Below, piece after piece: positions 1-64,000 of a DNA stretch of 64,000 nt (within the stretch, counting starts at the first letter, position 1; every line of letters begins with the position of its first letter). Under the pieces are notes generated by a model, which worked only from the letters and a program-made list of their open reading frames with translations, did no database searches and had not been told where the DNA came from. The stretch comes from Escherichia coli (GTDB lineage Bacteria; Pseudomonadota; Gammaproteobacteria; Enterobacterales; Enterobacteriaceae), in the NCBI RefSeq assembly GCF_030013595.1, contig NZ_CP122768.1; one strand, given 5' to 3'. Position numbers and translations under genes: made by a program.

Positions 1-883
1 TTCTCTTTTTAAACTGTATGTCTTCTGGATTTCCCACTAACTGACTGAAATCTCCTTTCATAACTCTTTCGCTTGTTTCAAAGAGCTGTATTGCTATCGA
101 GTCGATTAATTCCTTTTTGGACAGAGATGCTTGTTCATAAAATTTGGTGACTAACTCTGTTGGTAACTTTCTTGAGACGACTTTAATGGACAGTCTCTGA
201 AATAGGTAAGGTGCCACCACGCCCACACTGAAAGGGTGAATCCTCCCTGGATTTAATAATTTTATTGTGACGTTTTCAAAAACTAGCTCATTGATTTTAC
301 TATTTATGAATTCCATTAAATACTTATCTAATGATAATGTTACCGACGCAACCGCTTCTATCACTTGTTTAAATGGCTCGCCTTTCAAGGATTTAAAAAA
401 CTCTTTGTTATAACCAAAGAAATCCACAAAACCTAAATTTATTCGATTTTCTTCTTTAGTATTTGAAATGCGAATTTGAAGTTGTTTTAAGTCTTCATCG
501 GTCAAGTATTTTAAACCATAGTCATCAAGCGCGTTACGTATAACTTTATCTGCAGATTCTAAGTCGATTACAGTTTTTACATTAAAAAACAATGATAACA
601 ATGAATCATACTTATGAACTCGCAAGGTTAAATCTGTTGCATTTGATGCGGTTACATTTATACGTCTCAAAAGATCAATAACTTTACTAATTGGTAGGCT
701 GTTTTCAAAAATTTTGAATGACTCGTATTCAGATACAACATCTTTTATATACTTACTGATAGTATGAGACTTTATTTCCACCTCAACTTCGGTTGAGTAA
801 GAATGAATTAGTGAGTTTGTAGTTTCAGCGATGTCATTTGATACATACAACTTATATTCGAAACAATCAGGAGCGGGAAGCAA
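1..883 (-). CDS. hypothetical protein, partial (continues past left window edge); AT-rich accessory gene
   Basis: Open minus-strand frame from 883 to position 1 (>290 codons, translated by hand); no in-frame ATG near the 5' end, candidate GTG start at 779-781 after GAAG; different frame from the upstream ORF; ~30% GC. Confidence 0.4.
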   Translation of the reverse strand, partial: MLPAPDCFEYKLYVSNDIAETTNSLIHSYSTEVEVEIKSHTISKYIKDVVSEYESFKIFENSLPISKVIDLLRRINVTASNATDLTLRVHKYDSLLSLFFNVKTVIDLESADKVIRNALDDYGLKYLTDEDLKQLQIRISNTKEENRINLGFVDFFGYNKEFFKSLKGEPFKQVIEAVASVTLSLDKYLMEFINSKINELVFENVTIKLLNPGRIHPFSVGVVAPYLFQRLSIKVVSRKLPTELVTKFYEQASLSKKELIDSIAIQLFETSERVMKGDFSQLVGNPEDIQFKKR

Positions 884-1233
884 CTATTATCAATAATGGA
901 AAACAATAAAAATTTAATTATTTCTCTTAATGCTTGCGGTCTAGTTATTCTACCTTGCATTTTTTTACATTGTATTAAACCACTTACAACACCGTTATGG
1001 TATAGCACGCAGTCGCGTCCTCTTTCAGAAACTCCTTGCATTAAAGATATTGAGGATATATTTTTATGCTTTCCATCTTCAATTTCGTTCTTTACTAACA
1101 AATAACATAGCAACTCAAATTCTCGATCACCTAATTCTGAAAAGGGAAGCAATCCGATACCAGAATCTATAGTCCATGGTCTATATCCTGATTGAGCCTC
1201 GATATTAATTTGTTCGTCACTGATTTTTTTCAC
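808..1233 (-). CDS. hypothetical protein with PD-(D/E)xK-like motif (GRD...16 aa...IQCK)
   Basis: 141-aa ORF, GTG start at 1231-1233 with AAGGAG 6 nt upstream; AT-rich; motif recognised by eye only. Confidence 0.45.
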   Translation of the reverse strand: MKKISDEQINIEAQSGYRPWTIDSGIGLLPFSELGDREFELLCYLLVKNEIEDGKHKNISSISLMQGVSERGRDCVLYHNGVVSGLIQCKKMQGRITRPQALREIIKFLLFSIIDNSCFPLLIVSNISCMYQMTSLKLQTH

Positions 1234-1248
1234 TTAAATCTCCTTCTA

Positions 1249-1277
1249 ATCTTATTGACCTACTCCCTACATTGTAA
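1249..1277 (-). promoter_or_regulatory. putative sigma70 promoter (TTACAA-17-TAAGAT) for the 808..1233 ORF
   Basis: -35/-10 hexamers with 17-bp spacer read on minus strand just upstream of the RBS. Confidence 0.3.
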
Positions 1278-1548
1278 CAGGGGATGATGATAAGGTGTAT
1301 CTTTCGAGCTATAAGCACGATAAATAAGTGATTAAAAATGACTCTTTAAACTATTTTAATTTAAAAAATTAATTGTTAGTTCTAATTATGGTATGAGGGC
1401 ATTTTCGGCATAGTTCTAACCATATACTTTGGTAAAAATGACTGTTACGGAACAGACCATAGTAATGCCTGCTATTGGCACGGAGCGGGCCGCCTGAGCG
1501 CCGTGGGGTCTGCAAACGGTAAGCATACCGATAACTATACGCTTGGCC

Positions 1549-1968
1549 TTAGTAACTTTTGCTCCCCTCAATAAATCCGCCATCTTTTATCGGACTGCAA
1601 TGTCCTTCTTCATCAATCAGTTGCTCGTCTTTCAGGTAGGTATATCGATAGATAATTGAGCCATTATCCATCTCACCATTGGTTCGTTTCATTAGGAGAG
1701 TAAAATGTAACGGGCTGTCCCTATATCGAGCTATTCCATGAATATTGGCAAGTACCTCATATTGACGCTCAGGTGATAACCCTTTAAATACATCGAGATA
1801 TCCATGGAATGTTCCATAGAGTGAAGAAGTGTAGATCAGTCGCTGCTCTGGACCAGTAACTTTAAGAGTAATTTGTTCACCCGTATTACAGGTTAGCTTG
1901 GCGGGAAATGTCTCAGCCTGAGCAGAAGAAATAGTCAAGCTTAAAATTATCAGGTAGCAATATTTCAT
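1549..1968 (-). CDS. small secreted/periplasmic protein of unknown function
   Basis: ATG at 1966-1968 gives 139 aa with N-terminal signal peptide MKYCYLIILSLTISSAQA; two Cys in mature part; longer track ORF has an implausible N-extension. Confidence 0.5.
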   Translation of the reverse strand: MKYCYLIILSLTISSAQAETFPAKLTCNTGEQITLKVTGPEQRLIYTSSLYGTFHGYLDVFKGLSPERQYEVLANIHGIARYRDSPLHFTLLMKRTNGEMDNGSIIYRYTYLKDEQLIDEEGHCSPIKDGGFIEGSKSY

Positions 1969-2250
1969 GTGATTAGAATGTCCAAAACTAACATGTATAC
2001 TCGGGATTCTATAACTAGTTGGATGTAGACCCAAGATGTATTGGACTATTCTTCGGTTGTAGTTGGTCAAATCATATATTTTATGTCAGCAATGTCTACT
2101 TTTGGCACATAGCAGACCAGAGACACTGGCGTAAAGCCATGGAGGATCGGTGGGAGGAGGTAAAAATCCTCTCATGCAAAAAATACGCAAAATCGATAAC
2201 AGTTGGAAATCATTCAATACTCGCACTATCGGAAGTTCACCAGCCAGTCG

Positions 2251-2298
2251 TAGCACGTTCTTGCATATGACGTGGCTACGGGTTTCGAGACCGACCCG
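2251..2298. repeat. degenerate direct copy (~85%) of the pin 3' end plus its downstream hairpin
   Basis: Aligns base-by-base with 3272..3320; contains imperfect dyad GTAGCACG..CGTGGCTAC. Confidence 0.5.
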
Positions 2299-2376
2299 AT
2301 CATCAAACGAAACATAAAATTAGCTCACATTATGAGGAAAGGTATCTTTTTGCGCTATGTAAATTCAAAGGGTTAG

Positions 2377-3246
<870 letters not shown>

Positions 3247-3271
3247 GTCTTTAAGTGATAAGCATAAACCG

Positions 3272-3320
3272 CAGCACGATCTTGCATACGACGTGCTACG
3301 GTTTCATTTATCTCCGACCG
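3272..3320. terminator. hairpin between convergent GIY-YIG gene and pin (likely bidirectional terminator); partner of repeat at 2251..2298
   Basis: Dyad AGCACG-13 nt-CGTGCT followed by GGTTTCATTT; overlaps last pin codons. Confidence 0.45.
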
Positions 3321-3894
3321 GAAACTTCTTATACAAAGTCGATACACCCACATCGTAGATAATCGCCACCTTCTGGCGAGGAGTTCCTGCTGCAATTAAT
3401 CTTCCGGCTTGTGCCCATTGTTCTGGTGTAAGTTTGGGACGACGTCCACCAATTCGTCCCTGTGCGCGAGCAGCTTCCAGTCCAGCTTTTGTTCGTTCAA
3501 CAATCAGTTCACGCTCCATTTCAGCCAGGGCACCCATCACATGAAAGAAAAAGCGTCCCATTGGTGTGCTGGTATCAATTGAATCCGTCAGACTATGAAA
3601 GTTGATGCCTCGTTCGCGCAACTCCTCCACCAACACGACAAGATGCCGCATACTACGCCCCAGCCGATCCAGCTTCCAGACAACCAGAGTGTCACCTGCC
3701 GATAATGTCCTGAGCAGTTTTTTCAGTCCCGGCCTTTCGGACTTTGTGCCGCTTATCTTGTCTTCAAAAATCAGCTCGCATCCTGCACAGTTCAGCGCAT
3801 TACGTTGTAGATCTGTGTTCTGGTCATTTGTTGATACGCGTACATAGCCAATAAGCATGGTAGATCCCCCTGACAAAAGCAGGAATGATGCCAT
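3304..3894 (-). CDS. pin: DNA invertase Pin (Gin/Hin/Cin serine recombinase family)
   Basis: 196-aa ORF begins MLIGYVRVSTNDQNTDLQRNAL, near-identical to recalled e14 Pin. Confidence 0.95.
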   Translation of the reverse strand: MASFLLLSGGSTMLIGYVRVSTNDQNTDLQRNALNCAGCELIFEDKISGTKSERPGLKKLLRTLSAGDTLVVWKLDRLGRSMRHLVVLVEELRERGINFHSLTDSIDTSTPMGRFFFHVMGALAEMERELIVERTKAGLEAARAQGRIGGRRPKLTPEQWAQAGRLIAAGTPRQKVAIIYDVGVSTLYKKFPVGDK

Positions 3895-3912
3895 TTGCTC
3901 GTTATTTCTGCA

Positions 3913-3938
3913 TTTTCATAAACGTTGGTTTGGGAGAA
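3913..3938. repeat. gix/pix-like inversion crossover site (pin-proximal)
   Basis: TTTTCATAAACGTTGGTTTGGGAGAA; reverse complement matches 5774..5799 at ~20/26 and fits the AAACC..GGTTT core of Gin/Hin sites. Confidence 0.6.
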
Positions 3939-4283
3939 GCGGCAAAGAGGAATGTGGGGACAGGAGAAAATCAGGTACCGGATATGAACAGCTTTGGTAA
4001 CTCATTGACCGCCAATGGATACCAGAAATTACCTGGGGGGATGATTATTCAATGGGGGAGTTTTTCTGTCTCACCAACCGGAGGAAGTGTTGGAACAGTT
4101 GATATAACATTACCTGTAGCTTTCCCTGCTGCTTGTCGTTCGGTAAACGCTCTTATTTCAACTAATGATCCTTCTGCCCGTTCTGTGGGCTTTGATATTG
4201 GAAGTACCAACAGAACTAAAATCAGATTTACTTACACTTCTGCTACAACAAATTCAATTTACTGGATGGCTGTGGGGTATTAA
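3939..4283 (+). CDS. alternative tail-fibre C-terminal segment (Sv'-like), silent in this orientation
   Basis: In-frame coding begins at the crossover site; followed by a tail-fibre-assembly gene; upstream part of track ORF 3885.. spans the recombination site. Confidence 0.6.
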   Translation, partial: AAKRNVGTGENQVPDMNSFGNSLTANGYQKLPGGMIIQWGSFSVSPTGGSVGTVDITLPVAFPAACRSVNALISTNDPSARSVGFDIGSTNRTKIRFTYTSATTNSIYWMAVGY

Positions 4284-4285
4284 CT

Positions 4286-4717
4286 ATGGAAAAGACATAT
4301 TATTTTAATCCCTCTGATTCGGGATTTTATATTTCACCAGATAGCCAAACCATTCCTGAGAACGCTACGAAAATAAACTTTACTATTTATTCTGAGTTCG
4401 CAGGAGTTGCATGGCCTGATGGTAAAATACTTGGTTCAGATAAAAATGGTTTTCCAGCATGGCAGGATGCGCCACCACTTACCAGCGAAGAATTAATCTC
4501 AATCGCTGAATCAAATAAACAGCGATTAGTTAATCAGGCCAACGAATACATGAACAGTAAACAATGGCCTGGTAAAGCGGCGATTGGTCGTCTGAAAGGT
4601 GAGGAACTGGCGCAATATAATTTGTGGCTGGATTATCTGGACGCACTGGAACTGGTCGATACTTCCAGTGCGCCAGATATTGAATGGCCTACTCCTCCGG
4701 CAGTTCAGGCCAGATGA
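4286..4717 (+). CDS. tail fibre assembly protein (alternative, U'-like)
   Basis: 143 aa; C-terminal [12 protein letters not shown] motif typical of Tfa proteins; inside invertible segment. Confidence 0.75.
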   Translation: MEKTYYFNPSDSGFYISPDSQTIPENATKINFTIYSEFAGVAWPDGKILGSDKNGFPAWQDAPPLTSEELISIAESNKQRLVNQANEYMNSKQWPGKAAIGRLKGEELAQYNLWLDYLDALELVDTSSAPDIEWPTPPAVQAR

Positions 4718-5294
4718 CATCCGGCGCGGTACTGGTATCTGTTGCCGTCACCGCGTCAATGTAATCCAGCACAGTGTTAAGTCGGGTGGTCTCTGCCTGC
4801 ATCAGCTTCCGCCCGGCCTGCAATTTCAGTTGAATCAGACTAATGGAAGCCATTGCAGTATCAATCAGTGACTGACGTTGTGCTTCTGCCGCGTCTACTG
4901 CGGCGCTATGCTGTGTCTCAGTATCCGTTACCCATTTCTCACCATCCCATTTATCGTATGGCGTTAACGGGGCGATAGTGGTTGTTTTTTCGGGGTAATC
5001 ACCCGGAGTTGTGATTTCTTTGGCGTCTCCCGTTTCGGTGTTATAGACGATTTCACCGCGATGGTCTGGTACATATTCCCATGAGTTAAAATCTGCAGAG
5101 CGGCAGATTGCATAACCAGCTTTGTAGGTGCCTGGAGCATCTAAACAGGAATATGCCGGAATGCCGACACCAACAGCAAGATATTCAGTTGAAGCTGAAA
5201 TATACTCCCGACTCATGACGTCAAAGTTATAAACAGTAATTTCTCCTGCCATAGTGGCAATTAATTCACTGTTTAATTCTGCGTTATTCATCAT
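4689..5294 (-). CDS. tail fibre assembly protein (expressed orientation, U-like)
   Basis: 201 aa; C-terminal [15 protein letters not shown]; directly downstream of tail fibre gene. Confidence 0.8.
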
Positions 5295-6076
5295 GCGGCC
5301 CTCACAATATAATTAAAGGCGATGTTACGTGGACGATTTTCATTTGCTGTTGGAACAACATTTGCCGCCGAGAAGTGAACATCTTGTCGGATTTTTCGGT
5401 CATTAGCGTATGTCATAGACACATTGATGTTATTCCGGACTGAGGTACCTCCGTAAAAAGCTCCACTCACACTTTGAACATCGACAATTGCATTAATTTC
5501 GCTGTTTACGCGCAACTGACCAAAACCGCCAGTAATGTTTCGAATAGCATCTCCTTGCGATGAAAGCAGAGTTCGCCCACTATCCACACCACGTTCATCA
5601 TCCCAGCCACGAATAAACTCACCGCGTAAATCAGGCAATTTATTTGTCGGGTAAGACTTTGCCAGTTCCGGGTATTCTTCAGCAGAAAAAGCCGCACCAT
5701 TGCATTTCAGCCAGCCTGTTGGTGGAGTGGCTGAAGGCCACGGAACAGGCACACCAACGGGTAATGCCGAACCTTCTCCCAAACCAAGGTTTTCGAGAGC
5801 TGTTTTCACCGTGCCATCCGATTTGATATCGCCAAACGGATTCTTGCGGCTTAACAGCAGCGCACGAAGCGCGGTAAGCAGCTGGTCATGCCGCCCCTTC
5901 TCCAGGCTGGCACCGGATGCCTCCACAACGCTGCAAAGCTCCTCCTGCAACATGTCAAAGTAGTCATCATCCAGATCGGTGGCAGGCGTGCCGGTCTGGG
6001 GGTTACCACGGGTAAAACCGTTCTTACCCGCGCCGAACTTATCCTTCTGCGCGGTTTTCGTGTCTATACGATGCAT
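5291..6076 (-). CDS. tail fibre protein (constant N-part fused to variable C-part)
   Basis: 261 aa; contains second crossover site about 92 codons in; position after Mu gp48-like gene. Confidence 0.8.
5774..5799. repeat. gix/pix-like inversion crossover site (inside tail fibre gene)
   Basis: TTCTCCCAAACCAAGGTTTTCGAGAG, inverted repeat of 3913..3938. Confidence 0.6.
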
Positions 6077-6079
6077 GGA

Positions 6080-6664
6080 TTACTCCGGATATTTAAAAAT
6101 CACATAGGTATGCGACGGGCAGAGTTTGTTAAGAACACACTCGACAACGGTGTCCCCCCAGAAGCGCAGCGCGGAATCACAGGGATCGCCACATGTCATC
6201 CAGGTGGTGTTGGTGGCGGCTGGCATGTTGACCTGCCAGTAATACCGCCATTCAGGCGCATTCACCGCGTCAGTACAGGCCGATGAGCAGGTGAACGTGC
6301 TTTTGTCGTATCGCGTGATGTTGGCATCCAGTCTGCCCAGGGCAGCAAGCTGTGCAAGATAAAAATTCTCGTTGATGCCGCCCGCCAGGTTAACCTTCGC
6401 ATCCAGCCGTTGCTGACGCTGGCGAAGGGTCTGTGTCCCTGTAGGAATACATTCATCCGGCAGGCCGCACAGACGCTCCCAGCGATTTATCAGTTCGGTG
6501 GTGGTGCGCGGATCCAGCTCCCGCATCAGGGCATCCGCACGCTGATGAACGCGGGTTAATGACGGTGCCGCACCGGCAATCGCCGGATCGCTGGCTGACC
6601 ACGCCGGACCGGGCGGCAACAGTGCTGACAACAGACGGATGTAATCATCGTTTGTCACGTCCAT
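6080..6664 (-). CDS. Mu gp48-like tail protein (YmfQ/DUF2313 family)
   Basis: 194 aa; resembles e14 YmfQ-type protein; position between baseplate J and tail fibre. Confidence 0.75.
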
Positions 6665-7713
6665 GAAATCGCCCCCAGAACCGCCAGTTCATTTTTTGCA
6701 ATGGTGATATTGTCCGCCGGTGCAAGCAACTGATGGCTGTATTCCCCGTTCGCACCGGAAATCGCTTCACTGATACGTGACACCTTCAGTTCTCCCTGCG
6801 GATAACCATCACGCAGCAGGAACGAACGCAACTCCGCGGTGATGGCAGCCCGTATTTCCGGTGTGTCCGGCGTAACACGGATATGAAAATCCACCGTATG
6901 TGCCACCGGCCTGAACACATACAAATCAGAGCCTGCCACCGGGGCCAGTGGCCCGATATGTTGTCTTGCCGCCGTTTCCGTTGATTCTTCCGGAATGGGA
7001 TTAATCAGGTCACTGCTGGCAATCATCACACCGACAGTCCCCGTTCCCATCCAGTGTCGGTATGTCCATGCGCGGGTAATGCCAGGCACTTCTTTAGCCC
7101 AGACGACATAGTCCCCGTCAGCCCCGCCCTGCGGCGTCCAGTAATACCGCTCAATGACGCGGGCGCGCCACGTTTCCAGCTCTTCAGTATCAAATCCGCC
7201 TGTCAGGGTGTCAGCCACACCGGAAGACGGCAGACCATTCACCGGCGTGACCAGGATTAATGCCGTACCGTCGTCAGCGTTACCGACCGCACCTGCACTT
7301 GAGCAGGCGATCGGCACGCGCAGGACACCACCGGAGCTGATTGCATCGTCAGTTGTCGTGTACTGCACCAGGTCATCGCGCTGAATAACACTCCCGGCAG
7401 TCACCTTCAGGCCATCGCTGACACCTTCCCAGCGCATATACCCGCTGGCAACCGTGGCTCCCTTGCGCGGACACCGTTTCATCGCAGCATGTCGCGCCAA
7501 CCAGGACTCATCGCACAGGTCAGGCAGCATATTCATTGCCAGATAATCGATGTAACCGTAGACCGTATGCAGCGCCGCCGCATACACCTTTGCCCGCACG
7601 TCTTCATCCATGCGCCGGAGCGTGTCGCTGACGTCCAGCCTGGCGAATAAATCGTTACGGAGCATACTGATATTTTCTGCCAGCGTCGGGCGCTGAAATT
7701 CACTGTCCGCCAT
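6655..7713 (-). CDS. baseplate J-like protein (Mu gp47-like)
   Basis: 352 aa; family resemblance and synteny. Confidence 0.8.
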
Positions 7714-8128
7714 GCGTTATCGCACTCCACAGATCATCAAAAGAAATCATTACTGGTCCATCACGACGCCAGAGGGTGATACTGTTACCCAGCTCATTAA
7801 TCCCGGTGCGGCGGATATCCAGATCAATACGGGACACCACGCCGTCATCAGTCATCCATTGCAGGCATTCGCGGATATATCCCCTTACCGTCTGCACCAG
7901 CTGATTGGTCAGTTTGCTGCGCTGAAGCAGCCACAGTCGGGAGCCGTAACGGTCATTCTGTACCGCAGGCCAGGTATCCCCCCACCATCCCATCGGGACG
8001 TCGGCATTGTCATCAGGCTCCGCCCGCCGCCAGGTGAACAGGGAAATCACCACGGCGCGGGTCAGCGGATCCAGCGGTGCGCTGGCGCAGGTGCGTTTAC
8101 CGTTCACCGTCAGCCACAGTTCCATCAT
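7700..8128 (-). CDS. baseplate protein, GPW/gp25-like (Mu gp46-like)
   Basis: 142 aa; synteny in Mu-like baseplate block. Confidence 0.75.
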   Translation of the reverse strand: MMELWLTVNGKRTCASAPLDPLTRAVVISLFTWRRAEPDDNADVPMGWWGDTWPAVQNDRYGSRLWLLQRSKLTNQLVQTVRGYIRECLQWMTDDGVVSRIDLDIRRTGINELGNSITLWRRDGPVMISFDDLWSAITHGGQ

Positions 8129-8673
8129 GCCTCCATCGCTTTATCAGGTTTGTCGGTGTTACTGCCCTGACCGTTCTCTCTGTGACGATGCCCGTTATAG
8201 GCAAGCCGCATCGCTGACATGGTGGTGCCGCCGGAGTCGCACAGGTCTTTCACTTGTCCGGTCACTTCCAGATCCATTTCAAAACGTGCTTCAGTTGCAT
8301 TGCGAAACGTGATCGTTTTCCCTGCACCGTCCACCACGATCCCCTCCCGGGTCAGCGTCACAGACTGCCCCTGATCGTCATAGACAGCCACCTCACCCGT
8401 CTGCAGCCCTTTCAGGCGGTAGCGCCGGTCCGACACCGTAACAACCACCGCATGAGAACGGTCGCCATCCGGAAACAACACCACCGCTTCCGCACCGCTG
8501 TTTGCCCTTGCGGTAAAACCGTAGGGTTCAAGATGTTCAACCCCGGCTTTGGGTTCACCGGCAATCAGGGACACATCCACGGTCTGACATTTCGTGGCGG
8601 CACTGATGCTTTTCACCACGGCCCGCCCAATCAGGCCGAGAAGTTGTCGCTGCATGGCTTCAATCGTCCTCAT
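8125..8673 (-). CDS. baseplate assembly protein V / spike (Mu gp45-like)
   Basis: 182 aa; synteny and family resemblance. Confidence 0.75.
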   Translation of the reverse strand: MRTIEAMQRQLLGLIGRAVVKSISAATKCQTVDVSLIAGEPKAGVEHLEPYGFTARANSGAEAVVLFPDGDRSHAVVVTVSDRRYRLKGLQTGEVAVYDDQGQSVTLTREGIVVDGAGKTITFRNATEARFEMDLEVTGQVKDLCDSGGTTMSAMRLAYNGHRHRENGQGSNTDKPDKAMEA

Positions 8674-9752
8674 CAGAACGGGTCCTCCTGTACTCTGGCT
8701 TTTTTCTTTTTCCGCGCGCCGGGGGCTTCGGGTCCAGGCAGATAAGCATCAGGCGGGCCGACACGGATTTCCGTCAGGGTGCCGTTCTGGTCCTGAGTAA
8801 ACGTGACTTCCGAGACAAGCAGTTCGGTATTGTCGAAACCACAGACCGGATCGAAGACAATCACCCGCTGGTTGGGCTGCCACAGCGTACCGTTACCCTG
8901 TCGCCAGCCCTGCACCACATAGGTGGTTTCATCCGTCCGCGCCGCCCGTTGCCGGGCTTCAAAGTCAGCACGCGCAATACAGCCTGCCCCCGTAGCCTGC
9001 CCTGTCTGCCTGATATACATCGGACGGTAACGGGCAATAAATGCGTCTTCTGTGCGGGCCCGCAGCGCGGTGGTGGTGGCCTCACCGAAATCATCGTCGT
9101 TTCCGGCACGCTGCCCCGCCACCTGGTAAACAGAAAACCGCTCCCGGATACTCTTCTCCGTATCGCAGGAAAGGATGTTTTCCCCGAGTACCAGCGCGGT
9201 ATGTGCCCGCGTTGAGCCAATACCGCCAATCACCAGCCTGCCGTGCGAGTCGTCGTAAGCCAGCGCCTGCTGCTGACCGAGTATTTTGTTGATCACCTCG
9301 ATCACCGTTTCACCGTGATCAGGCTGGACATCAGGAATAACACCCGACGGCGCACCGCTGTTCACCACCTCAATGCCGAAAGGCGCAGCAAGCGCCTGCG
9401 CAATCTGTACCAGCGATCGTCCGTTAAACTGTGTCGGTTCGGCTGCACAGTCAATCAGGTCAGCGGTCAGACTACGTCCGGCAATACCGGTGCTGACCGA
9501 ACGGGCATCGTAACGAACGGGCGTCGCCTCCACCCAGCCAGTGATCACCAGCTCATCACCAATCAGCACTTCCACTTTTGAACCGTTTTTAATGCGCGGC
9601 TGAAGCGTGGTGATACCCTCATCTCCCGGCCACTGGCGGGTGATCTCCACACTGAAATCCCGCGCCAGTCGTTCAACACCGGCACCGATGCGCACCGATG
9701 TCCAGCCATTCCACTCCCGGCCATTTACCCGTAGCGTGACGTTATCGTTCAT
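8673..9752 (-). CDS. Mu gpP-like tail protein (baseplate hub)
   Basis: 359 aa; synteny after DNA circulation protein. Confidence 0.8.
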   Translation of the reverse strand: MNDNVTLRVNGREWNGWTSVRIGAGVERLARDFSVEITRQWPGDEGITTLQPRIKNGSKVEVLIGDELVITGWVEATPVRYDARSVSTGIAGRSLTADLIDCAAEPTQFNGRSLVQIAQALAAPFGIEVVNSGAPSGVIPDVQPDHGETVIEVINKILGQQQALAYDDSHGRLVIGGIGSTRAHTALVLGENILSCDTEKSIRERFSVYQVAGQRAGNDDDFGEATTTALRARTEDAFIARYRPMYIRQTGQATGAGCIARADFEARQRAARTDETTYVVQGWRQGNGTLWQPNQRVIVFDPVCGFDNTELLVSEVTFTQDQNGTLTEIRVGPPDAYLPGPEAPGARKKKKARVQEDPF

Positions 9753-19910: not shown

Positions 19911-21129
19911 TGGCGTTATCCTTCTGCTTACCGGCTTTACTGCCATCGGAGGGCTTCGTGGTCATGTTCATCGGTGTGAGATAGACATCACCACCGGGAC
20001 GCGGATTCATATCTTCCAGGTCGCGGCAGTCATTGGGAGAGTAAATTCCCCAGTTGATCCCGGTGGCGTAGGCTTCAAAACGGGACTTCATATCCCCGCG
20101 CAGTAACGCCCCGGCGTTAAATTTGGCGTAATAAACACCCTGCTTACTTTTTCGTACCAGTCCGGTGTTGATCCGCTGCTCAATGCGGGTCAGATACGGC
20201 ACCAGTGAATAGTTGATAAATCCGAGCCCCAGCTCTTCGATATTGTTGAAGGTGGCGCGATCGGTGTTCTGCACCATGTGCAATGGCACACGGAACAGAC
20301 GACAAATTTCTTCAAGCTGAAACTTGCGGGTTTCCAGGAACTGGCTGTCCTCTGCGTTCAACGCCATCGACTTCCAGTCCAGCCCCATCTCAAGGATCAT
20401 CGGGCGGTGAGCATTGCCAAGCCCGGTGTGACGCTCCTCAAAATCTTTCTTCAGGCGCTCATAAGCCTGATCCGACAGCGTCTGCTCTGTACGCAACACA
20501 CCCGACGTCACCGCGCCATTGCTGAACAGTCTGGCCCCGTGCTCTTCGGTCGCTGCCGCCAGCGATATTGCCTCGCGGGCATAGGCGATGGGATTCAGCC
20601 CCACCAGTCCGTCCAGCGTCAGCGTGCGCACATGCCAGATATCCTCCTGGCTCAGTACATCCGTGGAGCCATCCGGGAATGTGACCTGATAGATCGGCTC
20701 CCAGCTACTGTTAAGCTTCGGTACCACACAGCCGGGATCGACGGGCAGCAGTTCAGCCACTTCGCCAAATGCTTTCACTTTGTAGGCGTAAAAGTTTCCC
20801 CGCAGGCACAGACAGGTGACCACCAGCTCCCAGAACTCCTGCGGCGTCATATAGTCATTGGGATGCGTGGAGATCAGCTTATGCAGACGTTCGCCAGTGG
20901 CTCTCTGCTTCAGGCTGCCGTTCAGGTGATACAGGTTGCAGGGCAACATCCCGACCGACTCCGCCAGCACCCTGACACAGGAAAAAACCGCCGTCAGTCG
21001 CATGGCCCGCTGGCTGCTGATCTGCTTTCCGGTATAGGTGTCGTAGGACAACCCGATAGCATCCGCCAGCTCTGCTGGCGTGGTCACCGGTGCGTCACTT
21101 TTTCGTTGAAATAATCCCGAAAAGAACAC
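19888..21129 (-). CDS. portal protein
   Basis: 413 aa; between terminase and protease. Confidence 0.9.
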   Translation of the reverse strand: MFFSGLFQRKSDAPVTTPAELADAIGLSYDTYTGKQISSQRAMRLTAVFSCVRVLAESVGMLPCNLYHLNGSLKQRATGERLHKLISTHPNDYMTPQEFWELVVTCLCLRGNFYAYKVKAFGEVAELLPVDPGCVVPKLNSSWEPIYQVTFPDGSTDVLSQEDIWHVRTLTLDGLVGLNPIAYAREAISLAAATEEHGARLFSNGAVTSGVLRTEQTLSDQAYERLKKDFEERHTGLGNAHRPMILEMGLDWKSMALNAEDSQFLETRKFQLEEICRLFRVPLHMVQNTDRATFNNIEELGLGFINYSLVPYLTRIEQRINTGLVRKSKQGVYYAKFNAGALLRGDMKSRFEAYATGINWGIYSPNDCRDLEDMNPRPGGDVYLTPMNMTTKPSDGSKAGKQKDNANADETTS

Positions 21130-21311
21130 TATTTACCTCCGCCGACAGACGACTGTGTACGGTCGAGATATCGCGCCACCAGCCACGACCAGAACAGGCA
21201 CAACGCCCCGGCAACAACAAACCCCGCCGGGGGATAAATCAGCCAGGCACCATACGCCAGCAAAAGCGCCCCCAGCACGCCCACCAGAGGCGCGAGAATC
21301 AGCATGATCAT
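21129..21311 (-). CDS. small two-helix membrane protein
   Basis: 60 aa, two hydrophobic segments; between terminase large subunit and portal. Confidence 0.35.
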
Positions 21312-21322
21312 AATTACCTCAG

Positions 21323-23056
21323 TTAAAGCGAGCGGATCCCATAGGACTCAATGTGGTCAGACAACGTGTCTTCTTTCTCGTACAGCATGGCTCTGCCAAC
21401 CGCCATAATCAGCGCAACTGCACCATCGATTTTGTTTTCCGCCTGCTCTTTGACGGGCTTCACCACATCATCGTTACCCGGAATGGTTTTGCCGACCACG
21501 TTGCCGATACACCAGGTCATGATGGGATTGCCATCATGATGAAAGCGCCCCGATTCAATTGCCGCTTCCAGCTCTTTCATCGGGTCGGACATGTTGGTGT
21601 AGTTCTGAATGATAGTGATGGGGTTCAGGTCTTCATCAGCCAGGTCATGTGACAGCCCGGTCGCCCCGAAGGGGTCGATGGGTGACTCACTGACCGGGCT
21701 GATTTTGTTCGCCGCTTTGGCCTCCTCGAGGATGTAGCGATAATCCACCTCCGCACCATCGGTAACGGTCAGAACGCCCATTACCACCCATTTCTGAAAG
21801 CGTTCGGCTGTCCGTCGATCTTCATTTTTCTCGACACTGTACACCGTGTCATACGGTACCCAGAAACGCGGGGCCACACTGTAGTAATGCGTTTTACCGT
21901 CAATCTCGCGGGTATAAAGTCGCGCCATGCTGTTCATATCCAGCTTACGCGCCAGGTCAAAGGCCAGAATGCACGGCTGCCCCTCGAACTGCTCAAGGGT
22001 CAGTGATTTATCCTCGCAGCTCTGCCAGCTCACCAGGTTGAAATACGCCGAACGCGCCGACACCCAGATATTGAGGTGCTTTGTTTTAAAGACGTTTGCC
22101 AGACGGGCGTTATTTTTCGCACGCTGCTGCTGACTTAACAAAAATTCGCGATAAACCGACACGCCAATATTCGGGTTAGCTTTTTCCAGCACCTGCGGGT
22201 CGGTCCAGTCATCGCCTTCGTCAACGGTATAGATGATCCCGAACAGTTCATCGTTGGGTACCGACCCGTTGAGCATCTCGATAACTTCCCGCCGCTTGTC
22301 GTAGCACGGCCCCTCAATGTTGTACCCGGCAGTAGTAATGGCCCACATCAGTGGCTGACGTCGCGCCCCCATCCCGGTAAGCATCGTGGTGTAAAGCGCA
22401 TCGGTGGCGTGCTCGTGATATTCATCCACCACCGCACAGTGGGGTGATGATCCATCACCGGGGTTACCGATCAGCGGTTCAAACCGCGCGCCATCCTCCG
22501 GACGGTTCATGTTTGAGGCGTTAACCTCAATCCCGAACGCTTCCGTCAGCATGGGCGTGCGTTTACACATCAGTCGCGCCGGGCGAAAGACTTCCCACGC
22601 CTGTTTCTCTGTCGTGGCACCGGAATACACTTCCGCGCCAAACTCGTTATCACAGGCAAAACAATACAGGGCAACACCGGCAGAGATTGCTGATTTGCCG
22701 TTCTTACGGGGGATTTCGGTATACACCTCCCGGAAGCGGCGCAACCGGGTGCCTTTATTGACCCAGCCAAACGCACAGCAGATCACAAAGAGCTGCCACG
22801 GCTCCAGCGTGATGGGCATCCTCTTGAATGCCCACTCACCCTTGGTGTGCGGCAACAGCTGAATAAATTTGGCGGCCCGTTCAGCCAGGTCCTTGTCGAA
22901 GCGGTAACGAAACGACTTACTTTTTTCCGCCATCAGGTCATCAAGATGGCGCTGGCAGGCCTGAATCACAAACTGGCAGGCCACAATCTTTCCGCGAACG
23001 ACATCCCGGGCATACTGATTGGCAGCATTTACGTTGGGGTAAGATTTCCGGCTCAT
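21323..23056 (-). CDS. terminase large subunit
   Basis: 577 aa; ATPase-nuclease family resemblance. Confidence 0.9.
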
Positions 23057-23556
23057 GATTCGATGATTTTCAGAAACGGGTTAGTAGCTTTCTTCTGCCC
23101 CGCCAGGCCAATCAGACGCTGGCGGCTGCTGGGGTCGAGTCCGAGCATTGCCCCCGTGCTGCTCATCTCGGACTCCTGTTCTTTTTTGGCGGTCAGCTCA
23201 GGATTTTTGACCATACCGCCCATTGCACCGGTGATGGTGTTGCCCTGTCTGGCAATATTTTTCACGGCACGTCGCCAGAACTCATAGGCCACACACCACC
23301 GCTCAAGCACCGCGAGGTCAGTCACGCACAGCAGGCCCTGACCGCAAAGTTCTTTAGTTGTCAGTTGCCACATGATCGTGGCGAGAGGGAGATCTTCTTC
23401 AGCGAACCACTCCGGTGGCTCAACACCTTTGATGGGCGTAAAAACAGGTTCATCTTTATTCAGGGCTCGCTTGCCGGGGTTTCCGGCCAGCGCCTTGCGC
23501 GCCGTTGGCTTGGGGCGACGCCCGGAACGCCCCGCCGTTCCAGCCATATGCGGCAC
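23053..23556 (-). CDS. terminase small subunit (P27 family)
   Basis: 167 aa; 4-nt overlap with large subunit. Confidence 0.8.
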
Positions 23557-23672
23557 TCCTGGTTAAATTTCATTTTTCGCGGGTATAAAAAAACGATGGG
23601 GCGGGCAGTCCGGAAGACGTCAGGTCACAGAGATTTGACCCGCCCCTCCCCTCAGACAGTTGAGAATTATTA

Positions 23673-24023
23673 TCACTTTAGCCGTTCACGGGCCGTCTTC
23701 GCCTTATGGCACGGCCAGCACAGGCTCTGCAGATTACTGTCTGCATCGGTGCCGCCATGCGCTTTAGGGATGATGTGGTCAACGGTTTTCGCCTCACGCA
23801 CCACACCAGCACGCAGACATAACTGACACAGGCCTTTGTCACGCTTCAATATGCGCGCGCGGATACTGTCCCACTTCGAACCGTAGCCGCGCTGATGACG
23901 GGATTGCCCCGGCTTGTATTGTTTCCAGCCTTCGTTTTTGTGGCTTTCGCAGTAGCCTGACGGGTCTGTAGTGGTATTACGGCAGCCGCGAACGCGGCAG
24001 GCTTTTGGGATTCGTGATGGCAT
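23673..24023 (-). CDS. HNH endonuclease (packaging-associated)
   Basis: HNH motif DHIIPKAHGGTDADSNLQSLCWPCHKAKT plus Cys-rich zinc ribbon; ATG 24021-24023 with GGAG 5 nt upstream. Confidence 0.85.
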   Translation of the reverse strand: MPSRIPKACRVRGCRNTTTDPSGYCESHKNEGWKQYKPGQSRHQRGYGSKWDSIRARILKRDKGLCQLCLRAGVVREAKTVDHIIPKAHGGTDADSNLQSLCWPCHKAKTARERLK

Positions 24024-24149
24024 ATGTACTCCAATGAAGAAGCCACCGACATAGCCTCCTCCATTCATCGTGAAACTATTTTCATCTACGCAGTCATGAA
24101 TTCTTTGTAGAGTTGTGATCAATACAACTCACTAATGGAGAGGCTTGTC

Positions 24150-24171
24150 CAACACGTTGGACAAGTTTCCT
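24150..24171. repeat. perfect 10-bp inverted repeat with 2-bp spacer (CTTGTCCAAC-AC-GTTGGACAAG), then T-rich tract
   Basis: Read directly; could be an operator or an orphan + strand terminator. Confidence 0.4.
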
Positions 24172-24246
24172 GTTTGATTTACTGGACACTATAGAAGGAC
24201 AGAATGCCTTCCTCACTCGAATAACATTAATTAAGGAGGTTCAACA

Positions 24247-25575
24247 CTGATGAATCCCCTAATGATTTTGGTAAAAATCATTAAGTTAAGGTGGATACAC
24301 ATCTTGTCATATGATCAAATGGTTTCGCGAAAAATCAATAATCAGACAACAAGATGTGCGAACTCGATATTTTACACGACTCTCTTTACCAATTCTGCCC
24401 CGAATTACACTTAAAACGACTCAACAGCTTAACGTTGGCTTGCCACGCATTACTTGACTGTAAAACTCTCACTCTTACCGAACTTGGCCGTAACCTGCCA
24501 ACCAAAGCGAGAACAAAACATAACATCAAACGAATCGACCGATTGTTAGGTAATCGTCACCTCCACAAAGAGCGACTCGCTGTATACCGTTGGCATGCTA
24601 GCTTTATCTGTTCGGGCAATACGATGCCCATTGTACTTGTTGACTGGTCTGATATTCGTGAGCAAAAACGACTTATGGTATTGCGAGCTTCAGTCGCACT
24701 ACACGGTCGTTCTGTTACTCTTTATGAGAAAGCGTTCCCGCTTTCAGAGCAATGTTCAAAGAAAGCTCATGACCAATTTCTAGCCGACCTTGCGAGCATT
24801 CTACCGAGTAACACCACACCGCTCATTGTCAGTGATGCTGGCTTTAAAGTGCCATGGTATAAATCCGTTGAGAAGCTGGGTTGGTACTGGTTAAGTCGAG
24901 TAAGAGGAAAAGTACAATATGCAGACCTAGGAGCGGAAAACTGGAAACCTATCAGCAACTTACATGATATGTCATCTAGTCACTCAAAGACTTTAGGCTA
25001 TAAGAGGCTGACTAAAAGCAATCCAATCTCATGCCAAATTCTATTGTATAAATCTCGCTCTAAAGGCCGAAAAAATCAGCGCTCGACACGGACTCATTGT
25101 CACCACCCGTCACCTAAAATCTACTCAGCGTCGGCAAAGGAGCCATGGGTTCTAGCAACTAACTTACCTGTTGAAATTCGAACACCCAAACAACTTGTTA
25201 ATATCTATTCGAAGCGAATGCAGATTGAAGAAACCTTCCGAGACTTGAAAAGTCCTGCCTACGGACTAGGCCTACGCCATAGCCGAACGAGCAGCTCAGA
25301 GCGTTTTGATATCATGCTGCTAATCGCCCTGATGCTTCAACTAACATGTTGGCTTGCGGGCGTTCATGCTCAGAAACAAGGTTGGGACAAGCACTTCCAG
25401 GCTAACACAGTCAGAAATCGAAACGTACTCTCAACAGTTCGCTTAGGCATGGAAGTTTTGCGGCATTCTGGCTACACAATAACAAGGGAAGACTTACTCG
25501 TGGCTGCAACCCTACTAGCTCAAAATTTATTCACACATGGTTACGCTTTGGGGAAATTATGAGGGGATCTCTCAG
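24247..25575 (+). mobile_element. IS10, complete 1329-bp copy
   Basis: Outside end CTGATGAATCCCCTAATGATTTTGG at 24247, inside end CTGAGAGATCCCCTCA (reverse complement) at 25560-25575; flanks GGTTCAACA and TATTAAGCG differ, so no 9-bp duplication. Confidence 0.95.
24354..25562 (+). CDS. IS10 transposase
   Basis: 402 aa beginning MCELDILHDSLYQFCPELHLKRLNS, matches recalled IS10 transposase over its length. Confidence 0.97.
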   Translation: MCELDILHDSLYQFCPELHLKRLNSLTLACHALLDCKTLTLTELGRNLPTKARTKHNIKRIDRLLGNRHLHKERLAVYRWHASFICSGNTMPIVLVDWSDIREQKRLMVLRASVALHGRSVTLYEKAFPLSEQCSKKAHDQFLADLASILPSNTTPLIVSDAGFKVPWYKSVEKLGWYWLSRVRGKVQYADLGAENWKPISNLHDMSSSHSKTLGYKRLTKSNPISCQILLYKSRSKGRKNQRSTRTHCHHPSPKIYSASAKEPWVLATNLPVEIRTPKQLVNIYSKRMQIEETFRDLKSPAYGLGLRHSRTSSSERFDIMLLIALMLQLTCWLAGVHAQKQGWDKHFQANTVRNRNVLSTVRLGMEVLRHSGYTITREDLLVAATLLAQNLFTHGYALGKL

Positions 25576-25604
25576 TATTAAGCGTCAATGAGCGTCTGGA
25601 AAGA

Positions 25605-26519
25605 ATGAAAGGCAGGCGCTCAGACATTACGGTGACAGAATGGCTTGATAAATATATTTCTATCCAGGAGGACAGGCTGCAACATAATGAACTAAGACCC
25701 AACTCCTATCGGCAAAAAGGCAAACCCATTCGTCTTTTCCGTGAGCATTGTGGAATGCAACACCTCAAGGATATTACCGCACTTGATATTGCCGAAATAA
25801 TTGATGCTGTAAAGGCTGAAGGTCATAACAGGATGGCGCAAGTCGTGAGAATGGTGTTGATCGACGTCTTCAAAGAAGCACAACACGCAGGACATGTTCC
25901 GCCAGGATTTAACCCAGCGCAGGCAACAAAACAACCGCGAAATCGAGTAAACCGCCAAAGATTGTCACTGCCCGAATGGCAGGCAATATTTGAAAGCGTA
26001 AGCAGACGGCAGCCCTATTTAAAATGCGGCATGCTACTTGCTCTTGTTACTGGACAACGTTTAGGCGATATCTGCAATTTGAAATTCTCTGATATATGGG
26101 ACGACATGTTGCACATTACTCAGGAAAAAACCGGTTCAAAACTTGCTATTCCGCTTAACCTGAAATGCGATGCTCTGAATATTACCCTTCGTGAAGTTAT
26201 ATCTCAGTGCAGGGATGCTGTTGTTAGTAAATATCTGGTCCATTACCGTCACACTACCTCTCAAGCAAACAGAGGAGACCAGGTTTCTGCAAATACTCTG
26301 ACAACGGCTTTTAAAAAGGCCCGGGAAAAATGTGGCATAAAATGGGAGCAAGGAACTGCGCCCACATTTCATGAGCAGCGATCTCTGTCAGAACGGTTAT
26401 ATCGGGAACAGGGTCTGGATACGCAAAAGTTGTTAGGCCATAAATCCAGAAAAATGACCGACCGATACAATGATGATCGTGGTAAAGACTGGATTATCGT
26501 AGATATCAAAACAGCATAG
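25605..26519 (+). pseudogene. lambda-family tyrosine integrase lacking the N-terminal arm-binding domain
   Basis: 304 aa aligning to lambda Int from about residue 65; catalytic motifs (HxxR, LLGH, DRY) intact; frame closes at a stop inside the IS10 end. Confidence 0.8.
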
Positions 26520-26529
26520 AAAATAGCCA

Positions 26530-26565
26530 GTTTTGGGGAAGGGTTTTGGGGAAAGTTTTGGGGAA
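26530..26565 (+). promoter_or_regulatory. three direct 11-bp repeats GTTTTGGGGAA (candidate integrase arm-type sites)
   Basis: Copies at 26530, 26543, 26555 between int stop and icd stop. Confidence 0.4.
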
Positions 26566-26580
26566 GATTTTACATCATCA

Positions 26581-26609
26581 TAAAACAACGGGCGTGTTAT
26601 ACGCCCGTT
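26581..26609 (-). terminator. icd transcription terminator
   Basis: 9-bp stem AACGGGCGT/ACGCCCGTT, 5-nt loop, U-rich tail on minus strand just after icd stop. Confidence 0.6.
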
Positions 26610-26632
26610 TCAATATTTAACACATGTAGAGA

Positions 26633-27883
26633 TTACATGTTCTTGATGATTGCATCACCAAACTCGCTGCATTTCAGCAGTTTAGCACCTTCCATCAGAC
26701 GTTCGAAGTCATAGGTTACGGTCTTGGCGTTGATTGCGCCTTCCATACCTTTAACAATCAAGTCTGCGGCTTCAGTCCAGCCCATATGGCGCAGCATCAT
26801 CTCAGCGGAGAGAATAATAGAGCCTGGGTTTACTTTGTCCTGACCGGCATATTTCGGCGCAGTACCGTGGGTGGCTTCAAACAGGGCGCATTCGTCACCG
26901 ATGTTTGCGCCTGGGGCGATACCGATACCGCCGACCTGTGCAGCCAGAGCGTCAGAAATGTAGTCACCGTTCAGGTTCATACAGGCGATAACATCATATT
27001 CAGCCGGACGCAGCAGGATCTGTTGCAGGAATGCGTCAGCAATCACGTCTTTAATGACGATCTCTTTGCCGGTATTCGGGTTTTTAACTTTCAGCCACGG
27101 GCCGCCGTCGATCAGTTCACCGCCAAACTCTTCACGCGCCAGCTGGTAGCCCCAGTCTTTAAACGCGCCTTCGGTGAACTTCATGATGTTGCCTTTGTGC
27201 ACCAGGGTCACAGAGTCACGATCGTTAGCAATTGCGTATTCGATCGCTGCACGAACCAGACGTTTGGTGCCTTCTTCCGAACACGGCTTAATACCGATAC
27301 CGCAATGTTCCGGGAAGCGAATTTTCTTCACGCCCATCTCTTCACGCAGGAATTTAATCACTTTCTCGGCGTCGGCAGAGTCAGCTTTCCATTCGATACC
27401 CGCATAAATGTCTTCCGAGTTTTCACGGAAGATAACCATATCGGTCAGTTCAGGGTGTTTAACCGGGCTTGGAGTGCCCTGATAGTAACGTACCGGACGC
27501 AGGCAGATGTAGAGATCCAGTTCCTGACGCAGGGCAACGTTCAGAGAGCGAATACCGCCACCAACCGGAGTGGTCAGCGGACCTTTAATGGCAACGCGAT
27601 ATTCACGAATCAGATCAAGGGTTTCAGCAGGCAGCCAGACATCCTGACCATAAACCTGTGTGGATTTTTCACCGGTGTAAATTTCCATCCAGGAGATTTT
27701 ACGCTCGCCTTTATAGGCTTTCTCGACTGCAGCGTCGACCACTTTCAGCATGGCTGGGGTTACATCTACACCGATTCCATCACCTTCAATGTAAGGGATA
27801 ATCGGATTTTCAGGAACGTTGAGTTTGCCGTTTTGCAGGGTGATCTTCTTGCCTTGTGCCGGAACAACTACTTTACTTTCCAT
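26633..27883 (-). CDS. icd: isocitrate dehydrogenase (NADP)
   Basis: 416 aa, [45 protein letters not shown]; full-length match to recalled E. coli Icd. Confidence 0.97.
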
Positions 27884-28054
27884 TCACCTCTCCTTCGAGC
27901 GCTACTGGTTTGCTCGTCTGCCACCACGTTGCATATGCGTTTGCGTCCTGCGATACGGATGCTTTAGAGCAATTTTTTGTTAATGATTTGTAATTGGCTT
28001 GTCAATACTACCCTATTGTTTGCCGTCATGAAAGATGCGCGTTATTAGGCTATA

Positions 28055-28708
28055 ATGCGGCAATTCATAATCTCTGAAAATACCATGCAAAAAACTTCTT
28101 TTAGAAATCACCAGGTTAAGCGATTCAGCTCGCAACGTTCTACCAGGCGTAAACCTGAAAACCAGCCCACGCGTGTGATCCTGTTCAATAAACCCTACGA
28201 TGTTCTTCCGCAGTTCACCGATGAAGCCGGACGCAAAACATTAAAAGAATTCATCCCGGTTCAGGGCGTTTATGCAGCAGGTCGTCTTGACCGCGATAGC
28301 GAAGGGTTACTGGTGCTGACCAATAACGGCGCGTTGCAGGCGCGTTTAACCCAGCCGGGTAAACGCACCGGAAAAATCTATTATGTGCAGGTGGAAGGTA
28401 TTCCCACACAAGACGCACTTGAAGCCTTGCGCAATGGCGTAACCTTAAATGATGGCCCTACCCTGCCCGCAGGCGTAGAGCTGGTTGACGAACCCGCGTG
28501 GTTATGGCCGCGGAATCCACCAATTCGTGAACGCAAAAGTATTCCCACCAGCTGGCTGAAGATCACCTTATATGAAGGACGTAATCGCCAGGTGCGCCGC
28601 ATGACCGCCCATGTTGGTTTCCCCACGCTGCGACTGATTCGCTATGCGATGGGTGATTACTCTTTGGATAATCTTGCCAACGGCGAATGGCGAGAAGCGA
28701 CAGATTAA
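28055..28708 (+). CDS. rluE: 23S rRNA pseudouridine synthase E
   Basis: 217 aa; sequence and synteny next to icd. Confidence 0.9.
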
Positions 28709-28717
28709 GGACGCAAA

Positions 28718-29179
28718 ATGTTTAAACCGCACGTTACCGTTGCTTGCGTGGTGCACGCAGAAGGCAAATTTTTAGTCGTTGAAGAGACGATTAATGGTAA
28801 AGCGTTATGGAACCAACCTGCCGGGCATCTGGAAGCCGATGAAACCTTAGTGGAAGCCGCCGCCCGTGAGCTGTGGGAAGAAACCGGCATCAGCGCGCAA
28901 CCGCAACACTTTATTCGTATGCATCAGTGGATTGCGCCAGATAAAACGCCGTTTTTGCGTTTCCTGTTTGCTATTGAGCTTGAGCAAATATGCCCGACCC
29001 AGCCTCATGACAGCGATATCGACTGCTGCCGTTGGGTTAGCGCCGAAGAAATTTTACAGGCGTCAAATCTTCGTTCGCCACTGGTGGCGGAAAGTATTCG
29101 TTGTTATCAAAGCGGGCAACGCTATCCGCTAGAGATGATTGGCGATTTTAACTGGCCTTTTACAAAGGGTGTCATCTAA
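28718..29179 (+). CDS. nudJ: Nudix phosphatase NudJ
   Basis: 153 aa with Nudix box; synteny. Confidence 0.9.
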
Positions 29180-29232
29180 AAGGCTGCGTGATAGAATACG
29201 CCGCCTTGAAGTTCAATGTCGTGAGTGATCCA

Positions 29233-30339
29233 ATGTCTGAAACCGCAAAAAAAGTAATCGTCGGCATGTCCGGCGGTGTCGATTCCTCCGTTTCTGCCTG
29301 GCTGTTGCAACAACAGGGATATCAGGTCGAAGGCCTGTTTATGAAGAACTGGGAAGAAGACGACGGTGAGGAATATTGCACAGCGGCAGCGGATCTGGCT
29401 GATGCCCAGGCTGTCTGCGACAAGCTCGGCATTGAACTGCACACCGTTAACTTTGCTGCCGAGTACTGGGACAACGTCTTCGAACTGTTCCTTGCCGAAT
29501 ATAAAGCCGGTCGCACGCCGAATCCGGATATTCTGTGCAACAAAGAGATCAAATTTAAAGCCTTCCTCGAATTTGCCGCTGAAGATTTAGGTGCCGATTA
29601 TATCGCTACCGGTCATTACGTACGTCGGGCAGATGTCGATGGCAAGAGCCGCCTGCTGCGTGGTCTGGACAGCAATAAAGACCAGAGCTACTTCCTTTAT
29701 ACGCTCAGCCATGAGCAGATTGCGCAAAGCCTGTTCCCGGTCGGCGAACTGGAAAAACCGCAGGTGCGTAAGATTGCTGAAGATCTCGGTCTGGTCACCG
29801 CGAAGAAAAAAGACTCTACCGGCATTTGCTTCATTGGCGAGCGTAAATTCCGCGAGTTCCTGGGCCGTTATCTCCCGGCGCAACCGGGCAAAATCATTAC
29901 CGTCGATGGCGATGAAATTGGTGAGCACCAGGGGCTGATGTATCACACCCTCGGTCAGCGTAAAGGTCTGGGTATCGGTGGCACCAAAGACGGCACCGAA
30001 GAACCGTGGTATGTGGTCGATAAAGACGTCGAAAACAACATTCTGATTGTTGCGCAGGGCCATGAACACCCGCGTCTGATGTCTGTCGGTCTGATTGCCC
30101 AGCAGCTGCACTGGGTCGATCGCGAGCCGTTCACCGGTACTATGCGTTGCACAGTAAAAACCCGCTATCGCCAGACCGAGATCCCGTGCACCGTCAAGGC
30201 GCTGGACGATGATCGCATTGAAGTGATTTTCGATGAGCCGGTTGCCGCCGTGACGCCGGGCCAGTCTGCCGTTTTCTATAACGGTGAAGTGTGCCTCGGT
30301 GGCGGTATTATTGAGCAGCGTCTGCCGCTGCCGGTCTGA
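29233..30339 (+). CDS. mnmA: tRNA-specific 2-thiouridylase
   Basis: ATG at 29233 ([22 protein letters not shown]-loop) gives 368 aa; track ORF has 15 extra codons. Confidence 0.92.
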
Positions 30340-30374
30340 TTATTATCTTTACTTAAAACAAGGAAGCAGTGAAC

Positions 30375-31016
30375 GTGGCAAAGAATTACTATGACATCAC
30401 CCTCGCCCTAGCCGGTATTTGTCAGTCGGCACGCCTGGTGCAACAACTCGCTCACCAGGGGCATTGTGATGCCGATGCGCTACACGTCTCACTCAACAGT
30501 ATTATTGATATGAACCCCAGCTCGACGCTGGCGGTTTTTGGCGGCAGCGAAGCCAACCTGCGCGTCGGGCTGGAAACCTTGCTCGGCGTGCTCAATGCCA
30601 GCAGTCGCCAGGGCTTAAACGCTGAGTTAACCCGCTACACACTCAGCCTGATGGTGCTTGAGCGCAAACTCTCCTCAGCGAAAGGTGCGCTCGACACTCT
30701 GGGCAACCGGATCAACGGCCTGCAACGCCAGCTCGAACACTTCGATTTACAGTCCGAAACGCTGATGAGCGCGATGGCTGCTATCTATGTTGATGTGATT
30801 AGCCCGCTTGGCCCGCGCATTCAGGTAACCGGTTCCCCTGCTGTACTGCAAAGCCCACAAGTGCAGGCGAAAGTTCGCGCAACCCTGCTGGCAGGCATTC
30901 GCGCCGCCGTGCTCTGGCACCAGGTTGGCGGCGGACGTCTGCAACTGATGTTTTCTCGTAATCGCCTGACCACTCAGGCAAAACAAATTCTTGCTCATTT
31001 AACCCCGGAGTTGTGA
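30375..31016 (+). CDS. hflD: high-frequency lysogenization protein HflD
   Basis: GTG start at 30375 gives [21 protein letters not shown], 213 aa. Confidence 0.9.
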
Positions 31017-32390
<1,374 letters not shown>

Positions 32391-32481
32391 GCCTCAAAAC
32401 AGTGCCGGATGGCGATGCTGTCCGGCCTGCTTATTAAGATTATCCACTTTTTCTTTTTTCACTTTACCTCCCCTCCCCGCT

Positions 32482-32498
32482 GGTTTATTTAATGTTTA
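32482..32498 (+). promoter_or_regulatory. PhoP box in phoPQ promoter (GGTTTA-N5-TGTTTA)
   Basis: GGTTTATTTAATGTTTA about 60 bp upstream of phoP start, matching the known direct-repeat consensus. Confidence 0.7.
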
Positions 32499-32558
32499 CC
32501 CCCATAACCACATAATCGCGTTACACTATTTTAATAATTAAGACAGGGAGAAATAAAA

Positions 32559-33230
32559 ATGCGCGTACTGGTTGTTGAAGACAATGCGTTGTTACGTCAC
32601 CACCTTAAAGTTCAGATTCAGGATGCTGGTCATCAGGTCGATGACGCAGAAGATGCCAAAGAAGCCGATTATTATCTCAATGAACATTTACCGGATATTG
32701 CGATTGTCGATCTGGGATTGCCAGACGAGGACGGTCTGTCACTGATTCGCCGCTGGCGTAGCAATGATGTTTCACTGCCGATTCTGGTATTAACCGCCCG
32801 TGAAAGCTGGCAGGACAAAGTCGAAGTATTAAGTGCTGGCGCTGATGATTACGTGACTAAACCATTTCATATTGAAGAGGTGATGGCGCGAATGCAGGCA
32901 TTAATGCGGCGTAATAGCGGTCTGGCTTCACAGGTCATTTCGCTACCCCCGTTTCAGGTTGATCTCTCTCGCCGTGAATTATCTATTAATGACGAAGTGA
33001 TCAAACTGACCGCGTTCGAATACACCATTATGGAAACGTTGATACGCAATAATGGCAAAGTGGTGAGCAAAGATTCGTTAATGCTCCAACTCTATCCGGA
33101 TGCGGAGCTGCGGGAAAGCCATACCATTGATGTACTGATGGGACGTCTGCGCAAAAAAATTCAGGCACAATATCCGCAAGAAGTGATTACCACCGTTCGC
33201 GGCCAGGGCTATCTGTTCGAATTGCGCTGA
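32559..33230 (+). CDS. phoP: two-component response regulator PhoP
   Basis: 223 aa, [32 protein letters not shown]. Confidence 0.97.
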
Positions 33231-34690
33231 TGAAAAAATTACTGCGTCTTTTTTTCCCGCTCTCGCTGCGGGTACGTTTTCTGTTAGCAACGGCAGCAGT
33301 AGTATTGGTGCTTTCGCTTGCCTACGGAATGGTTGCGCTGATCGGTTATAGCGTCAGTTTCGATAAAACCACGTTTCGGCTGTTACGTGGCGAGAGCAAT
33401 CTGTTCTATACCCTTGCGAAGTGGGAAAACAATAAGTTGCATGTCGAGTTACCCGAAAATATCGACAAGCAAAGCCCCACTATGACGCTAATTTATGATG
33501 AGAACGGGCAGCTTTTATGGGCGCAACGTGACGTGCCCTGGCTGATGAAGATGATCCAGCCTGACTGGCTGAAATCGAATGGTTTTCATGAAATTGAAGC
33601 GGATGTTAACGATACCAGCCTCTTGCTGAGTGGAGATCATTCGATACAGCAACAGTTGCAGGAAGTGCGGGAAGATGATGACGACGCGGAGATGACCCAC
33701 TCGGTGGCGGTAAACGTCTACCCGGCAACATCGCGGATGCCAAAGTTGACCATTGTGGTGGTGGATACCATTCCGGTGGAGCTAAAAAGTTCCTATATGG
33801 TCTGGAGCTGGTTTATCTATGTGCTCTCAGCCAATCTGCTGTTAGTGATCCCGCTGCTGTGGGTCGCCGCCTGGTGGAGTTTACGCCCCATCGAAGCCCT
33901 GGCAAAAGAAGTCCGCGAACTGGAAGAACATAACCGCGAATTGCTCAATCCAGCCACAACGCGAGAACTGACCAGTCTGGTACGAAACCTGAACCGATTG
34001 TTAAAAAGTGAACGCGAACGTTACGACAAATATCGTACGACGCTCACCGACCTGACCCATAGTCTGAAAACGCCACTGGCGGTGCTGCAAAGTACGCTGC
34101 GTTCTCTGCGTAGTGAGAAGATGAGCGTCAGTGATGCTGAACCGGTAATGCTGGAGCAAATCAGCCGCATTTCACAGCAAATTGGCTACTACCTGCATCG
34201 TGCCAGTATGCGCGGCGGGACATTGCTCAGCCGCGAGCTGCATCCGGTCGCCCCACTGCTGGACAATCTCACCTCGGCGCTGAACAAAGTGTATCAACGC
34301 AAAGGGGTCAATATCTCTCTCGATATTTCGCCAGAGATCAGCTTTGTCGGTGAGCAGAACGATTTTGTCGAGGTGATAGGCAACGTGCTGGATAATGCCT
34401 GTAAATATTGCCTCGAGTTTGTCGAAATATCTGCAAGGCAAACAGACGAGCATCTCTATATTGTGGTCGAGGATGATGGCCCCGGTATTCCATTAAGCAA
34501 GCGAGAGGTCATTTTCGACCGTGGTCAACGGGTTGATACTTTACGCCCTGGGCAAGGTGTAGGGCTGGCGGTAGCCCGCGAAATCACCGAGCAATATGAG
34601 GGTAAAATCGTCGCCGGAGAGAGCATGCTGGGCGGTGCGCGGATGGAGGTGATTTTTGGTCGCCAGCATTCTGCGCCGAAAGATGAATAA
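33230..34690 (+). CDS. phoQ: sensor histidine kinase PhoQ
   Basis: 486 aa; overlaps phoP stop; H-box and ATP-binding motifs. Confidence 0.97.
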
Positions 34691-34765
34691 ATATGTCCAT
34701 ACTTCACGCATTACGTTAAGCATCCGTTATAATCGGTTGCAGATACCAGCCTGTGGATGCTTAAC

Positions 34766-35887
34766 ATGGAATACCAACTCACTCTTAACTGGCCCGATTT
34801 TCTTGAACGTCACTGGCAGAAACGCCCGGTGGTGTTAAAACGCGGCTTTAATAATTTTATTGACCCAATCTCTCCAGACGAGTTGGCGGGTCTGGCGATG
34901 GAAAGCGAAGTCGACAGTCGACTGGTCAGTCATCAGGATGACAAATGGCAGGTCAGCCACGGTCCATTCGAAAGCTACGATCATCTCGGTGAAACTAACT
35001 GGTCATTGTTAGTGCAAGCAGTGAACCACTGGCATGAGCCGACCGCCGCGCTGATGCGACCGTTCCGTGAACTACCGGACTGGCGTATTGATGATCTGAT
35101 GATCTCTTTTTCCGTACCTGGCGGCGGCGTCGGCCCGCATCTCGATCAGTACGACGTGTTTATCATTCAGGGTACCGGACGTCGTCGCTGGCGAGTGGGC
35201 GAAAAGCTGCAAATGAAACAGCACTGCCCGCACCCGGATCTGTTACAGGTTGATCCGTTCGAAGCCATCATTGATGAAGAACTGGAGCCAGGCGATATTC
35301 TTTATATTCCGCCAGGATTCCCCCATGAAGGCTACGCGCTGGAAAATGCGATGAACTATTCCGTCGGTTTTCGCGCACCAAATACGCGGGAACTGATTAG
35401 CGGATTTGCCGATTATGTGCTGCAACGTGAACTGGGCGGCAACTACTACAGCGATCCGGATGTCCCACCTCGCGCTCATCCTGCGGACGTTCTACCGCAA
35501 GAAATGGATAAACTGCGTGAGATGATGCTTGAATTGATCAACCAGCCGGAACACTTTAAACAGTGGTTTGGCGAGTTTATATCCCAGTCACGTCATGAAC
35601 TGGATATCGCGCCACCAGAGCCGCCTTATCAGCCGGATGAAATCTACGATGCGCTAAAACAAGGTGATGTGCTGGTGCGCCTGGGTGGTCTGCGCGTATT
35701 GCGCATTGGCGACGACGTGTATGCCAATGGTGAGAAGATCGATTCCCCGCACCGTCCGGCACTGGATGCGCTCGCCAGCAACATTGCGCTGACCGCGGAG
35801 AATTTTGGTGATGCATTGGAAGATCCGTCATTCCTCGCGATGCTCGCAGCGCTGGTCAATAGCGGGTATTGGTTCTTCGAAGGGTAA
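34766..35887 (+). CDS. roxA: ribosomal protein hydroxylase (JmjC/cupin)
   Basis: ATG at 34766 gives MEYQLTLNWPDFLERHWQKRP, 373 aa (ycfD). Confidence 0.9.
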   Translation: MEYQLTLNWPDFLERHWQKRPVVLKRGFNNFIDPISPDELAGLAMESEVDSRLVSHQDDKWQVSHGPFESYDHLGETNWSLLVQAVNHWHEPTAALMRPFRELPDWRIDDLMISFSVPGGGVGPHLDQYDVFIIQGTGRRRWRVGEKLQMKQHCPHPDLLQVDPFEAIIDEELEPGDILYIPPGFPHEGYALENAMNYSVGFRAPNTRELISGFADYVLQRELGGNYYSDPDVPPRAHPADVLPQEMDKLREMMLELINQPEHFKQWFGEFISQSRHELDIAPPEPPYQPDEIYDALKQGDVLVRLGGLRVLRIGDDVYANGEKIDSPHRPALDALASNIALTAENFGDALEDPSFLAMLAALVNSGYWFFEG

Positions 35888-35902
35888 GTTTGGATTTAAG
35901 CC

Positions 35903-35934
35903 GGATGCGGCATCACATGCCGCATCCCTTTTCG
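35903..35934. terminator. bidirectional terminator between convergent roxA and pepT
   Basis: 11-bp stem GGATGCGGCAT/ATGCCGCATCC then CTTTTCGC. Confidence 0.6.
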
Positions 35935-35935
35935 C

Positions 35936-37162
35936 TTACTTCCGTTGCGCCGTCAACTCGGCAATACGGACGATCACCTGCACCGCTTTTTCCATACCTT
36001 CCAGAGTCACAAACTCATGCTTACCATGATAGTTGTAACCGCCAGTGAACAGGTTCGGGCACGGTAATCCCATAAACGACAACTGCGCGCCGTCGGTACC
36101 GCCGCGGATCGGTTTCAGTTCCGGTTCAATATCGCAGTCACGCATCGCCTGCTGGGCGATATCGAGAATATGCGGATGCTCAACCACTTTCTCGCGCATA
36201 TTGTAGTAACTGTCTTCAATCACCAGTTCAATGTAGCAATCAGGGTGTAACCCTTTGCCCACTTTTTTGGCGATCTCCATCATTTTGCGTTTACGCGCTT
36301 CAAACTGCTTACGATCAAAATCACGAATGATGTAGTGCATATCGGCCCGTTCAACGGTGCCTTTCATGCTCGCCAGGTGATAGAAACCTTCATAGCCTTC
36401 TGTCATTTCCGGGCTTTCATTTGCCGGAACTTCCGCATGAATACGTGCCGCCAGCGAAAGCGCATTTACCATCACTCCTTTCGCCGTGCCCGGGTGAACA
36501 TTGTTACCGACAATTTTGATATTGACCGACGCGGCGTTGAAGTTTTCAAACTCCAGTTCGCCTACGCCACCACCATCAACGGTGTAAGCCCAGCGGGCAT
36601 CGAAGGCGTCAACATCAAAATGTTTCGCCCCTTTGCCCACTTCTTCATCCGGGGTAAAGGCGACGCGAATATCACCATGCGGAATGTTTTTTTGTTGTAA
36701 TACCGCCAGCGCGGTCATGATTTCTGCAATACCTGCTTTGTCATCGGCACCTAACAAGGTTTTACCATCGGTGGTAATCAGCGTCTGACCCAGTAGCTGA
36801 TGCAGCACCGGGAACATAACCGGTGATAAAACTTCATCGCCGATACCCAGCGCAATATCGCCACCGCGATAGTTTTCAACAATTTGCGGATTCACATTTT
36901 TGCCGCTGCAATCCGGTGAGGTATCCACATGAGAAATAAAGCCAATCGCCGGGATATCGCCAGGGACGTTAGCCGGTAACGTCGCCATCAAAGTGCCCTT
37001 CTCACTTAAGGTCACATTGATAAGCCCCATCTCTTCGAGCTGCTCTTTCAGCAGATGCAATAACTTCCATTGGCCTTCCGTGCTGGGAACCTGTCTCACC
37101 CCTGCCTTTGATTGGGTATCCAGAGACACGTAGTTCAAAAATCGCTCAAGTAGTTTATCCAT
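35936..37162 (-). CDS. pepT: peptidase T (tripeptide aminopeptidase)
   Basis: Met at 37162 gives [21 protein letters not shown], 408 aa; track ORF has 14 extra codons. Confidence 0.92.
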
Positions 37163-37411
37163 GTAGTCACCCTCACTTTTTGTGACAACATTATTAAGAA
37201 GCAAGAAAAGACAAACATTGCGTCAGGTCACTTTTACCCCTGCAAGCGGGAATATTTATCAGCATTACCTTAATGAATATAAAGCTAAGCCAGTAATTCA
37301 CAACAAAGATTGGCGATTCAAGCGGTTTGCCGTAGAATTACCGCCCTCATTAAGAGTCACCAAGGTGGTTAACCACAAACCCCGCATCGGTAAGCCATCC
37401 GTTGCGTTTAC

Positions 37412-38548
37412 ATGGGACAGAGTAAAAAATTGAATAAACAACCGAGTTCGCTTTCACCGCTGGTGCAATTGGCGGGAATTCGCAAATGCTTTGATGGTAA
37501 AGAGGTCATTCCCCAGCTGGATCTGACTATCAACAATGGCGAGTTCCTCACGCTGCTTGGCCCTTCTGGCTGCGGTAAAACAACCGTTCTTCGCCTGATT
37601 GCAGGTCTGGAAACTGTTGATTCCGGACGCATCATGCTGGATAACGAGGACATCACCCACGTTCCGGCGGAAAACCGCTATGTGAACACTGTTTTCCAAA
37701 GCTACGCACTTTTCCCCCACATGACCGTGTTCGAAAATGTGGCCTTTGGGTTACGCATGCAAAAAACCCCCGCTGCTGAAATTACGCCCCGCGTGATGGA
37801 AGCCCTGCGGATGGTGCAGCTGGAAACCTTCGCTCAACGCAAACCGCATCAGCTCTCTGGTGGTCAACAGCAACGCGTCGCCATTGCCCGCGCGGTGGTT
37901 AACAAGCCTCGTCTGTTGTTGCTGGATGAGTCGCTCTCAGCGCTGGATTACAAACTGCGCAAGCAAATGCAGAACGAGCTGAAAGCGTTACAGCGTAAGC
38001 TTGGCATTACATTCGTCTTCGTGACTCACGACCAGGAAGAAGCACTCACCATGTCGGACAGGATTGTGGTGATGCGCGATGGTCGCATTGAGCAAGACGG
38101 CACGCCGCGTGAAATCTATGAAGAGCCGAAAAACCTGTTTGTTGCTGGGTTTATTGGCGAAATCAATATGTTTAACGCCACTGTCATCGAACGTCTAGAC
38201 GAGCAGCGCGTACGCGCCAACGTTGAAGGCCGCGAATGTAATATCTACGTTAACTTCGCCGTTGAACCGGGGCAAAAACTGCATGTTCTGCTGCGCCCGG
38301 AAGACTTACGTGTTGAAGAGATTAACGACGACAACCACGCTGAAGGGCTGATTGGTTACGTTCGCGAGCGTAACTACAAAGGCATGACGCTGGAGTCGGT
38401 TGTTGAACTGGAAAATGGCAAGATGGTGATGGTCAGCGAATTCTTCAATGAAGACGATCCTGACTTTGACCACTCTCTCGACCAAAAAATGGCCATTAAT
38501 TGGGTAGAAAGCTGGGAGGTCGTACTGGCTGATGAAGAACACAAGTAA
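37412..38548 (+). CDS. potA: spermidine/putrescine ABC transporter ATPase
   Basis: 378 aa, Walker [10 protein letters not shown] and ABC signature LSGGQQQRV. Confidence 0.97.
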
Positions 38549-39395
38549 GTTCCAGAATGTAGTGATTGTCACTATTGTCGGTTGGCTTGTGTTGTTTGTC
38601 TTTCTGCCCAACCTGATGATCATTGGCACCAGCTTTTTGACCCGCGACGACGCCAGTTTCGTCAAAATGGTCTTTACGCTGGATAACTACACGCGTCTGC
38701 TCGATCCGCTCTATTTTGAAGTGCTATTGCACTCGCTGAATATGGCGCTGATCGCCACCCTCGCCTGCCTGGTGCTGGGCTATCCTTTTGCCTGCTTTCT
38801 GGCGAAGCTGCCACACAAGGTGCGTCCGCTGCTGCTGTTTCTGCTGATTGTTCCGTTCTGGACCAACTCATTGATTCGTATCTACGGGCTGAAAATTTTC
38901 CTCAGCACCAAAGGCTATCTCAACGAGTTTTTGCTCTGGCTGGGCGTTATTGATACACCAATTCGCATCATGTTCACGCCCAGTGCGGTGATTATCGGTC
39001 TGGTTTACATTCTGCTACCGTTTATGGTGATGCCGCTGTACTCCAGTATCGAAAAACTGGATAAGCCGTTGCTGGAGGCGGCGCGCGATCTCGGTGCCAG
39101 CAAGTTGCAGACCTTTATCCGCATCATTATCCCACTGACGATGCCGGGAATTATTGCCGGATGTTTGCTGGTGATGCTGCCAGCGATGGGCCTGTTCTAT
39201 GTGTCCGACCTGATGGGCGGTGCGAAAAACCTGCTGATCGGTAACGTCATCAAAGTACAGTTCCTCAATATTCGTGACTGGCCGTTTGGTGCAGCCACCA
39301 GCATTACGCTGACTATCGTAATGGGCCTGATGTTGCTGGTTTACTGGCGCGCTTCTCGTTTGCTGAATAAGAAGGTGAGCGATATAGATAATTAA
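38532..39395 (+). CDS. potB: spermidine/putrescine ABC transporter permease; extreme C-terminus differs from recalled K-12 and potC does not follow
   Basis: Multi-TM permease; ends ...[12 protein letters not shown]; next 230 bp non-coding then prophage genes; true start may be an internal GTG. Confidence 0.85.
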
Positions 39396-39622
39396 TCCTT
39401 TATATTCAATGAAATAAGTTGGTTTTTAAAGGGTTTTATTGTTGAAGGCAACCGCGTTGTGTCTTTCACCAAAATCAATCAGTTGCGTTCTGGTTTTGGA
39501 GAATGTTTTTTGAGGCTTTTTGTTAAAGCCTGTTATGCATTGCCTCAATTAATAACCGTTTCCCCAGCCCTCCCAACCTTCAAAAGTCGGGAGGGTTCTA
39601 AACACCAGTTGCGATTGATTTA

Positions 39623-40195
39623 TTAGCCAATACCAAACGCTCGGATTGAACCCAAATCCTCCAGATTGTTCAGATCCTCTTTCATTTCACGCTGACGGCG
39701 ATAAATCTCGTCATTGCGATCGACCTGAGCCTGCGCCATTGCTGCCGCCAGCTCCTGAAGCTGTGCCATTGTCAGAGTGACAAGGTTATTTGCTGCATCC
39801 CCCCATCCCAGCGTTGACCGCGTACCTGCAACCTTTGTCGCCATTGCCACGGGCGCAATACGACTTATTGAGTCTGCACCACCATTCCAGGTACGACCGT
39901 TCCATTCGAACGTGAACGGCTGCGCCTCCTGTTCTGTGCGCCATGCTTCGATTTCCTGGCGTTTGGCGGCTTTTGCTGCTTCCAGCATTTCAGGTGATAC
40001 AGTGAACGGGGCTATATCCCCCCATTTACCGCTTTGCAGCTCCTGCCAAATTTGCTGGCCTGTTGTTGCTGTGTCTTCTGGTGTAGATGTGTAGGGGATG
40101 AAATCTTTCATCCCCTCAAATAACACTTCACAGTCAATTGCGCCATTCTCCAGCCTGCGGGCGTTTTTGATTTCTTTTATTTTTATCCCATTCAT
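39623..40195 (-). CDS. putative tail fibre chaperone/accessory protein
   Basis: 190 aa directly downstream of a tail-fibre gene. Confidence 0.45.
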   Translation of the reverse strand: MNGIKIKEIKNARRLENGAIDCEVLFEGMKDFIPYTSTPEDTATTGQQIWQELQSGKWGDIAPFTVSPEMLEAAKAAKRQEIEAWRTEQEAQPFTFEWNGRTWNGGADSISRIAPVAMATKVAGTRSTLGWGDAANNLVTLTMAQLQELAAAMAQAQVDRNDEIYRRQREMKEDLNNLEDLGSIRAFGIG

Positions 40196-41598
40196 CAGGA
40201 AACTCTCACAAACAGACCGAAAATAAAATCGCTGGTCGCCTGAGTGCTGTTGCCCAGAGAGACATAGGCTCCCGAAAAGTGGCGTCCAGTATCCAGCACA
40301 TACCGTGGTGCTCCGTCATTCGACACTATAACAGCGCAGGGAATCAGAGTGCTGCCGCTTACGCTGTCACCACGTTTTATCGTATATTCATCAGTATTTG
40401 CTGCACGGTACGCGGCCTGAGTTAAGCCGCCAACTGCCACATCTCTGAATGGTACGTCGTACCACGGGCCAGCTATGTTATACAGCCATCTCGCACCATC
40501 TATCGCGGTTAAGTTTTGACTCAGGCATGTCCAGCGTATGTTCGTACTGTCCGCCCTGACCTCACAACAATACACGTCCTGATTAACCCCGTTAAAAATG
40601 ACAAACTTATCGCGCCTGTTTTGATTTTCATGCGTTGCTGTTTCCAGCATTTTTATCTCTACCTCTCCGCTAAAAACAACCCCTTCTATAATGTCCTTGG
40701 AATATGGGCCACCATATTGAACGACAAGATAGCGCCCCGGGGGAGTGGTCTGTACCCAAGAAGCAAATGTTGCTGATGTCGCGTATTTATCAAACTCCTT
40801 ACGTTGTGTGGGATACGCGCCATAACCGAAAGCTCCCGGAAGTGCCACACAACCTTCAGTTCGGTTGTAAATGTCTGTTTGTACATCCATCGTTGCAGCA
40901 CTTTTCAACCCCAGATTGTCTCGGGATTCCTGCTGAGCATCTTCCCCCTCTGCTGCAATTTCTGACAGGTGATTCGCCGTTTTCAGCGTTGCAGATAACG
41001 CAACATCAATATCATCTCTGGCCTGCTCTGCATCGGATGCGGCCTGTTTGGCGGCTTCAGCATCCTGCCTGACTTCTTCGGCGGTATCCTCAACCTGCGA
41101 GGCCAGCTGTTCAACGCGCTGCGTGTTTTCCTCCACAGCATTTGTATTCTGCTGAACATTATCTGCCAGCGTTTCAACCTGCTCTTTTATCAGAGCTGCC
41201 GCTTCAGCATGTTGCCCTGCCTGTCGTTCGCTTTCCGCTGCCGCTTCCGCGCTCTGCTGCGCCTGCACCACCAGTTCTTCGAACCGCTTAACAACATCTG
41301 GCTTCAGGTCGCCTTCATCGAGAGCGGTCAGGAAGTCGTTCAGCGTGCCGTGCTTTGAATCGTCGTAAACCGAAATATCACCGACACAATATTCTCTTTC
41401 AATACATGACCGAAGATAAACGTCATATCTTCCGGTCTGAGCCTCAAATGCATATTCTCCTGCCGGCCCCGTCACCACTGTTGCCACCGTTCTCATGACC
41501 ACTGCGGATGTATTCTGTCGGGCTTTCAGAATAATATGGTATCCGGACATGGGGAGTCCCGCACCATCCGTCAGCACACCCGAAATTAATACAGACAT
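40195..41598 (-). CDS. side tail fibre protein
   Basis: 467 aa; conserved prophage tail-fibre N-terminus, long coiled-coil, divergent C-terminal domain. Confidence 0.75.
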   Translation of the reverse strand: MSVLISGVLTDGAGLPMSGYHIILKARQNTSAVVMRTVATVVTGPAGEYAFEAQTGRYDVYLRSCIEREYCVGDISVYDDSKHGTLNDFLTALDEGDLKPDVVKRFEELVVQAQQSAEAAAESERQAGQHAEAAALIKEQVETLADNVQQNTNAVEENTQRVEQLASQVEDTAEEVRQDAEAAKQAASDAEQARDDIDVALSATLKTANHLSEIAAEGEDAQQESRDNLGLKSAATMDVQTDIYNRTEGCVALPGAFGYGAYPTQRKEFDKYATSATFASWVQTTPPGRYLVVQYGGPYSKDIIEGVVFSGEVEIKMLETATHENQNRRDKFVIFNGVNQDVYCCEVRADSTNIRWTCLSQNLTAIDGARWLYNIAGPWYDVPFRDVAVGGLTQAAYRAANTDEYTIKRGDSVSGSTLIPCAVIVSNDGAPRYVLDTGRHFSGAYVSLGNSTQATSDFIFGLFVRVS

Positions 41599-41622
41599 GT
41601 TTATTTCCTGATTCAGAAAACA

Positions 41623-42711
41623 TTAACCAAAATAATTGACGCCTTTTTTCTTGCCACTGGCTTTCCCCTTTGCAGAAATATCCGTGGTCAGTGACAGATT
41701 CAGCGTAAATCCCTGTCCCGGTACCAGTGAAAACTCCACAGACTCAGCCTGCCAGTGATGGTCCTCACGCACACCAAATCCCTGCGTGACAAAACGCATC
41801 TCCGCCCCTGCTTTCAGCAGTTCCGGCCTGCAGGGCAACGTTATCGTCATCTGGCGTCCGACTTTCTGCACACGTTTAACCTTCGACTCTGCACAGTGTT
41901 TTGCGGTGCCCTGGTCAGGCTGGGTAAACGGATGCCGCTTATCTGTTGACTCCACGTCAACTTTAACTTCACGTGTGCGTCCGTCACGGGCATCAAAATA
42001 CCGGACCCCAACTTTCCCGCTCTTTTTATCCCCCTTCGCACCACCCGCAGCGCCCTGTCGCTCACCTTCACGATAATCCCAGTCTGATACCATACCCGGT
42101 GTAATGGTTATCTCAGGCGCATTTCTGCCCCCCGTACTCTGTGATGCCCCGTATTCCAGAAATAACCAGTAGCCATTGGTCGGTTTACTGGTGGCGCCGT
42201 ACATACCTGCAATGCGGGACAAGAGGGCAGCATCAGATTCTGATGACTGCATCACCCACGGGATATGAATATCAGCAAGCACCGATGAGACGCGCGCCAC
42301 CAGATTATTTTCAGTGGCGATGGTGTTCACCAGGTCGCCCAGTGTGATATCGCTGAAAGCCCGGGTTTTCAGTGCGGTCACGTCTGCGCCATGTTTTGAC
42401 GCATTCATGGGGGCTGCGGTGGCATAAATGGTGAGCCGGCGGGGAGGACCACCGCTTGCCACCTGACAGACGGTAAAACTGCCTTTATTGACCAGATTTC
42501 CGTTGAACCCCAGTCCCAGCGTTAGCACCGCGCCTTTCGGTGGTAACGCCAGCGTCTCGCTGAACAGCGTTATCATCAGTTCATCGGACCGCTTTGTGGC
42601 TGCACCATTATCGGTATATCGCAGTTCAGCCAGCCCCCGTTTCAGGGCCTTCGTGATATCCTGGCCTTCCGCTGTCAGGCTGAAATCCGGCTGATATTCA
42701 TTCAGTCCCAT
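41623..42711 (-). CDS. P2 gpD-like tail protein
   Basis: 362 aa; synteny after gpU/gpX. Confidence 0.85.
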   Translation of the reverse strand: MGLNEYQPDFSLTAEGQDITKALKRGLAELRYTDNGAATKRSDELMITLFSETLALPPKGAVLTLGLGFNGNLVNKGSFTVCQVASGGPPRRLTIYATAAPMNASKHGADVTALKTRAFSDITLGDLVNTIATENNLVARVSSVLADIHIPWVMQSSESDAALLSRIAGMYGATSKPTNGYWLFLEYGASQSTGGRNAPEITITPGMVSDWDYREGERQGAAGGAKGDKKSGKVGVRYFDARDGRTREVKVDVESTDKRHPFTQPDQGTAKHCAESKVKRVQKVGRQMTITLPCRPELLKAGAEMRFVTQGFGVREDHHWQAESVEFSLVPGQGFTLNLSLTTDISAKGKASGKKKGVNYFG

Positions 42712-42920
42712 AACTGAAACGTCTCCTTCACTTCCGGTTCATATACCCAGTCCGGCAACACGATTTCCACTCCCGACGGATAGACCGGACCAAGGTCAGC
42801 CAGCCCGGGATTGGCTTCCAGTACCGCCGCCAGTGACTGGTTAAGCCCGGCACTGCCATAGTGTCTCTGACAGATGTCATCCAGCATATCGCCGTCAGTG
42901 GTCCGCCAGTTTTTCGCCAT
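42702..42920 (-). CDS. P2 gpX-like tail protein
   Basis: 72 aa; synteny. Confidence 0.8.
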   Translation of the reverse strand: MAKNWRTTDGDMLDDICQRHYGSAGLNQSLAAVLEANPGLADLGPVYPSGVEIVLPDWVYEPEVKETFQLWD

Positions 42921-43389
42921 AGTATTTCAGCTCCAGTGTGAACGTTTTGTTCTTTGGCGCCCCGCCGGGAAGAAAGGACGTGGTGTTATCTGAATAGGCG
43001 GTTGCCACGAAATACCCCATCACATCGCCTGTACTTGAGACCAGTAACTGCGGGGCCGGATTGTCATCCACCATCTGAACCAGCGTATCAAGGGCATCCA
43101 TTCCCACACCGTCACGAAATCCCGCATGCACCATGCCTTCAAGGGTTATTGTTCTGGCCCCCTTACCGGTATACTGCAGCAGGTCGTTTTTTCCGATAAG
43201 CTGCTGTTCATCCCATCGCCATTCCATAGTGCGCTTCATGGCGTTATAGGCTGCCGTATCAATACTGAATTCAAACTCACCAAACGACAGCATGACGCGG
43301 GAGGCGACATCCGTTAATGAACCCACCGCATCCCATGCTTCACGTTCAAGCCGGTTTACGCCCCAGCCCAGCAAATCCACCATGTTCAC
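42895..43389 (-). CDS. P2 gpU-like tail protein
   Basis: 164 aa; synteny after tape measure. Confidence 0.8.
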   Translation of the reverse strand: MNMVDLLGWGVNRLEREAWDAVGSLTDVASRVMLSFGEFEFSIDTAAYNAMKRTMEWRWDEQQLIGKNDLLQYTGKGARTITLEGMVHAGFRDGVGMDALDTLVQMVDDNPAPQLLVSSTGDVMGYFVATAYSDNTTSFLPGGAPKNKTFTLELKYYGEKLADH

Positions 43390-45044
43390 CCCCAGAATGC
43401 ATCACCATCGGTCATGCGGGAACGCTGACCAAAATTAATATCTCCCAGATTTTTCGTTACCCTGTCTGCCAGTTGTCCGGCATCCTCGCCGGGCTTCTGG
43501 GTGATGTTAAATTCCGCCCGTATCTGATACGTGGGTTTTACTTCCACCCGGCTGATACTGCCGGGGGTATGCTGAAGCGCTGAAAGGCGGTCAGCCTCCC
43601 CCGATGCGGGTTCCTGACGAGTTTTCTGTAGTTGATCGCGGGCAGCGCGAACACGCTCCCTCGCCCCATCAAAATCAGGTTCTTCCTTCGGTCCCAGCAA
43701 AGGATCGAGAAATGCATCAAACTTTTTATCGTCATGGTTCCAGGGGAGATAACCGCGGGTGTCTTTATAAGCCTGTACAACCTGTTTCGTCAGCTCCGGA
43801 TTTTTCCTGAGCAGTTCATCAAACCATTCACCCTGACCGTTTTTCTGCGCCACCGCTCTCGCCAGCTCAGGCGAACCCATTTTTGCCAGATATTCCAGCA
43901 CCTCTCGCCGGTCCTCCCGCGAATCATCCGCCAGCCCCCACTCAATGGCTTTCTGCGTTATTCCTGCAAGAACTTTTCCGAATTTCCACATCCACTCGGA
44001 CAAATCGATCAACGCCGGCAGGGCATCATCAAGGATAAATGCCTGAATCTTCTCAAGGCCACCCTCCTTAAACCAAGCCGCAAGATCATCCGTCACCTGT
44101 TGGATACGTGGCGCAAGCTCATTACCCAGTTGTCCGCTGATTTCATCAATGGAAGAACTCAAAACATTACGGAGATTTGACAGCGCCACATGCCCCTGAA
44201 CTGCGCCATCAGCCCCTTCTTTTGTCACCAGGTTATAGCGTTTCTGCTCACTGATAAGCTCCCGGAAGGTTTTTCCTGACAGACGCATCCAGGTCAGAAT
44301 TTTATTGGCCTCCCCCCCAAACAGCGCATCTGCCATCCCCGCCGCCTGCTGCTCATTCTCCACCTGCAGTAAGCGATCAAACAAAAATTCGACCTGTTCC
44401 TGGTTGTTTTTTCCGGCCATTACGCCCGCTTTCAGCCCCAGTTTACCGAATACCTCCTGAATGGCTCCTTTGTCCGTGGCACCATTATCATCGTCAAAAA
44501 CCTTGTTCCGGTATTCCTCAAACAGATCACCAATGTTTTCGCCGTTTAACCCCATCTGACGGCCCAGTGAATCCCACGCCGCATAGGTTTCGTAATCCAC
44601 CCCATAACTCCGGGCTATCCCTGCCCGCTCTGCCGTTTCCGAATTCCGGTTCAGTACCGCGCTGGCACCTGCTGCCAGCGTCAGCCCGGAACCAACAGAG
44701 AGCCCGAGTCCGGTTTTAAGAAATGTCCCTGCCCGTCCTTTCCAGCGTTCCAGGCGCTCTGCCCGTTCAAGCTGGCGATTAAATCGCTCCTGCTCCGCTG
44801 CAGCATCATTGATTTTCCGTTTCAGCTTTTCATACTGCTTTCGCAGATCGGTAATATCCTGCCCTGCCAGTACGCCAGCCTGAATTTTTCGCTTCAGTAC
44901 ATCCTGCTGACGCGTCAGGCGTGCCACTTCCTGTGTCGCACCAGCCAGACCTCGCTTCAGCCCCTCTGTCGATTTTTTCCACGACGGGTCAATAGTGCCG
45001 CCGATCCGGATATTCGCTCTGAGGTTATCGCCCACCGTTGCCAT
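43386..45044 (-). CDS. tail tape measure protein (gpT-like)
   Basis: 552 aa, helical; between gpE/E' and gpU. Confidence 0.9.
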   Translation of the reverse strand: MATVGDNLRANIRIGGTIDPSWKKSTEGLKRGLAGATQEVARLTRQQDVLKRKIQAGVLAGQDITDLRKQYEKLKRKINDAAAEQERFNRQLERAERLERWKGRAGTFLKTGLGLSVGSGLTLAAGASAVLNRNSETAERAGIARSYGVDYETYAAWDSLGRQMGLNGENIGDLFEEYRNKVFDDDNGATDKGAIQEVFGKLGLKAGVMAGKNNQEQVEFLFDRLLQVENEQQAAGMADALFGGEANKILTWMRLSGKTFRELISEQKRYNLVTKEGADGAVQGHVALSNLRNVLSSSIDEISGQLGNELAPRIQQVTDDLAAWFKEGGLEKIQAFILDDALPALIDLSEWMWKFGKVLAGITQKAIEWGLADDSREDRREVLEYLAKMGSPELARAVAQKNGQGEWFDELLRKNPELTKQVVQAYKDTRGYLPWNHDDKKFDAFLDPLLGPKEEPDFDGARERVRAARDQLQKTRQEPASGEADRLSALQHTPGSISRVEVKPTYQIRAEFNITQKPGEDAGQLADRVTKNLGDINFGQRSRMTDGDAFWG

Positions 45045-45161
45045 AACACTGCTTCCTCTCTTCCGCCTCTGCCAGCATTATTGCCACAAAATCCTCATAC
45101 GGCAGTGCCATCACATCTCCGGGTGACCACCCGAACCATACTCCGGCACGCCGTATCGCCA

Positions 45162-45470
45162 TCAGGATGTTTTCTTCTTCCGCCGGACCGGCGGCAGCAA
45201 AAAAACATTAAACTGCCGCTCCAGGGCCAGGTAATCACACGCTTCCATGTTCATCATGTCTGCCGCGTCCATCCCGCACAGACCGGCAATCATATCCAGA
45301 TCAGCCTCTGCTTCCGGTTTGGTACTCCGGCGATGCAACAGACGATCGCGGACGGTGGGCGCACGCATGGTGACGTGCGTGATCGTCTGTCCTGATGCGG
45401 TGACATACGGCACGGATAACACAATTTCCACGCAGCTGGCAGGAACACTGTTTTTTTCCGACATAAGCAT
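45162..45470 (-). CDS. tail assembly chaperone gpE (E' by -1 frameshift ending near 45027)
   Basis: 102 aa; slippery site near 3' end; -1 frame extends about 58 codons to a stop overlapping tape-measure start. Confidence 0.8.
   Translation of the reverse strand: MLMSEKNSVPASCVEIVLSVPYVTASGQTITHVTMRAPTVRDRLLHRRSTKPEAEADLDMIAGLCGMDAADMMNMEACDYLALERQFNVFLLPPVRRKKKTS
45199..45205 (-). other. programmed -1 frameshift site (TTTTTTG on minus strand)
   Basis: Run of 7 A on + strand inside gpE; same heptamer as the classical P2 E/E' site. Confidence 0.7.
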
Positions 45471-45522
45471 CTCCTAAAAAAAGAAAAGGCGGCCTGAGCC
45501 GCCTGAATGGCAGATCCCCGGA

Positions 45523-46041
45523 TTAAACCCGGATGATTTTTTTCAGATCCGACAGAACATTAACGCCGTTAATACGACGTACAAATTCCTCCGGAATAAT
45601 GCAGATGGTTTCCAGGCCATCGACAGCCTGACGGTAATAACTCAGTGACATTTCCACTGTCACCGAAGCCTCTGCCTGTGATGTTGCCGGACGTGCATCC
45701 GGCGTGATACTGGTGATCATCCCCTGCAGGGTTTCCACCTGTCCGCTGGTCGCATTTCCCACCCGATAAGCCTGGCGCACAACAATCTCCGGCGAATAAA
45801 GCCCGGCCTGCAATCCCAGCAGCGTAAGCATGGCAACATCATAACCATAAATCTTAAACGAACAGGTCAGCGCTTCCATGCCGTCATCCACTGCCACCGG
45901 TGCATCCATTGCGCCGGTTTTGATATCCACTGTCGTGATATTAATGGCAGGCGGCGTGTATTCATGCGCACCCTGAAGGCGGATCCCGCCAGGAAGAAAT
46001 AACGCCCATGCACGCAACAGTTTTTTTTCACCCGTAATCAT
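45523..46041 (-). CDS. tail tube protein (FII-like)
   Basis: 172 aa; follows sheath. Confidence 0.9.
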   Translation of the reverse strand: MITGEKKLLRAWALFLPGGIRLQGAHEYTPPAINITTVDIKTGAMDAPVAVDDGMEALTCSFKIYGYDVAMLTLLGLQAGLYSPEIVVRQAYRVGNATSGQVETLQGMITSITPDARPATSQAEASVTVEMSLSYYRQAVDGLETICIIPEEFVRRINGVNVLSDLKKIIRV

Positions 46042-47513
46042 ACCGTCAGTTCCTCCAGCGCCAGTTTATTGTTAATCATTGCCCGCAGTGTCAGGCGCTC
46101 CAGTGGTGACTTCGGCCCAAAGTCATAATCGATATACAACTGCCCTGCCGCCAGGGTTTCTGCTGTATTCAGTTCATCATTCAGCCAGGCGCTGCCACCG
46201 TGGATCGCACCCAGATTTTTAAGCTGACGCATATAGGCATTAATGCTGCCAAGAATGTCGTCTGCCACATCCCGATCAAGCGGGCGATCGACATAAGGCA
46301 ACATGGCCTCCTGGATACTGTCCTCAATCACATCTGCAGTGCGACGTACCGGTTCAAAGCGCCACTGACTGTGGGATGTGCACAGACGGTTACCCCAGTG
46401 TTTAAAACCGTCATGGCGAATAATGGTGGAGATATTTTCCATGTTCAGCAGGTTTGCCGTGCAGTTCTGCTCCCCGAGAATAAACGTATCCACCTGCTCC
46501 AGACCGGTGATATTCATCACGTCCTGGTTTGATTTGGACCACCACCACCCTTTTTCATAATCAATACGGGCACGCAGCCCGGCAGCACGAGCCGAATATG
46601 GACGAAATACCGTTTGCCCGCTGTCATCCGTCACTGACACGCGCGGACGCAGCAGCTCCACACGTCCGCCAAATGACGCGCGCCGCTGAACCACATCCTG
46701 CGGCGTTGCCATTGAGGGCGAGTCAATATAGGCCACAGCCCGCAACTTCGCGGCATACGTTTCCAGCGCCTTTGCCACGCCATCATCCTCACTGTACCCC
46801 GTGGCAATGAGGATGCGCGGTTGATAGCCTGTCACGCCCTTACTTTCTGTCAGCGCCTCCATGGCCTGAATCACCGCCGCACGCTGTTCGGCCTCTTTCG
46901 CCTTTGCTTTACTTTCTGCGCGCACCACAATCACCAGCGCACCAGTCTGGTCAAAAATATCACGCAGGGCCGGGTATAATGTTCCGGCTGTGCCCAGTTT
47001 CCCCGCCTGAGTAATGGCCCCTGCCACCACCACCGGTGTGTTGACCGGGAACGCCTCATCTTCCCCGCCGGATAACGTCAGGCTGAACGGCGACACCACT
47101 TTATTTTCAGCGCCTCCTGCATTCAGGGTGCTGGCAGCCGCCGTCACAGGCGAATCCCCCAGCGCATTCACCACTTCAGTCACACAATCCACCGTGGCGT
47201 TAACCTGGCTGTGTTCGTCCGTCCCCAGTGTTATCGTCAGGGTCGTACCTTTCAGCGAGGCCACTGTCTGCGCGTTTTGTTCCGTGGCAGCCACGGCAAC
47301 AACCGAAATCTTATTACCGACCCGACCTTCCTGTTTCGCCGTGAAATCCAGCGCCGTTCCCAGCAGCCAGGAACCGGCTGTGCCGGAAGCGCACACACCA
47401 CCAGAGGCGTCCGGCGCTGTCCCCACCAGGCCAATCACTGCCGTGGAGATGGTTTGCACGGCAACCGTGCCTGTCGTCAGTTCAATGGTTTCAACACCAT
47501 GTAATCCGGACAT
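46038..47513 (-). CDS. tail sheath protein (FI-like)
   Basis: 491 aa. Confidence 0.9.
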   Translation of the reverse strand: MSGLHGVETIELTTGTVAVQTISTAVIGLVGTAPDASGGVCASGTAGSWLLGTALDFTAKQEGRVGNKISVVAVAATEQNAQTVASLKGTTLTITLGTDEHSQVNATVDCVTEVVNALGDSPVTAAASTLNAGGAENKVVSPFSLTLSGGEDEAFPVNTPVVVAGAITQAGKLGTAGTLYPALRDIFDQTGALVIVVRAESKAKAKEAEQRAAVIQAMEALTESKGVTGYQPRILIATGYSEDDGVAKALETYAAKLRAVAYIDSPSMATPQDVVQRRASFGGRVELLRPRVSVTDDSGQTVFRPYSARAAGLRARIDYEKGWWWSKSNQDVMNITGLEQVDTFILGEQNCTANLLNMENISTIIRHDGFKHWGNRLCTSHSQWRFEPVRRTADVIEDSIQEAMLPYVDRPLDRDVADDILGSINAYMRQLKNLGAIHGGSAWLNDELNTAETLAAGQLYIDYDFGPKSPLERLTLRAMINNKLALEELTV

Positions 47514-47567
47514 ACATTTCTCCCATAAAAAAACCGCCCTCAGGCGGTCAGATGATTAACTTCTTTT

Positions 47568-48113
47568 TCAGGTATTTTGTGGCTGCTCAGGCCAGCTAAT
47601 ATTGTTGTAAGTGGTCTTATCCGTAATAGCGCTGAAATCCATCGCCTGCAGCGATTTCGCGTAAATGCGGTACGCTTTGAGCTTTTCCCTGTCTTCGTCA
47701 CTGATTAATCCCAGCAGCAGGTCTTTTTCCCATTCGCTGGTCATGATGCTGACCTGTTTTAACAGTGCATCACGCTCATCTTCCGCTTTAAGTTTGTAGT
47801 CAAAAACAAATTCATCATTGCGGTAGAACCAGTATCCCGACGCCTCAATGCGACGATTAGCGGTAATATCCGGCAACTCAATCACACTTTTATTTTCCGG
47901 GCAGATTGAGGTGATGTCTTTTCCGACCCAGACCACTTCGCCAGTTTCAACATAAATAACTTTCAGAGTGTCTGGCTGAAATTTTTCCTGGGCTTCGTGC
48001 CATTCCTGACCATCATCGGAGAACAGCCACAATAAAAATTTATGCTGTCGTGCCAGCTGGTATTGCTCAATTGTTTTAGGGTTTTGTGCCGTAAGATTTT
48101 TTAAGTGCATCAT
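47568..48113 (-). CDS. tail fibre assembly protein (gpG-like)
   Basis: 181 aa downstream of tail fibre. Confidence 0.7.
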   Translation of the reverse strand: MMHLKNLTAQNPKTIEQYQLARQHKFLLWLFSDDGQEWHEAQEKFQPDTLKVIYVETGEVVWVGKDITSICPENKSVIELPDITANRRIEASGYWFYRNDEFVFDYKLKAEDERDALLKQVSIMTSEWEKDLLLGLISDEDREKLKAYRIYAKSLQAMDFSAITDKTTYNNISWPEQPQNT

Positions 48114-48115
48114 GA

Positions 48116-49465
48116 TTACAAACTCGCTACATTTCGCCAGACACCATTAATCAGAACCTGCACCGGGCGTGCATTGGCCCAGTCCACACTTTCACCGCCA
48201 TCAACACCACTCAGTAAATGACCTGATGGCGCATTTCCTCCGCGTCCAATACCAATGGCACCTCCCAGACGCACATCCTGCACACCACCTGTTCTGGTCT
48301 GGTAACGGGCATCAAAATTTCCGTAGTTTGATGGAACCATCTGCCCGTTTACGGCAAACGTTATGCTGTTATCCGTATTCCTCTGACTGTAAAAATGCCA
48401 GCCAGAATCATCACCAAGCTCTGCAACAACAGGCCTTGAGGAATTTCCCCATAGACTAAATCTTGCACTCTTCGTGGAAGAACTGTCACACGACAGCGTG
48501 AACTTTCTTAAATTGCCGGTCGAGAGATTTTCTAATGCCAGCACACCGTTTTTTGTAAAACGAAAGGCGTTGTGTCCCTCTGCAAACACATTAATAACAC
48601 CGCGTCCGCCCCACTTAAAACCGGTATTGCTATCACAGAGCGTGAGTGATTTTTCACCCAGATTGTTCTCATTACCGATGCCAATCCTGTCACCAATAAC
48701 CACATCGCCCTGGCGCAGGTTAATGGAAATGGGCCGCAGTGGGCCAATATCACCATTTTCTCCATGGTCTTCCTGCGTGGGAATGAAGTGCAGGTAATCT
48801 TCTGAACGACGAAAAATCAGGCCAAAAGCCTCGTTGAAAATCCTCAGCGCATTAACACCACGGATTTTCAGTTCCCCGGTCATGGTGTCACCATCACGCT
48901 GAACGGCATTTTTTGCCTTGTCCACCGTGGGTTTTAATCCGAGGTTTTCAACAGCCTCATCCTTGTCTTCCACATCCGAAAGATTCTTTTTTCGTTGCAG
49001 ATAGCGTCTGTCTCCGATTTCCTGAGTAATAATGGCCCTGTCCGGATCAACTTCCAGCACCACGTTTTGTGCGTGCGTCAACCCAAGAACCAGCGTCAGA
49101 ATAACTTCCTTGATAACGGAGTCCGTCTGGTCTGGTAAAAAGGTGTCGGGATAACGTCCGTACGCGATAAGCGTACCTCTGTCGCTGATCATCCCCAGTT
49201 CACGAAGGGTTTTACCGGGGTATGATTTACAGTCAATCACAATATCCCCGCTGATGAAGCCCTCCTCCACCGCACCGTCGGAAAAGGGTTCCTGCCCGAA
49301 TTCGCCGTACAACGATGTCATTGCTGCCATTTCATCCGGCGTGGATGGCAATGCACGCCCGCCCCCGTCACCAAGCAGAACATGCCGGACGGTCACGGTT
49401 TGCCCGTTCTGATATGCTGCTTCAATTTCTGCAGCGCCGGACGTTGTCAGAATCAGTCCATTCAT
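48116..49465 (-). CDS. tail fibre protein (gpH-like)
   Basis: 449 aa following baseplate I. Confidence 0.8.
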   Translation of the reverse strand: MNGLILTTSGAAEIEAAYQNGQTVTVRHVLLGDGGGRALPSTPDEMAAMTSLYGEFGQEPFSDGAVEEGFISGDIVIDCKSYPGKTLRELGMISDRGTLIAYGRYPDTFLPDQTDSVIKEVILTLVLGLTHAQNVVLEVDPDRAIITQEIGDRRYLQRKKNLSDVEDKDEAVENLGLKPTVDKAKNAVQRDGDTMTGELKIRGVNALRIFNEAFGLIFRRSEDYLHFIPTQEDHGENGDIGPLRPISINLRQGDVVIGDRIGIGNENNLGEKSLTLCDSNTGFKWGGRGVINVFAEGHNAFRFTKNGVLALENLSTGNLRKFTLSCDSSSTKSARFSLWGNSSRPVVAELGDDSGWHFYSQRNTDNSITFAVNGQMVPSNYGNFDARYQTRTGGVQDVRLGGAIGIGRGGNAPSGHLLSGVDGGESVDWANARPVQVLINGVWRNVASL

Positions 49466-50052
49466 ACACCTGCCTCACTCTGCCCGCCTGTGGGCACTGT
49501 CTTTGTTGTCACACCGGTACTTCTGATTTTTTCTGTCGCCATCACATAGCCGTAACCAAATCCACGCCCTGTGCTGTTCCCGTAAACGTGAATACTGAAC
49601 CAGCTGCGCAGATTTTTGGCACGGAGCACCGCATGCTTCAGATCCTGATGATCATTCATCAGCACCGGTAAATCTTTCTGCTCCACGTTCAGACGGAAGG
49701 TATACGGCTCCCCGGGTGGGGTCTGCTCATACCACTCAACAATCTGCGACCGGAAGGGACTGTCAGCCAGCGATGCCATCAGCGCCGCTTTAGTCCCTCT
49801 GTGGCGGTGGATGTATGCAGCACGTTTTATCGCAGACCGTTTTTCCGCCTCCGTCCAGTGTTCATTCCAGGTGTCCACCGCCATTTCCCAGGCCAGCCAT
49901 GGCAGCAATTCAGCAGGACATAAATCGGGATTTTTGACATAGCGGATCAGACATACTGCGATTTCCGCCAGCATATCACCGGCGGTACTGTCCACCACCC
50001 GCTCTGCCCGGCTGGCACTGACCGGCAGTATGCTCCTGATATCGTCATTCAT
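49462..50052 (-). CDS. baseplate protein gpI-like
   Basis: 196 aa; synteny. Confidence 0.8.
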   Translation of the reverse strand: MNDDIRSILPVSASRAERVVDSTAGDMLAEIAVCLIRYVKNPDLCPAELLPWLAWEMAVDTWNEHWTEAEKRSAIKRAAYIHRHRGTKAALMASLADSPFRSQIVEWYEQTPPGEPYTFRLNVEQKDLPVLMNDHQDLKHAVLRAKNLRSWFSIHVYGNSTGRGFGYGYVMATEKIRSTGVTTKTVPTGGQSEAGV

Positions 50053-50959
50053 CAGTTGTCTCCACCTTATTCAGCGTTACCTTGCGGCACCACGGTGCCT
50101 GCCCCATCGCAGGAACGATATCACTGCCCGGAGAGGTCAGATTCACCGTAATCACCCCGGTCTGGTGAAGGGCACCATCCATGCCAGAACGGGATGCCAC
50201 CGAGCCAATCAGGTGGACGCTGTCAGTGTATGACTGCAGCGCCTTGCGGGCATTTGCCATAACCAGTTCACCATCCAGTCCGTAGGGAATATGAATATCC
50301 GCCACCACATCGTAGGGAATAATTTCTGCCGTCCGGACACTGACAAAATCCGTCAGGGGACGGGTTTCATCATCACAGACTGATGCTGCCACCTTATCCA
50401 GCAGGGGTTGTGATGCAGTGCCATTTCCGGACCGGGATAACACATAAAGAAAAACACGCCCTTCCTGTGAATGCGTTTCCGGCCCGTAAGCCTTCACATC
50501 CAGCACATCAGGATCAGCACTTTGCGCAAAATAGTGGTACGCATTTTTCGCGCCGGCGGTGCTCAGCCGTGCCCATGACAACTGGATACGTTCGCGAAAA
50601 GCGTCATCATCTTCATACACCGCAGGCGTGGGCGGAATGGTGCTGTCATCTGCCGGGGTAATCACCAGACGCTGCACCTGAAAATTCGCACCAATCTGAT
50701 CCAGGTCGTTCCTCCGGGCACTCGCAAGCAATACACCCCGGACAGCATCATTGACCTGCTGGCGCATCAGCGCCACGCGAAAAGCCAGCGCCTCTGCCCA
50801 TTTATACGCCGGATCGGATTCCACCAGGGCCGAAAACAACGTGTCCAGCTCCTGATACTTCGTCACTATCTGAGTGACCAGCACAGCAGTGTCCGGCACC
50901 TCCACCGCATCCGGTACCGGTATCGCAGACAGATCAATAATTGCCTGAGACGTTGCCAA
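50045..50959 (-). CDS. baseplate protein J
   Basis: 304 aa; synteny. Confidence 0.9.
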   Translation of the reverse strand: MATSQAIIDLSAIPVPDAVEVPDTAVLVTQIVTKYQELDTLFSALVESDPAYKWAEALAFRVALMRQQVNDAVRGVLLASARRNDLDQIGANFQVQRLVITPADDSTIPPTPAVYEDDDAFRERIQLSWARLSTAGAKNAYHYFAQSADPDVLDVKAYGPETHSQEGRVFLYVLSRSGNGTASQPLLDKVAASVCDDETRPLTDFVSVRTAEIIPYDVVADIHIPYGLDGELVMANARKALQSYTDSVHLIGSVASRSGMDGALHQTGVITVNLTSPGSDIVPAMGQAPWCRKVTLNKVETTDE

Positions 50960-51290
50960 TTTTTATCTCCTCGAGTCGAATCGTATCCTGAGTTTCGTTA
51001 TTCACCCCGACAAGCGTCAGCCACGCGCTTCCTTCTCCTGTCCACGTCACTTCCACCCGCCGGAGAGTCAGGCGGGGTTCCCAGCGTTCAAGGGCGGTTA
51101 CCGTTTCGCGAACAATTCTCACCCGCGTGAAATCATCCTGTGGGTTATCAAGCAGACTGAAAAGTCTGCTGCCGTATTCCCTGAGCAGGACCCGGCTGCC
51201 GGCCGGTGTTGACAAAATATCAGTGACGGACTGGCGCAGATGTTCGTTACCGTGCAGATATCTGCCGGTGGCTGAATCAATACCAATCAT
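50934..51290 (-). CDS. baseplate protein W (GPW/gp25 family)
   Basis: 118 aa; synteny. Confidence 0.85.
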   Translation of the reverse strand: MIGIDSATGRYLHGNEHLRQSVTDILSTPAGSRVLLREYGSRLFSLLDNPQDDFTRVRIVRETVTALERWEPRLTLRRVEVTWTGEGSAWLTLVGVNNETQDTIRLEEIKIGNVSGNY

Positions 51291-51323
51291 GTTGTTTATT
51301 CCGGAAAAAGAACTGAAAGGAGA

Positions 51324-51947
51324 TTACATTTGCTGACCAGGCTGTCCGGTGCTGCCACCACTGTCGCCCCGGTGATTGTGACCGTTATAGACAATTCTGA
51401 TTTGACTCATCGTTCCGTGATAATCAGAAACCTCACCACCGACCATCAGATCCGCCTTAACCACCGCCTCAGCATTCATGGTTGCTTTACCCTGTACGGT
51501 CAGGGTATCTGTGATTTCTACCGGACCGTCCAGGGTTCCCCTGCCGGTAATTTTATAGCTGCCGCCTTCAGCCAGCGTGATGGACAGGGCATTAGCCTGA
51601 CGGTCGTAACGGATTTCCGTTCCGGTATCAAACAAAATAACATGTTCGTATTCACTGCCCTCAGGGACAGGAATGGCGTCAATATTGGCCCCCGGATACA
51701 CCCGACCGTTACGCAAATCGCCCGCCTCCGATATCACTGTAACGGCATCTCCGGGAGCCGGGTAATTACTGACCTGCATGTAGCGCCCGGACTGTACCTG
51801 AATCCAGGGCAACGGAGGCGAAAGCACATCCCCGATATCCACCCGAACCATCACCGGGCTACCCGGGATCACCTCGTCCACCACGCCGCGACGGACCATG
51901 TCCGCCACCCTGCGGCGTAACTCTGCCACTTCATCTGCCAGACTCAT
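51324..51947 (-). CDS. baseplate spike protein V
   Basis: Met at 51947 (MSLADEVAELRRR...) gives ~207 aa; longer track ORF overlaps upstream gene by ~100 codons. Confidence 0.8.
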   Translation of the reverse strand: MSLADEVAELRRRVADMVRRGVVDEVIPGSPVMVRVDIGDVLSPPLPWIQVQSGRYMQVSNYPAPGDAVTVISEAGDLRNGRVYPGANIDAIPVPEGSEYEHVILFDTGTEIRYDRQANALSITLAEGGSYKITGRGTLDGPVEITDTLTVQGKATMNAEAVVKADLMVGGEVSDYHGTMSQIRIVYNGHNHRGDSGGSTGQPGQQM

Positions 51948-52497
51948 CACCGGTGCCCTCTGTTTTCCAGATAAGACGATAATCCCGCTCATGTTTCTTG
52001 CCGGTTTCCGGAGCTTTCCCCAGCCAGACTTCCTGTAAAGGCGCACCAGCCGGAACCTCGAACGGATCTTCTCCGACAGGAATATCCTGTTCAAAAGAAA
52101 CGCGGAAAACGATGTAGTCATCCAGAAGCCGGTCGAAGGTATCCACCTCAGCATCAATAAAAACAGCCGGATCAACGTTATCCAGCCCGAACGTGGCCCC
52201 CTCAATCCAGTCAGATAAATCCATCGCCAGACAACGGGCAAAAATCTGCGGTTTTGGCACGTTTTCCGTCTTCCCGGCCCGGTCTGTCACCACAAACAGA
52301 TCACATTTCAGCGTGACCCGCGTCTGCCCGTCGGCAAACTGAGCCTTGTCCCAGCCCGGTACATCCACAAACACGGCAGGCGTCACCAGTTGCGTCACTT
52401 TTTCCGGATACTCATCGGCATCTTCCACCCAGGGAATTTGTTTCAGACTGTCAATCACCGCCTGATGCCAGGCGCCCATCATCAATGGCTCCATCAC
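51931..52497 (-). CDS. phage tail/virion protein (possible tail terminator, DUF1834-like)
   Basis: 188 aa; synteny between morphogenesis genes and baseplate. Confidence 0.45.
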   Translation of the reverse strand: MMEPLMMGAWHQAVIDSLKQIPWVEDADEYPEKVTQLVTPAVFVDVPGWDKAQFADGQTRVTLKCDLFVVTDRAGKTENVPKPQIFARCLAMDLSDWIEGATFGLDNVDPAVFIDAEVDTFDRLLDDYIVFRVSFEQDIPVGEDPFEVPAGAPLQEVWLGKAPETGKKHERDYRLIWKTEGTGDESGR

Positions 52498-53216
52498 TCC
52501 AGCCCCTTAAATACCCGGAATTTCAGTTCATGCTCAAAATTTTTCAGGATCAGTGCTTCCGCATCCGGAAAAACAAAATCCTCTATACGGTTCAGCATGG
52601 CTTCATAAATATCAATTTCCGCTTCACGCACCCTCCGTCGTCCGGATGCCTGTCGGATCAGTATCGTTTTCCTTTTTGATATACGTCCGTTACGATTTTC
52701 CGCTTCGAACTGGTTGATAAAGGCATCATCCGTTGACCAGGTGGTGACAGGCAGGGATTCCCCGGCAGGTTTAAAACTGATCTCCCGAGCCTTCCTGCGG
52801 CTGGAAGCTGGTGCAAAACGCCCCCGCTCATCGCGCAACTGATGGCGTTCGCCGCGTCGTCCCCCACTGATGCGTCCGCGCAGATCGCGTACTTTGATGG
52901 CGTTCAGACCGAACCATACCTTCGCCTCATCAAACTCATCACCGTTACGACGAATGATAAAATTATGCAGAACACGCTTTTTGATCATTTTCTGACTGCG
53001 TGGCGCAACCTGTTTTTTAAACTCTGCCAGGGCCTTCATCCGCAGTGCAGACGCGGCTCTTTTCAGCGCCACGCCCCAGGCTTTACGGATCTGACTTTTT
53101 GACCCACCCAGTTTAGCGATAATTTTCAGCACCTCATCTTCATCAATATCGACAACGAGGTTTCGTGCCAGCCGTCGCTGCCGGGCACTGCTTCGTTCAT
53201 GCTCTCTGACTGCCAT
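52494..53216 (-). CDS. virion morphogenesis protein (basic)
   Basis: Met at 53216 (MAVREHERSS...); Arg/Lys-rich; start choice uncertain. Confidence 0.45.
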   Translation of the reverse strand: MAVREHERSSARQRRLARNLVVDIDEDEVLKIIAKLGGSKSQIRKAWGVALKRAASALRMKALAEFKKQVAPRSQKMIKKRVLHNFIIRRNGDEFDEAKVWFGLNAIKVRDLRGRISGGRRGERHQLRDERGRFAPASSRRKAREISFKPAGESLPVTTWSTDDAFINQFEAENRNGRISKRKTILIRQASGRRRVREAEIDIYEAMLNRIEDFVFPDAEALILKNFEHELKFRVFKGLE

Positions 53217-53604
53217 AACGTTTACTCGGTCGTTCCGGTGCAGCAGGTGTATTTCTCCCGGGCTCTCCACGCGCAAGGGTGATGGTAATCACCCCCTGAC
53301 CCGCAGCGCCTGACTCATCCCAGCCGGGATCGACTACCTGATAGGGTTCGCCGTGGATCATGACCCTGTCATATTTTTTCAGACCGGCGGCCCATGCGCT
53401 CCGGGTAAATAACACGGGCGCAGTATCACGAATTTCGCCGCTGCCAGTGTTCATCCCGGTGTTATCTGCCGGGGCATCAAAAACGGCACGGATTTTTCTT
53501 TCCGTGCCGCCCGGATATATGCTGATTTCCGTCCCCATCGTATCCAGGATGATGTCATCCGCATCACTCATGGCCTGATCGAACAGATTATCGAACATCA
53601 TCAC
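53197..53604 (-). CDS. head-tail joining protein (lambda FII-like)
   Basis: N-terminus MMMFDNLFDQAMSDADDI resembles lambda FII (MADFDNLFDAAIARADETI). Confidence 0.7.
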   Translation of the reverse strand: MMMFDNLFDQAMSDADDIILDTMGTEISIYPGGTERKIRAVFDAPADNTGMNTGSGEIRDTAPVLFTRSAWAAGLKKYDRVMIHGEPYQVVDPGWDESGAAGQGVITITLARGEPGRNTPAAPERPSKRYGSQRA

Positions 53605-53966
53605 TCCCGGATTTTTTCTGCCAGACCGTCTGCCAGCAACGCGGGAACTGTGGCTTCATTAACCAGCACAACACTGGAGGCCCGGGCAAACATCAACATT
53701 TTTCCCGTCACAGCATCACAGGCTGGCATATGCGCCGTTTTCAGCATACGCACCCGGGCGAGTCCCTGCTCAGAATGCATTCCGTCGCCGGATGCATCGT
53801 TGCCCACCTCTTCCTTCCCCGTCTCCTCCCCATCGAATCCAGCGGCCTCCTCCTCCCATTCCGCCAGACGCTGCTCAAGATCGGCTTTTGAACCTGAAAT
53901 ATCTGCTTCACGCCCCAGAATCACTGCCAGTTCCTGCAAACGTTCAGTCATCTGCTCTTTTGTCAT
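53601..53966 (-). CDS. DNA packaging protein (lambda FI-like)
   Basis: Met at 53966 with GGGAGAG RBS; MTKEQMTERLQELAVILGRE resembles lambda FI (MTKDELIARLRSLGEQLNRD). Confidence 0.7.
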   Translation of the reverse strand: MTKEQMTERLQELAVILGREADISGSKADLEQRLAEWEEEAAGFDGEETGKEEVGNDASGDGMHSEQGLARVRMLKTAHMPACDAVTGKMLMFARASSVVLVNEATVPALLADGLAEKIRE

Positions 53967-54016
53967 CACATCTCTCCCGTGCGCTAAAGAAAAAGGCGGG
54001 AATATCCCGCCCTGTC

Positions 54017-55045
54017 TTATTTCACCTGAACCACCACAAACGCATCCGGATCCGGCAGCACCATCAACGGCGCAGACTGCGTCATTGTATATTCGCAACC
54101 AGGATCCCCCACTTCCTCCCAGTGTTTCGGATAACGAATCGCAGAGGTGATCCCTTCACTCAGCGCCTGATTATCCTGGATTGCGCCATAGCAACGGACG
54201 CCCTCCGCCTGAGTGTTTCCCAGAATCAGTGTACCTTCCGGCAGATAACGCTGTTCATCCCCGTTTTCGTCAACATACGTTGTCTTCGCCACCACGACAG
54301 CCAGATCGCCGTACCAGCCCTTAAAGGAAACCACGGAACCCAGGTCTTTCAGTGCGGTTTCCAGCTCAGATTTGGAGCCACGGCGGGTATCCAGTTTTTC
54401 ACGGAACAGTTTAAAACCGTTCAGCATACGCCAGACCGTGCCGTCCATAATCGCGATATTGATGGTACCGGAAGCAAAATCGCAGTACGCATCAAGATCA
54501 TGCGTCGGATCAAAGGTGTCAGCATTCTGCTTTGACCATTCGCGTCCGCCAGCCTGCGTAATGTTATTGGCGGCAGAACGCCCAAAATCCACTTCCACCG
54601 TCTCAAACTGCTCGCCGCTCATAGTGTATTTACCCTGCAGAACAGCACTGACTGCCTGCATTTCTTCCACCTGCACAATCGCCTGCTCTTCCTGTTTCAG
54701 GTTGTCCGTCAGAATACGCAGACGGCGGTAAGCCGGGTCATTAAGGCGGGCCGGATCTTCCCCCGGAAGACGTTCTACAGCCTGCTGATAATCAAAGCGG
54801 TGTTTTGGTTTTACATAACCGGGACGTAACACGCGGGTTTCACCACCACGGCTGCGCAGCACTTTGCCTGACACCACCGGAGACACATACGCCGCAACCG
54901 GTGTTTTGCCGGTAATTTTATCCAGCATGACTTCCTGAGTATGGAAAGTGATCGTGCGACGAAAGAACAGCTCAAGAAACAGCGCACGAAATTTCACTTT
55001 CTGCTCGGTGTACCCGAGTAACTGACGCGTGGTAAATAACCCCAT
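54017..55045 (-). CDS. major capsid protein (lambda gpE family)
   Basis: 342 aa; extended similarity to recalled lambda gpE (YTMSGEQF, SAPLMVLPDPD). Confidence 0.9.
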   Translation of the reverse strand: MGLFTTRQLLGYTEQKVKFRALFLELFFRRTITFHTQEVMLDKITGKTPVAAYVSPVVSGKVLRSRGGETRVLRPGYVKPKHRFDYQQAVERLPGEDPARLNDPAYRRLRILTDNLKQEEQAIVQVEEMQAVSAVLQGKYTMSGEQFETVEVDFGRSAANNITQAGGREWSKQNADTFDPTHDLDAYCDFASGTINIAIMDGTVWRMLNGFKLFREKLDTRRGSKSELETALKDLGSVVSFKGWYGDLAVVVAKTTYVDENGDEQRYLPEGTLILGNTQAEGVRCYGAIQDNQALSEGITSAIRYPKHWEEVGDPGCEYTMTQSAPLMVLPDPDAFVVVQVK

Positions 55046-55114
55046 AATTTATATTCCTTCAGAAACACAAACGGGCCGCATCGCGACCCGTTTTTTCAGT
55101 TAATCACTTCACCA

Positions 55115-55450
55115 TCAGGCGTGGCTGATGGCACTTCCCACAAATGCGTTGGCTTTTTTCACCGCATCCACCGAACCAGGCCAGACCAGCGACTCAGTGG
55201 CAAACGTACCGCTTTTGTAGTACGTCAGCATGGGCTCGGTCCCGGCAAGCGCCAGAGCCAGCACACCCACAGCCGTTCCGGCTTTCTGACCATCCCAGAC
55301 AACCAGTTTTCCGGTGGCGTCATCCACCATCAGTGGCGTCAGTGCAGGTGTGGCAGCACTGATACCACTGGTGGCTGTTGCGGTATGCGCCGGATCGCTT
55401 CCGGCAAAAATGCGCGCATCTGCACGCTTTTCCGTGGTGGTTTTAATCAT
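55115..55450 (-). CDS. head decoration protein (lambda gpD family)
   Basis: 111 aa immediately upstream of major capsid. Confidence 0.85.
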   Translation of the reverse strand: MIKTTTEKRADARIFAGSDPAHTATATSGISAATPALTPLMVDDATGKLVVWDGQKAGTAVGVLALALAGTEPMLTYYKSGTFATESLVWPGSVDAVKKANAFVGSAISHA

Positions 55451-55488
55451 TTTTCAGCCTCCTGATTTATCTGAATTCCGGATATCGC

Positions 55489-57105
55489 TTACGGCATACT
55501 CATCAGCAGGTCTTCCTCACCGCGCCCGGCAGTTCCGCCACCGGAAACCGCACTGGCAGCATGCTGTGCCATAAAGCGATCAAAAAGTGTTTCCTGTGAC
55601 GGTTGCGATGCCGCCGGCGCGGCTGCCAGCAGCGTTTTCGCCTGCGCCACCGTCATTCCCGGTTGTTCTGTCAGTGCCTGTGCAAGTTGCTCGCGCCCTT
55701 TTGCCTCCGGCAGCGCCATAATCTGATCGCCGACACTTGCAGAACCAGCAACCGGTGCCGCCGCCAGTAACGTTTTGGCCTGGTCAACGGTCATTCCCGG
55801 CTGTTCAGCCAGCGCCTGCGCGAGTTGTTCACGCCCTTTTGCTTCCGGTAACGCCATAATCTGATCGCCTGTGCCTGCAGCACCAGCAGCAGGGGCTGCC
55901 GCCAGAAACGCTTTCGCCTGCTCCACCGTCATCCCCGGCTGACCTGCCAGCATCTGTGCCAGTTGCTCACGCCCCTTTGCTTCCGGCAGCCCCATAATCT
56001 GATCGCCCGTGCTGTCAGTACCGGCAACCGGCGCAGCTGCAAGCAACGTTTTCGCCTGCTCAACCGTCATTCCTGGCTGACCTGCCAGCATTTGCGCCAG
56101 TTGCTCGCGCCCTTTCGCCTCCTGACAATTCAGGATCCCCATCACGCGCTGATTTTCCTGGGCCACCGCTTCAGCAACGGTGAGATTTTTAACAGTCATT
56201 GCATTCTCCTTCGTAACAGAGTCATTCAGTACAGAAACCATCACTTCAACGGCATCTGCAGCATTAATCAGTTGATCAGCCAGGCCTGCATCAATGCCTG
56301 CCTGACCGTCATAAACGGCAGCCTCGGTATTCATCACCGCCTCTGAACTCAGCCCCGTATAAAGCGCCACCTTGTCGACAAACATCCGGCGGGCCTCATC
56401 AATACGGCGCTGAAAATCTGCACGCACACCTGCCGGCAATGCCTGAATACTGTTGCCGTCAACCTTATGCTGCCCGGAGTAAATCAGCGTGATGTCCACC
56501 CCTTCCTGTGCCAGTTGTTTCTCGTAACTGGTGTGCGCCATCATCACGCCAATCGAACCAATTTTTGCCGTCTGCGTGACCAGCCGACGGGTACAGGCTG
56601 CCGCCAGCAACATGGCGGCTGAACAGGCCATGTCATTACACAGCGCCCACACGGGCTTCTGTTCCCGCAGACGGTAAATCATGTCAGCACAGTCAAACGC
56701 CCCGGCAGCCTGACCGCCCGGGCTGTCGATATCCAGCAAAATGCCGCGCACATCCGGATCATTCACCGCCATCTGAAGGCGGGCCGTCAGGCCGTCATAG
56801 CCAGTCATGCCGGAGTAAGGCCGCAGGGTACCCAGTTTATGCACCAGCGTGCCGCTCACCGGAAGAATGGCGATGCCATTCTTCACCTGGTAACTCTTTG
56901 CCGGACGCTGACCGCCCGCCATATAGTCAGTCACAGCCAGTTGCATACCATCAGCATCAAGCTGAACAGCCTGCTGAGGAACGGCAAGGCTGCCGGCACC
57001 CATCTCTTTACCCAGCGCGCAAAAGAAAACCCGCGCATAGGCGGGTTCCAGTAAAAGCGGCTCATTAAATGCCATGGCGGCAATATGCGATAAATTACGA
57101 CGCAT
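55489..57105 (-). CDS. head maturation protease/scaffold (S49/ClpP-like, gpC-like) with repeat-expanded C-terminus
   Basis: 538 aa; N-terminal peptidase domain, four 46-aa tandem repeats in C-terminal half. Confidence 0.85.
   Translation of the reverse strand: MRRNLSHIAAMAFNEPLLLEPAYARVFFCALGKEMGAGSLAVPQQAVQLDADGMQLAVTDYMAGGQRPAKSYQVKNGIAILPVSGTLVHKLGTLRPYSGMTGYDGLTARLQMAVNDPDVRGILLDIDSPGGQAAGAFDCADMIYRLREQKPVWALCNDMACSAAMLLAAACTRRLVTQTAKIGSIGVMMAHTSYEKQLAQEGVDITLIYSGQHKVDGNSIQALPAGVRADFQRRIDEARRMFVDKVALYTGLSSEAVMNTEAAVYDGQAGIDAGLADQLINAADAVEVMVSVLNDSVTKENAMTVKNLTVAEAVAQENQRVMGILNCQEAKGREQLAQMLAGQPGMTVEQAKTLLAAAPVAGTDSTGDQIMGLPEAKGREQLAQMLAGQPGMTVEQAKAFLAAAPAAGAAGTGDQIMALPEAKGREQLAQALAEQPGMTVDQAKTLLAAAPVAGSASVGDQIMALPEAKGREQLAQALTEQPGMTVAQAKTLLAAAPAASQPSQETLFDRFMAQHAASAVSGGGTAGRGEEDLLMSMP
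55590..56145 (-). repeat. four in-frame tandem repeats of 138 bp inside the protease/scaffold gene
   Basis: Motif CG(T/C)TTTCGCCTG... recurs at 55633, 55771, 55909, 56047 (period exactly 138); protein repeat LPEAKGREQLAQ.LA.QPGMTV.QAK.LLAAAP.AG. Confidence 0.85.
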
Positions 57106-58666
57106 CGACTTTTTCTCCCGTTGTCTGTCGGATCTGCTGCTGAAACGTGTCCTTTATCCAGATGGGGCGGGGAAGACCCGCTGCCTGTCGCTCCTGGCTT
57201 TCACGCAGTTGCTGGCGGAAAATCTCCTGATAGTCATCGCCCATCAGGGCCAGCTCTTTCTCATACGTGCTTAAACCACCTTCAATACGCATCACCGCTT
57301 CCTGCACTTCCTTAAGGCCATCAATCGCCATGCGACCGGCACCAATCCACTCGGCACGACACCATCCGGAACGGGCCTCCCAGAATGAAAAACGGGATTT
57401 CGGCGGGCGGATCACACCGCGAATAAGTGCTTCCTCCAGCCAGCAGGCAAACATCTGTGATGCCAGTCGACTGGCCACAAATTTTCGTTTGCCCATAAAA
57501 TACCGCCACGACTCATTGGCGGATGCCCTGGCACTGGAATAACTGACCTGTGAATAATCACGGGAAAGCTGTTCATAGGACACCCCCAGTCCGGCAGCGA
57601 TGTAACGTAACAGCGCCTTTTCCAGTTCAGAGAAACCATTATCTGCATTCTGCGCTGTCTGCAGATTCAGTGAATCCCCCGGATAAAGATGCGGAATACG
57701 GACCCCGCCCAGCTTTACCGTATTGGTGGCGTAATAACGCGCGTAGCCTTTCATGATGGTGTTCAGGGGATTTTTACCGCCATCTCCCACCCCGGCGATA
57801 TATTCAAATGCTTTTTCCGAATCCAGCGTGGATTCAATCGTCGCGGCATACATCGCCCGCACCACCGCCGACTGCAGTTGCGTGGCCTGCAGTGTGTCGA
57901 GCATCTTGAGGCGCTCCATGACAGAATAAAACTGGTTGGCCCCGCGCGTCTGTCCGTCCTCCTGCGGCTGAAACACATGGATCATTCCCGGTCGCCCGGA
58001 GGGCAGCGTCGCCGCAATCCGCGTCCAGTTGCTGACACCGTAACCGGGCCAGTCATCTTCCTGAACATGGTAGGCCAGTGCTTTTCCGTACCGGTTGATT
58101 TCCACCCCGGCACGCATAAAACGATCGCCGGTACCATAACCGGGTGTACTGACACGTTTCGGGCTGATGGTTTTGAATTTCGTCCGGAATAATGACGTGG
58201 ATTCCGTATCCCATACGGGCTGGACAAAAATTTCACCGTTAAATGTATGAACGCCCACCCCTTCACGAATAAATTCGGTAAACGAGCGACGCCCCTCCAC
58301 ATCCATCGAACCAAACACCGGATCGCAGAATTCCATCCACGCCGCCTCCACATCTTCAATAAAGGCATGTGAATCGGCTTCCGACATCCCCAGCCAGCGC
58401 CAGTTGGGCCGGTAACTCAGACGAAACATGTGTCCGACGATATGGTCTTTATGAATTTCAACGGCGTTTGCGGCAATACCGTTATTGCGGACCAGATCAT
58501 CCGCACGGGCGTTACCCAGCTGAATGGAAGGTAAGAGCGCCACGTCGGCACTTTCCGGTGCAGGCAGCCATTCCGCAAGCTGCCCGCCAAATCCGGTACC
58601 CCCTCCGGAATACCCCATACTCTGCCGCAGTGGCTGCCCGTGAAGATCCACCAGTTCCCCGTTCAC
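57095..58666 (-). CDS. portal protein (lambda gpB family)
   Basis: 523 aa; synteny. Confidence 0.9.
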   Translation of the reverse strand: MNGELVDLHGQPLRQSMGYSGGGTGFGGQLAEWLPAPESADVALLPSIQLGNARADDLVRNNGIAANAVEIHKDHIVGHMFRLSYRPNWRWLGMSEADSHAFIEDVEAAWMEFCDPVFGSMDVEGRRSFTEFIREGVGVHTFNGEIFVQPVWDTESTSLFRTKFKTISPKRVSTPGYGTGDRFMRAGVEINRYGKALAYHVQEDDWPGYGVSNWTRIAATLPSGRPGMIHVFQPQEDGQTRGANQFYSVMERLKMLDTLQATQLQSAVVRAMYAATIESTLDSEKAFEYIAGVGDGGKNPLNTIMKGYARYYATNTVKLGGVRIPHLYPGDSLNLQTAQNADNGFSELEKALLRYIAAGLGVSYEQLSRDYSQVSYSSARASANESWRYFMGKRKFVASRLASQMFACWLEEALIRGVIRPPKSRFSFWEARSGWCRAEWIGAGRMAIDGLKEVQEAVMRIEGGLSTYEKELALMGDDYQEIFRQQLRESQERQAAGLPRPIWIKDTFQQQIRQTTGEKVDAS

Positions 58667-58872
58667 AGCCCCACTCCTGCCGGGCCGCGACGCCGTCCGG
58701 ATACGCCCAGCGCACTTTCCAGCTCTTCAATATACTGACGCAGTTCACCAATCGTCGCCCGCGAATACTGAACCTGACGCCCGTCCTTGCTGACGGAAAC
58801 CACAGCACGTCCGATCATCAGTTCATGTAATGCCCGGCGGGCATCACAAAGCATTTCATGCGTATAAACCAT
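58663..58872 (-). CDS. head-tail joining protein W
   Basis: 69 aa; ...RQYIEELESALGVSGRRRGPAG resembles lambda gpW C-terminus. Confidence 0.85.
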   Translation of the reverse strand: MVYTHEMLCDARRALHELMIGRAVVSVSKDGRQVQYSRATIGELRQYIEELESALGVSGRRRGPAGVGL

Positions 58873-58875
58873 TCT

Positions 58876-60792
58876 TTATCCTCCACTCAGTGCAGCCGCG
58901 ATTTCTTCCAGACTCATCTCATCGTCGTCCTGCTCATCTCTTCTGGCACGGGCCAGTGCTTCAAGATCCAGCTGCCACCGCTGAACTGAAATACGCAGGG
59001 CAGCATAGGCATATACCAGGCAGTCGAGGGCTTCGTTGCGTCGCCCTTTTTTATCCCACAGCAGTTTCACCCTGCCATTAACCACCTTCTCCACCAGCTC
59101 TTCCGCCACGATCTGACGCGCCTCTTCTTCCGAAAAAATGTCGGGGTTATCAGGAAAACGGAAGGTGTACGGGGCGGCTTCACTGGCAGAGACCACTGGC
59201 AGGGCAAAACGGGCGTACAGCATTTCCTTGACGGTATCGGAGCCCACCTCACACAAAAACACACCACGCTGGTTGCGCTTTTTGGGCATGGTGATCACCG
59301 GCTTGCCGTACACCGATGCCCCTTTTATGGGAAGCACAAAAAAAGTGCCGTGTTTCCTTGAACGCTGATACACAATGTCCTGGTCGATACCACCGGTATC
59401 CCAGCAGACACGGGAAATGGAAATTTCAGTACCGTCAGCATGACGATATTTTTTCCGGATCACCGTATCAACACGTTTAAGGGTGTCCTCGTCTTCCGGT
59501 CGCCCCATGATAATTTGCTTATCAATCAGAAAGGCTTCTTCGCCGGGAGCCCAGCCCCAGACATAAATTTCATAGCGATCTTTCTGGGAGTCGATCCCGG
59601 CGGTCAGGTAAACCACCCGCAGGGGAACCTGCGCACCATAGTGGCAGACCTTTTCCAGTAACAACTCAAAACTCAGCTTTTCTGCCACAGCCTCTTCATA
59701 GGGCTCCCCGAGCGTGGTGTTAATAAACGTCTTGACGCCGTTCGGATCCTTCAGCGCATCCAGCCAGTCATAAACAATCTGTACCCAGGTGGTGAACGGA
59801 CTATACGCCGTCCAGATGTGGAAAGTGACGGAGCGCGGCGGTGGCATCTCCTCATCGCCGGCGCTGTAAAATGCCAGGCCGTCGCGCGTCCACATCCCGG
59901 TATTGTCACAAATCCAGCGCCCGTCGGTCTGGTCAAGTTCCGACTGCCGGATCACACAGCCATTATGTTCACACAGGTAATACACCGTTTCCGGTTTACC
60001 CTTCTCCCATTTCAGGCCAAATGGCGTCGCATCATCGCCAAACTTCAGATACTGGGCCTCCCCGCAATGAGGGCAAGGGACATAAAACCGCATGAAATGC
60101 GCTGATTCATTTGCGGCTTTCTCAATCTGGCAGGAGCCTTTAATTTTTGGCGTTGAGCCACGTATGGATTTAGGCCATACCGAGCCTTCGATACGCTTAT
60201 CGCCAAGCAGCGTCGGCGAACCTTCTTTTTCCACATCCGGTTCAAACGAGGAGAGTTCGTCATAGCAGACCACATCCACAGATTTTTCACGGTAGTTTTT
60301 AGCAGCGGCGCCGCCAAGGCACCAGAAACCCACACCGGAGGAAAAACGCTTCAGGGTGAGTGTATTATCGCGGTGCTTTCTTCCGAACCATGGAGCCAGC
60401 TCCAGCAATGCAGGAACATCCCTGATCGTTGGCTCAACATGAGATTTCATGAAATCTTCTGCAGCAGAATCTGTTGGCTGAAAAAGCAGACTGTTACGGG
60501 ATTTATGCTCAATAAAATAAGCCTCCACCCCCAACAGCATTTTGGTGTAACCAACGCGCGCCGATTTAATCAGATTAACGGTGCGGATCCGGTCATTTCC
60601 CATGCTGTTCATAATGGCAACCTGAAACGGCAGGGTTTCCCATTGTCCGGGAGTGTATGAAGATTCTTTCGGCAGATAATAATGTTGATCAGCCCACTGA
60701 ACCGTCGTCAGTGGAACCGGAATATTGAGAGATAAAAGCCCTGTAGCTATCGCACCGGCTGCATTAGCTGCCTTCTGTGCGTCTGAAATCAT
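58876..60792 (-). CDS. terminase large subunit (lambda gpA family)
   Basis: Track ORF 652 aa; internal Met at 60792 reduces overlap with small subunit; VEWADANYYLPKES-type motif. Confidence 0.92.
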
Positions 60793-61312
60793 CAATCCAC
60801 CTGCCCACGTTTTCACCGGCTTTAGCTGCAACATTGGAGGCTTTCGCGATTTCAGTTTTCACCACATCAAGGTGTGACGGTGAAATATCCGGATATTTAC
60901 GCTGTAATGTCAGCGGCACACGTACAAGTATCCCCGAAATCTCCTGTGCCACACGTTGCAGAATGAAGGTAAACAATTCTGTTTCCAGCACCAGCCCTTC
61001 TTCACGGGCATTTTTCAGCTCCTGTGCGTCAGCCTGTGCTTTGGTTAACCGGTAGCGTTCATAGTCAATGGTGCCGGGTTGTAAATCTGATTCTGCAGTC
61101 GCACGCAAATCTTCCAGTTCTTTGCGGAGCTTTTCGTTTTCGATATCTTTTTCCCGCTGCGCATACCACTCAATGGCTTCTGCAGTATTGAACATGGCTT
61201 CGATACCTTTGCCTCCCCCCGACAAAACTCTCAGCCCCTGACTTTGCCAGCCAGTGATTGTTCTGACATCGCACTCAAAAATTTCCGCCAGTTTCTTTTT
61301 GTTAACCTTCAC
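60764..61312 (-). CDS. terminase small subunit (lambda Nu1 family)
   Basis: 182 aa; [26 protein letters not shown] vs lambda Nu1 MEVNKKQLADIFGASIRTIQNWQEQG, similarity throughout. Confidence 0.9.
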
Positions 61313-61319
61313 GGCACAT

Positions 61320-61520
61320 ATTCCTCACAAAAAGAAGAAAGGATCTCAAAACGCTTTTTTCAGCGAAAAATCACCGCTGCCAGATCCTTTCTTTTTTTAA
61401 GAAAACTCTATTAAACAACAGGTTAGCCAGAAGAAGAACGGATCTGCTTTTTCCCTGAAAATTTTCATAAATAGCGCGTTTTTGCGCGTCCCCAGACCCT
61501 CGGTGTTTCAGGTTCCAGAA
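61320..61520 (-). other. cos region (cosB-like Nu1-binding and IHF elements; cosN nearby)
   Basis: Minus strand has CGCTATTTATGAAAATTTTC and CCGTTCTTCTTC, both present in lambda cos; the segment corresponding to lambda cosN differs. Confidence 0.55.
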
Positions 61521-61612
61521 AGGACCCGTTGAAATGGGAGTAATTATCATTTACACGCTCTAACACCTGCATTATCGCAACCCCTCACACAGAAGGGCTG
61601 CTGTAATGCCTG

Positions 61613-62011
61613 TTACTCACGAATCAGGCGAGCACTCTTACCATTCATTTCAATACGCGAATACTGCGGTTTACCATCAATGATGTCTGTCATCACGAAC
61701 ATCTCACCCGGCTGCAGTTCAACTACTGCGCCTTCCGGCAATTTCATGCAGGCAAATACCGGACAACCAGGATGACGATCATCTTCTGTTGCTTCCAGCA
61801 TTGACTCACCAAACCACTCCGTCGTGGCGCGACCATCAGCTGCTTTGTAGTGGATCAAGTACTGGTTTTCGCCATCCGCATACTGCGCGCGGGCTTTAAC
61901 CTCACCCCATTCATCACTGATGCGCATCTCCACCAGTTGAGACAACTCAAACTTAAACGGAGCAGCATCAGCACCAATTACAATCGGTTTGCTTTCTGTT
62001 TTTTCCATCAT
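61613..62011 (-). CDS. hypothetical protein between lysis cassette and cos
   Basis: 132-aa ORF, no recognisable motifs. Confidence 0.4.
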   Translation of the reverse strand: MMEKTESKPIVIGADAAPFKFELSQLVEMRISDEWGEVKARAQYADGENQYLIHYKAADGRATTEWFGESMLEATEDDRHPGCPVFACMKLPEGAVVELQPGEMFVMTDIIDGKPQYSRIEMNGKSARLIRE

Positions 62012-62182
62012 CGTCTCCTGATATCAAAGCCCGTCGCCGCACCGGGCACTGATCAACATTTGAGTATTCGCGGCGACAGAAAGAATTTATTTTATTGAGT
62101 AGCCACAAACACAGAATTTCATGCTTTCCGGACGCTGGCGCACTCTTCATTTTTCAGCAAAATATTCTGCTCTTACAGGCGA

Positions 62183-62359
62183 TCAGTTCTGCAGACACTG
62201 CCGAACACCGTCGACAATTTCACAGACCAGAGAAGCGGTATCGAAAAGCTGGCGCGCTTTATCCAGGCTGACGCATCCCACCAATAAAAAAGGCACCAGT
62301 ATCGCTACCCATTTCGCCGCCGTTCGCGGCATTCTGTGTGTCCAGTGTTTTCGCGTCAT
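62183..62359 (-). CDS. candidate small lipoprotein (58 aa)
   Basis: Hand-translated MTRKHWTHRMPRTAAKWVAILVPFLLVGC...; basic n-region, hydrophobic core, lipobox LVGC; mature 30 aa with 3 Cys; below track cutoff. Confidence 0.35.
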   Translation of the reverse strand: MTRKHWTHRMPRTAAKWVAILVPFLLVGCVSLDKARQLFDTASLVCEIVDGVRQCLQN

Positions 62360-62360
62360 A

Positions 62361-62474
62361 TCACCACCAACGCACAGCCCAAATCAGAACAGCGACCGCC
62401 ACAAGGCGAATTGCAAAGGCCGCAGCCCTTGTCAAATCAAGGCTCGCGGGAGTTTCCACTTCAATACCTTTCAT
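62361..62474 (-). CDS. candidate 37-aa single-pass membrane peptide overlapping the lipoprotein start
   Basis: MKGIEVETPASLDLTRAAAFAIRLVAVAVLIWAVRWW; GAGG 9 nt upstream of ATG; stop sits 1 nt before lipoprotein ATG. Confidence 0.3.
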   Translation of the reverse strand: MKGIEVETPASLDLTRAAAFAIRLVAVAVLIWAVRWW

Positions 62475-62560
62475 AATGGACAACCTCAAAAAGAATCTTT
62501 TATACTTTCCCACGAGGATTTTCTCCGTACTCACTACTCACAATTTCCTCTCTGACGTGA

Positions 62561-62607
62561 AAACTCAAAACCCCGGACTGTTCCAGCAGCCGGGGTTTTG
62601 TTTTTTT
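62561..62607. terminator. strong bidirectional rho-independent terminator
   Basis: CCCCGG..CCGGGG stem flanked by AAACTCAAAA upstream and TTTTGTTTTTTT downstream. Confidence 0.7.
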
Positions 62608-62887
62608 ATTTACTGCCCTGGGTGCGGCATCTGGCTATTTCACCCCTGGCTTTACTGTCACCGCGACAGATACAACGCACCGTGTCTCCGGTCAACGTGG
62701 TAATGTAAGCCTCATCCTCTTTTTCTACCGGAATACATGGAATATCCCCGCCCCGGCAATACTCAATTTTTGCTGCAAGATGAGTGTCACGCGGATAGAA
62801 CTCCAGACGATACATATCTCCCAGGACATGCACTTCCTCAACCTGGCGACCATCCTCAGTTACGGTAATTTTTTTCAGTGCGTACAT
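62606..62887 (-). CDS. small Cys-rich protein of unknown function (93 aa)
   Basis: ATG at 62885-62887 with GGAGG 5 nt upstream; C-terminus has CxxxxC...CxC...C; flanked by terminators. Confidence 0.5.
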   Translation of the reverse strand: MYALKKITVTEDGRQVEEVHVLGDMYRLEFYPRDTHLAAKIEYCRGGDIPCIPVEKEDEAYITTLTGDTVRCICRGDSKARGEIARCRTQGSK

Positions 62888-62915
62888 ACGTACCTCCGTT
62901 CTTTCGTTTTTTGAG

Positions 62916-62942
62916 CAATAAAAAAGCCGCTCATGGCGGCCC
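62916..62942 (-). terminator. rho-independent terminator after endolysin gene
   Basis: GCCGC-loop-GCGGC hairpin followed on minus strand by six U. Confidence 0.55.
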
Positions 62943-62957
62943 TGTATGTTTTGCAAG

Positions 62958-63341
62958 CTATCGCTTCAATTGAAAATGAGGCCCGTCTTTCAGTGTTTTC
63001 CAGTCCCCGCCCCATTCGATGGCAGTTCCCAGCTCTGCGGCAGCCTGCTTAAATGCCTGCGCGATTTTCTCGTACAGAGGCCAGTCCCATGACACCTGGC
63101 TGCCAACCCAGGCCACAACATCCACCGCATCACCGGTCAGGTGGCGGCTGTTCATGGTCTGGCTCTTACCTTCTGCAACCAGCTGTTTCTGGCGTTCTTT
63201 CGTGCGCAGGCCCTCCGTAATACCGAAATCAACCTCCGACAGTTCAAGGGCGCGGCGAACTACAGCAACCAGCTGTGGTTTGACGCCTTCCAGATTTTTC
63301 TCGCTCCGGCGGCTGAATCTGAATTTACCCGACATATTCAC
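62958..63341 (-). CDS. endolysin, peptidase M15 family
   Basis: 127 aa with zinc-binding pattern SRHLTGDAVD ... DGPHFQL. Confidence 0.8.
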   Translation of the reverse strand: MNMSGKFRFSRRSEKNLEGVKPQLVAVVRRALELSEVDFGITEGLRTKERQKQLVAEGKSQTMNSRHLTGDAVDVVAWVGSQVSWDWPLYEKIAQAFKQAAAELGTAIEWGGDWKTLKDGPHFQLKR

Positions 63342-63574
63342 CTCAACAATGGAAAGATTCTTGTGACGTTCCCGCGTGCGCGTATCACCAGCACGCAGAA
63401 CAGCAGATTAAAAAACACATCCAGCCAGCCCGTTGCTAACGGGCGACCACACAGATAGCTGAGAGGCGAAAAGGCATACAGCAGCGTCAGCAGCCAGGCC
63501 AGCCATGACATCAGCGGTTTATGCCTGGAATCGCGACGACGATAAAAAAGAGCGTCAGCACGATAACCGTGCAT
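63338..63574 (-). CDS. small membrane protein of lysis cassette (possible holin/antiholin)
   Basis: 78-aa track ORF with hydrophobic segments; 4-nt overlap with endolysin start. Confidence 0.4.
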   Translation of the reverse strand: MHGYRADALFYRRRDSRHKPLMSWLAWLLTLLYAFSPLSYLCGRPLATGWLDVFFNLLFCVLVIRARGNVTRIFPLLR

Positions 63575-63601
63575 AACGCCACATTCAGTAATCCGGGAAG
63601 G

Positions 63602-63994
63602 TTACTTAACATTACCGCCTCCTCCGCCTCGCAGGCGGGAGAACCGTCCTGACACCAGCGATGCGATATCCTGCTGGTGGATGAACGACAGAATCTTCAC
63701 CGACACCACAGACACCAGCACTGCACACAGCGCGTCGACAGATTTACTGTGAAGCCCCAGTTTTTCGACCAGATAAGACGCCATCACATCCGCCCCCAGT
63801 ACGCCGATAATAAACGACACCAGAAAATGCGCCGCCACCCGCCAGACAGAAAGCGCCTGCGGCATCGTTGCCACAAACAACGCCCCCGCGAACGCACCAA
63901 ACACAATCCCGAAATCCGTTCCGGTGAACAGCCCGAATACCGTCGCCCCTCCGAGCGCAGCCGCCGTGCCGGAACCGGATAAGGGTTCAGACAT
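63602..63994 (-). CDS. putative holin-like multi-TM membrane protein
   Basis: 130 aa, Gly/Ala-rich hydrophobic helices; heads the lysis cassette. Confidence 0.45.
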   Translation of the reverse strand: MSEPLSGSGTAAALGGATVFGLFTGTDFGIVFGAFAGALFVATMPQALSVWRVAAHFLVSFIIGVLGADVMASYLVEKLGLHSKSVDALCAVLVSVVSVKILSFIHQQDIASLVSGRFSRLRGGGGGNVK

Positions 63995-64000
63995 ACTTTT

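Follow-up and report, generated by a model that had tools for sequence, protein, structure and literature searches.

A lambda-type cos region with a divergent predicted cohesive end in an Escherichia coli prophage

In lambda-like phages the bases CG are reported to be conserved before both nicks of cosN, and natural variation of the cohesive end is described as confined to bp 7-12 while ACG^GGGCGG is maintained (PMC4669245; here and below carets mark the limits of the cohesive end). Between cosN and cosB lies I2, an essential, statically bent segment that covers bp 18-50 in lambda (PMC4856287). The endonuclease centres of the large terminase subunit (TerL) are not highly sequence specific (PMC9026076), and according to the lambda literature it is the spacing between cosN and cosB that sets the position of the nicks: changes in this spacing displace them, and even a 3-bp deletion results in a severe packaging defect. 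Here we describe a cos region on the minus strand of an E. coli prophage, contained in a stretch of 64,000 nucleotides that is referred to below as the window, in which a lambda-type architecture is combined with a cohesive end that is probably of another kind.

The region was aligned with the cos junctions of lambda (NC_001416), phage 21 (OL657228, in which the cos subsites are annotated) and Gifsy-1. A preliminary description of this DNA had placed a cos region upstream of a Nu1 homologue and had proposed alignment with the lambda and 21 sites as a check. With Gifsy-1 added, the alignment recovered the lambda-type layout in full, and the Nu1 homologue begins at 61312 (GTG), directly downstream of the complete subsite array. 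With bp numbers counted from the predicted top-strand nick, the features of the site and of the packaging genes that follow it are these:

61521..61527, minus strand: cosQ (GGGTCCT), the packaging-termination signal, identical to cosQ of lambda and to that annotated in phage 21
61499..61520, minus strand: cosQ-cosN spacer TTCTGGAACCTGAAACACCGAG, 22 nt, a class-specific left arm that ends in purine-G where lambda has CG
61487..61498, minus strand: predicted 12-nt 5' cohesive end 5'-GGTCTGGGGACG-3' (cosN core), placed by spacing, class members, record starts and the chimera L128
61449..61486, minus strand: right flank CGC and I2 (bp 13-50), with the invariant TTATGAAAATTTT between two A5 tracts
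61432..61449, minus strand: R3, predicted binding site AAGCAGATCCGTTCTTCT of the small terminase subunit (TerS), of Gifsy-1 type, its position matching the annotated R3 of phage 21 (bp 50-65)
61413..61425, minus strand: I1, predicted IHF site TAACCTGTTGTTT, bp 74-86, at the same coordinates as I1 of phage 21
61378..61393, minus strand: R2, inverted predicted TerS site AAGAAAGGATCTGGCA (reverse complement TGCCAGATCCTTTCTT), bp 106-121
61333..61348, minus strand: R1, predicted TerS site TGAGATCCTTTCTTCT, bp 151-166
60764..61312, minus strand: terminase small subunit of the Nu1 family, 182 aa, GTG start at bp 187 (Pfam Phage_Nu1, E = 1e-84)
58876..60834, minus strand: terminase large subunit of the gpA family, 652 aa (Pfam GpA_ATPase, 8e-55, and GpA_nuclease, 5e-68)
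58663-58872, minus strand: gpW homologue, 69 aa, intact (Pfam gpW)
57095-58666, minus strand: portal protein of the lambda family, 523 aa, intact (Pfam Phage_portal_2)

cosQ, cosN, I2, R3, I1, the inverted R2 and R1 stand at their lambda positions and are followed directly by intact genes for Nu1, gpA, gpW and the portal; the site can be regarded as a complete lambda-type cos. We put the probability that it is a functional cos site of a lambda/21/Gifsy-like E. coli prophage at roughly 0.7, its activity being predicted from sequence. It also agrees in several points with the Feiss definition of a lambda-like cos: a Nu1-family TerS and a gpA-family TerL with ATPase and endonuclease domains are encoded immediately to the right. 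The cosB is of the complex type, with R3, the IHF site I1, an inverted R2 and R1 in that order, and 22 nt separate cosQ from the predicted top-strand nick to its right, within the distance of about 22-23 bp that is usual for such sites. This cosQ (61527..61521) is just outside the interval 61320-61520 to which the preliminary description had been confined. The spacer between cosQ and cosN is 22 nt long both in the window and in a group of relatives designated L025-L034, as against 23 in lambda. In this part the window is 99.8% identical to E. coli strain UMNF18 and 94% identical to a partial record of the SerU-LTIIb prophage.

Some further sequences in and around the locus may be mentioned here. 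An ORF of 59 aa (61371-61550, minus strand) covers cosN, I2, R3, I1 and R2; the equivalent ORF carries the label 'NU1-like protein' in KU052038 and is called hypothetical in RefSeq genomes, but it is almost certainly not a gene. Another ORF, of 132 aa (61613-62011, minus strand), lies between the lysis genes and cos and has no Pfam match, and upstream of cos the sequence varies among relatives. Within the S49 peptidase/scaffold gene (55489-57105, minus strand) there is a tandem repeat at 55614-56122, with a 138-bp unit present 3.7 times at 80% identity, which encodes repeats of about 46 aa (EAKGREQLAQ.LA.QPGMTV.QAK.LLAAAP...) in the C-terminal half of a gpC-like protease.

Two strings known from lambda cos, and a segment that differs from the lambda cohesive end, had been pointed out on the minus strand. 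All three were located by exact string search and each is unique in the window: the 20-mer CGCTATTTATGAAAATTTTC at 61476..61457, the 12-mer CCGTTCTTCTTC at 61441..61430 and GGGTCTGGGGAC at 61499..61488. The lambda cohesive end GGGCGGCGACCT is absent from both strands of the whole 64 kb window. CGCTATTTATGAAAATTTTC matches lambda bp 23-42 exactly and CCGTTCTTCTTC matches lambda bp 58-69 exactly, and when counted from the best-supported nick both fall at lambda's own bp numbers. An exact 20-mer match would be expected by chance at a rate of about 1e-7 in 128 kb, so that the match of CGCTATTTATGAAAATTTTC reflects homology. Both strings had been taken for lambda-like cosB elements, which holds for the architecture of the site but has to be modified in its particulars. 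CGCTATTTATGAAAATTTTC is part of I2 and not of cosB: this segment between cosN and R3 is identical to lambda over bp 23-42 at the same coordinates, although the left 10 nt of I2 differ, with an A5 tract in place of T4. CCGTTCTTCTTC comprises the 3' half of R3 together with four further bases, while the part of the R site that carries specificity is of Gifsy-1 type. The putative IHF site TAACCTGTTGTTT aligns with the annotated TAACTTTTTGTTT of phage 21 and with TAACTTAATGTTT of lambda.

The small terminase subunit is itself a mosaic. Over its whole length it is 87% identical to gp1 of phage 21, 78% to Nu1 of Gifsy-1 and 52% to that of lambda, but the first 50 or so residues, with the DNA-binding domain, are of Gifsy-1 type and the C-terminal two thirds are nearly identical to gp1 of phage 21. 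The large subunit is 82% identical to gp2 of phage 21. In type the R sites agree with the DNA-binding domain. The motif (C/G)AGATCC(G/T)TTCTT occurs in three copies in cosB, the middle one inverted, and the 5' part of the R site reads CAGATCC in the window and in Gifsy-1, CGTTTCC in lambda and CATGTCGG in phage 21. In 17 representative loci the type of helix and that of the R sites go together without exception: the helix xDVRT(I/V)TxWQSQG is paired with CAGATCC, VDPRTIERWQSQG with the 21-type CATGTCGG, and the lambda helix with CGTTTCC. This argues that the cosB described here is the working partner of its Nu1. The recognition helix is of the Gifsy-1 type (DVRTVTAWQSQG in Gifsy-1 itself) and the R core CAGATCC is shared with that phage, and despite the 87% identity of Nu1 the window has neither the CATGTCGG R sites nor the VDPRTIERWQ helix of phage 21. 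The cosB is thus lambda-like in its architecture only, and to judge from its R sites its specificity is probably not of the lambda type. For annotation, this would place the cosB in the Gifsy-1 specificity group although the terminase resembles that of phage 21, and an overall figure of 87% identity to 21 is misleading with respect to packaging specificity. A separate case is the locus L141 (E. coli C5, NZ_CP010122), in which a cosN of the window's class and the I2 core are followed by another cosB sequence, TCGAGTTCCACTTCCGG..., which implies a further packaging-specificity type.

The flanks of the cohesive end contain CCG...CGCGC, and three registers are therefore conceivable. The register GGTCTGGGGACG (61498..61487), with predicted nicks between 61499 and 61498 on the top strand and between 61487 and 61486 on the bottom strand, appears to be the best supported, with a probability of about 0.7-0.75 if the site is active. 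It is preferred for its spacing, for the canonical members of its class, for the record starts in a second lineage and for the chimera L128. Aligned without gaps, it leaves 16 nt between the nick and TTATG, as in all 27 lambda-class cores, and 22 nt between cosQ and the nick, as in the L025 group, the gpA of which is 98-100% identical to that of the window over most of the protein. Numbered from 61498, I1 occupies bp 74-86, exactly as annotated in phage 21, and R3, R2, R1 and the start of Nu1 are all within 1-2 bp of their phage 21 positions. In this register two members of the class, L116 and L129, have GGGCGGCAGACG, the canonical left half of lambda. The Aeromonas phages phiARM81ld and PhAER-5, which are TerL relatives of a group represented by phage 705R4, have records that start with GGGCGTTAGACC, and an ungapped alignment of leaders places the end of 705R4 at GGTCGGTAGACG, identical to GGGCGTTAGACC at nine of the 12 bases. 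In the PhAER-5 record (PQ495742; L135/L136) the 12-mer GGGCGTTAGACC stands at the left end and again at the right, there with two additional T, which is consistent with filled-in 12-nt cohesive ends having been left in the assembly.

This register also has points against it. A purine is found at -2 where conservation of C has been reported, and in the left half, GGTCTG, bp 2-6 do not read GGCGG as they otherwise do. A G2C change in lambda costs about 10-fold in yield, and G2 is kept in the window. The experimental determination of the phiARM81ld record start is undocumented, and the chimera is a single contig. No record or contig was found to start or end at this cos in blastn searches of the phage collection or in scans of metagenome and viral contigs, and of the contigs that carry the right arm, 10 from metagenomes and 28 viral, not one starts at cos; in one of the scans of viral contigs, six of the nine matches were due to chance in GC-rich coding DNA.

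The chimera is found in the viral contig IMGVR_UViG_2531839265_000001 (L128; locus 1876-1990, minus strand). In this natural chimeric cos a lambda-class left arm of the L025 type, running to ...GCCACG, is joined directly to GGTCTGGGGACG-CGCAAAAAC and a 21-type cosB, with no homology between the arms over some 20 nt to the left and to the right of the junction. The structure looks like the expected product of top-strand replication after a chromosome cut at two different cos sites had annealed with mismatched ends; chromosomes with mismatched cohesive ends have been built and studied by Feiss et al. (PMC4669245). The junction falls exactly at the predicted GGTCTGGGGACG nick and the other two registers predict different junctions, and for this reason it supports the GGTCTGGGGACG register. 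Reciprocal and right-nick chimeras were also searched for and none was found.

Nicks two bases further to the left in the same cos would give the end AGGGTCTGGGGA (61500..61489), which we regard as improbable. Such an end would have CG on both sides as in lambda, in keeping with the reported conservation of CG flanks (PMC4669245), all members of the class can be read as CCG^RGGGnnnnnnnA^CGCGC, the top half-site CG^RGG would match both half-sites of lambda (CG^GGG and CG^AGG), and the A/G polymorphism of the class would fall inside the overhang. It was the register initially favoured, and was dropped as the best guess after the evidence of spacing, homology and the chimera. It would lengthen the distance from cosN to I2 and R3 by 2 bp and shorten that from cosQ to cosN by 2 bp in comparison with relatives that have a gpA 98-100% identical over most of the protein, and it has three of 12 bases in common with lambda where GGTCTGGGGACG has six. 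It also predicts the junction CCACG+AGGGTCT where L128 has CCACG+GGTCT, and is inconsistent with the ungapped alignment to the record starts of phiARM81ld and PhAER-5. Less probable still is the intermediate register GGGTCTGGGGAC (61499..61488), the segment to which the cohesive end had originally been assigned. It starts with GGG like lambda and nearly centres the 7-nt variable block, yet its flanks, GR^ and ^GC, are both unlike those of lambda, its spacing to I2 and R3 is off by one base, and it matches lambda at four of 12 bases; at the L128 junction it predicts CCACG+GGGTCT, with four Gs, where three are observed. The segment was thus correctly recognised as divergent from lambda, but is most likely one base out of register with respect to GGTCTGGGGACG.

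Comparison with relatives suggests that the divergence of GGTCTGGGGACG is not peculiar to this prophage. We tabulated the segment from cosQ to I2 in 80 viral-contig loci that encode relatives of Nu1, with cosQ, which is present in about 70 of the 80, serving as one of two anchors, and extended the sample with contigs from pattern scans and with E. coli genomes. Isolate genomes and metagenomes both contributed members of the window's class. These class statistics, like the motif positions, the helix/R-site co-variation and the chimera, were computed in this study. The lambda class comprises 27 distinct cores of the form ACG^GGGCG(G)nnnnnn^CGC, with variation only at bp 6-12. The class of the window comprises 22 distinct cores (36-mers) with 15 distinct 12-mers, in which the left arm ACACCGRG is followed by GGnnnnnnnACG and then by CGCAAAAAC. 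Its left arm is conserved, the base at -2 being A or G. No member departs from G-1, G1, G2, A10, C11, G12 or the right flank CGC, and the variation lies at bp 3-9. The window itself has AG as its left flank and GGTCTG as its left half, in place of CG and GGGCGG, and keeps CG in the right flank. GGTCTGGGGACG is identical to the lambda end GGGCGGCGACCT at six of 12 bases, with an overhang whose length and polarity are presumed from the enzyme family and from relatives. The suggestion that the cohesive end is probably unlike that of lambda is therefore borne out both for the window and for a whole class of relatives, as far as predicted ends allow, and for annotation it follows that the cohesive end of this prophage family should not be copied from lambda.

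By its sequence, GGTCTGGGGACG belongs to a widespread natural cosN class in which bp 3-9 appear to drift freely. This class would depart from the published cosN pattern, since its left half varies, bp 10-12 are fixed and a purine is found at -2, and it limits the general statement that selection acts on the left half of cosN. Its novelty is provisional. A literature search with the 12-mers as strings returned only unrelated papers and no phage paper, and it did not cover the single survey devoted to the subject (Vahanian et al. 2017, Virology 509:140-145), which may already tabulate this class. Two loci with paired sites were also seen: L090 (~2282-3305) has two convergent (inverted) cos sites of the window's class within 0.5-1 kb, around a single Nu1-like gene with no gpA after it, and L110 (~1458-1982) has two convergent sites of the class within 0.5-1 kb with no Nu1 between them. 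These pairs may represent rearrangement, abutting elements or misassembly.

The same survey bears on the question of whether the site is a relic, in a prophage that no longer packages or that uses another site or headful packaging, with the divergent cosN as a product of decay. Several carriers are indeed defective, as SerU-LTIIb has a truncated terS and UMNF18 a frameshifted portal gene, and the left half of cosN departs from a sequence reported to be under selection. We nevertheless consider a relic quite unlikely. The flanks adjoining the variable core are invariant over the 22 distinct cores while sequences further out differ, and cosB/TerS types of at least three kinds occur with the class, as does a TerL that is only 38% identical over the first 198 aa. 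Moreover, every packaging gene of the window is intact and all are of the cos-cutting gpA family, and decay would not have spared cosQ, I2 and all three R sites.

Returning to the reading of a functional site, the relationship between cosN class and terminase is also informative. Within the window's class gpA is 95-100% identical. The L025-L034 group has ends of the GGGCGG type and a gpA that is 98-100% identical to that of the window across most of the protein, including most of the nuclease region (Pfam residues 336-616). The two differ in the N-terminal 50 residues, in a stretch of slightly lower identity near column 300 and in a stretch of about 50 residues (alignment columns 550-600) at about 80% identity, and in this comparison no TerL changes that co-vary with cosN class were found. 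The gpA nuclease evidently tolerates almost any sequence at bp 3-9, as far as can be judged from these alignments, in line with the low sequence specificity published for the TerL endonuclease centres (PMC9026076). The use of a nearly unchanged nuclease for GGGCGG-type as well as GGnnnnnnnACG-type sites favours the idea that TerL recognises very little of cosN itself and owes its position chiefly to TerS, I2 and the geometry of cosB. The window-class block from cosQ to cosN also occurs with 21-type cosB (L022, L023, L137-139), with the other cosB type of L141 and with the unrelated TerS of the 705R4 type. Since the same near-identical gpA is found with both cosN classes, and since the block occurs with several cosB types, the cosQ-cosN block can be viewed as an exchangeable module. 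In evolution the cosQ-cosN block, the cosB together with the DNA-binding domain of TerS, and the rest of the terminase would then behave as separately exchangeable modules. For packaging specialists it is this pattern at the level of the class that may be of interest, in that the left half varies freely, the nuclease hardly changes and the modules can be exchanged.

It is possible to outline how the site might work. The general steps are those of the standard scheme in the lambda literature. The Nu1-family TerS, with its winged-helix domain of Gifsy-1 type, would bind R3, the inverted R2 and R1 through the core CAGATCC[G/T]TTCTT, aided by an IHF bend at I1; TerS dimers would occupy R3 and R2 across this bend and R1 would provide a third TerS site. 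Two gpA endonuclease centres, anchored at a fixed distance across the I2 bend, would then nick the strands 12 bp apart and give virion DNA with the 5' overhang GGTCTGGGGACG (61498..61487). The strands would separate, with the complex staying on the end that bears cosB, and packaging would terminate at the next cosQ-cosN, where cosQ is 22 bp to the left of the nick. We infer the nick positions, the length and polarity of the overhang and the activity of the site from these correspondences.

A more far-reaching interpretation, which we offer as a tentative and rather doubtful one, is that the gpA-type terminases have a separate cosN class, not recognised before, to which the site in the window belongs. 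In this class ACG, as the last three bases, and the right flank would be fixed, so that the functional asymmetry of lambda would be reversed or relaxed, and the gpA that uses the site would match a user of lambda-type cosN at 98-100% identity in its nuclease region, except for one stretch of about 50 residues at about 80%. If this were true, the near-saturated diversity of the 7-nt core, in phages that are otherwise nearly identical, could exceed what drift would produce, and might constitute an end-compatibility barcode. Such a barcode would penalise cyclisation where the two ends of a chromosome came from different, co-resident cos sites, and L128 would be a rare survivor.

Among known systems, Gifsy-1 shares with the window the R-site core (CAGATCC[G/T]TTC), the type of Nu1 recognition helix, the order R3-I1-R2-R1, cosQ and the I2 core TTATGAAAATTTTC. 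It differs in its end, GGGCGGCAGCGT, which is flanked by ACG and CGC and belongs to the lambda class, in the distance from cosQ to cosN (23 nt, against 22 in the window), and in the left part of I2, which reads CGCAGGATTTCAC where the window has CGCAAAAACGCGC; the C-terminal two thirds of Nu1, of phage 21 type in the window, are also unlike those of Gifsy-1. Phage 21 is close in Nu1 (87%), in gpA (82%) and in the position of I1, at bp 74-86 in both (annotated cos of OL657228), whereas its cosN is that of lambda, GGGCGGCGACCT, its R sites are CATGTCGG and its recognition helix is VDPRTIERWQ. With lambda itself the window has in common the overall architecture, cosQ and the terminase families, and the two agree in every base of I2 bp 23-42 and R3 bp 58-69, at equal coordinates, whereas the cohesive end differs at bp 3, 5, 7, 9, 10 and 12, the base at -2 is A and not C, R3 differs at bp 54-56 and Nu1 is only 52% identical. 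The cosN variants studied in the Feiss laboratory (N15, phiD326, Gifsy-1, mEp213) are likewise natural variants of a 12-base end that are used by the same enzyme family and have the right flank CGC. In these only bp 7-12 vary and ACG^GGGCGG is conserved, a pattern to which the lambda-class cores tabulated here also conform, while in the window's class bp 3-9 vary, ACG is fixed at bp 10-12 and a purine is found at -2.

The nearest counterpart of the cosQ-cosN block lies in another lineage altogether. Escherichia phage vB_EcoM-705R4 (L096, ON470624) has a nearly identical cosQ-spacer-cosN block, ACACCGAG GGTCGGTAGACG CGCAAAAAC, and prophages of Escherichia whittamii (L142) and Enterobacter mori (L143) carry the same block as 705R4. 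In comparison with the window, the TerL of this lineage has an identity of only 38% over the first 198 aa, its TerS is essentially unrelated, and it has no R3-I1-R2-R1 array, a short leader of about 78 nt leading to the start of TerS. The sharing of this block between the window and the phiARM81ld-related lineage (L096, L142, L143) suggests, at the level of sequence, that it may move horizontally as a module.

Follow-up and report, generated by a model that had tools for sequence, protein, structure and literature searches.

The gene at positions 61613 to 62011 of the window, by which we mean the whole stretch of 64,000 nucleotides of Escherichia coli DNA that was analyzed, is a real gene under purifying selection, and its 132-aa product does not belong to the conserved structural or lysis proteins. 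By profile comparison and structure modeling, the core of this protein is a distant YccV/HspQ-like domain that lies below the reach of the Pfam model, and the gene is probably a late-expressed accessory gene. We hold this descriptive account, which stands apart from any protease-docking mechanism, to be very likely correct. The best explanation that we can offer for the function, a late accessory gene whose HspQ-like barrel would dock onto a host protease, is a tentative one that may well be wrong. If the mechanism is wrong, what remains is a well-delimited, conserved accessory gene of a kind that is ordinary for prophages.

The gene, its product, and its expression signals

The first-pass annotation had placed a gene of this length between the lysis cassette and cos without giving a strand. 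An ATG-initiated open reading frame (ORF) is indeed found there, on the minus strand, with holin and endolysin genes upstream and a cos site that aligns with that of lambda, followed by the Nu1 gene, downstream. In the order of the minus strand, the features are as follows.

63602-63994, minus strand: holin (Pfam Phage_holin_8)
Between holin and endolysin, minus strand: second small membrane ORF
62958-63341, minus strand: endolysin (Pfam Peptidase_M15_4)
62923-62943, minus strand: terminator-like hairpin just 3' of the endolysin gene
Likely true start at Met24, ~62887, minus strand: ORF116 (phrog_33497)
62361-62534, minus strand: small ORF with a C-terminal transmembrane (TM) segment (phrog_4493/1115)
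62183..62359, minus strand: 58-aa lipoprotein-like ORF (phrog_7528)
62012..62182, minus strand: 171-bp spacer from the lipoprotein gene to the 132-aa gene
62015-62019, minus strand: Shine-Dalgarno sequence AGGAG, read directly from the sequence
61613..62011, minus strand: 132-aa ORF, ATG initiated, from the ORF listing
61742..61960, minus strand: conserved core (residues ~18-90), a predicted six-stranded SH3-like barrel and then an HPGCP motif
61619..61720, minus strand: optional C-terminal module (residues ~98-131)
61552..61612, minus strand: 3' flank conserved with the 132-aa gene in all E. coli relatives
61440..61529, minus strand: lambda-type cos, by alignment to lambda across the cohesive ends
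60764..61312, minus strand: Nu1 small terminase subunit, first gene of the packaging module (Phage_Nu1, E 1e-84)

The start region reads ...AGGAGACG ATG ATG GAA..., with two adjacent ATGs at 62011 and 62008, and the AGGAG is separated by 3 nt from the first of these and by 6 nt from the other. The better spacing of the second ATG makes a 131-aa product likelier than one of 132 aa, and the RefSeq annotation in E. coli UMNF18, whose DNA is 99.9% identical to window positions 61313-62400, is the 131-aa form (WP_000415836.1). The protein has 106 homologues, all from Enterobacterales and all annotated as "hypothetical." In 47 unique coding sequences drawn from 75 loci, pN/pS was 0.21 for residues 1 to 97, which indicates purifying selection, and 0.41 for the C-terminal extension. 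The pN/pS values and the homologues together rule out a spurious ORF.

With a pI of 4.75 and a net charge of -9, the protein is acidic; it has no TM segment or signal peptide, with a maximum 19-residue hydropathy of 0.9, and is therefore expected to be soluble and cytoplasmic rather than a holin, a spanin, or a secreted factor. The TM segment, signal or lipobox, and enzymatic domain of canonical lysis proteins are all absent from it, which rules out an identity as a spanin or lysis enzyme. That the protein carries no recognizable motif, as had been noted from the sequence, holds for Pfam, NCBIfam, and PADLOC scans, which gave no match, and for searches of PDB sequences, in which both the single sequence and the family profile/HMM gave chance matches only (E>0.4). 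The sole full-family matches were phrog_1935 (E 1.5e-70) and phrog_8618 (E 5.9e-25), both annotated as being of unknown function. All 48 diverse relatives matched both of these families, and none of the 48 had any Pfam domain over the barrel. Homology to a conserved late or structural protein, which the first-pass annotation had set against its own proposal, was not found by the family searches.

A terminator-like hairpin with an 8-bp stem (5 GC pairs), followed by TTTTATTG, lies after the endolysin stop codon and before ORF116, so that the four small downstream genes, including the 132-aa gene, would need antiterminated late transcription. A consensus scan, which weak or non-sigma-70 promoters may escape, found no sigma-70 promoter-like site on the minus strand in 61200-64000, and no terminator-like site flanks the 132-aa gene on that strand by the same kind of scan. 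The RNA fold of the 171-bp spacer is unexceptional (z -1.07). The gene and its neighbors all lie on the minus strand, co-oriented with the late genes, and with neither a promoter nor a terminator of its own, Q-dependent read-through from the late promoter is the simplest expectation, from which we infer late expression.

The lysis cassette itself is without a canonical Rz/Rz1-type spanin. A pair consisting of the TM ORF and the lipoprotein-like ORF follows the M15 endolysin (62183-62534); the latter has the lipobox LLVGC and a 30-aa mature part with 3 Cys residues. Kept in ~75 of 80 related loci, this pair has too little length to cross the periplasm; it could be a noncanonical component for outer membrane disruption, or something else.

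Likeness of the core to HspQ and YccV

An alignment of 33 homologues showed conservation of core residues ~18 to 97 and a variable C terminus. At the DNA level, a clean in-frame indel of 102 nt, with homologous sequence to either side of it, distinguishes the 98-aa form from that of 131 aa and makes the C-terminal ~34 residues an optional module. Three beta strands are predicted in this module (residues ~98 to 131) with low confidence, and the last 27 residues of the protein match a separate 42-aa family, phrog_8025. The family profile found 670 proteins at E<=1e-3 among 1.84 billion representatives, the count of ~670 being one of representative clusters at 50% identity, and most of these are 60 to 90 aa long and match the barrel only. 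The barrel is found by itself (~60 aa), in duplicate, or joined to C-terminal modules that vary, a modularity that is typical of adaptors, and from these alignments it appears to behave as a portable N-terminal domain. Tandem double barrels or C-terminal fusions were seen in relatives P0044, P0148, P0156, P0170, and P0177, and a Cys-rich C-terminal segment (C..C ... C.HP..PV ... C) in some relatives looks like a metal-binding module.

Two proteins annotated as L33 are true members of the family. L33 of phiP27 (NP_543085.1) is 97% identical over residues 1 to 97 and is encoded in the same position after the lysis genes; it is a short form that lacks the 34-residue module, and its annotation begins at a start codon farther upstream. 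L33 of Escherichia phage ESSI2_ev040 is a minimal barrel of 65 aa, and its gene lies between that of the small terminase (TerS) and the head-tail adaptor/head completion gene. Our literature search on phiP27 L33 and on phage YccV/HspQ-like proteins gave nothing relevant, and we found no published characterization of a phage-borne HspQ/YccV-type barrel.

The gene had been described as one of low information. Profile search and structure prediction give more, namely a distant HspQ/YccV-like barrel. In the full-length AlphaFold2 model, residues 20 to 85 are confident and the C-terminal part is poor, and a domain-only model built on 60 diverse sequences reached a pLDDT of 91.9 and a pTM of 0.77. 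YccV-like domains are SH3-like barrels of six strands in which a short 3-10 helix separates beta4 from beta5 (PMC7647994), and the domain model has this topology as predicted, with six strands and, between the fourth and the fifth, a short helix. In a Foldseek search, this model gave HspQ/YccV (PDB 5ycq) as the sole match at E<=1e-3 (E 9.5e-4, TM 0.65/0.71), and the next match was ~50-fold weaker (E 0.046).

The same likeness was found by comparison of the family profile with an alignment of HspQ orthologues in hhalign (Prob 89.8, E 1.8e-6, 69 columns), and a second profile comparison reproduced it (Prob 89.1, E 2.3e-6, 69 to 70 columns). As controls, 60 column-shuffled HspQ profiles gave a Prob of at most 6.4 and a best E of 5.7e-3, and the reversed profile gave a Prob of 0.1. 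The F-x-x-x-Q-x-V start, a central Gly and Tyr, E-x-x-L, and a post-barrel HP-x-x-P are in register in the hhalign alignment. The Pfam model PF08755 (YccV-like), which all true HspQ orthologues carry, did not match the 132-aa protein (E<=0.1) or any of the 48 diverse relatives (E<=0.01).

HspQ and the 132-aa protein are both small, cytoplasmic, and acidic (pI 4.53 versus 4.75) and share the F..(L/I).Q.V start, the central aromatic residue, E..L, and HP..P after the barrel, at an identity of 18 to 23%. The phage protein lacks the 15-residue insertion that HspQ has between strands 2 and 3 as well as the C-terminal tail that bears K96, the alignment stopping at HspQ residue 87-88. Unlike HspQ, it continues beyond the barrel with unrelated sequence and the optional beta-strand module, and whereas HspQ is encoded by a chromosomal heat shock gene, the 132-aa protein is phage encoded in a late operon.

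Possible partners of the barrel

The proteins that carry characterized YccV-like domains point to proteases as possible partners. HspQ is both a substrate and an activator of Lon, and its K96-acetylated form evades Lon, builds up, and inhibits ClpS; the binding of HspQ to ClpS does not depend on K96 status (PMC6719616). Human PDIP38/POLDIP2 docks on the zinc-binding domain of CLPX, plant ClpF is a partner of ClpS1, and YccV-like proteins recurrently regulate proteolytic machines according to the authors of PMC7647994. In PDIP38/POLDIP2 and ClpF, the YccV-like barrel is a docking module combined with variable second modules, as in the phage family, but both are eukaryotic organellar multidomain proteins, and we liken them to the phage family by description.

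The mechanism that we propose rests on these findings on HspQ, PDIP38, ClpF, and YccV-like proteins. The barrel would dock onto a host AAA+ protease or adaptor (Lon or ClpS), as characterized YccV-like domains do, and the docking would alter which proteins are degraded late in infection. Since the K96 tail is missing, the 132-aa protein would more plausibly act as a nondegraded competitor or inhibitor than as a Lon activator. Docking by this protein, argued here by analogy, is in our view possible but doubtful. The PF08755 and PDB sequence searches were without a match to the family, the tail that governs the interaction of HspQ with Lon is absent, and late expression would be an unusual time for host takeover. 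The contexts of distant relatives are also varied, and a shared function tied to lysis or packaging is not evident from them.

Lambda CIII is a small phage protein that acts on FtsH. Few phage proteins are known to manipulate host AAA+ proteases (T4 PinA, T7 Gp4.5, and lambda CIII), and none of them is YccV-like. These bind the protease and alter its activity, which is the functional class proposed for the 132-aa protein; the likeness that we draw is one of function, and they are expressed early or in the lysis-lysogeny decision, unlike the 132-aa gene in its late operon. T4 PinA and T7 Gp4.5 are small proteins that act on Lon (PMC10286901).

A bolder version, which we find unlikely, is that the family consists of widespread phage mimics of HspQ, spanning lambdoid, HK97-like, and P2-like phages, that dock on Lon or ClpS without being degraded and so reprogram proteolysis late in infection. 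Phage proteins could then be stabilized, or protease-triggered toxin-antitoxin or abortive-infection responses blocked; the variable C-terminal modules would be target selectors, and the 132-aa protein would be the founding example. Should docking on Lon or ClpS prove true of the family, the known phage modulators of proteases would gain a widespread class, two PHROG families would be given a function, and natural probes of how the YccV/HspQ barrel engages proteases would become available.

The main alternative is that a generic small barrel binds an unrelated partner, such as an anti-defense or host takeover target or nucleic acid, and that the likeness to HspQ reflects shared ancestry or fold only and not protease function. 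We regard this as a serious possibility, though short of an even chance. SH3, Tudor, and KOW folds bind many types of ligand, the PHROG families are of unknown function, and a Foldseek search of BFVD with the 132-aa protein returned only uncharacterized small phage barrels (E>=3e-3). The diverse contexts of the relatives, which include early regions among tiny ORFs and a P4-like island, also agree with it. Against it, three methods agree on HspQ specifically as the best match, the HP..P motif that follows the barrel is kept in register with HspQ, and neither PADLOC nor any other family match points to a different function. The remaining alternatives, a role in lysis timing, packaging, or lysogenic conversion, are less likely than an unrelated partner, and they are best considered together with the genomic context.

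Module linkage and the cargo slot upstream of cos

Neighboring ORFs were clustered for 80 IMG/VR loci, which are close E. coli relatives, and for the other loci fetched. In ~75 of the 80 E. coli loci, the 132-aa gene travels with the lysis module; its upstream neighbor is almost always the gene for a lipoprotein of 58 to 60 aa, with a spacer of 171 bp in 59 loci, and the downstream packaging module varies, with Nu1/cos, a ParB-like methylase, a DUF1441-type small terminase, HNH plus Terminase_4 (phiP27), and others. Homology among the relatives stops ~50 to 60 nt past the stop codon of the gene, and this break at ~61551 marks the right-hand boundary of the lysis module. With a constant neighbor upstream and a variable one downstream, the 132-aa gene is best seen as the terminal gene of a mobile lysis module. 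More broadly, the relatives have no consistent functional neighbor, which fits an autonomous accessory function.

That the gene closes the lysis module in E. coli lambdoid prophages and has the lipoprotein gene as its constant upstream neighbor would suit a cytoplasmic factor for lysis timing, or a lysis accessory factor, that acts on the holin, the endolysin, or the outer membrane disruption step. So would the location of relatives directly after the spanin genes in an Enterobacter P2-like prophage, where the start codon overlaps the spanin stop codon, after Rz in Salmonella, and after LysC in Edwardsiella. We nevertheless think such a role improbable, as the holins and endolysins associated with the relatives are of unrelated types (three for the endolysins: M15, lysozyme, and GH108), the protein is without a membrane or secretion signal, the relatives in Yersinia and ESSI2 Peduoviridae lie far from the lysis genes, with TerS on one side and the head completion gene on the other, and distant relatives lie in early regions. 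A specific link to the M15 endolysin was rejected, since relatives adjoin lysozyme and GH108 endolysins.

One relative, of 91 aa (loci L105/L106, 4001-4276), stands alone between intergenic regions of ~1.1 kb and 0.4 kb. Its island holds a P4 Psu-like gene, GerE and AraC regulators, and an autotransporter, a setting unlike the late-operon placement of the 132-aa gene.

On the other side of the gene, the stop codon is ~80 bp from cosQ. A cosQ-like ACGGGTCCTTTCTGG is found at 61515-61529, the inferred position of cosN is ~61488-61499 by alignment to lambda, and the conserved blocks CGCTATTTATGAAAATTTTC and CCGTTCTTCTTC on the cosB side align with lambda. The cosQ and cosB-side blocks are nearly identical to those of lambda, and the cosN-aligned sequence is GGGTCTGGGGAC versus GGGCGGCGACCT in lambda, so the cohesive-end sequence may differ from that of lambda. 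Nu1, gpA, W, and the portal gene follow downstream of cos.

This proximity to cos could suggest a helper in packaging or head assembly, for instance, one that binds DNA or terminase. The relatives beside the small terminase gene in Edwardsiella and Peduoviridae and the Pfam name of the YccV family, "hemimethylated DNA-binding," which echoes the original description of YccV, agree with such a role. We judge it somewhat more improbable still than a lysis factor. The E. coli gene recombines with the lysis module, and Nu1, DUF1441-type TerS, HNH plus Terminase_4, and the ParB-like methylase are all found downstream of it, a variation for which we rejected a link of the gene to the packaging module. 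The protein is strongly acidic, and neither lambda nor the related prophage SerU-LTIIb, whose cos is the same, carries the gene.

SerU-LTIIb (KU052038.1) shares both flanks with the window, at 96% identity on the Nu1/cos side (60894-61551) and 85% on the holin side (63357-64000). The stretch enclosed by the flanks holds a different endolysin and, just upstream of cos, where the window has its small ORFs and the 132-aa gene, the LT-IIb enterotoxin genes eltIIbA/B, so that a slot can be delimited as 3641-5753 in SerU-LTIIb versus 61552-63356 in the window, with breakpoints at 61551 and 63357. Lambda has bor, p78, and p79 in the equivalent interval and no homologue of the 132-aa gene. The absence of the gene from lambda and SerU-LTIIb indicates that it is dispensable and accessory, and the idea that the position upstream of cos is one for accessory genes is borne out by the LT-IIb genes of one phage and bor of the other. 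The interval upstream of cos in this prophage lineage is thus a real cargo slot, knowledge of which helps to annotate prophages of enterotoxigenic and Shiga toxin-producing E. coli (ETEC and STEC).

Of the suggestion that the gene is a cargo candidate, the variable slot and the accessory nature survive, but a classical moron or lysogenic-conversion unit does not. A moron or bor-like cassette is flanked by a promoter and a terminator of its own, through which it can be expressed from the repressed prophage. The 132-aa gene showed neither in the consensus scan, points the same way as the late genes, and is passed on in E. coli with the lysis module as its final gene; what it has in common with such cassettes is the variable slot. 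By analogy, it may resemble late-expressed cargo (Stx, LT-II) more than bor. Although the slot holds bor in lambda and the LT-IIb genes in SerU-LTIIb, expression from the prophage as lysogenic-conversion cargo on the bor model is very improbable given the missing promoter-like and terminator-like sites, the late-operon orientation, the lack of an export signal, and a G+C content that is not distinct from that of the neighboring genes.

In the UMNF18 prophage (locus 10643-12056), the endolysin is separated from the small ORFs by two inserted genes, one for a DUF1441 protein and one, on the opposite strand, for an LPS core heptose(II)-phosphate phosphatase (Ais-like), a further insertion of cargo into this module; the portal gene of this locus is annotated as frameshifted. 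No tRNAs were found, and in an Rfam search over the whole window, the only match, far from the 132-aa gene, was the RNA-OUT of IS10 (98.8 bits), within 24292-25562 and overlapping the start of a 402-aa ORF. This match indicates a copy of IS10 between the two phage-like regions of the window.

Follow-up and report, generated by a model that had tools for sequence, protein, structure and literature searches.

Comparison with related phages and prophages indicates that two short open reading frames (ORFs) that close a lysis cassette of the phiP27 type in Escherichia coli are real genes, separate and functional, encoding a 37-residue membrane peptide (pep37) and a 58-residue prolipoprotein (lipo58). 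On the same comparative basis, the lipo58 gene consistently comes last in the lysis cassette, and its family is truly one of orphan lipoproteins, with no i-spanin partner. We tentatively suggest, with a probability judged slightly below even, that lipo58 would mature into an outer-membrane lipoprotein of 30 residues carrying a disulfide and would carry out, or contribute to, the outer-membrane step of lysis with no i-spanin involved, pep37 being a separate accessory. The window considered below, i.e., the whole stretch of DNA analysed, is 64,000 nucleotides long.

All features of the cassette region, including pep37 and lipo58, lie on the minus strand. The cassette opens with the gene for a 130-aa holin (Phage_holin_8; 63602..63994), which is followed by a second holin gene of the Phage_holin_3_7 family (63338..63612) and by an endolysin gene with a match to the M15 family (Peptidase_M15_4; 62958..63341). 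The second holin gene is split here by a 1-nt deletion in a T-run, so that this prophage may not lyse normally. Further downstream, orf94 (62606..62887) encodes a 93-aa soluble protein of phrog_33497, a family without assigned function; flanked by terminator-like hairpins and missing from most of the 80 closest lipoprotein loci of IMG/VR, it looks like a moron inserted between the endolysin gene and pep37. The interval between orf94 and pep37 holds a GC-rich hairpin with T-runs on both sides, resembling a bidirectional terminator (62560..62606); a fold including it reached z = -6.1, and it produced the only Rfam matches, all sub-threshold. Since such hairpins part pep37-lipo58 from the endolysin in this window, co-expression would depend on antitermination by Q, which is encoded outside the window, and a scan of the window found no promoter-like site on the minus strand ahead of the pair.

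The pep37 gene (62361..62474, stop included) encodes a peptide with a single transmembrane domain (TMD), MKGIEVETPASLDLTRAAAFAIRLVAVAVLIWAVRWW, and runs from 62474 to 62361, with a GAGG Shine-Dalgarno sequence 9 nt 5' of its ATG and a TGA stop at 62363-62361. The lipo58 gene (62183..62359, stop included) encodes MTRKHWTHRMPRTAAKWVAILVPFLLVGCVSLDKARQLFDTASLVCEIVDGVRQCLQN, beginning with the ATG at 62359-62357 and ending at 62183. Only base 62360 separates the two genes, the junction (62357..62363) reading TGAtATG, and their translation is probably coupled. A preliminary description of this DNA had correctly placed the end of the 37-aa ORF 1 nt before the ATG of the 58-aa ORF, and the pair after lysis genes (two holin genes, the M15 endolysin gene and one moron precede it), but its title called the ORFs overlapping, whereas they are adjacent.

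Short ORFs alone are weak evidence for genes, as 89 ORFs of at least 25 aa are present in this 6 kb. Both ORFs nevertheless belong to PHROG families, residues 1-37 of pep37 aligning with profile positions 14-54 of phrog_4493 (E = 7.4e-16; the related families phrog_1115 and phrog_3246 match more weakly) and residues 1-58 of lipo58 with profile positions 1-60 of phrog_7528 (E = 1.2e-34). The pN/pS ratio of lipo58 was 0.18 in the named frame against 1.1 and 2.2 in the other frames (0.18-0.29 across the estimates made), and that of pep37 was 0.33 against 1.4 and 1.6; such low values in the named frame only, with control frames above 1, point to purifying selection on both ORFs. An undisrupted lipo58 ORF is present at 84 of 85 loci, and lipo58 homologues form 131 protein clusters in Escherichia, Salmonella, Citrobacter and Cronobacter. 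RefSeq labels both products hypothetical (WP_001305859.1, 37 aa; WP_001138285.1, 49 aa, starting at Met10), and neither matched Pfam (at E <= 1), NCBIfam or PADLOC. A profile search of 1.84 billion representatives returned 23 proteins at E <= 0.001 for lipo58; about 20 were credible, being 44-111 aa long or fusions or fragments of the same gene, and no longer o-spanin occurred among the matches examined. A profile search of the PDB gave only spurious helical-repeat matches.

The lipobox was assessed with a rule similar to the PROSITE PS51257 pattern. When it was applied to the ATG-started ORF variants of 40 aa or more across the window (n = 741), only four passed, two of them being lipo58, whose LVGC sequence makes Cys29 the lipidated residue and leaves Val at +2. 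The rule was also satisfied by 23 of 25 diverse family members, all 23 with V, A, G, T or S at +2 and none with Asp. The signal peptide (residues 1-28; 62276..62359) comprises a long basic n-region, MTRKHWTHRMPRTAAKW, an h-region and L-V-G before Cys29. Comparison of homologues favours Met1 as the start of lipo58 over Met10, the choice of PGAP and of the Kongari et al. (2018) census, because residue 10 is V, I, T or Q in homologues and because, in other cassettes, the ATG of Met1 either overlaps the stop codon of the endolysin gene or lies right next to it. The n-region carries a conserved RKHWTHRxPR motif, in which all close homologues share W6, T7, H8, R9 and P11, and is under purifying selection (pN/pS 0.37). 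Two h-region residues (AL) present in most homologues are missing from this allele.

The mature lipoprotein (residues 29-58; 62186..62275; CVSLDKARQLFDTASLVCEIVDGVRQCLQN) is the most constrained portion of the gene (pN/pS 0.23). It bears cysteines and is not Pro-rich; C29, C46 and C55 are kept without exception in homologues as distant as 35% identity, and Cys46 and Cys55 would probably form an intra- or interchain disulfide. Beyond the signal peptide, the sequence has no further hydrophobic segment and ends in VRQCLQN. The net charge of the mature part is -1 and its amphipathicity only moderate (muH about 0.33, not above shuffles). AlphaFold2, run with a 25-sequence alignment, predicted one long helix at low confidence (mean pLDDT 66, pTM 0.24).

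The conserved core of pep37, AFAIR(L/I)VA(V/I)AVL(I/V)WA(V/I)RWW, corresponds to its TMD and is the only part common to the 28-aa and 37-aa variants of the peptide, which ends with the TMD and has no periplasmic domain. Its start is ambiguous, since the in-frame sequence upstream of the ATG shows nucleotide-level conservation; initiation at a GTG in the same frame (62513) would yield a product of 50 aa. A tblastn search of a phage collection with pep37 gave no match, probably through low-complexity filtering. Among 80 pep37 loci, 75 lead into the lipoprotein through the same 1-nt junction, two more are linked to the lipoprotein but align at an offset, and three, on IMG/VR contigs, lead at +1 nt into a full embedded Rz/Rz1. 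Intact pep37 thus stands directly 5' of a complete Rz/Rz1 in these three contigs as well as in GER2, where the 1-nt junction is the same, and in PhiR5_1. The idea that pep37 is a truncated Rz was discarded, given this coexistence with complete Rz/Rz1. Pep37 is probably an independent inner-membrane peptide of 28-37 residues found in lambdoid lysis cassettes, an accessory or modulator and no spanin subunit, which would be translationally coupled to whichever outer-membrane lysis gene comes next, lipoprotein or Rz. Lcc6 of the Shewanella phage LambdaSo is likewise a tiny single-TMD protein of the lysis region that is neither holin, endolysin nor spanin; the likeness is one of size, topology and location, and a sequence relationship is not expected.

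The place of the lipoprotein at the end of the cassette is stable while its neighbours vary. In the 80 closest loci, the upstream gene is an M15 endolysin at 14 nt on the same strand (n = 33), pep37 at 1 nt (n = 22), another small transmembrane peptide at 4-5 nt (n = 17) or a GH108 endolysin with a 4-nt overlap (n = 1), so that the spacing ranges from -4 to +14 nt. Pep37 is absent from this place in the other 58 loci, and the lipoprotein occurs without it in phiP27 and most relatives. Family members of 35-60% identity keep the order holin-endolysin-lipoprotein, with ATGA overlaps or gaps of 0-10 nt, except for one gap of about 150 nt in one fragmented contig. These divergent cassettes carry either Phage_holin_8 together with Phage_holin_3_7, or Phage_holin_3_1 (three holin families overall), and M15, GH108 or a related endolysin. 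The carriers are Q-dependent lambdoid or Mu-like phages, and the packaging and morphogenesis modules beside the cassette are of lambda Nu1/A type, phiP27 HNH type, Terminase_2 type or Mu-like. The endolysin-lipoprotein interval and the region just downstream form a moron hot spot, which has received orf94, homing endonuclease-like genes and LT-II-type enterotoxin genes. None of the 80 lipoprotein loci showed an Rz homologue within 4 kb, the lipoprotein was not seen together with an intact Rz/Rz1 in the loci examined, and GER2, whose Rz/Rz1 is intact, retains a decayed copy of the lipoprotein. Such comparisons indicate that the lipoprotein slot is interchangeable with Rz/Rz1.

The lipoprotein itself was already known, having been catalogued as the o-spanin of phiP27 together with a 64-aa i-spanin starting at TTG (Kongari et al., 2018), a record that the preliminary description missed. 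This published i-spanin lies antisense inside a 90-aa ORF that has a PHROG family of its own, and the insert carrying the 90-aa ORF is missing from 77 of the 80 IMG/VR loci. Both the 64-aa ORF and phiP27 L31 were rejected as i-spanins, being unconserved and without PHROG match; a 144-aa protein with an N-terminal TMD, encoded about 245 nt downstream (L176-L178), was rejected as well, being restricted to one divergent lineage and not coiled-coil-like. No recurring ORF with i-spanin topology (a lone N-terminal TMD followed by 50 or more residues) was found between -2.5 and +2.2 kb in the 80 loci, and none recurs in the divergent lipoprotein cassettes. The combined periplasmic length of the spanins in the census is 62-300 residues (Kongari et al., 2018), the minimum of 62 being that of phiP27 itself with the doubtful i-spanin counted in; here, the 30 mature residues of lipo58 and the 0-2 residues contributed by pep37 fall below every other spanin surveyed. 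Lipo58 thus shares with two-component spanins an SPII signal with a lipobox, the absence of Asp at +2 and a cassette site downstream of the endolysin, but it has no cognate i-spanin (a type II inner-membrane protein whose periplasmic domain is mostly coiled coil), be it adjacent, overlapping or embedding, and the combined length is insufficient to bridge the membranes. It matched no curated Rz1 or o-spanin model (Pfam at E <= 1; NCBIfam). Pep37 and lipo58 hence appear, from these comparisons, to be neither a spanin pair nor a spanin remnant, and the annotation of phiP27 calls for correction, as its two-component spanin, the shortest in the 2018 census, was built on an unconserved i-spanin ORF.

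In the reading that we prefer, the lipo58 prolipoprotein would be exported by Sec, lipidated on Cys29, cleaved by signal peptidase II and, given the Val at +2, sorted by Lol to the inner leaflet of the outer membrane. Once holin and endolysin have acted, the mature product, a helical peptide of about 30 residues, would break the outer membrane or help to break it. It is the position of the gene that suggests such a lytic role; lipoproteins expressed late, from the last genes of lysis or late regions, can also act otherwise, for instance in receptor masking or serum resistance. With its 30 residues, a peptide anchored in the outer membrane is too short to reach the inner one, and no known spanin mechanism would apply. 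Lacking a cognate inner-membrane subunit, lipo58 would not act by bridging and fusing two membranes and may break the outer membrane in a way yet undescribed. The phrog_7528 lipoprotein might even represent a third kind of phage outer-membrane disruptor, acting alone, lipid-anchored and disulfide-bearing, with neither partner nor fusion and interchangeable with Rz/Rz1, a broader claim that we hold to be possible but rather less probable.

Several known systems share some of these traits. Like the lambda o-spanin, lipo58 is an outer-membrane lipoprotein with an SPII signal and conserved cysteines, encoded at the distal end of the cassette behind the same pep37 gene, but it has no i-spanin, and its mature part has 30 residues, is predicted to be helical and is not Pro-rich; it shows no sequence similarity to Rz1 families and cannot span the periplasm. 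The unimolecular spanin gp11 of T1 is similarly a single lipoprotein gene for the outer-membrane step, but it adds a C-terminal TMD and a domain of about 100 aa that spans the periplasm, and lipo58 has neither, failing by its lack of a C-terminal TMD to qualify as a unimolecular spanin. The lysis proteins of colicins, or bacteriocin release proteins (BRPs; Lysis_col, PF02402), resemble it in having a lipobox precursor of about 45-60 aa and a mature lipopeptide of about 28-33 aa, which permeabilises the envelope; they differ in lacking the C-x8/9-C motif and in belonging to colicin operons rather than to a phage lysis cassette, and lipo58 did not match PF02402 in Pfam at E <= 1. The BRP signal peptide is itself functional, which offers no more than a lead for the conserved n-region of lipo58; by analogy, its signal peptide might add to disruption. 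Non-spanin outer-membrane disruptors do exist, as exemplified by the disruptin gp28 of phiKT (bioRxiv 10.1101/515445). This product of a single small lysis-cassette gene is, as lipo58, tens of residues long and predicted to be helical, and substitutes for spanins where the phage has none, but it is cationic, without signal sequence and no lipoprotein, whereas lipo58 is lipid-anchored, Cys-bearing and of net charge -1. With this charge, a muH not above shuffles and an SPII signal, lipo58 was rejected as a disruptin or antimicrobial-like cationic amphipathic peptide.

Among the alternatives, a minimal two-component spanin made of pep37 and lipo58, or the decayed remnant of one, is highly improbable. 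A TMD protein followed by a lipoprotein just 3' of the endolysin region, with a coupled 1-nt junction, does recall such a pair, and the preliminary description had seen a spanin layout and a possible remnant; yet pep37 stops at its TMD, precedes complete Rz/Rz1 elsewhere and is not directly upstream in 58 of the 80 closest lipoprotein loci (22 of 80 being too few for an obligate pair), and both genes are undecayed, with purifying selection evident across dozens of relatives, neither being homologous to Rz or Rz1, nor matched in Pfam. That description fared better in recognising the LVGC lipobox, an upstream peptide far too short for an i-spanin and a lipoprotein that is Cys-bearing rather than Pro-rich. 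Its option of a stand-alone outer-membrane lipoprotein comes close to what the comparisons suggest. The search it proposed, for a full-length i-spanin in homologous cassettes, revealed none recurring beside the lipoprotein, Rz/Rz1 following pep37 in other phages, and conservation of both frames in relatives, whose absence it had listed as part of a refutation, was found in PHROG families and in-frame selection. We regard as unlikely a genuine o-spanin whose partner goes unrecognised, be it encoded by the host, by another part of the phage genome or, as a holin-family protein, by the cassette itself. Lipo58 occupies the same slot as Rz/Rz1 and has conserved cysteines, as does Rz1, for which a disulfide-linked dimer is needed. 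Although the 2018 census also lists it as an o-spanin, all carriers share only holin, endolysin and lipoprotein, the former two varying in family, the flanks hold no ORF of i-spanin topology, and 30 mature residues are far under the combined periplasmic length of all other surveyed spanins.

Another view takes lipo58 for a late accessory lipoprotein unrelated to outer-membrane rupture, which would mask receptors, protect progeny from debris or change the surface of lysogens. The small outer-membrane lipoproteins of phages provide the precedent: T5 Llp and Cor protect progeny from adsorbing to debris, and lambda Bor alters the host surface in lysogens. Lipo58 is like such exclusion lipoproteins in being small, outer-membrane and probably disulfide-bearing; moreover, it lies in a moron hot spot and the pep37-lipo58 unit is set apart by terminator-like hairpins in the window. 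However, Llp, Cor and Bor are about twice as long, show no homology to lipo58 and are tied to receptor use or to their own promoter in lysogens, whereas the pair has no promoter-like site ahead of it and the ATGA overlap or gaps of 0-14 nt to the upstream gene argue for late operon expression. The gene travels with the endolysin and not with the modules for tails or receptor binding, which vary from carrier to carrier; it matches no Bor, Cor, Llp or defence family in Pfam, NCBIfam or PADLOC, and does not co-occur with intact Rz/Rz1 in the loci examined. This view is rather unlikely, and the exclusion factor put forward in the preliminary description is disfavoured, the gene staying attached to the endolysin while neighbouring packaging and morphogenesis modules change. 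A quite improbable alternative is that lipo58 regulates lysis timing, endolysin or holin from the periplasmic face and does not disrupt the outer membrane. The family is tightly coupled to the endolysin, its signal-peptide n-region is unusually well conserved, and small extra membrane factors such as Lcc6 can be essential for lysis; but unrelated endolysins (M15, GH108) and differing holins make a specific regulatory protein-protein contact unlikely, and lipo58 stands in the position of Rz/Rz1, not of an antiholin.

The preferred role of lipo58 in the outer-membrane step bears on toxin release. The cassette is located directly downstream of stx2e in phiP27-type prophages and brackets LT-II-type enterotoxin genes in an ETEC prophage. 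Reading the lipoprotein as a third kind of disruptor would span lambdoid and Mu-like phages, including such Stx2e- and LT-II-carrying prophages. A 2025 study of porcine STEC showed experimentally that a 130-aa holin downstream of stx2e (WP_032083190) drives the release of Stx2e, and left the crossing of the outer membrane unexplained (PMC12571312). WP_032083190 is likened to the 130-aa holin of this window by length and cassette position only. The lipoprotein is an obvious candidate for the outer-membrane step of Stx2e release. Pep37, for its part, defines a family of membrane peptides of 28-60 aa that recur between endolysin and outer-membrane lysis genes. If lipo58 alone does perform the outer-membrane step, it would constitute a new mechanism alongside spanins and disruptin.

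The lysis cassette runs on the minus strand from a 130-aa holin (Phage_holin_8; 63602-63994) through a second holin of the Phage_holin_3_7 family (63338-63612), an M15 endolysin (62958-63341) and the 93-aa soluble ORF orf94 (62606-62887) to pep37, a 37-aa peptide with one transmembrane domain (TMD; 62361-62474), and the 58-aa prolipoprotein lipo58 (62183-62359). A GC-rich hairpin (62560-62606) separates orf94 from pep37, and a 132-aa ORF (61613-62011) and terminase genes similar to lambda Nu1/A come after lipo58. Over the 521 bases around pep37 and lipo58, identity is 100% to porcine ETEC strains 1732 and 1734 and about 93% to the Stx2k phage phiSTEC1575; the Stx2e phage phiP27 matches the distal half at 93%, from exactly the ATG of lipo58.

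Several features of this cassette deserve mention. The second holin exhibits a T6 run near 63535 where ETEC1732 has T7, which splits it into ORFs of 33 and 78 aa; one IMG/VR locus (L009) carries the same split, which could reflect a pseudogene, a phase-variable homopolymer or a sequencing error and, if real, may alter the lysis of this prophage. The Cys-rich orf94 (phrog_33497, without Pfam domain) resembles a moron acquired between the endolysin gene and pep37, since only some relatives carry it and terminator-like hairpins flank it (62923-62943 and 62560-62606). Between lipo58 and the 132-aa ORF, about 170 non-coding nucleotides (62012-62182, minus strand; about 93% identity with phiP27) had no Rfam match; a long-range inverted repeat seen there by eye, CTGTCGCCGCG ... 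GCGGCGACGGG, was absent from the computed repeat search.

Both ORFs of the preliminary description were confirmed, and pep37 does stop one nucleotide before the lipo58 start (TGA at 62363-62361, one base, ATG at 62359), so that the overlap announced there is in fact a one-base spacer. Both are real genes, and both frames are conserved in relatives under purifying selection: pN/pS is 0.18-0.29 for lipo58 against 1.1 and 2.2 for the alternative frames (49-69 distinct alleles), and 0.33 for pep37 against 1.4 and 1.6 in control frames. The lipoprotein signal was upheld by a PROSITE-like rule (K/R in the first seven residues, uncharged h-region, lipobox Cys), which lipo58 passed with L-V-G-C, Cys29 and Val at +2; of the 741 ORF variants in the window that start with ATG and reach 40 aa, only 4 passed it, two of them being lipo58. 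By lipobox position Cys29 is the predicted lipidated residue, leaving a predicted mature peptide of 30 residues, near-neutral and only moderately amphipathic. Constraint is distributed over the n-region (pN/pS 0.37), the h-region (0.34) and the mature peptide (0.23). lipo58 matches phrog_7528 (E = 1e-34), a family without assigned function, and has homologues in 131 protein clusters from Escherichia, Salmonella, Citrobacter and Cronobacter; Met1, Leu21, Leu25, Gly28, Cys29, Cys46 and Cys55 are invariant down to 35% identity, the last two spaced as C-x8-C or C-x9-C. The true start is Met1 and not Met10, the start used by PGAP (WP_001138285.1) and the spanin census, because homologues have V, I, T or Q at residue 10 and because a Shine-Dalgarno precedes Met1 or its ATG overlaps the endolysin stop. 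In the phiP27 locus (NC_003356.1; locus positions 2953-3184), the deposited annotation (L32, 51 aa) is a wrong frame over an intact lipoprotein ORF of 62 aa (locus positions 2996-3184). The gene also occurs in phage vB_Apl-pPE4 (PP818812.1, 20079-20332), with Actinobacillus pleuropneumoniae as recorded host; one would not expect a copy 94-95% identical to that of E. coli in a host so remote, and the record suggests either contamination or a prophage of E. coli.

The two genes had been read as a possible spanin pair or remnant; the remnant reading proved wrong and a pair is very improbable, each gene occurring also without the other. As had been remarked, pep37, which ends with its TMD (...WAVRWW-stop), is far too short for an i-spanin. 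We also discarded it as a truncated Rz, since it directly precedes, with a 1-nt spacer, a complete embedded Rz/Rz1 in the Stx phage GER2, in PhiR5_1 (there as a 28-aa form) and in three IMG/VR contigs, which also carry lambda-like holin and lysozyme. Conversely, phiP27 lacks pep37, and the upstream neighbor of the lipoprotein varies among its 80 closest loci: an M15 endolysin in 35 (33 at 14 nt; two of phiP27 type at about 460-485 nt), pep37 at 1 nt in 22, an unrelated 44-aa transmembrane peptide at 4-5 nt in 17 and, in one, a GH108 endolysin with ATGA overlap. None of these 80 loci had an Rz homologue within 4 kb, homologous cassettes yielded no full-length i-spanin with the lipoprotein, and a scan for ORFs in which one N-terminal TMD precedes 50 or more residues returned nothing but out-of-frame artefacts and the signal peptide of StxB. 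The alternative of a stand-alone lipoprotein largely holds, as it occurs without pep37 and without spanin partner. In one divergent lineage (lipoprotein P0125; L176-L178), a 144-aa protein with an N-terminal TMD, about 245 nt downstream, is the sole nearby ORF seen with i-spanin-like topology; it is lineage-specific and not coiled-coil-like.

A published census lists phiP27 as a "separated" two-component spanin, with an o-spanin at 20706-20861 (30 periplasmic residues) and a 64-aa i-spanin at 20348-20542; their periplasmic parts add up to 62 residues, fewer than in any other of the 528 systems (Kongari et al., 2018). Its o-spanin is the lipo58 gene started at the second Met. Its i-spanin is unsupported, because it is TTG-started and antisense inside a 90-aa ORF of phrog_36812, has no PHROG match and lies in an insert that, among 80 IMG/VR loci, only phiP27 and one other contig carry. 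The family is thus an orphan o-spanin-like lipoprotein; our literature search found no paper testing its function.

The lipoprotein is also constant as the final gene of the lysis cassette. A profile search over 1.84 billion protein representatives matched only 23 clusters, of which the credible ones are either small lipoproteins built alike or fragments and fusions of the gene. Six divergent members (35-62% identity), viewed in their own contigs, all follow an endolysin, at a distance of -4 to 10 nt in five cases and, on a fragmented contig, of about 150 nt in the sixth. Their cassettes combine Phage_holin_3_1 with M15, GH108 or an M15-like 131-aa protein, or Phage_holin_8 and 3_7 with M15 or, in a Mu-like phage (GemA, Mor, Portal_Mu), GH108; two of the six have a Q antiterminator upstream. 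Downstream genes are unrelated from one member to the next, and since endolysin adjacency is kept while flanking genes differ, the lipoprotein travels with the endolysin and not with tails or packaging. In a cassette of the same type in E. coli E21845/O/A (NZ_CP076272.1, locus positions 808-2830), LT-II-like Enterotoxin A and B family genes are inserted between a GH108 endolysin and pep37, and the lipoprotein gene downstream is frameshifted and decayed.

pep37 matches phrog_4493 (E = 7e-16), also without assigned function; its conserved core is the TMD AFAIR(L/I)VA(V/I)AVL(I/V)WA(V/I)RWW, the N-terminal part being variable or missing (28-aa forms). Related small transmembrane peptides (phrog_1115, phrog_3246, phrog_4906) lie between endolysin and lipoprotein or Rz, sometimes in tandem, and among the 80 closest pep37 loci the lipoprotein follows in 77 and Rz in three. 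pep37 is most aptly regarded as an accessory peptide of the inner membrane in lambdoid lysis cassettes, for which Lcc6 of LambdaSo offers a functional precedent. Its start is ambiguous: the ATG chosen by PGAP, with a GAGG Shine-Dalgarno 9 nt upstream, gives 37 aa, and an in-frame GTG at 62513 gives 50 aa; the nucleotide sequence of this extension is conserved, and it overlaps a site on the opposite strand that resembles a promoter. A candidate antisense small RNA, about 100 nt long, lies there, opposite the pep37 leader (62477-62612, plus strand), with a sigma-70-like promoter (TGGACA-18-TATACT, 10/12 matches, 62477-62506) and a strong 3' hairpin with T-run (62560-62612; -36 kcal/mol, z = -6.1); Rfam gave only sub-threshold matches (sar RNA, 23.8 bits vs gathering score 43). 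The promoter hexamers are kept in all 78 pep37 loci checked, which is not independent evidence because they coincide in part with the Shine-Dalgarno and start codon of pep37.

We tentatively propose, at somewhat under even chances, that lipo58 performs or assists the outer-membrane step of lysis without an i-spanin. The lipoprotein signal, conserved cysteines, fixed endolysin-coupled position, slot interchangeable with Rz/Rz1 and lack of partner are established by the sequence comparisons. lipo58 would be co-expressed late with the lysis genes, exported by Sec, lipidated, sorted by Lol to the outer membrane and given its disulfide by DsbA before acting there. With thirty mature residues the protein is too short to reach across the periplasm, which rules out the spanin fusion model, and a near-neutral, moderately amphipathic peptide is not disruptin-like. 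Weakening of the outer membrane may instead involve oligomerisation or insertion after peptidoglycan loss, or action on a host envelope protein. The signal peptide of bacteriocin release proteins contributes to their function, and the conserved basic one of lipo58 might do so too, which is only a lead.

Other roles seem less probable. A late accessory or exclusion lipoprotein, the latter already evoked in the preliminary description, is at odds with the attachment of the gene to the endolysin and is rather unlikely. An o-spanin with an unrecognised partner agrees with the census call and the Rz/Rz1 slot and, given the empty i-spanin searches, is somewhat more doubtful still; a regulator of lysis, compatible with the endolysin-linked position, is quite unlikely. 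The family is not categorically new, because it is already in databases and was called o-spanin in one census; what is new is the partner-less architecture of this lipoprotein and its breadth, and both are easy to test.

Follow-up and report, generated by a model that had tools for sequence, protein, structure and literature searches.

Slots beside the lysis genes are classical cargo positions in the late operons of lambdoid phages, as exemplified by Stx phages and by bor of lambda. In phages of Gram-negative hosts, the genes expected after the endolysin encode spanins, which are either of the Rz/Rz1 type or unimolecular. Accessory genes of lambdoid phages are referred to as morons, following the Hendrix/Juhala concept as its definition is quoted in PMC2629481. 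For lambdoid and Stx phages, late and Q-dependent expression is established for both the stx genes and the lysis genes (PMC8065619). Here, we analysed a small gene located beside the lysis genes of an Escherichia coli prophage within a stretch of 64,000 nucleotides (assembly GCF_030013595.1, contig NZ_CP122768.1; hereafter the window). This prophage has a mosaic structure and is related to both the Stx2e phage phiP27 and the Stx2k phage phiSTEC1575. The literature that we searched on Stx2k phages and KhtT contained nothing specific to the gene.

Read from 5' to 3' on the minus strand, the region presents two holins, an endolysin, a first hairpin (T1), a spacer with the sequence GGAGG, an ORF of 93 aa and a second hairpin (T2). 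The lysis cassette opens with two holin ORFs of 130 aa (63602-63994) and 78 aa (63338-63574), both on the minus strand and both identified as holins by RefSeq and by PHROG (217/198 across the pair, E 2e-42 and 1e-29). The endolysin (62958..63341, minus strand) is of the M15 family (L-alanyl-D-glutamate peptidase type); it matched PHROG 465 'endolysin' (E 1e-75) and is annotated by RefSeq as an M15 family metallopeptidase. Downstream of the 93-aa gene, the same strand encodes a small protein whose C-terminal part includes a membrane segment (62361-62534, or from a shorter start) and a lipoprotein of 58 aa whose lipobox reads LLVGC (62183-62359). These two proteins belong to the PHROG pair 4493/7528, whose function is not annotated, and their hydropathy maxima are about 2.05 and 2.08. 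The pair co-occurs with the 93-aa gene in most E. coli loci, and an Rz homologue is found instead in two loci (L014 and L015), where the gene lies between the M15 endolysin and the Rz homologue.

The 93-aa ORF (62606..62887, minus strand; MYALKK...QGSK) was identified from the ORF listing, and RefSeq annotates the same CDS in the window with the same ATG (WP_063082226.1). It is a genuine protein-coding gene under purifying selection, because its family is conserved, its MYALK N-terminus is invariant and the median pairwise dN/dS is 0.12 (464 pairs among 56 distinct coding sequences). Synonymous changes are spread along the whole ORF and length differences among homologues preserve the reading frame, in agreement with the gene call of an earlier sequence-only reading of this DNA. 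Scanning synonymous sites along the ORF for an overlapping constraint at the RNA level, we found none beyond codons 2-3, the only ones to be fixed; such fixation is typical of the translation initiation region. The strong ribosome-binding site noticed earlier was confirmed: a Shine-Dalgarno sequence, GGAGG (62893..62897, minus strand), is preceded by an A-rich spacer and lies 5 bases 5' of the ATG at 62887. A Shine-Dalgarno sequence (GGAGG, AAGGA or GAGGA) was found at the same position in 42 of 42 distinct leaders. The sequence-only reading had also considered a TTG (62954..62956, minus strand) that adjoins the endolysin stop 23 codons upstream of the ATG and would yield an ORF of 116 aa. This codon exists, but we rejected it as the start because MYALK is invariant at the ATG in every homologue of a 37-sequence alignment and because the DNA 5' of the ATG is unrelated between genomic contexts beyond the leader of the cassette. 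The 23-codon extension would in addition span the conserved hairpin T1, and it is not conserved between contexts.

A terminator scan of the 2.7-kb region yielded eight terminator-like sites, compared with 2.6 +/- 1.5 in shuffled sequences. One of them is T1, a hairpin of intrinsic-terminator type followed by a U-run (62917..62943, minus strand; hairpin 62943-62923), which was recovered by both the scan and folding. The sequence-only reading had noticed a terminator following the endolysin at this place; a hairpin with a U-run is indeed present at 62943-62917, but it is the header of the cassette of the 93-aa gene and does not belong to the endolysin. We base this assignment on its conservation across unrelated contexts and on its absence from phiP27, which lacks the gene: a T1-type hairpin and U-run, with its end 12-70 nt 5' of the ATG, was recovered by a strict scan from 87 of 90 copies, covering 45 of the 47 distinct upstream contexts. 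Terminator-like sites occur in these loci at a background density of 0.71 per kb. The three copies without a strict match present the same element with an imperfect stem, and a GC-rich stem-loop directly followed by a U-run is present in all 42 distinct leaders. The sequences located 5' of T1 differ between contexts and comprise an M15 endolysin, a GH108 endolysin, Q, a 388-aa gene, a Tad2-like gene and a tandem paralogue. When the 140 nt preceding the ATG were compared across contexts, homology began at the hairpin and U-run (consensus AAGGTCGC-TTCG-GCGGCC-TTTTTTATT) and continued through the A-rich spacer and Shine-Dalgarno sequence to the ATG, and everything 5' of the hairpin was unrelated. 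In phiP27, the endolysin is 92% identical, and neither the gene nor a hairpin after the endolysin is present.

The structure of T1 is itself maintained by selection, as indicated by compensatory changes. We aligned 32 distinct T1 hairpins and tested the 6-bp stem for covariation against 500 shuffles. In the stem, 94.3% of the cells were paired, compared with at most 56% in slid registers, and three of the six pairs were changed on both sides (GC to CG and GC to AU; 22 cells). The covariation score reached 0.389 versus 0.165 +/- 0.024 in shuffles, none of which scored as high (0/500). The stem variants seen were GGTCGC/GCGGCC, GGTCAC/GTGGCC, CCTCGC/GCGGGG and GATCGC/GCGGTC. What resembles a terminator of the endolysin is thus a conserved and covarying part of a mobile accessory cassette. 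From its form and by analogy with tR' of lambda and with Stx phages, we infer that T1 is a putative terminator at which transcription would stop.

On the other side of the gene, the sequence-only reading had proposed a strong bidirectional terminator, and this holds. T2 (62556..62600; hairpin approximately 62566-62600) lies directly 3' of the stop codon, folds with -26.5 kcal/mol (z = -4.2; 0/200 shuffles as good) and presents U-runs on both strands. The gene is therefore bracketed by terminator-type hairpins, T1 upstream and T2 downstream, as had been noted. In a strict scan that accepts only perfect stems and overlooks bulged ones like that of T2 in the window, at least 51 of the 90 copies had a terminator no more than 60 nt 3' of the stop. 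In Enterobacter hormaechei, where the gene is present as two tandem paralogues, the intervening terminator is at once T2 of the first copy and T1 of the second.

The content of the slot between endolysin and lipoprotein gene varies among related prophages, as the comparison suggested by the earlier reading revealed. The phiP27 genome carries the holin-holin-endolysin block at 92% identity; the match breaks off at the endolysin stop and is regained at the downstream lipoprotein gene, and the 0.5-0.6 kb in between differ and carry other ORFs. Other E. coli prophages that share this endolysin have an empty slot (ETEC4069) or a 60-aa ORF in it (DH5alpha). The M15-like endolysin sequence is present in 829 of 5426 complete E. 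coli genomes, these 829 being the genomes that matched a query made of endolysin and gene, and the 93-aa gene adjoins it in 55. Overall, the gene was detected in 108 of the 5426 complete E. coli genomes (about 2%) and in one of 50,697 deposited phage genomes. The best E. coli matches are largely porcine ETEC/STEC isolates, and some carriers are Stx phages such as phiSTEC1575-Stx2k. We searched the gene for a compositional signature of foreign origin and found none, its GC content being 0.49 compared with 0.48-0.58 for its neighbours. The gene appears to be optional cargo and is probably dispensable for lysis by the holin-holin-M15 cassette, because phiP27 and many E. coli prophages possess this cassette without it.

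We extended the comparison to 80 loci from IMG/VR and to further loci from assemblies, onto which reference lysis and packaging proteins were mapped. The gene directly follows the endolysin (M15 or GH108) in E. coli, Salmonella and Edwardsiella. In Proteus, Providencia, Xenorhabdus, Enterobacter cancerogenus and Kluyvera, it is located between the antiterminator gene Q and the holin, often directly before the holin. Wherever lysis genes were recognisable in the loci examined, the gene directly adjoined them, on the 5' side of the holin or on the 3' side of the endolysin. The adjoining holins are of unrelated types (Pfam Phage_holin_8/3_7, 3_3, 3_1, 2_1 and PHROG 198/217) and so are the adjoining endolysins (M15, GH108 and GH24 lysozyme). 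With neighbours that span at least six holin or endolysin types, the gene has no constant lysis partner. A Tad2-like gene occupies the same slot in Xenorhabdus. One locus (L023) presents a fusion of the cassette to a truncated lipoprotein gene, with the junction falling within the shared sequence CCTTTTTTATTG, which suggests that U-run sequences may act as recombination joints.

The 93-aa protein matched a single PHROG family, 33497, over its entire length (E 2.2e-55; residues 1-93 against profile positions 1-95 of 95). Among 5.8 billion proteins, the single sequence retrieved 51 relatives and a profile raised this number to 85; the members of the family are 77-107 aa long. All of them are labelled 'hypothetical' and all are from Enterobacterales (Escherichia, Salmonella, Edwardsiella, Hafnia, Enterobacter, Kluyvera, Proteus, Providencia and Xenorhabdus). 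With an exhaustive HMMER scan, just 17 matches were obtained among 1.84 billion cluster representatives, and a homologue from Plesiomonas was found in AFDB50. The family has thus already been catalogued, solely as an unnamed PHROG and as 'hypothetical protein'. The 37-sequence alignment contains eight invariant positions (M1, Y2, A3, L4, K5, E17, G23 and E29) and the near-invariant blocks GR-VEE, LG-MYRLE and AYITT-TGDTVR--(C/S)RG. An AlphaFold2 model built with the family alignment (pLDDT 88.4, pTM 0.70) presents seven beta-strands in a meander (residues 4-74) followed by a basic helix (78-90) that falls in a C-terminal region absent from most of the shorter relatives; the calculated pI is 5.0 for the core and 10.1 for the tail. 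The product is thereby predicted to be a soluble all-beta protein with a short basic C-terminal helix.

As the sequence-only reading had stated, the protein lacks a membrane segment: its highest Kyte-Doolittle mean over 19 residues is 0.33, compared with about 2.05-2.09 for the neighbouring membrane proteins, and no member of the family exceeds 1.0. No lipobox was found in the 93-aa sequence either, and the earlier statement that the protein is not a spanin is borne out on both grounds. The profile and structure searches that had been advised matched the protein only to PHROG 33497 and to its own family in AFDB50, and to no known family of lysis accessories. Searching Pfam with the 93-aa protein and with all 37 aligned members gave nothing at E <= 0.001 (best match PDDEXK_14, E 0.11), and NCBIfam and PADLOC gave no match to the 93-aa protein. 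With Foldseek, AFDB50 returned just a family member and BFVD returned nothing at E <= 0.001. Neither a signal peptide nor similarity to a toxin family (PHROG, Pfam, NCBIfam and fold search) was detected in the 93-aa protein. Two apparent matches were discarded. A PDB profile match to polyubiquitin (E 1e-14) is an artefact of summing over repeats: the score grows by about 6 bits per ubiquitin repeat, di-ubiquitin reaches only E about 0.04 and no stretch passes alone. A 1365-aa protein (P0055) contains a repeated 'EYCEGADIPALP' motif that resembles EYCRGGDIPCIP, which is a compositional match between short repeats and not homology.

We then considered how the gene might be transcribed. No sigma-70 consensus promoter was found on the strand of the gene between T1 and the ATG or just upstream, in the window and in three distant contexts, using a simple consensus search, to which weak promoters and those of the extended -10 or alternative-sigma type would be invisible. 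The U-run is followed by the ATG after only about 25-35 nt, and a promoter between them is unlikely because this leaves no room for one. The one candidate in the leader, formed by the U-run and TATTAT/TATTGC, has no acceptable -35 and too little room and was negative in the scans. In a near-identical prophage, ETEC1732, an antiterminator gene Q is encoded on the strand of the 93-aa gene, about 4.8 kb 5' of it. The 93-aa gene is probably part of a Q-dependent late operon, because of this position of Q and because relatives of the gene occupy the slot between Q and holin. To identify genes with a comparable layout, all loci were scanned for a terminator followed by a Shine-Dalgarno sequence within 65 nt and an ORF. 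This search recovered the 93-aa gene (92 instances), the first holin gene (31 instances in 15 contexts), a second holin type, a 44-aa ORF in Proteus (12 instances in 6 contexts) and stxA (4 instances). By its sequence, the 93-aa gene appears to share its regulatory layout with genes that are kept silent until antitermination by Q.

Taken together, we propose, with a probability of roughly 60%, that the gene and its hairpins constitute a promoterless accessory cassette of the late operon that is gated by a terminator, depends on antitermination by Q, is expressed late and is dispensable for lysis. The cassette would comprise T1, the A-rich spacer with its strong Shine-Dalgarno sequence, the ORF and T2, embedded in the Q-dependent late operon of lambdoid prophages of Enterobacterales. 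In the lysogen, or whenever the polymerase is unmodified by Q, transcripts arriving from upstream would halt at T1 and the gene would remain silent. After induction, a Q-modified and terminator-resistant polymerase coming from the late promoter would pass T1, the ORF and T2. The strong Shine-Dalgarno sequence would then support burst-like synthesis of the soluble product (about 10 kDa) alongside holin, endolysin and, in some relatives, Stx. That Q would override T1 is suggested by the form of the sequence and by the precedents of tR' in lambda and of Stx phages.

Several other explanations must be weighed against this one, two of which concern the nature of the product. Strong RNA hairpins at both ends of a short gene without database annotation could point to a conserved RNA lying between two hairpins, or to a chance frame. 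The median dN/dS, the synonymous changes across the ORF, the frame-preserving length differences and the invariant start and Shine-Dalgarno sequence all contradict this, no Rfam match was found for T1, leader or ORF, and we consider it extremely improbable. A less extreme case is that of the metal-binding domain that the sequence-only reading had proposed from a C-terminal cysteine pattern, namely a cysteine-rich, zinc-ribbon-like protein in which Cx6C...CxC...C would ligate a metal essential for function. The window protein does possess five cysteines including a CxC (C44, C51, C72, C74 and C87), but the first spacing is Cx6C and not CxxxxC as had been read. These five residues are strictly kept within the E. 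coli/Salmonella clade (at least 82% identity), to which the set is limited, and C51 varies synonymously between TGC and TGT within the E. coli clade, which argues for maintenance of the cysteines there. The family as a whole, however, has no conserved cysteine column in the 37-sequence alignment: homologues with 45-74% identity (i.e., below about 75%) contain 0-3 cysteines and two of them (P0040 and P0047, the latter from Providencia) contain none. The only widespread cysteine, C74, is a serine in many members, including many from Proteus and Providencia, and C87 is located in the C-terminal tail that most members lack. Neither Pfam (zinc ribbons or other metal domains) nor NCBIfam provided a match, and the predicted beta-meander is neither a knuckle nor a ribbon. 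A conserved metal-binding domain is not supported for the family and we regard this explanation as improbable; the five strictly kept cysteines leave room for a lineage-specific metal or redox site in the E. coli clade.

The other two explanations concern the role and regulation of the gene, and both are unlikely. The stronger of them holds that the product is a lysis accessory, which would either control the timing of lysis from the cytoplasm, through holin or endolysin, or stand in for a missing spanin function. The gene always adjoins a holin or an endolysin in the examined loci with recognisable lysis genes, it would be co-transcribed with them, and in L014 and L015 it is placed between the endolysin and an Rz homologue. 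The neighbouring holins and endolysins are nevertheless unrelated and include no constant partner, phiP27 and many prophages have the same holin-holin-M15 cassette without the gene, membrane segment and lipobox are absent, no lysis family of PHROG or Pfam was matched, and both of the positions taken by the gene are classical cargo slots of lambdoid late operons. Somewhat harder to reconcile with the data is a classical moron or lysogenic-conversion gene, which would be expressed in the lysogen from a promoter of its own, with T2 blocking read-through into the downstream late genes. Its presence or absence at a fixed junction of related prophages, the downstream terminator and the animal-associated or pathogenic Enterobacterales that serve as hosts would all be expected under this explanation. 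However, no promoter-like site was found on the strand of the gene or in three distant contexts, conservation of the cassette starts at the hairpin with unrelated sequence upstream and only the short distance from U-run to ATG behind it, and the GC content is not deviant.

Within the reading that we prefer, a terminator-gated and Q-dependent cassette, the protein is most likely, albeit with low confidence, an optional late-acting accessory factor of the cytoplasm. Our favoured candidate role is that of countering a response of the host or of a competing element to late phage proteins, for which the Tad2-like slot-mate in Xenorhabdus may be cited. Modulation of the infected cell before lysis would be the next candidate, followed by a factor that is released at lysis. 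The constant adjacency to lysis genes could also reflect a role linked to lysis rather than a merely permissive slot. A more speculative extension, which we find doubtful when taken as a whole although less so than any of the four rivals above, is that the protein is an effector with a new fold that is silenced by T1 in the lysogen and produced in a Q-driven burst like Shiga toxin, often from the same slot. It would act late, whether as an anti-defence factor against host systems that sense late phage proteins or once lysis has set it free. In this extension, cassettes that begin with a terminator (the 93-aa gene, the 44-aa ORF of Proteus, stx and the first holin) would form a recurrent and shufflable grammar at the 5' end of lambdoid late operons, recombining at the hairpin and TTTTTTATT as in L023.

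These results remove a tempting annotation of the gene as a metal-binding domain or a lysis accessory, and they fix its start codon. They also suggest a rule according to which lambdoid cargo that is silent in the lysogen (holin, Stx and the 93-aa gene) has a terminator in front of it and not a promoter. The carriers include Stx2k phages as well as prophages of Proteus, Providencia, Xenorhabdus, Edwardsiella and Enterobacter. If the protein turned out to act late against host defences, or as an effector set free by lysis, it would represent a new family with a new fold, and this can easily be tested. The significance is modest: this is a clean and testable small system that is unlikely to astonish phage biologists.

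Compared with described systems, the gene is a full-length member of PHROG 33497, a family without annotation, so that membership says nothing on function. Like spanin genes, it directly follows the endolysin in a lysis cassette. Unlike spanins, its product lacks an N-terminal membrane segment, a lipobox and a periplasmic coiled coil and showed no homology to Rz (Pfam Phage_lysis) or to spanin PHROGs, PHROG 33497 being the only match, and in many loci a canonical Rz is present additionally as a separate gene. The similarity to morons is closer: related phages have or lack the gene at one and the same point of a conserved operon, a factor-independent terminator delimits it, and the content of the slot after the M15 endolysin changes rapidly among ETEC4069, DH5alpha, phiP27 and the window. 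Its presence is thus variable and a terminator lies downstream, as in morons, but a classical moron usually has its own promoter, whereas the consensus scan found none for this cassette and its 5' boundary is a terminator; its nucleotide composition, moreover, matches that of its neighbours. Optional cargo in the moron slots that flank the lysis cassette is therefore a kind of element that is already known, and what is new relative to the textbook moron is the conserved upstream terminator together with the absence of a detected promoter. The stx operon differs from the cassette in that the latter is a single small ORF without signal peptide or similarity to toxin families and, in E. coli, follows the endolysin instead of preceding the holin. 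Like the stx operon, however, the gene occupies the slot between Q and holin in Proteus, Xenorhabdus, Enterobacter and Kluyvera, and it has a terminator directly upstream, as does stxA in q93-bearing loci.

A recombination joint was identified at positions 3860-4000 of locus L023. It links the 5' portion of the lipoprotein gene, which encodes the signal peptide, to the 3' half of T1, the hairpin and U-run that precede the 93-aa gene (window 62606-62887, minus strand). The fusion point lies inside the common string CCTTTTTTATTG; the lipoprotein is cut short, and a hairpin and U-run still precede the 93-aa gene. Enterobacter hormaechei carries two tandem paralogues of this gene (81 and 100 aa; L091, 2426-3055), each with its own terminator hairpin before it, the middle hairpin being common to both copies. 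Copies in L052-L054 and L062 look frameshifted or truncated, either near the 5' end or past residue ~60-72; the gene is probably decaying in some prophages.

Other cargo was found beside the holin gene or beside homologues of the 93-aa gene. Proteus prophages encode a 44-aa ORF (MKNLFINLC...; ~5250-5420 in L004-L006 and ~5650-5800 in L061) directly 5' of the holin gene in 12 instances from six contexts. Its own upstream terminator travels along with it (GGTCAC-TTCG-GTGGCC-TTTTTTATT-GGAG), and the unit looks like a further terminator-first cassette, in which a terminator precedes the Shine-Dalgarno sequence and the ORF. In Xenorhabdus (L007, 3773-4558; also L068), a gene encoding both a Tad2-like domain (PF11195 in Pfam) and DUF7823 lies directly upstream of a 93-aa gene homologue, in the late-operon slot between the antiterminator Q gene and the holin gene. 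The slot thus houses a candidate anti-defence gene as well.

The endolysin gene in the window is not followed by an Rz/Rz1 spanin pair. Its place (62183-62534, minus strand) is taken by two genes, the first for a small protein that has a membrane segment at its C-terminus and the second for a lipoprotein of 58 aa, each matching a PHROG of unknown function; in L014 and L015 an Rz homologue stands in place of this pair. The lipoprotein has an LLVGC lipobox and three cysteines in its mature part. The membrane protein measures 37-57 aa depending on the start chosen, and the conservation in L039 and L043 of a KYKRxxxRL motif 5' of RefSeq's ATG suggests that its ORF is longer than the RefSeq call. 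The lipoprotein gene is separated from the small terminase gene by a 132-aa ORF (61613-62011, minus strand; PHROG 1935, unknown function) that lacks a family annotation and is also kept in most E. coli loci and in phiP27, where it is L33. The slot after the endolysin gene seems to be mis-annotated in the phiP27 record (L001, 3987-4712). There the endolysin gene is followed by an ORF of 43 aa that has a GGAGG site, an unannotated 90-aa helical ORF occupies 4183-4455 on the opposite strand, and a 62-aa lipoprotein ORF homologous to that of the window (4524-4712) is in a different frame from the 51-aa L32.

Elsewhere in the window, an IS10-type element spans 24292-25562. On the minus strand, RNA-OUT is matched at 24292-24361 with 98.8 bits, and this match overlaps the start of a 402-aa ORF of transposase size (24354-25562, plus strand).

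Finally, a plus-strand promoter-like site (TGGACA-18-TATACT, 10/12 matches) is directed into the reverse side of T2, the bidirectional terminator past the stop codon of the 93-aa gene (site and terminator, 62477-62607). The predicted RNA from the site to T2 would be ~95 nt long and antisense to the small membrane-protein gene, either to its leader or to the 5' end of its coding sequence. Rfam returned sub-threshold matches for this interval, with 23.8 bits for sar RNA and 27.1 bits for the rnk leader (E ~0.1), which probably reflect the hairpin. The pairing of site and terminator could be due to chance, or it could constitute an arrangement similar to that of type I toxins.
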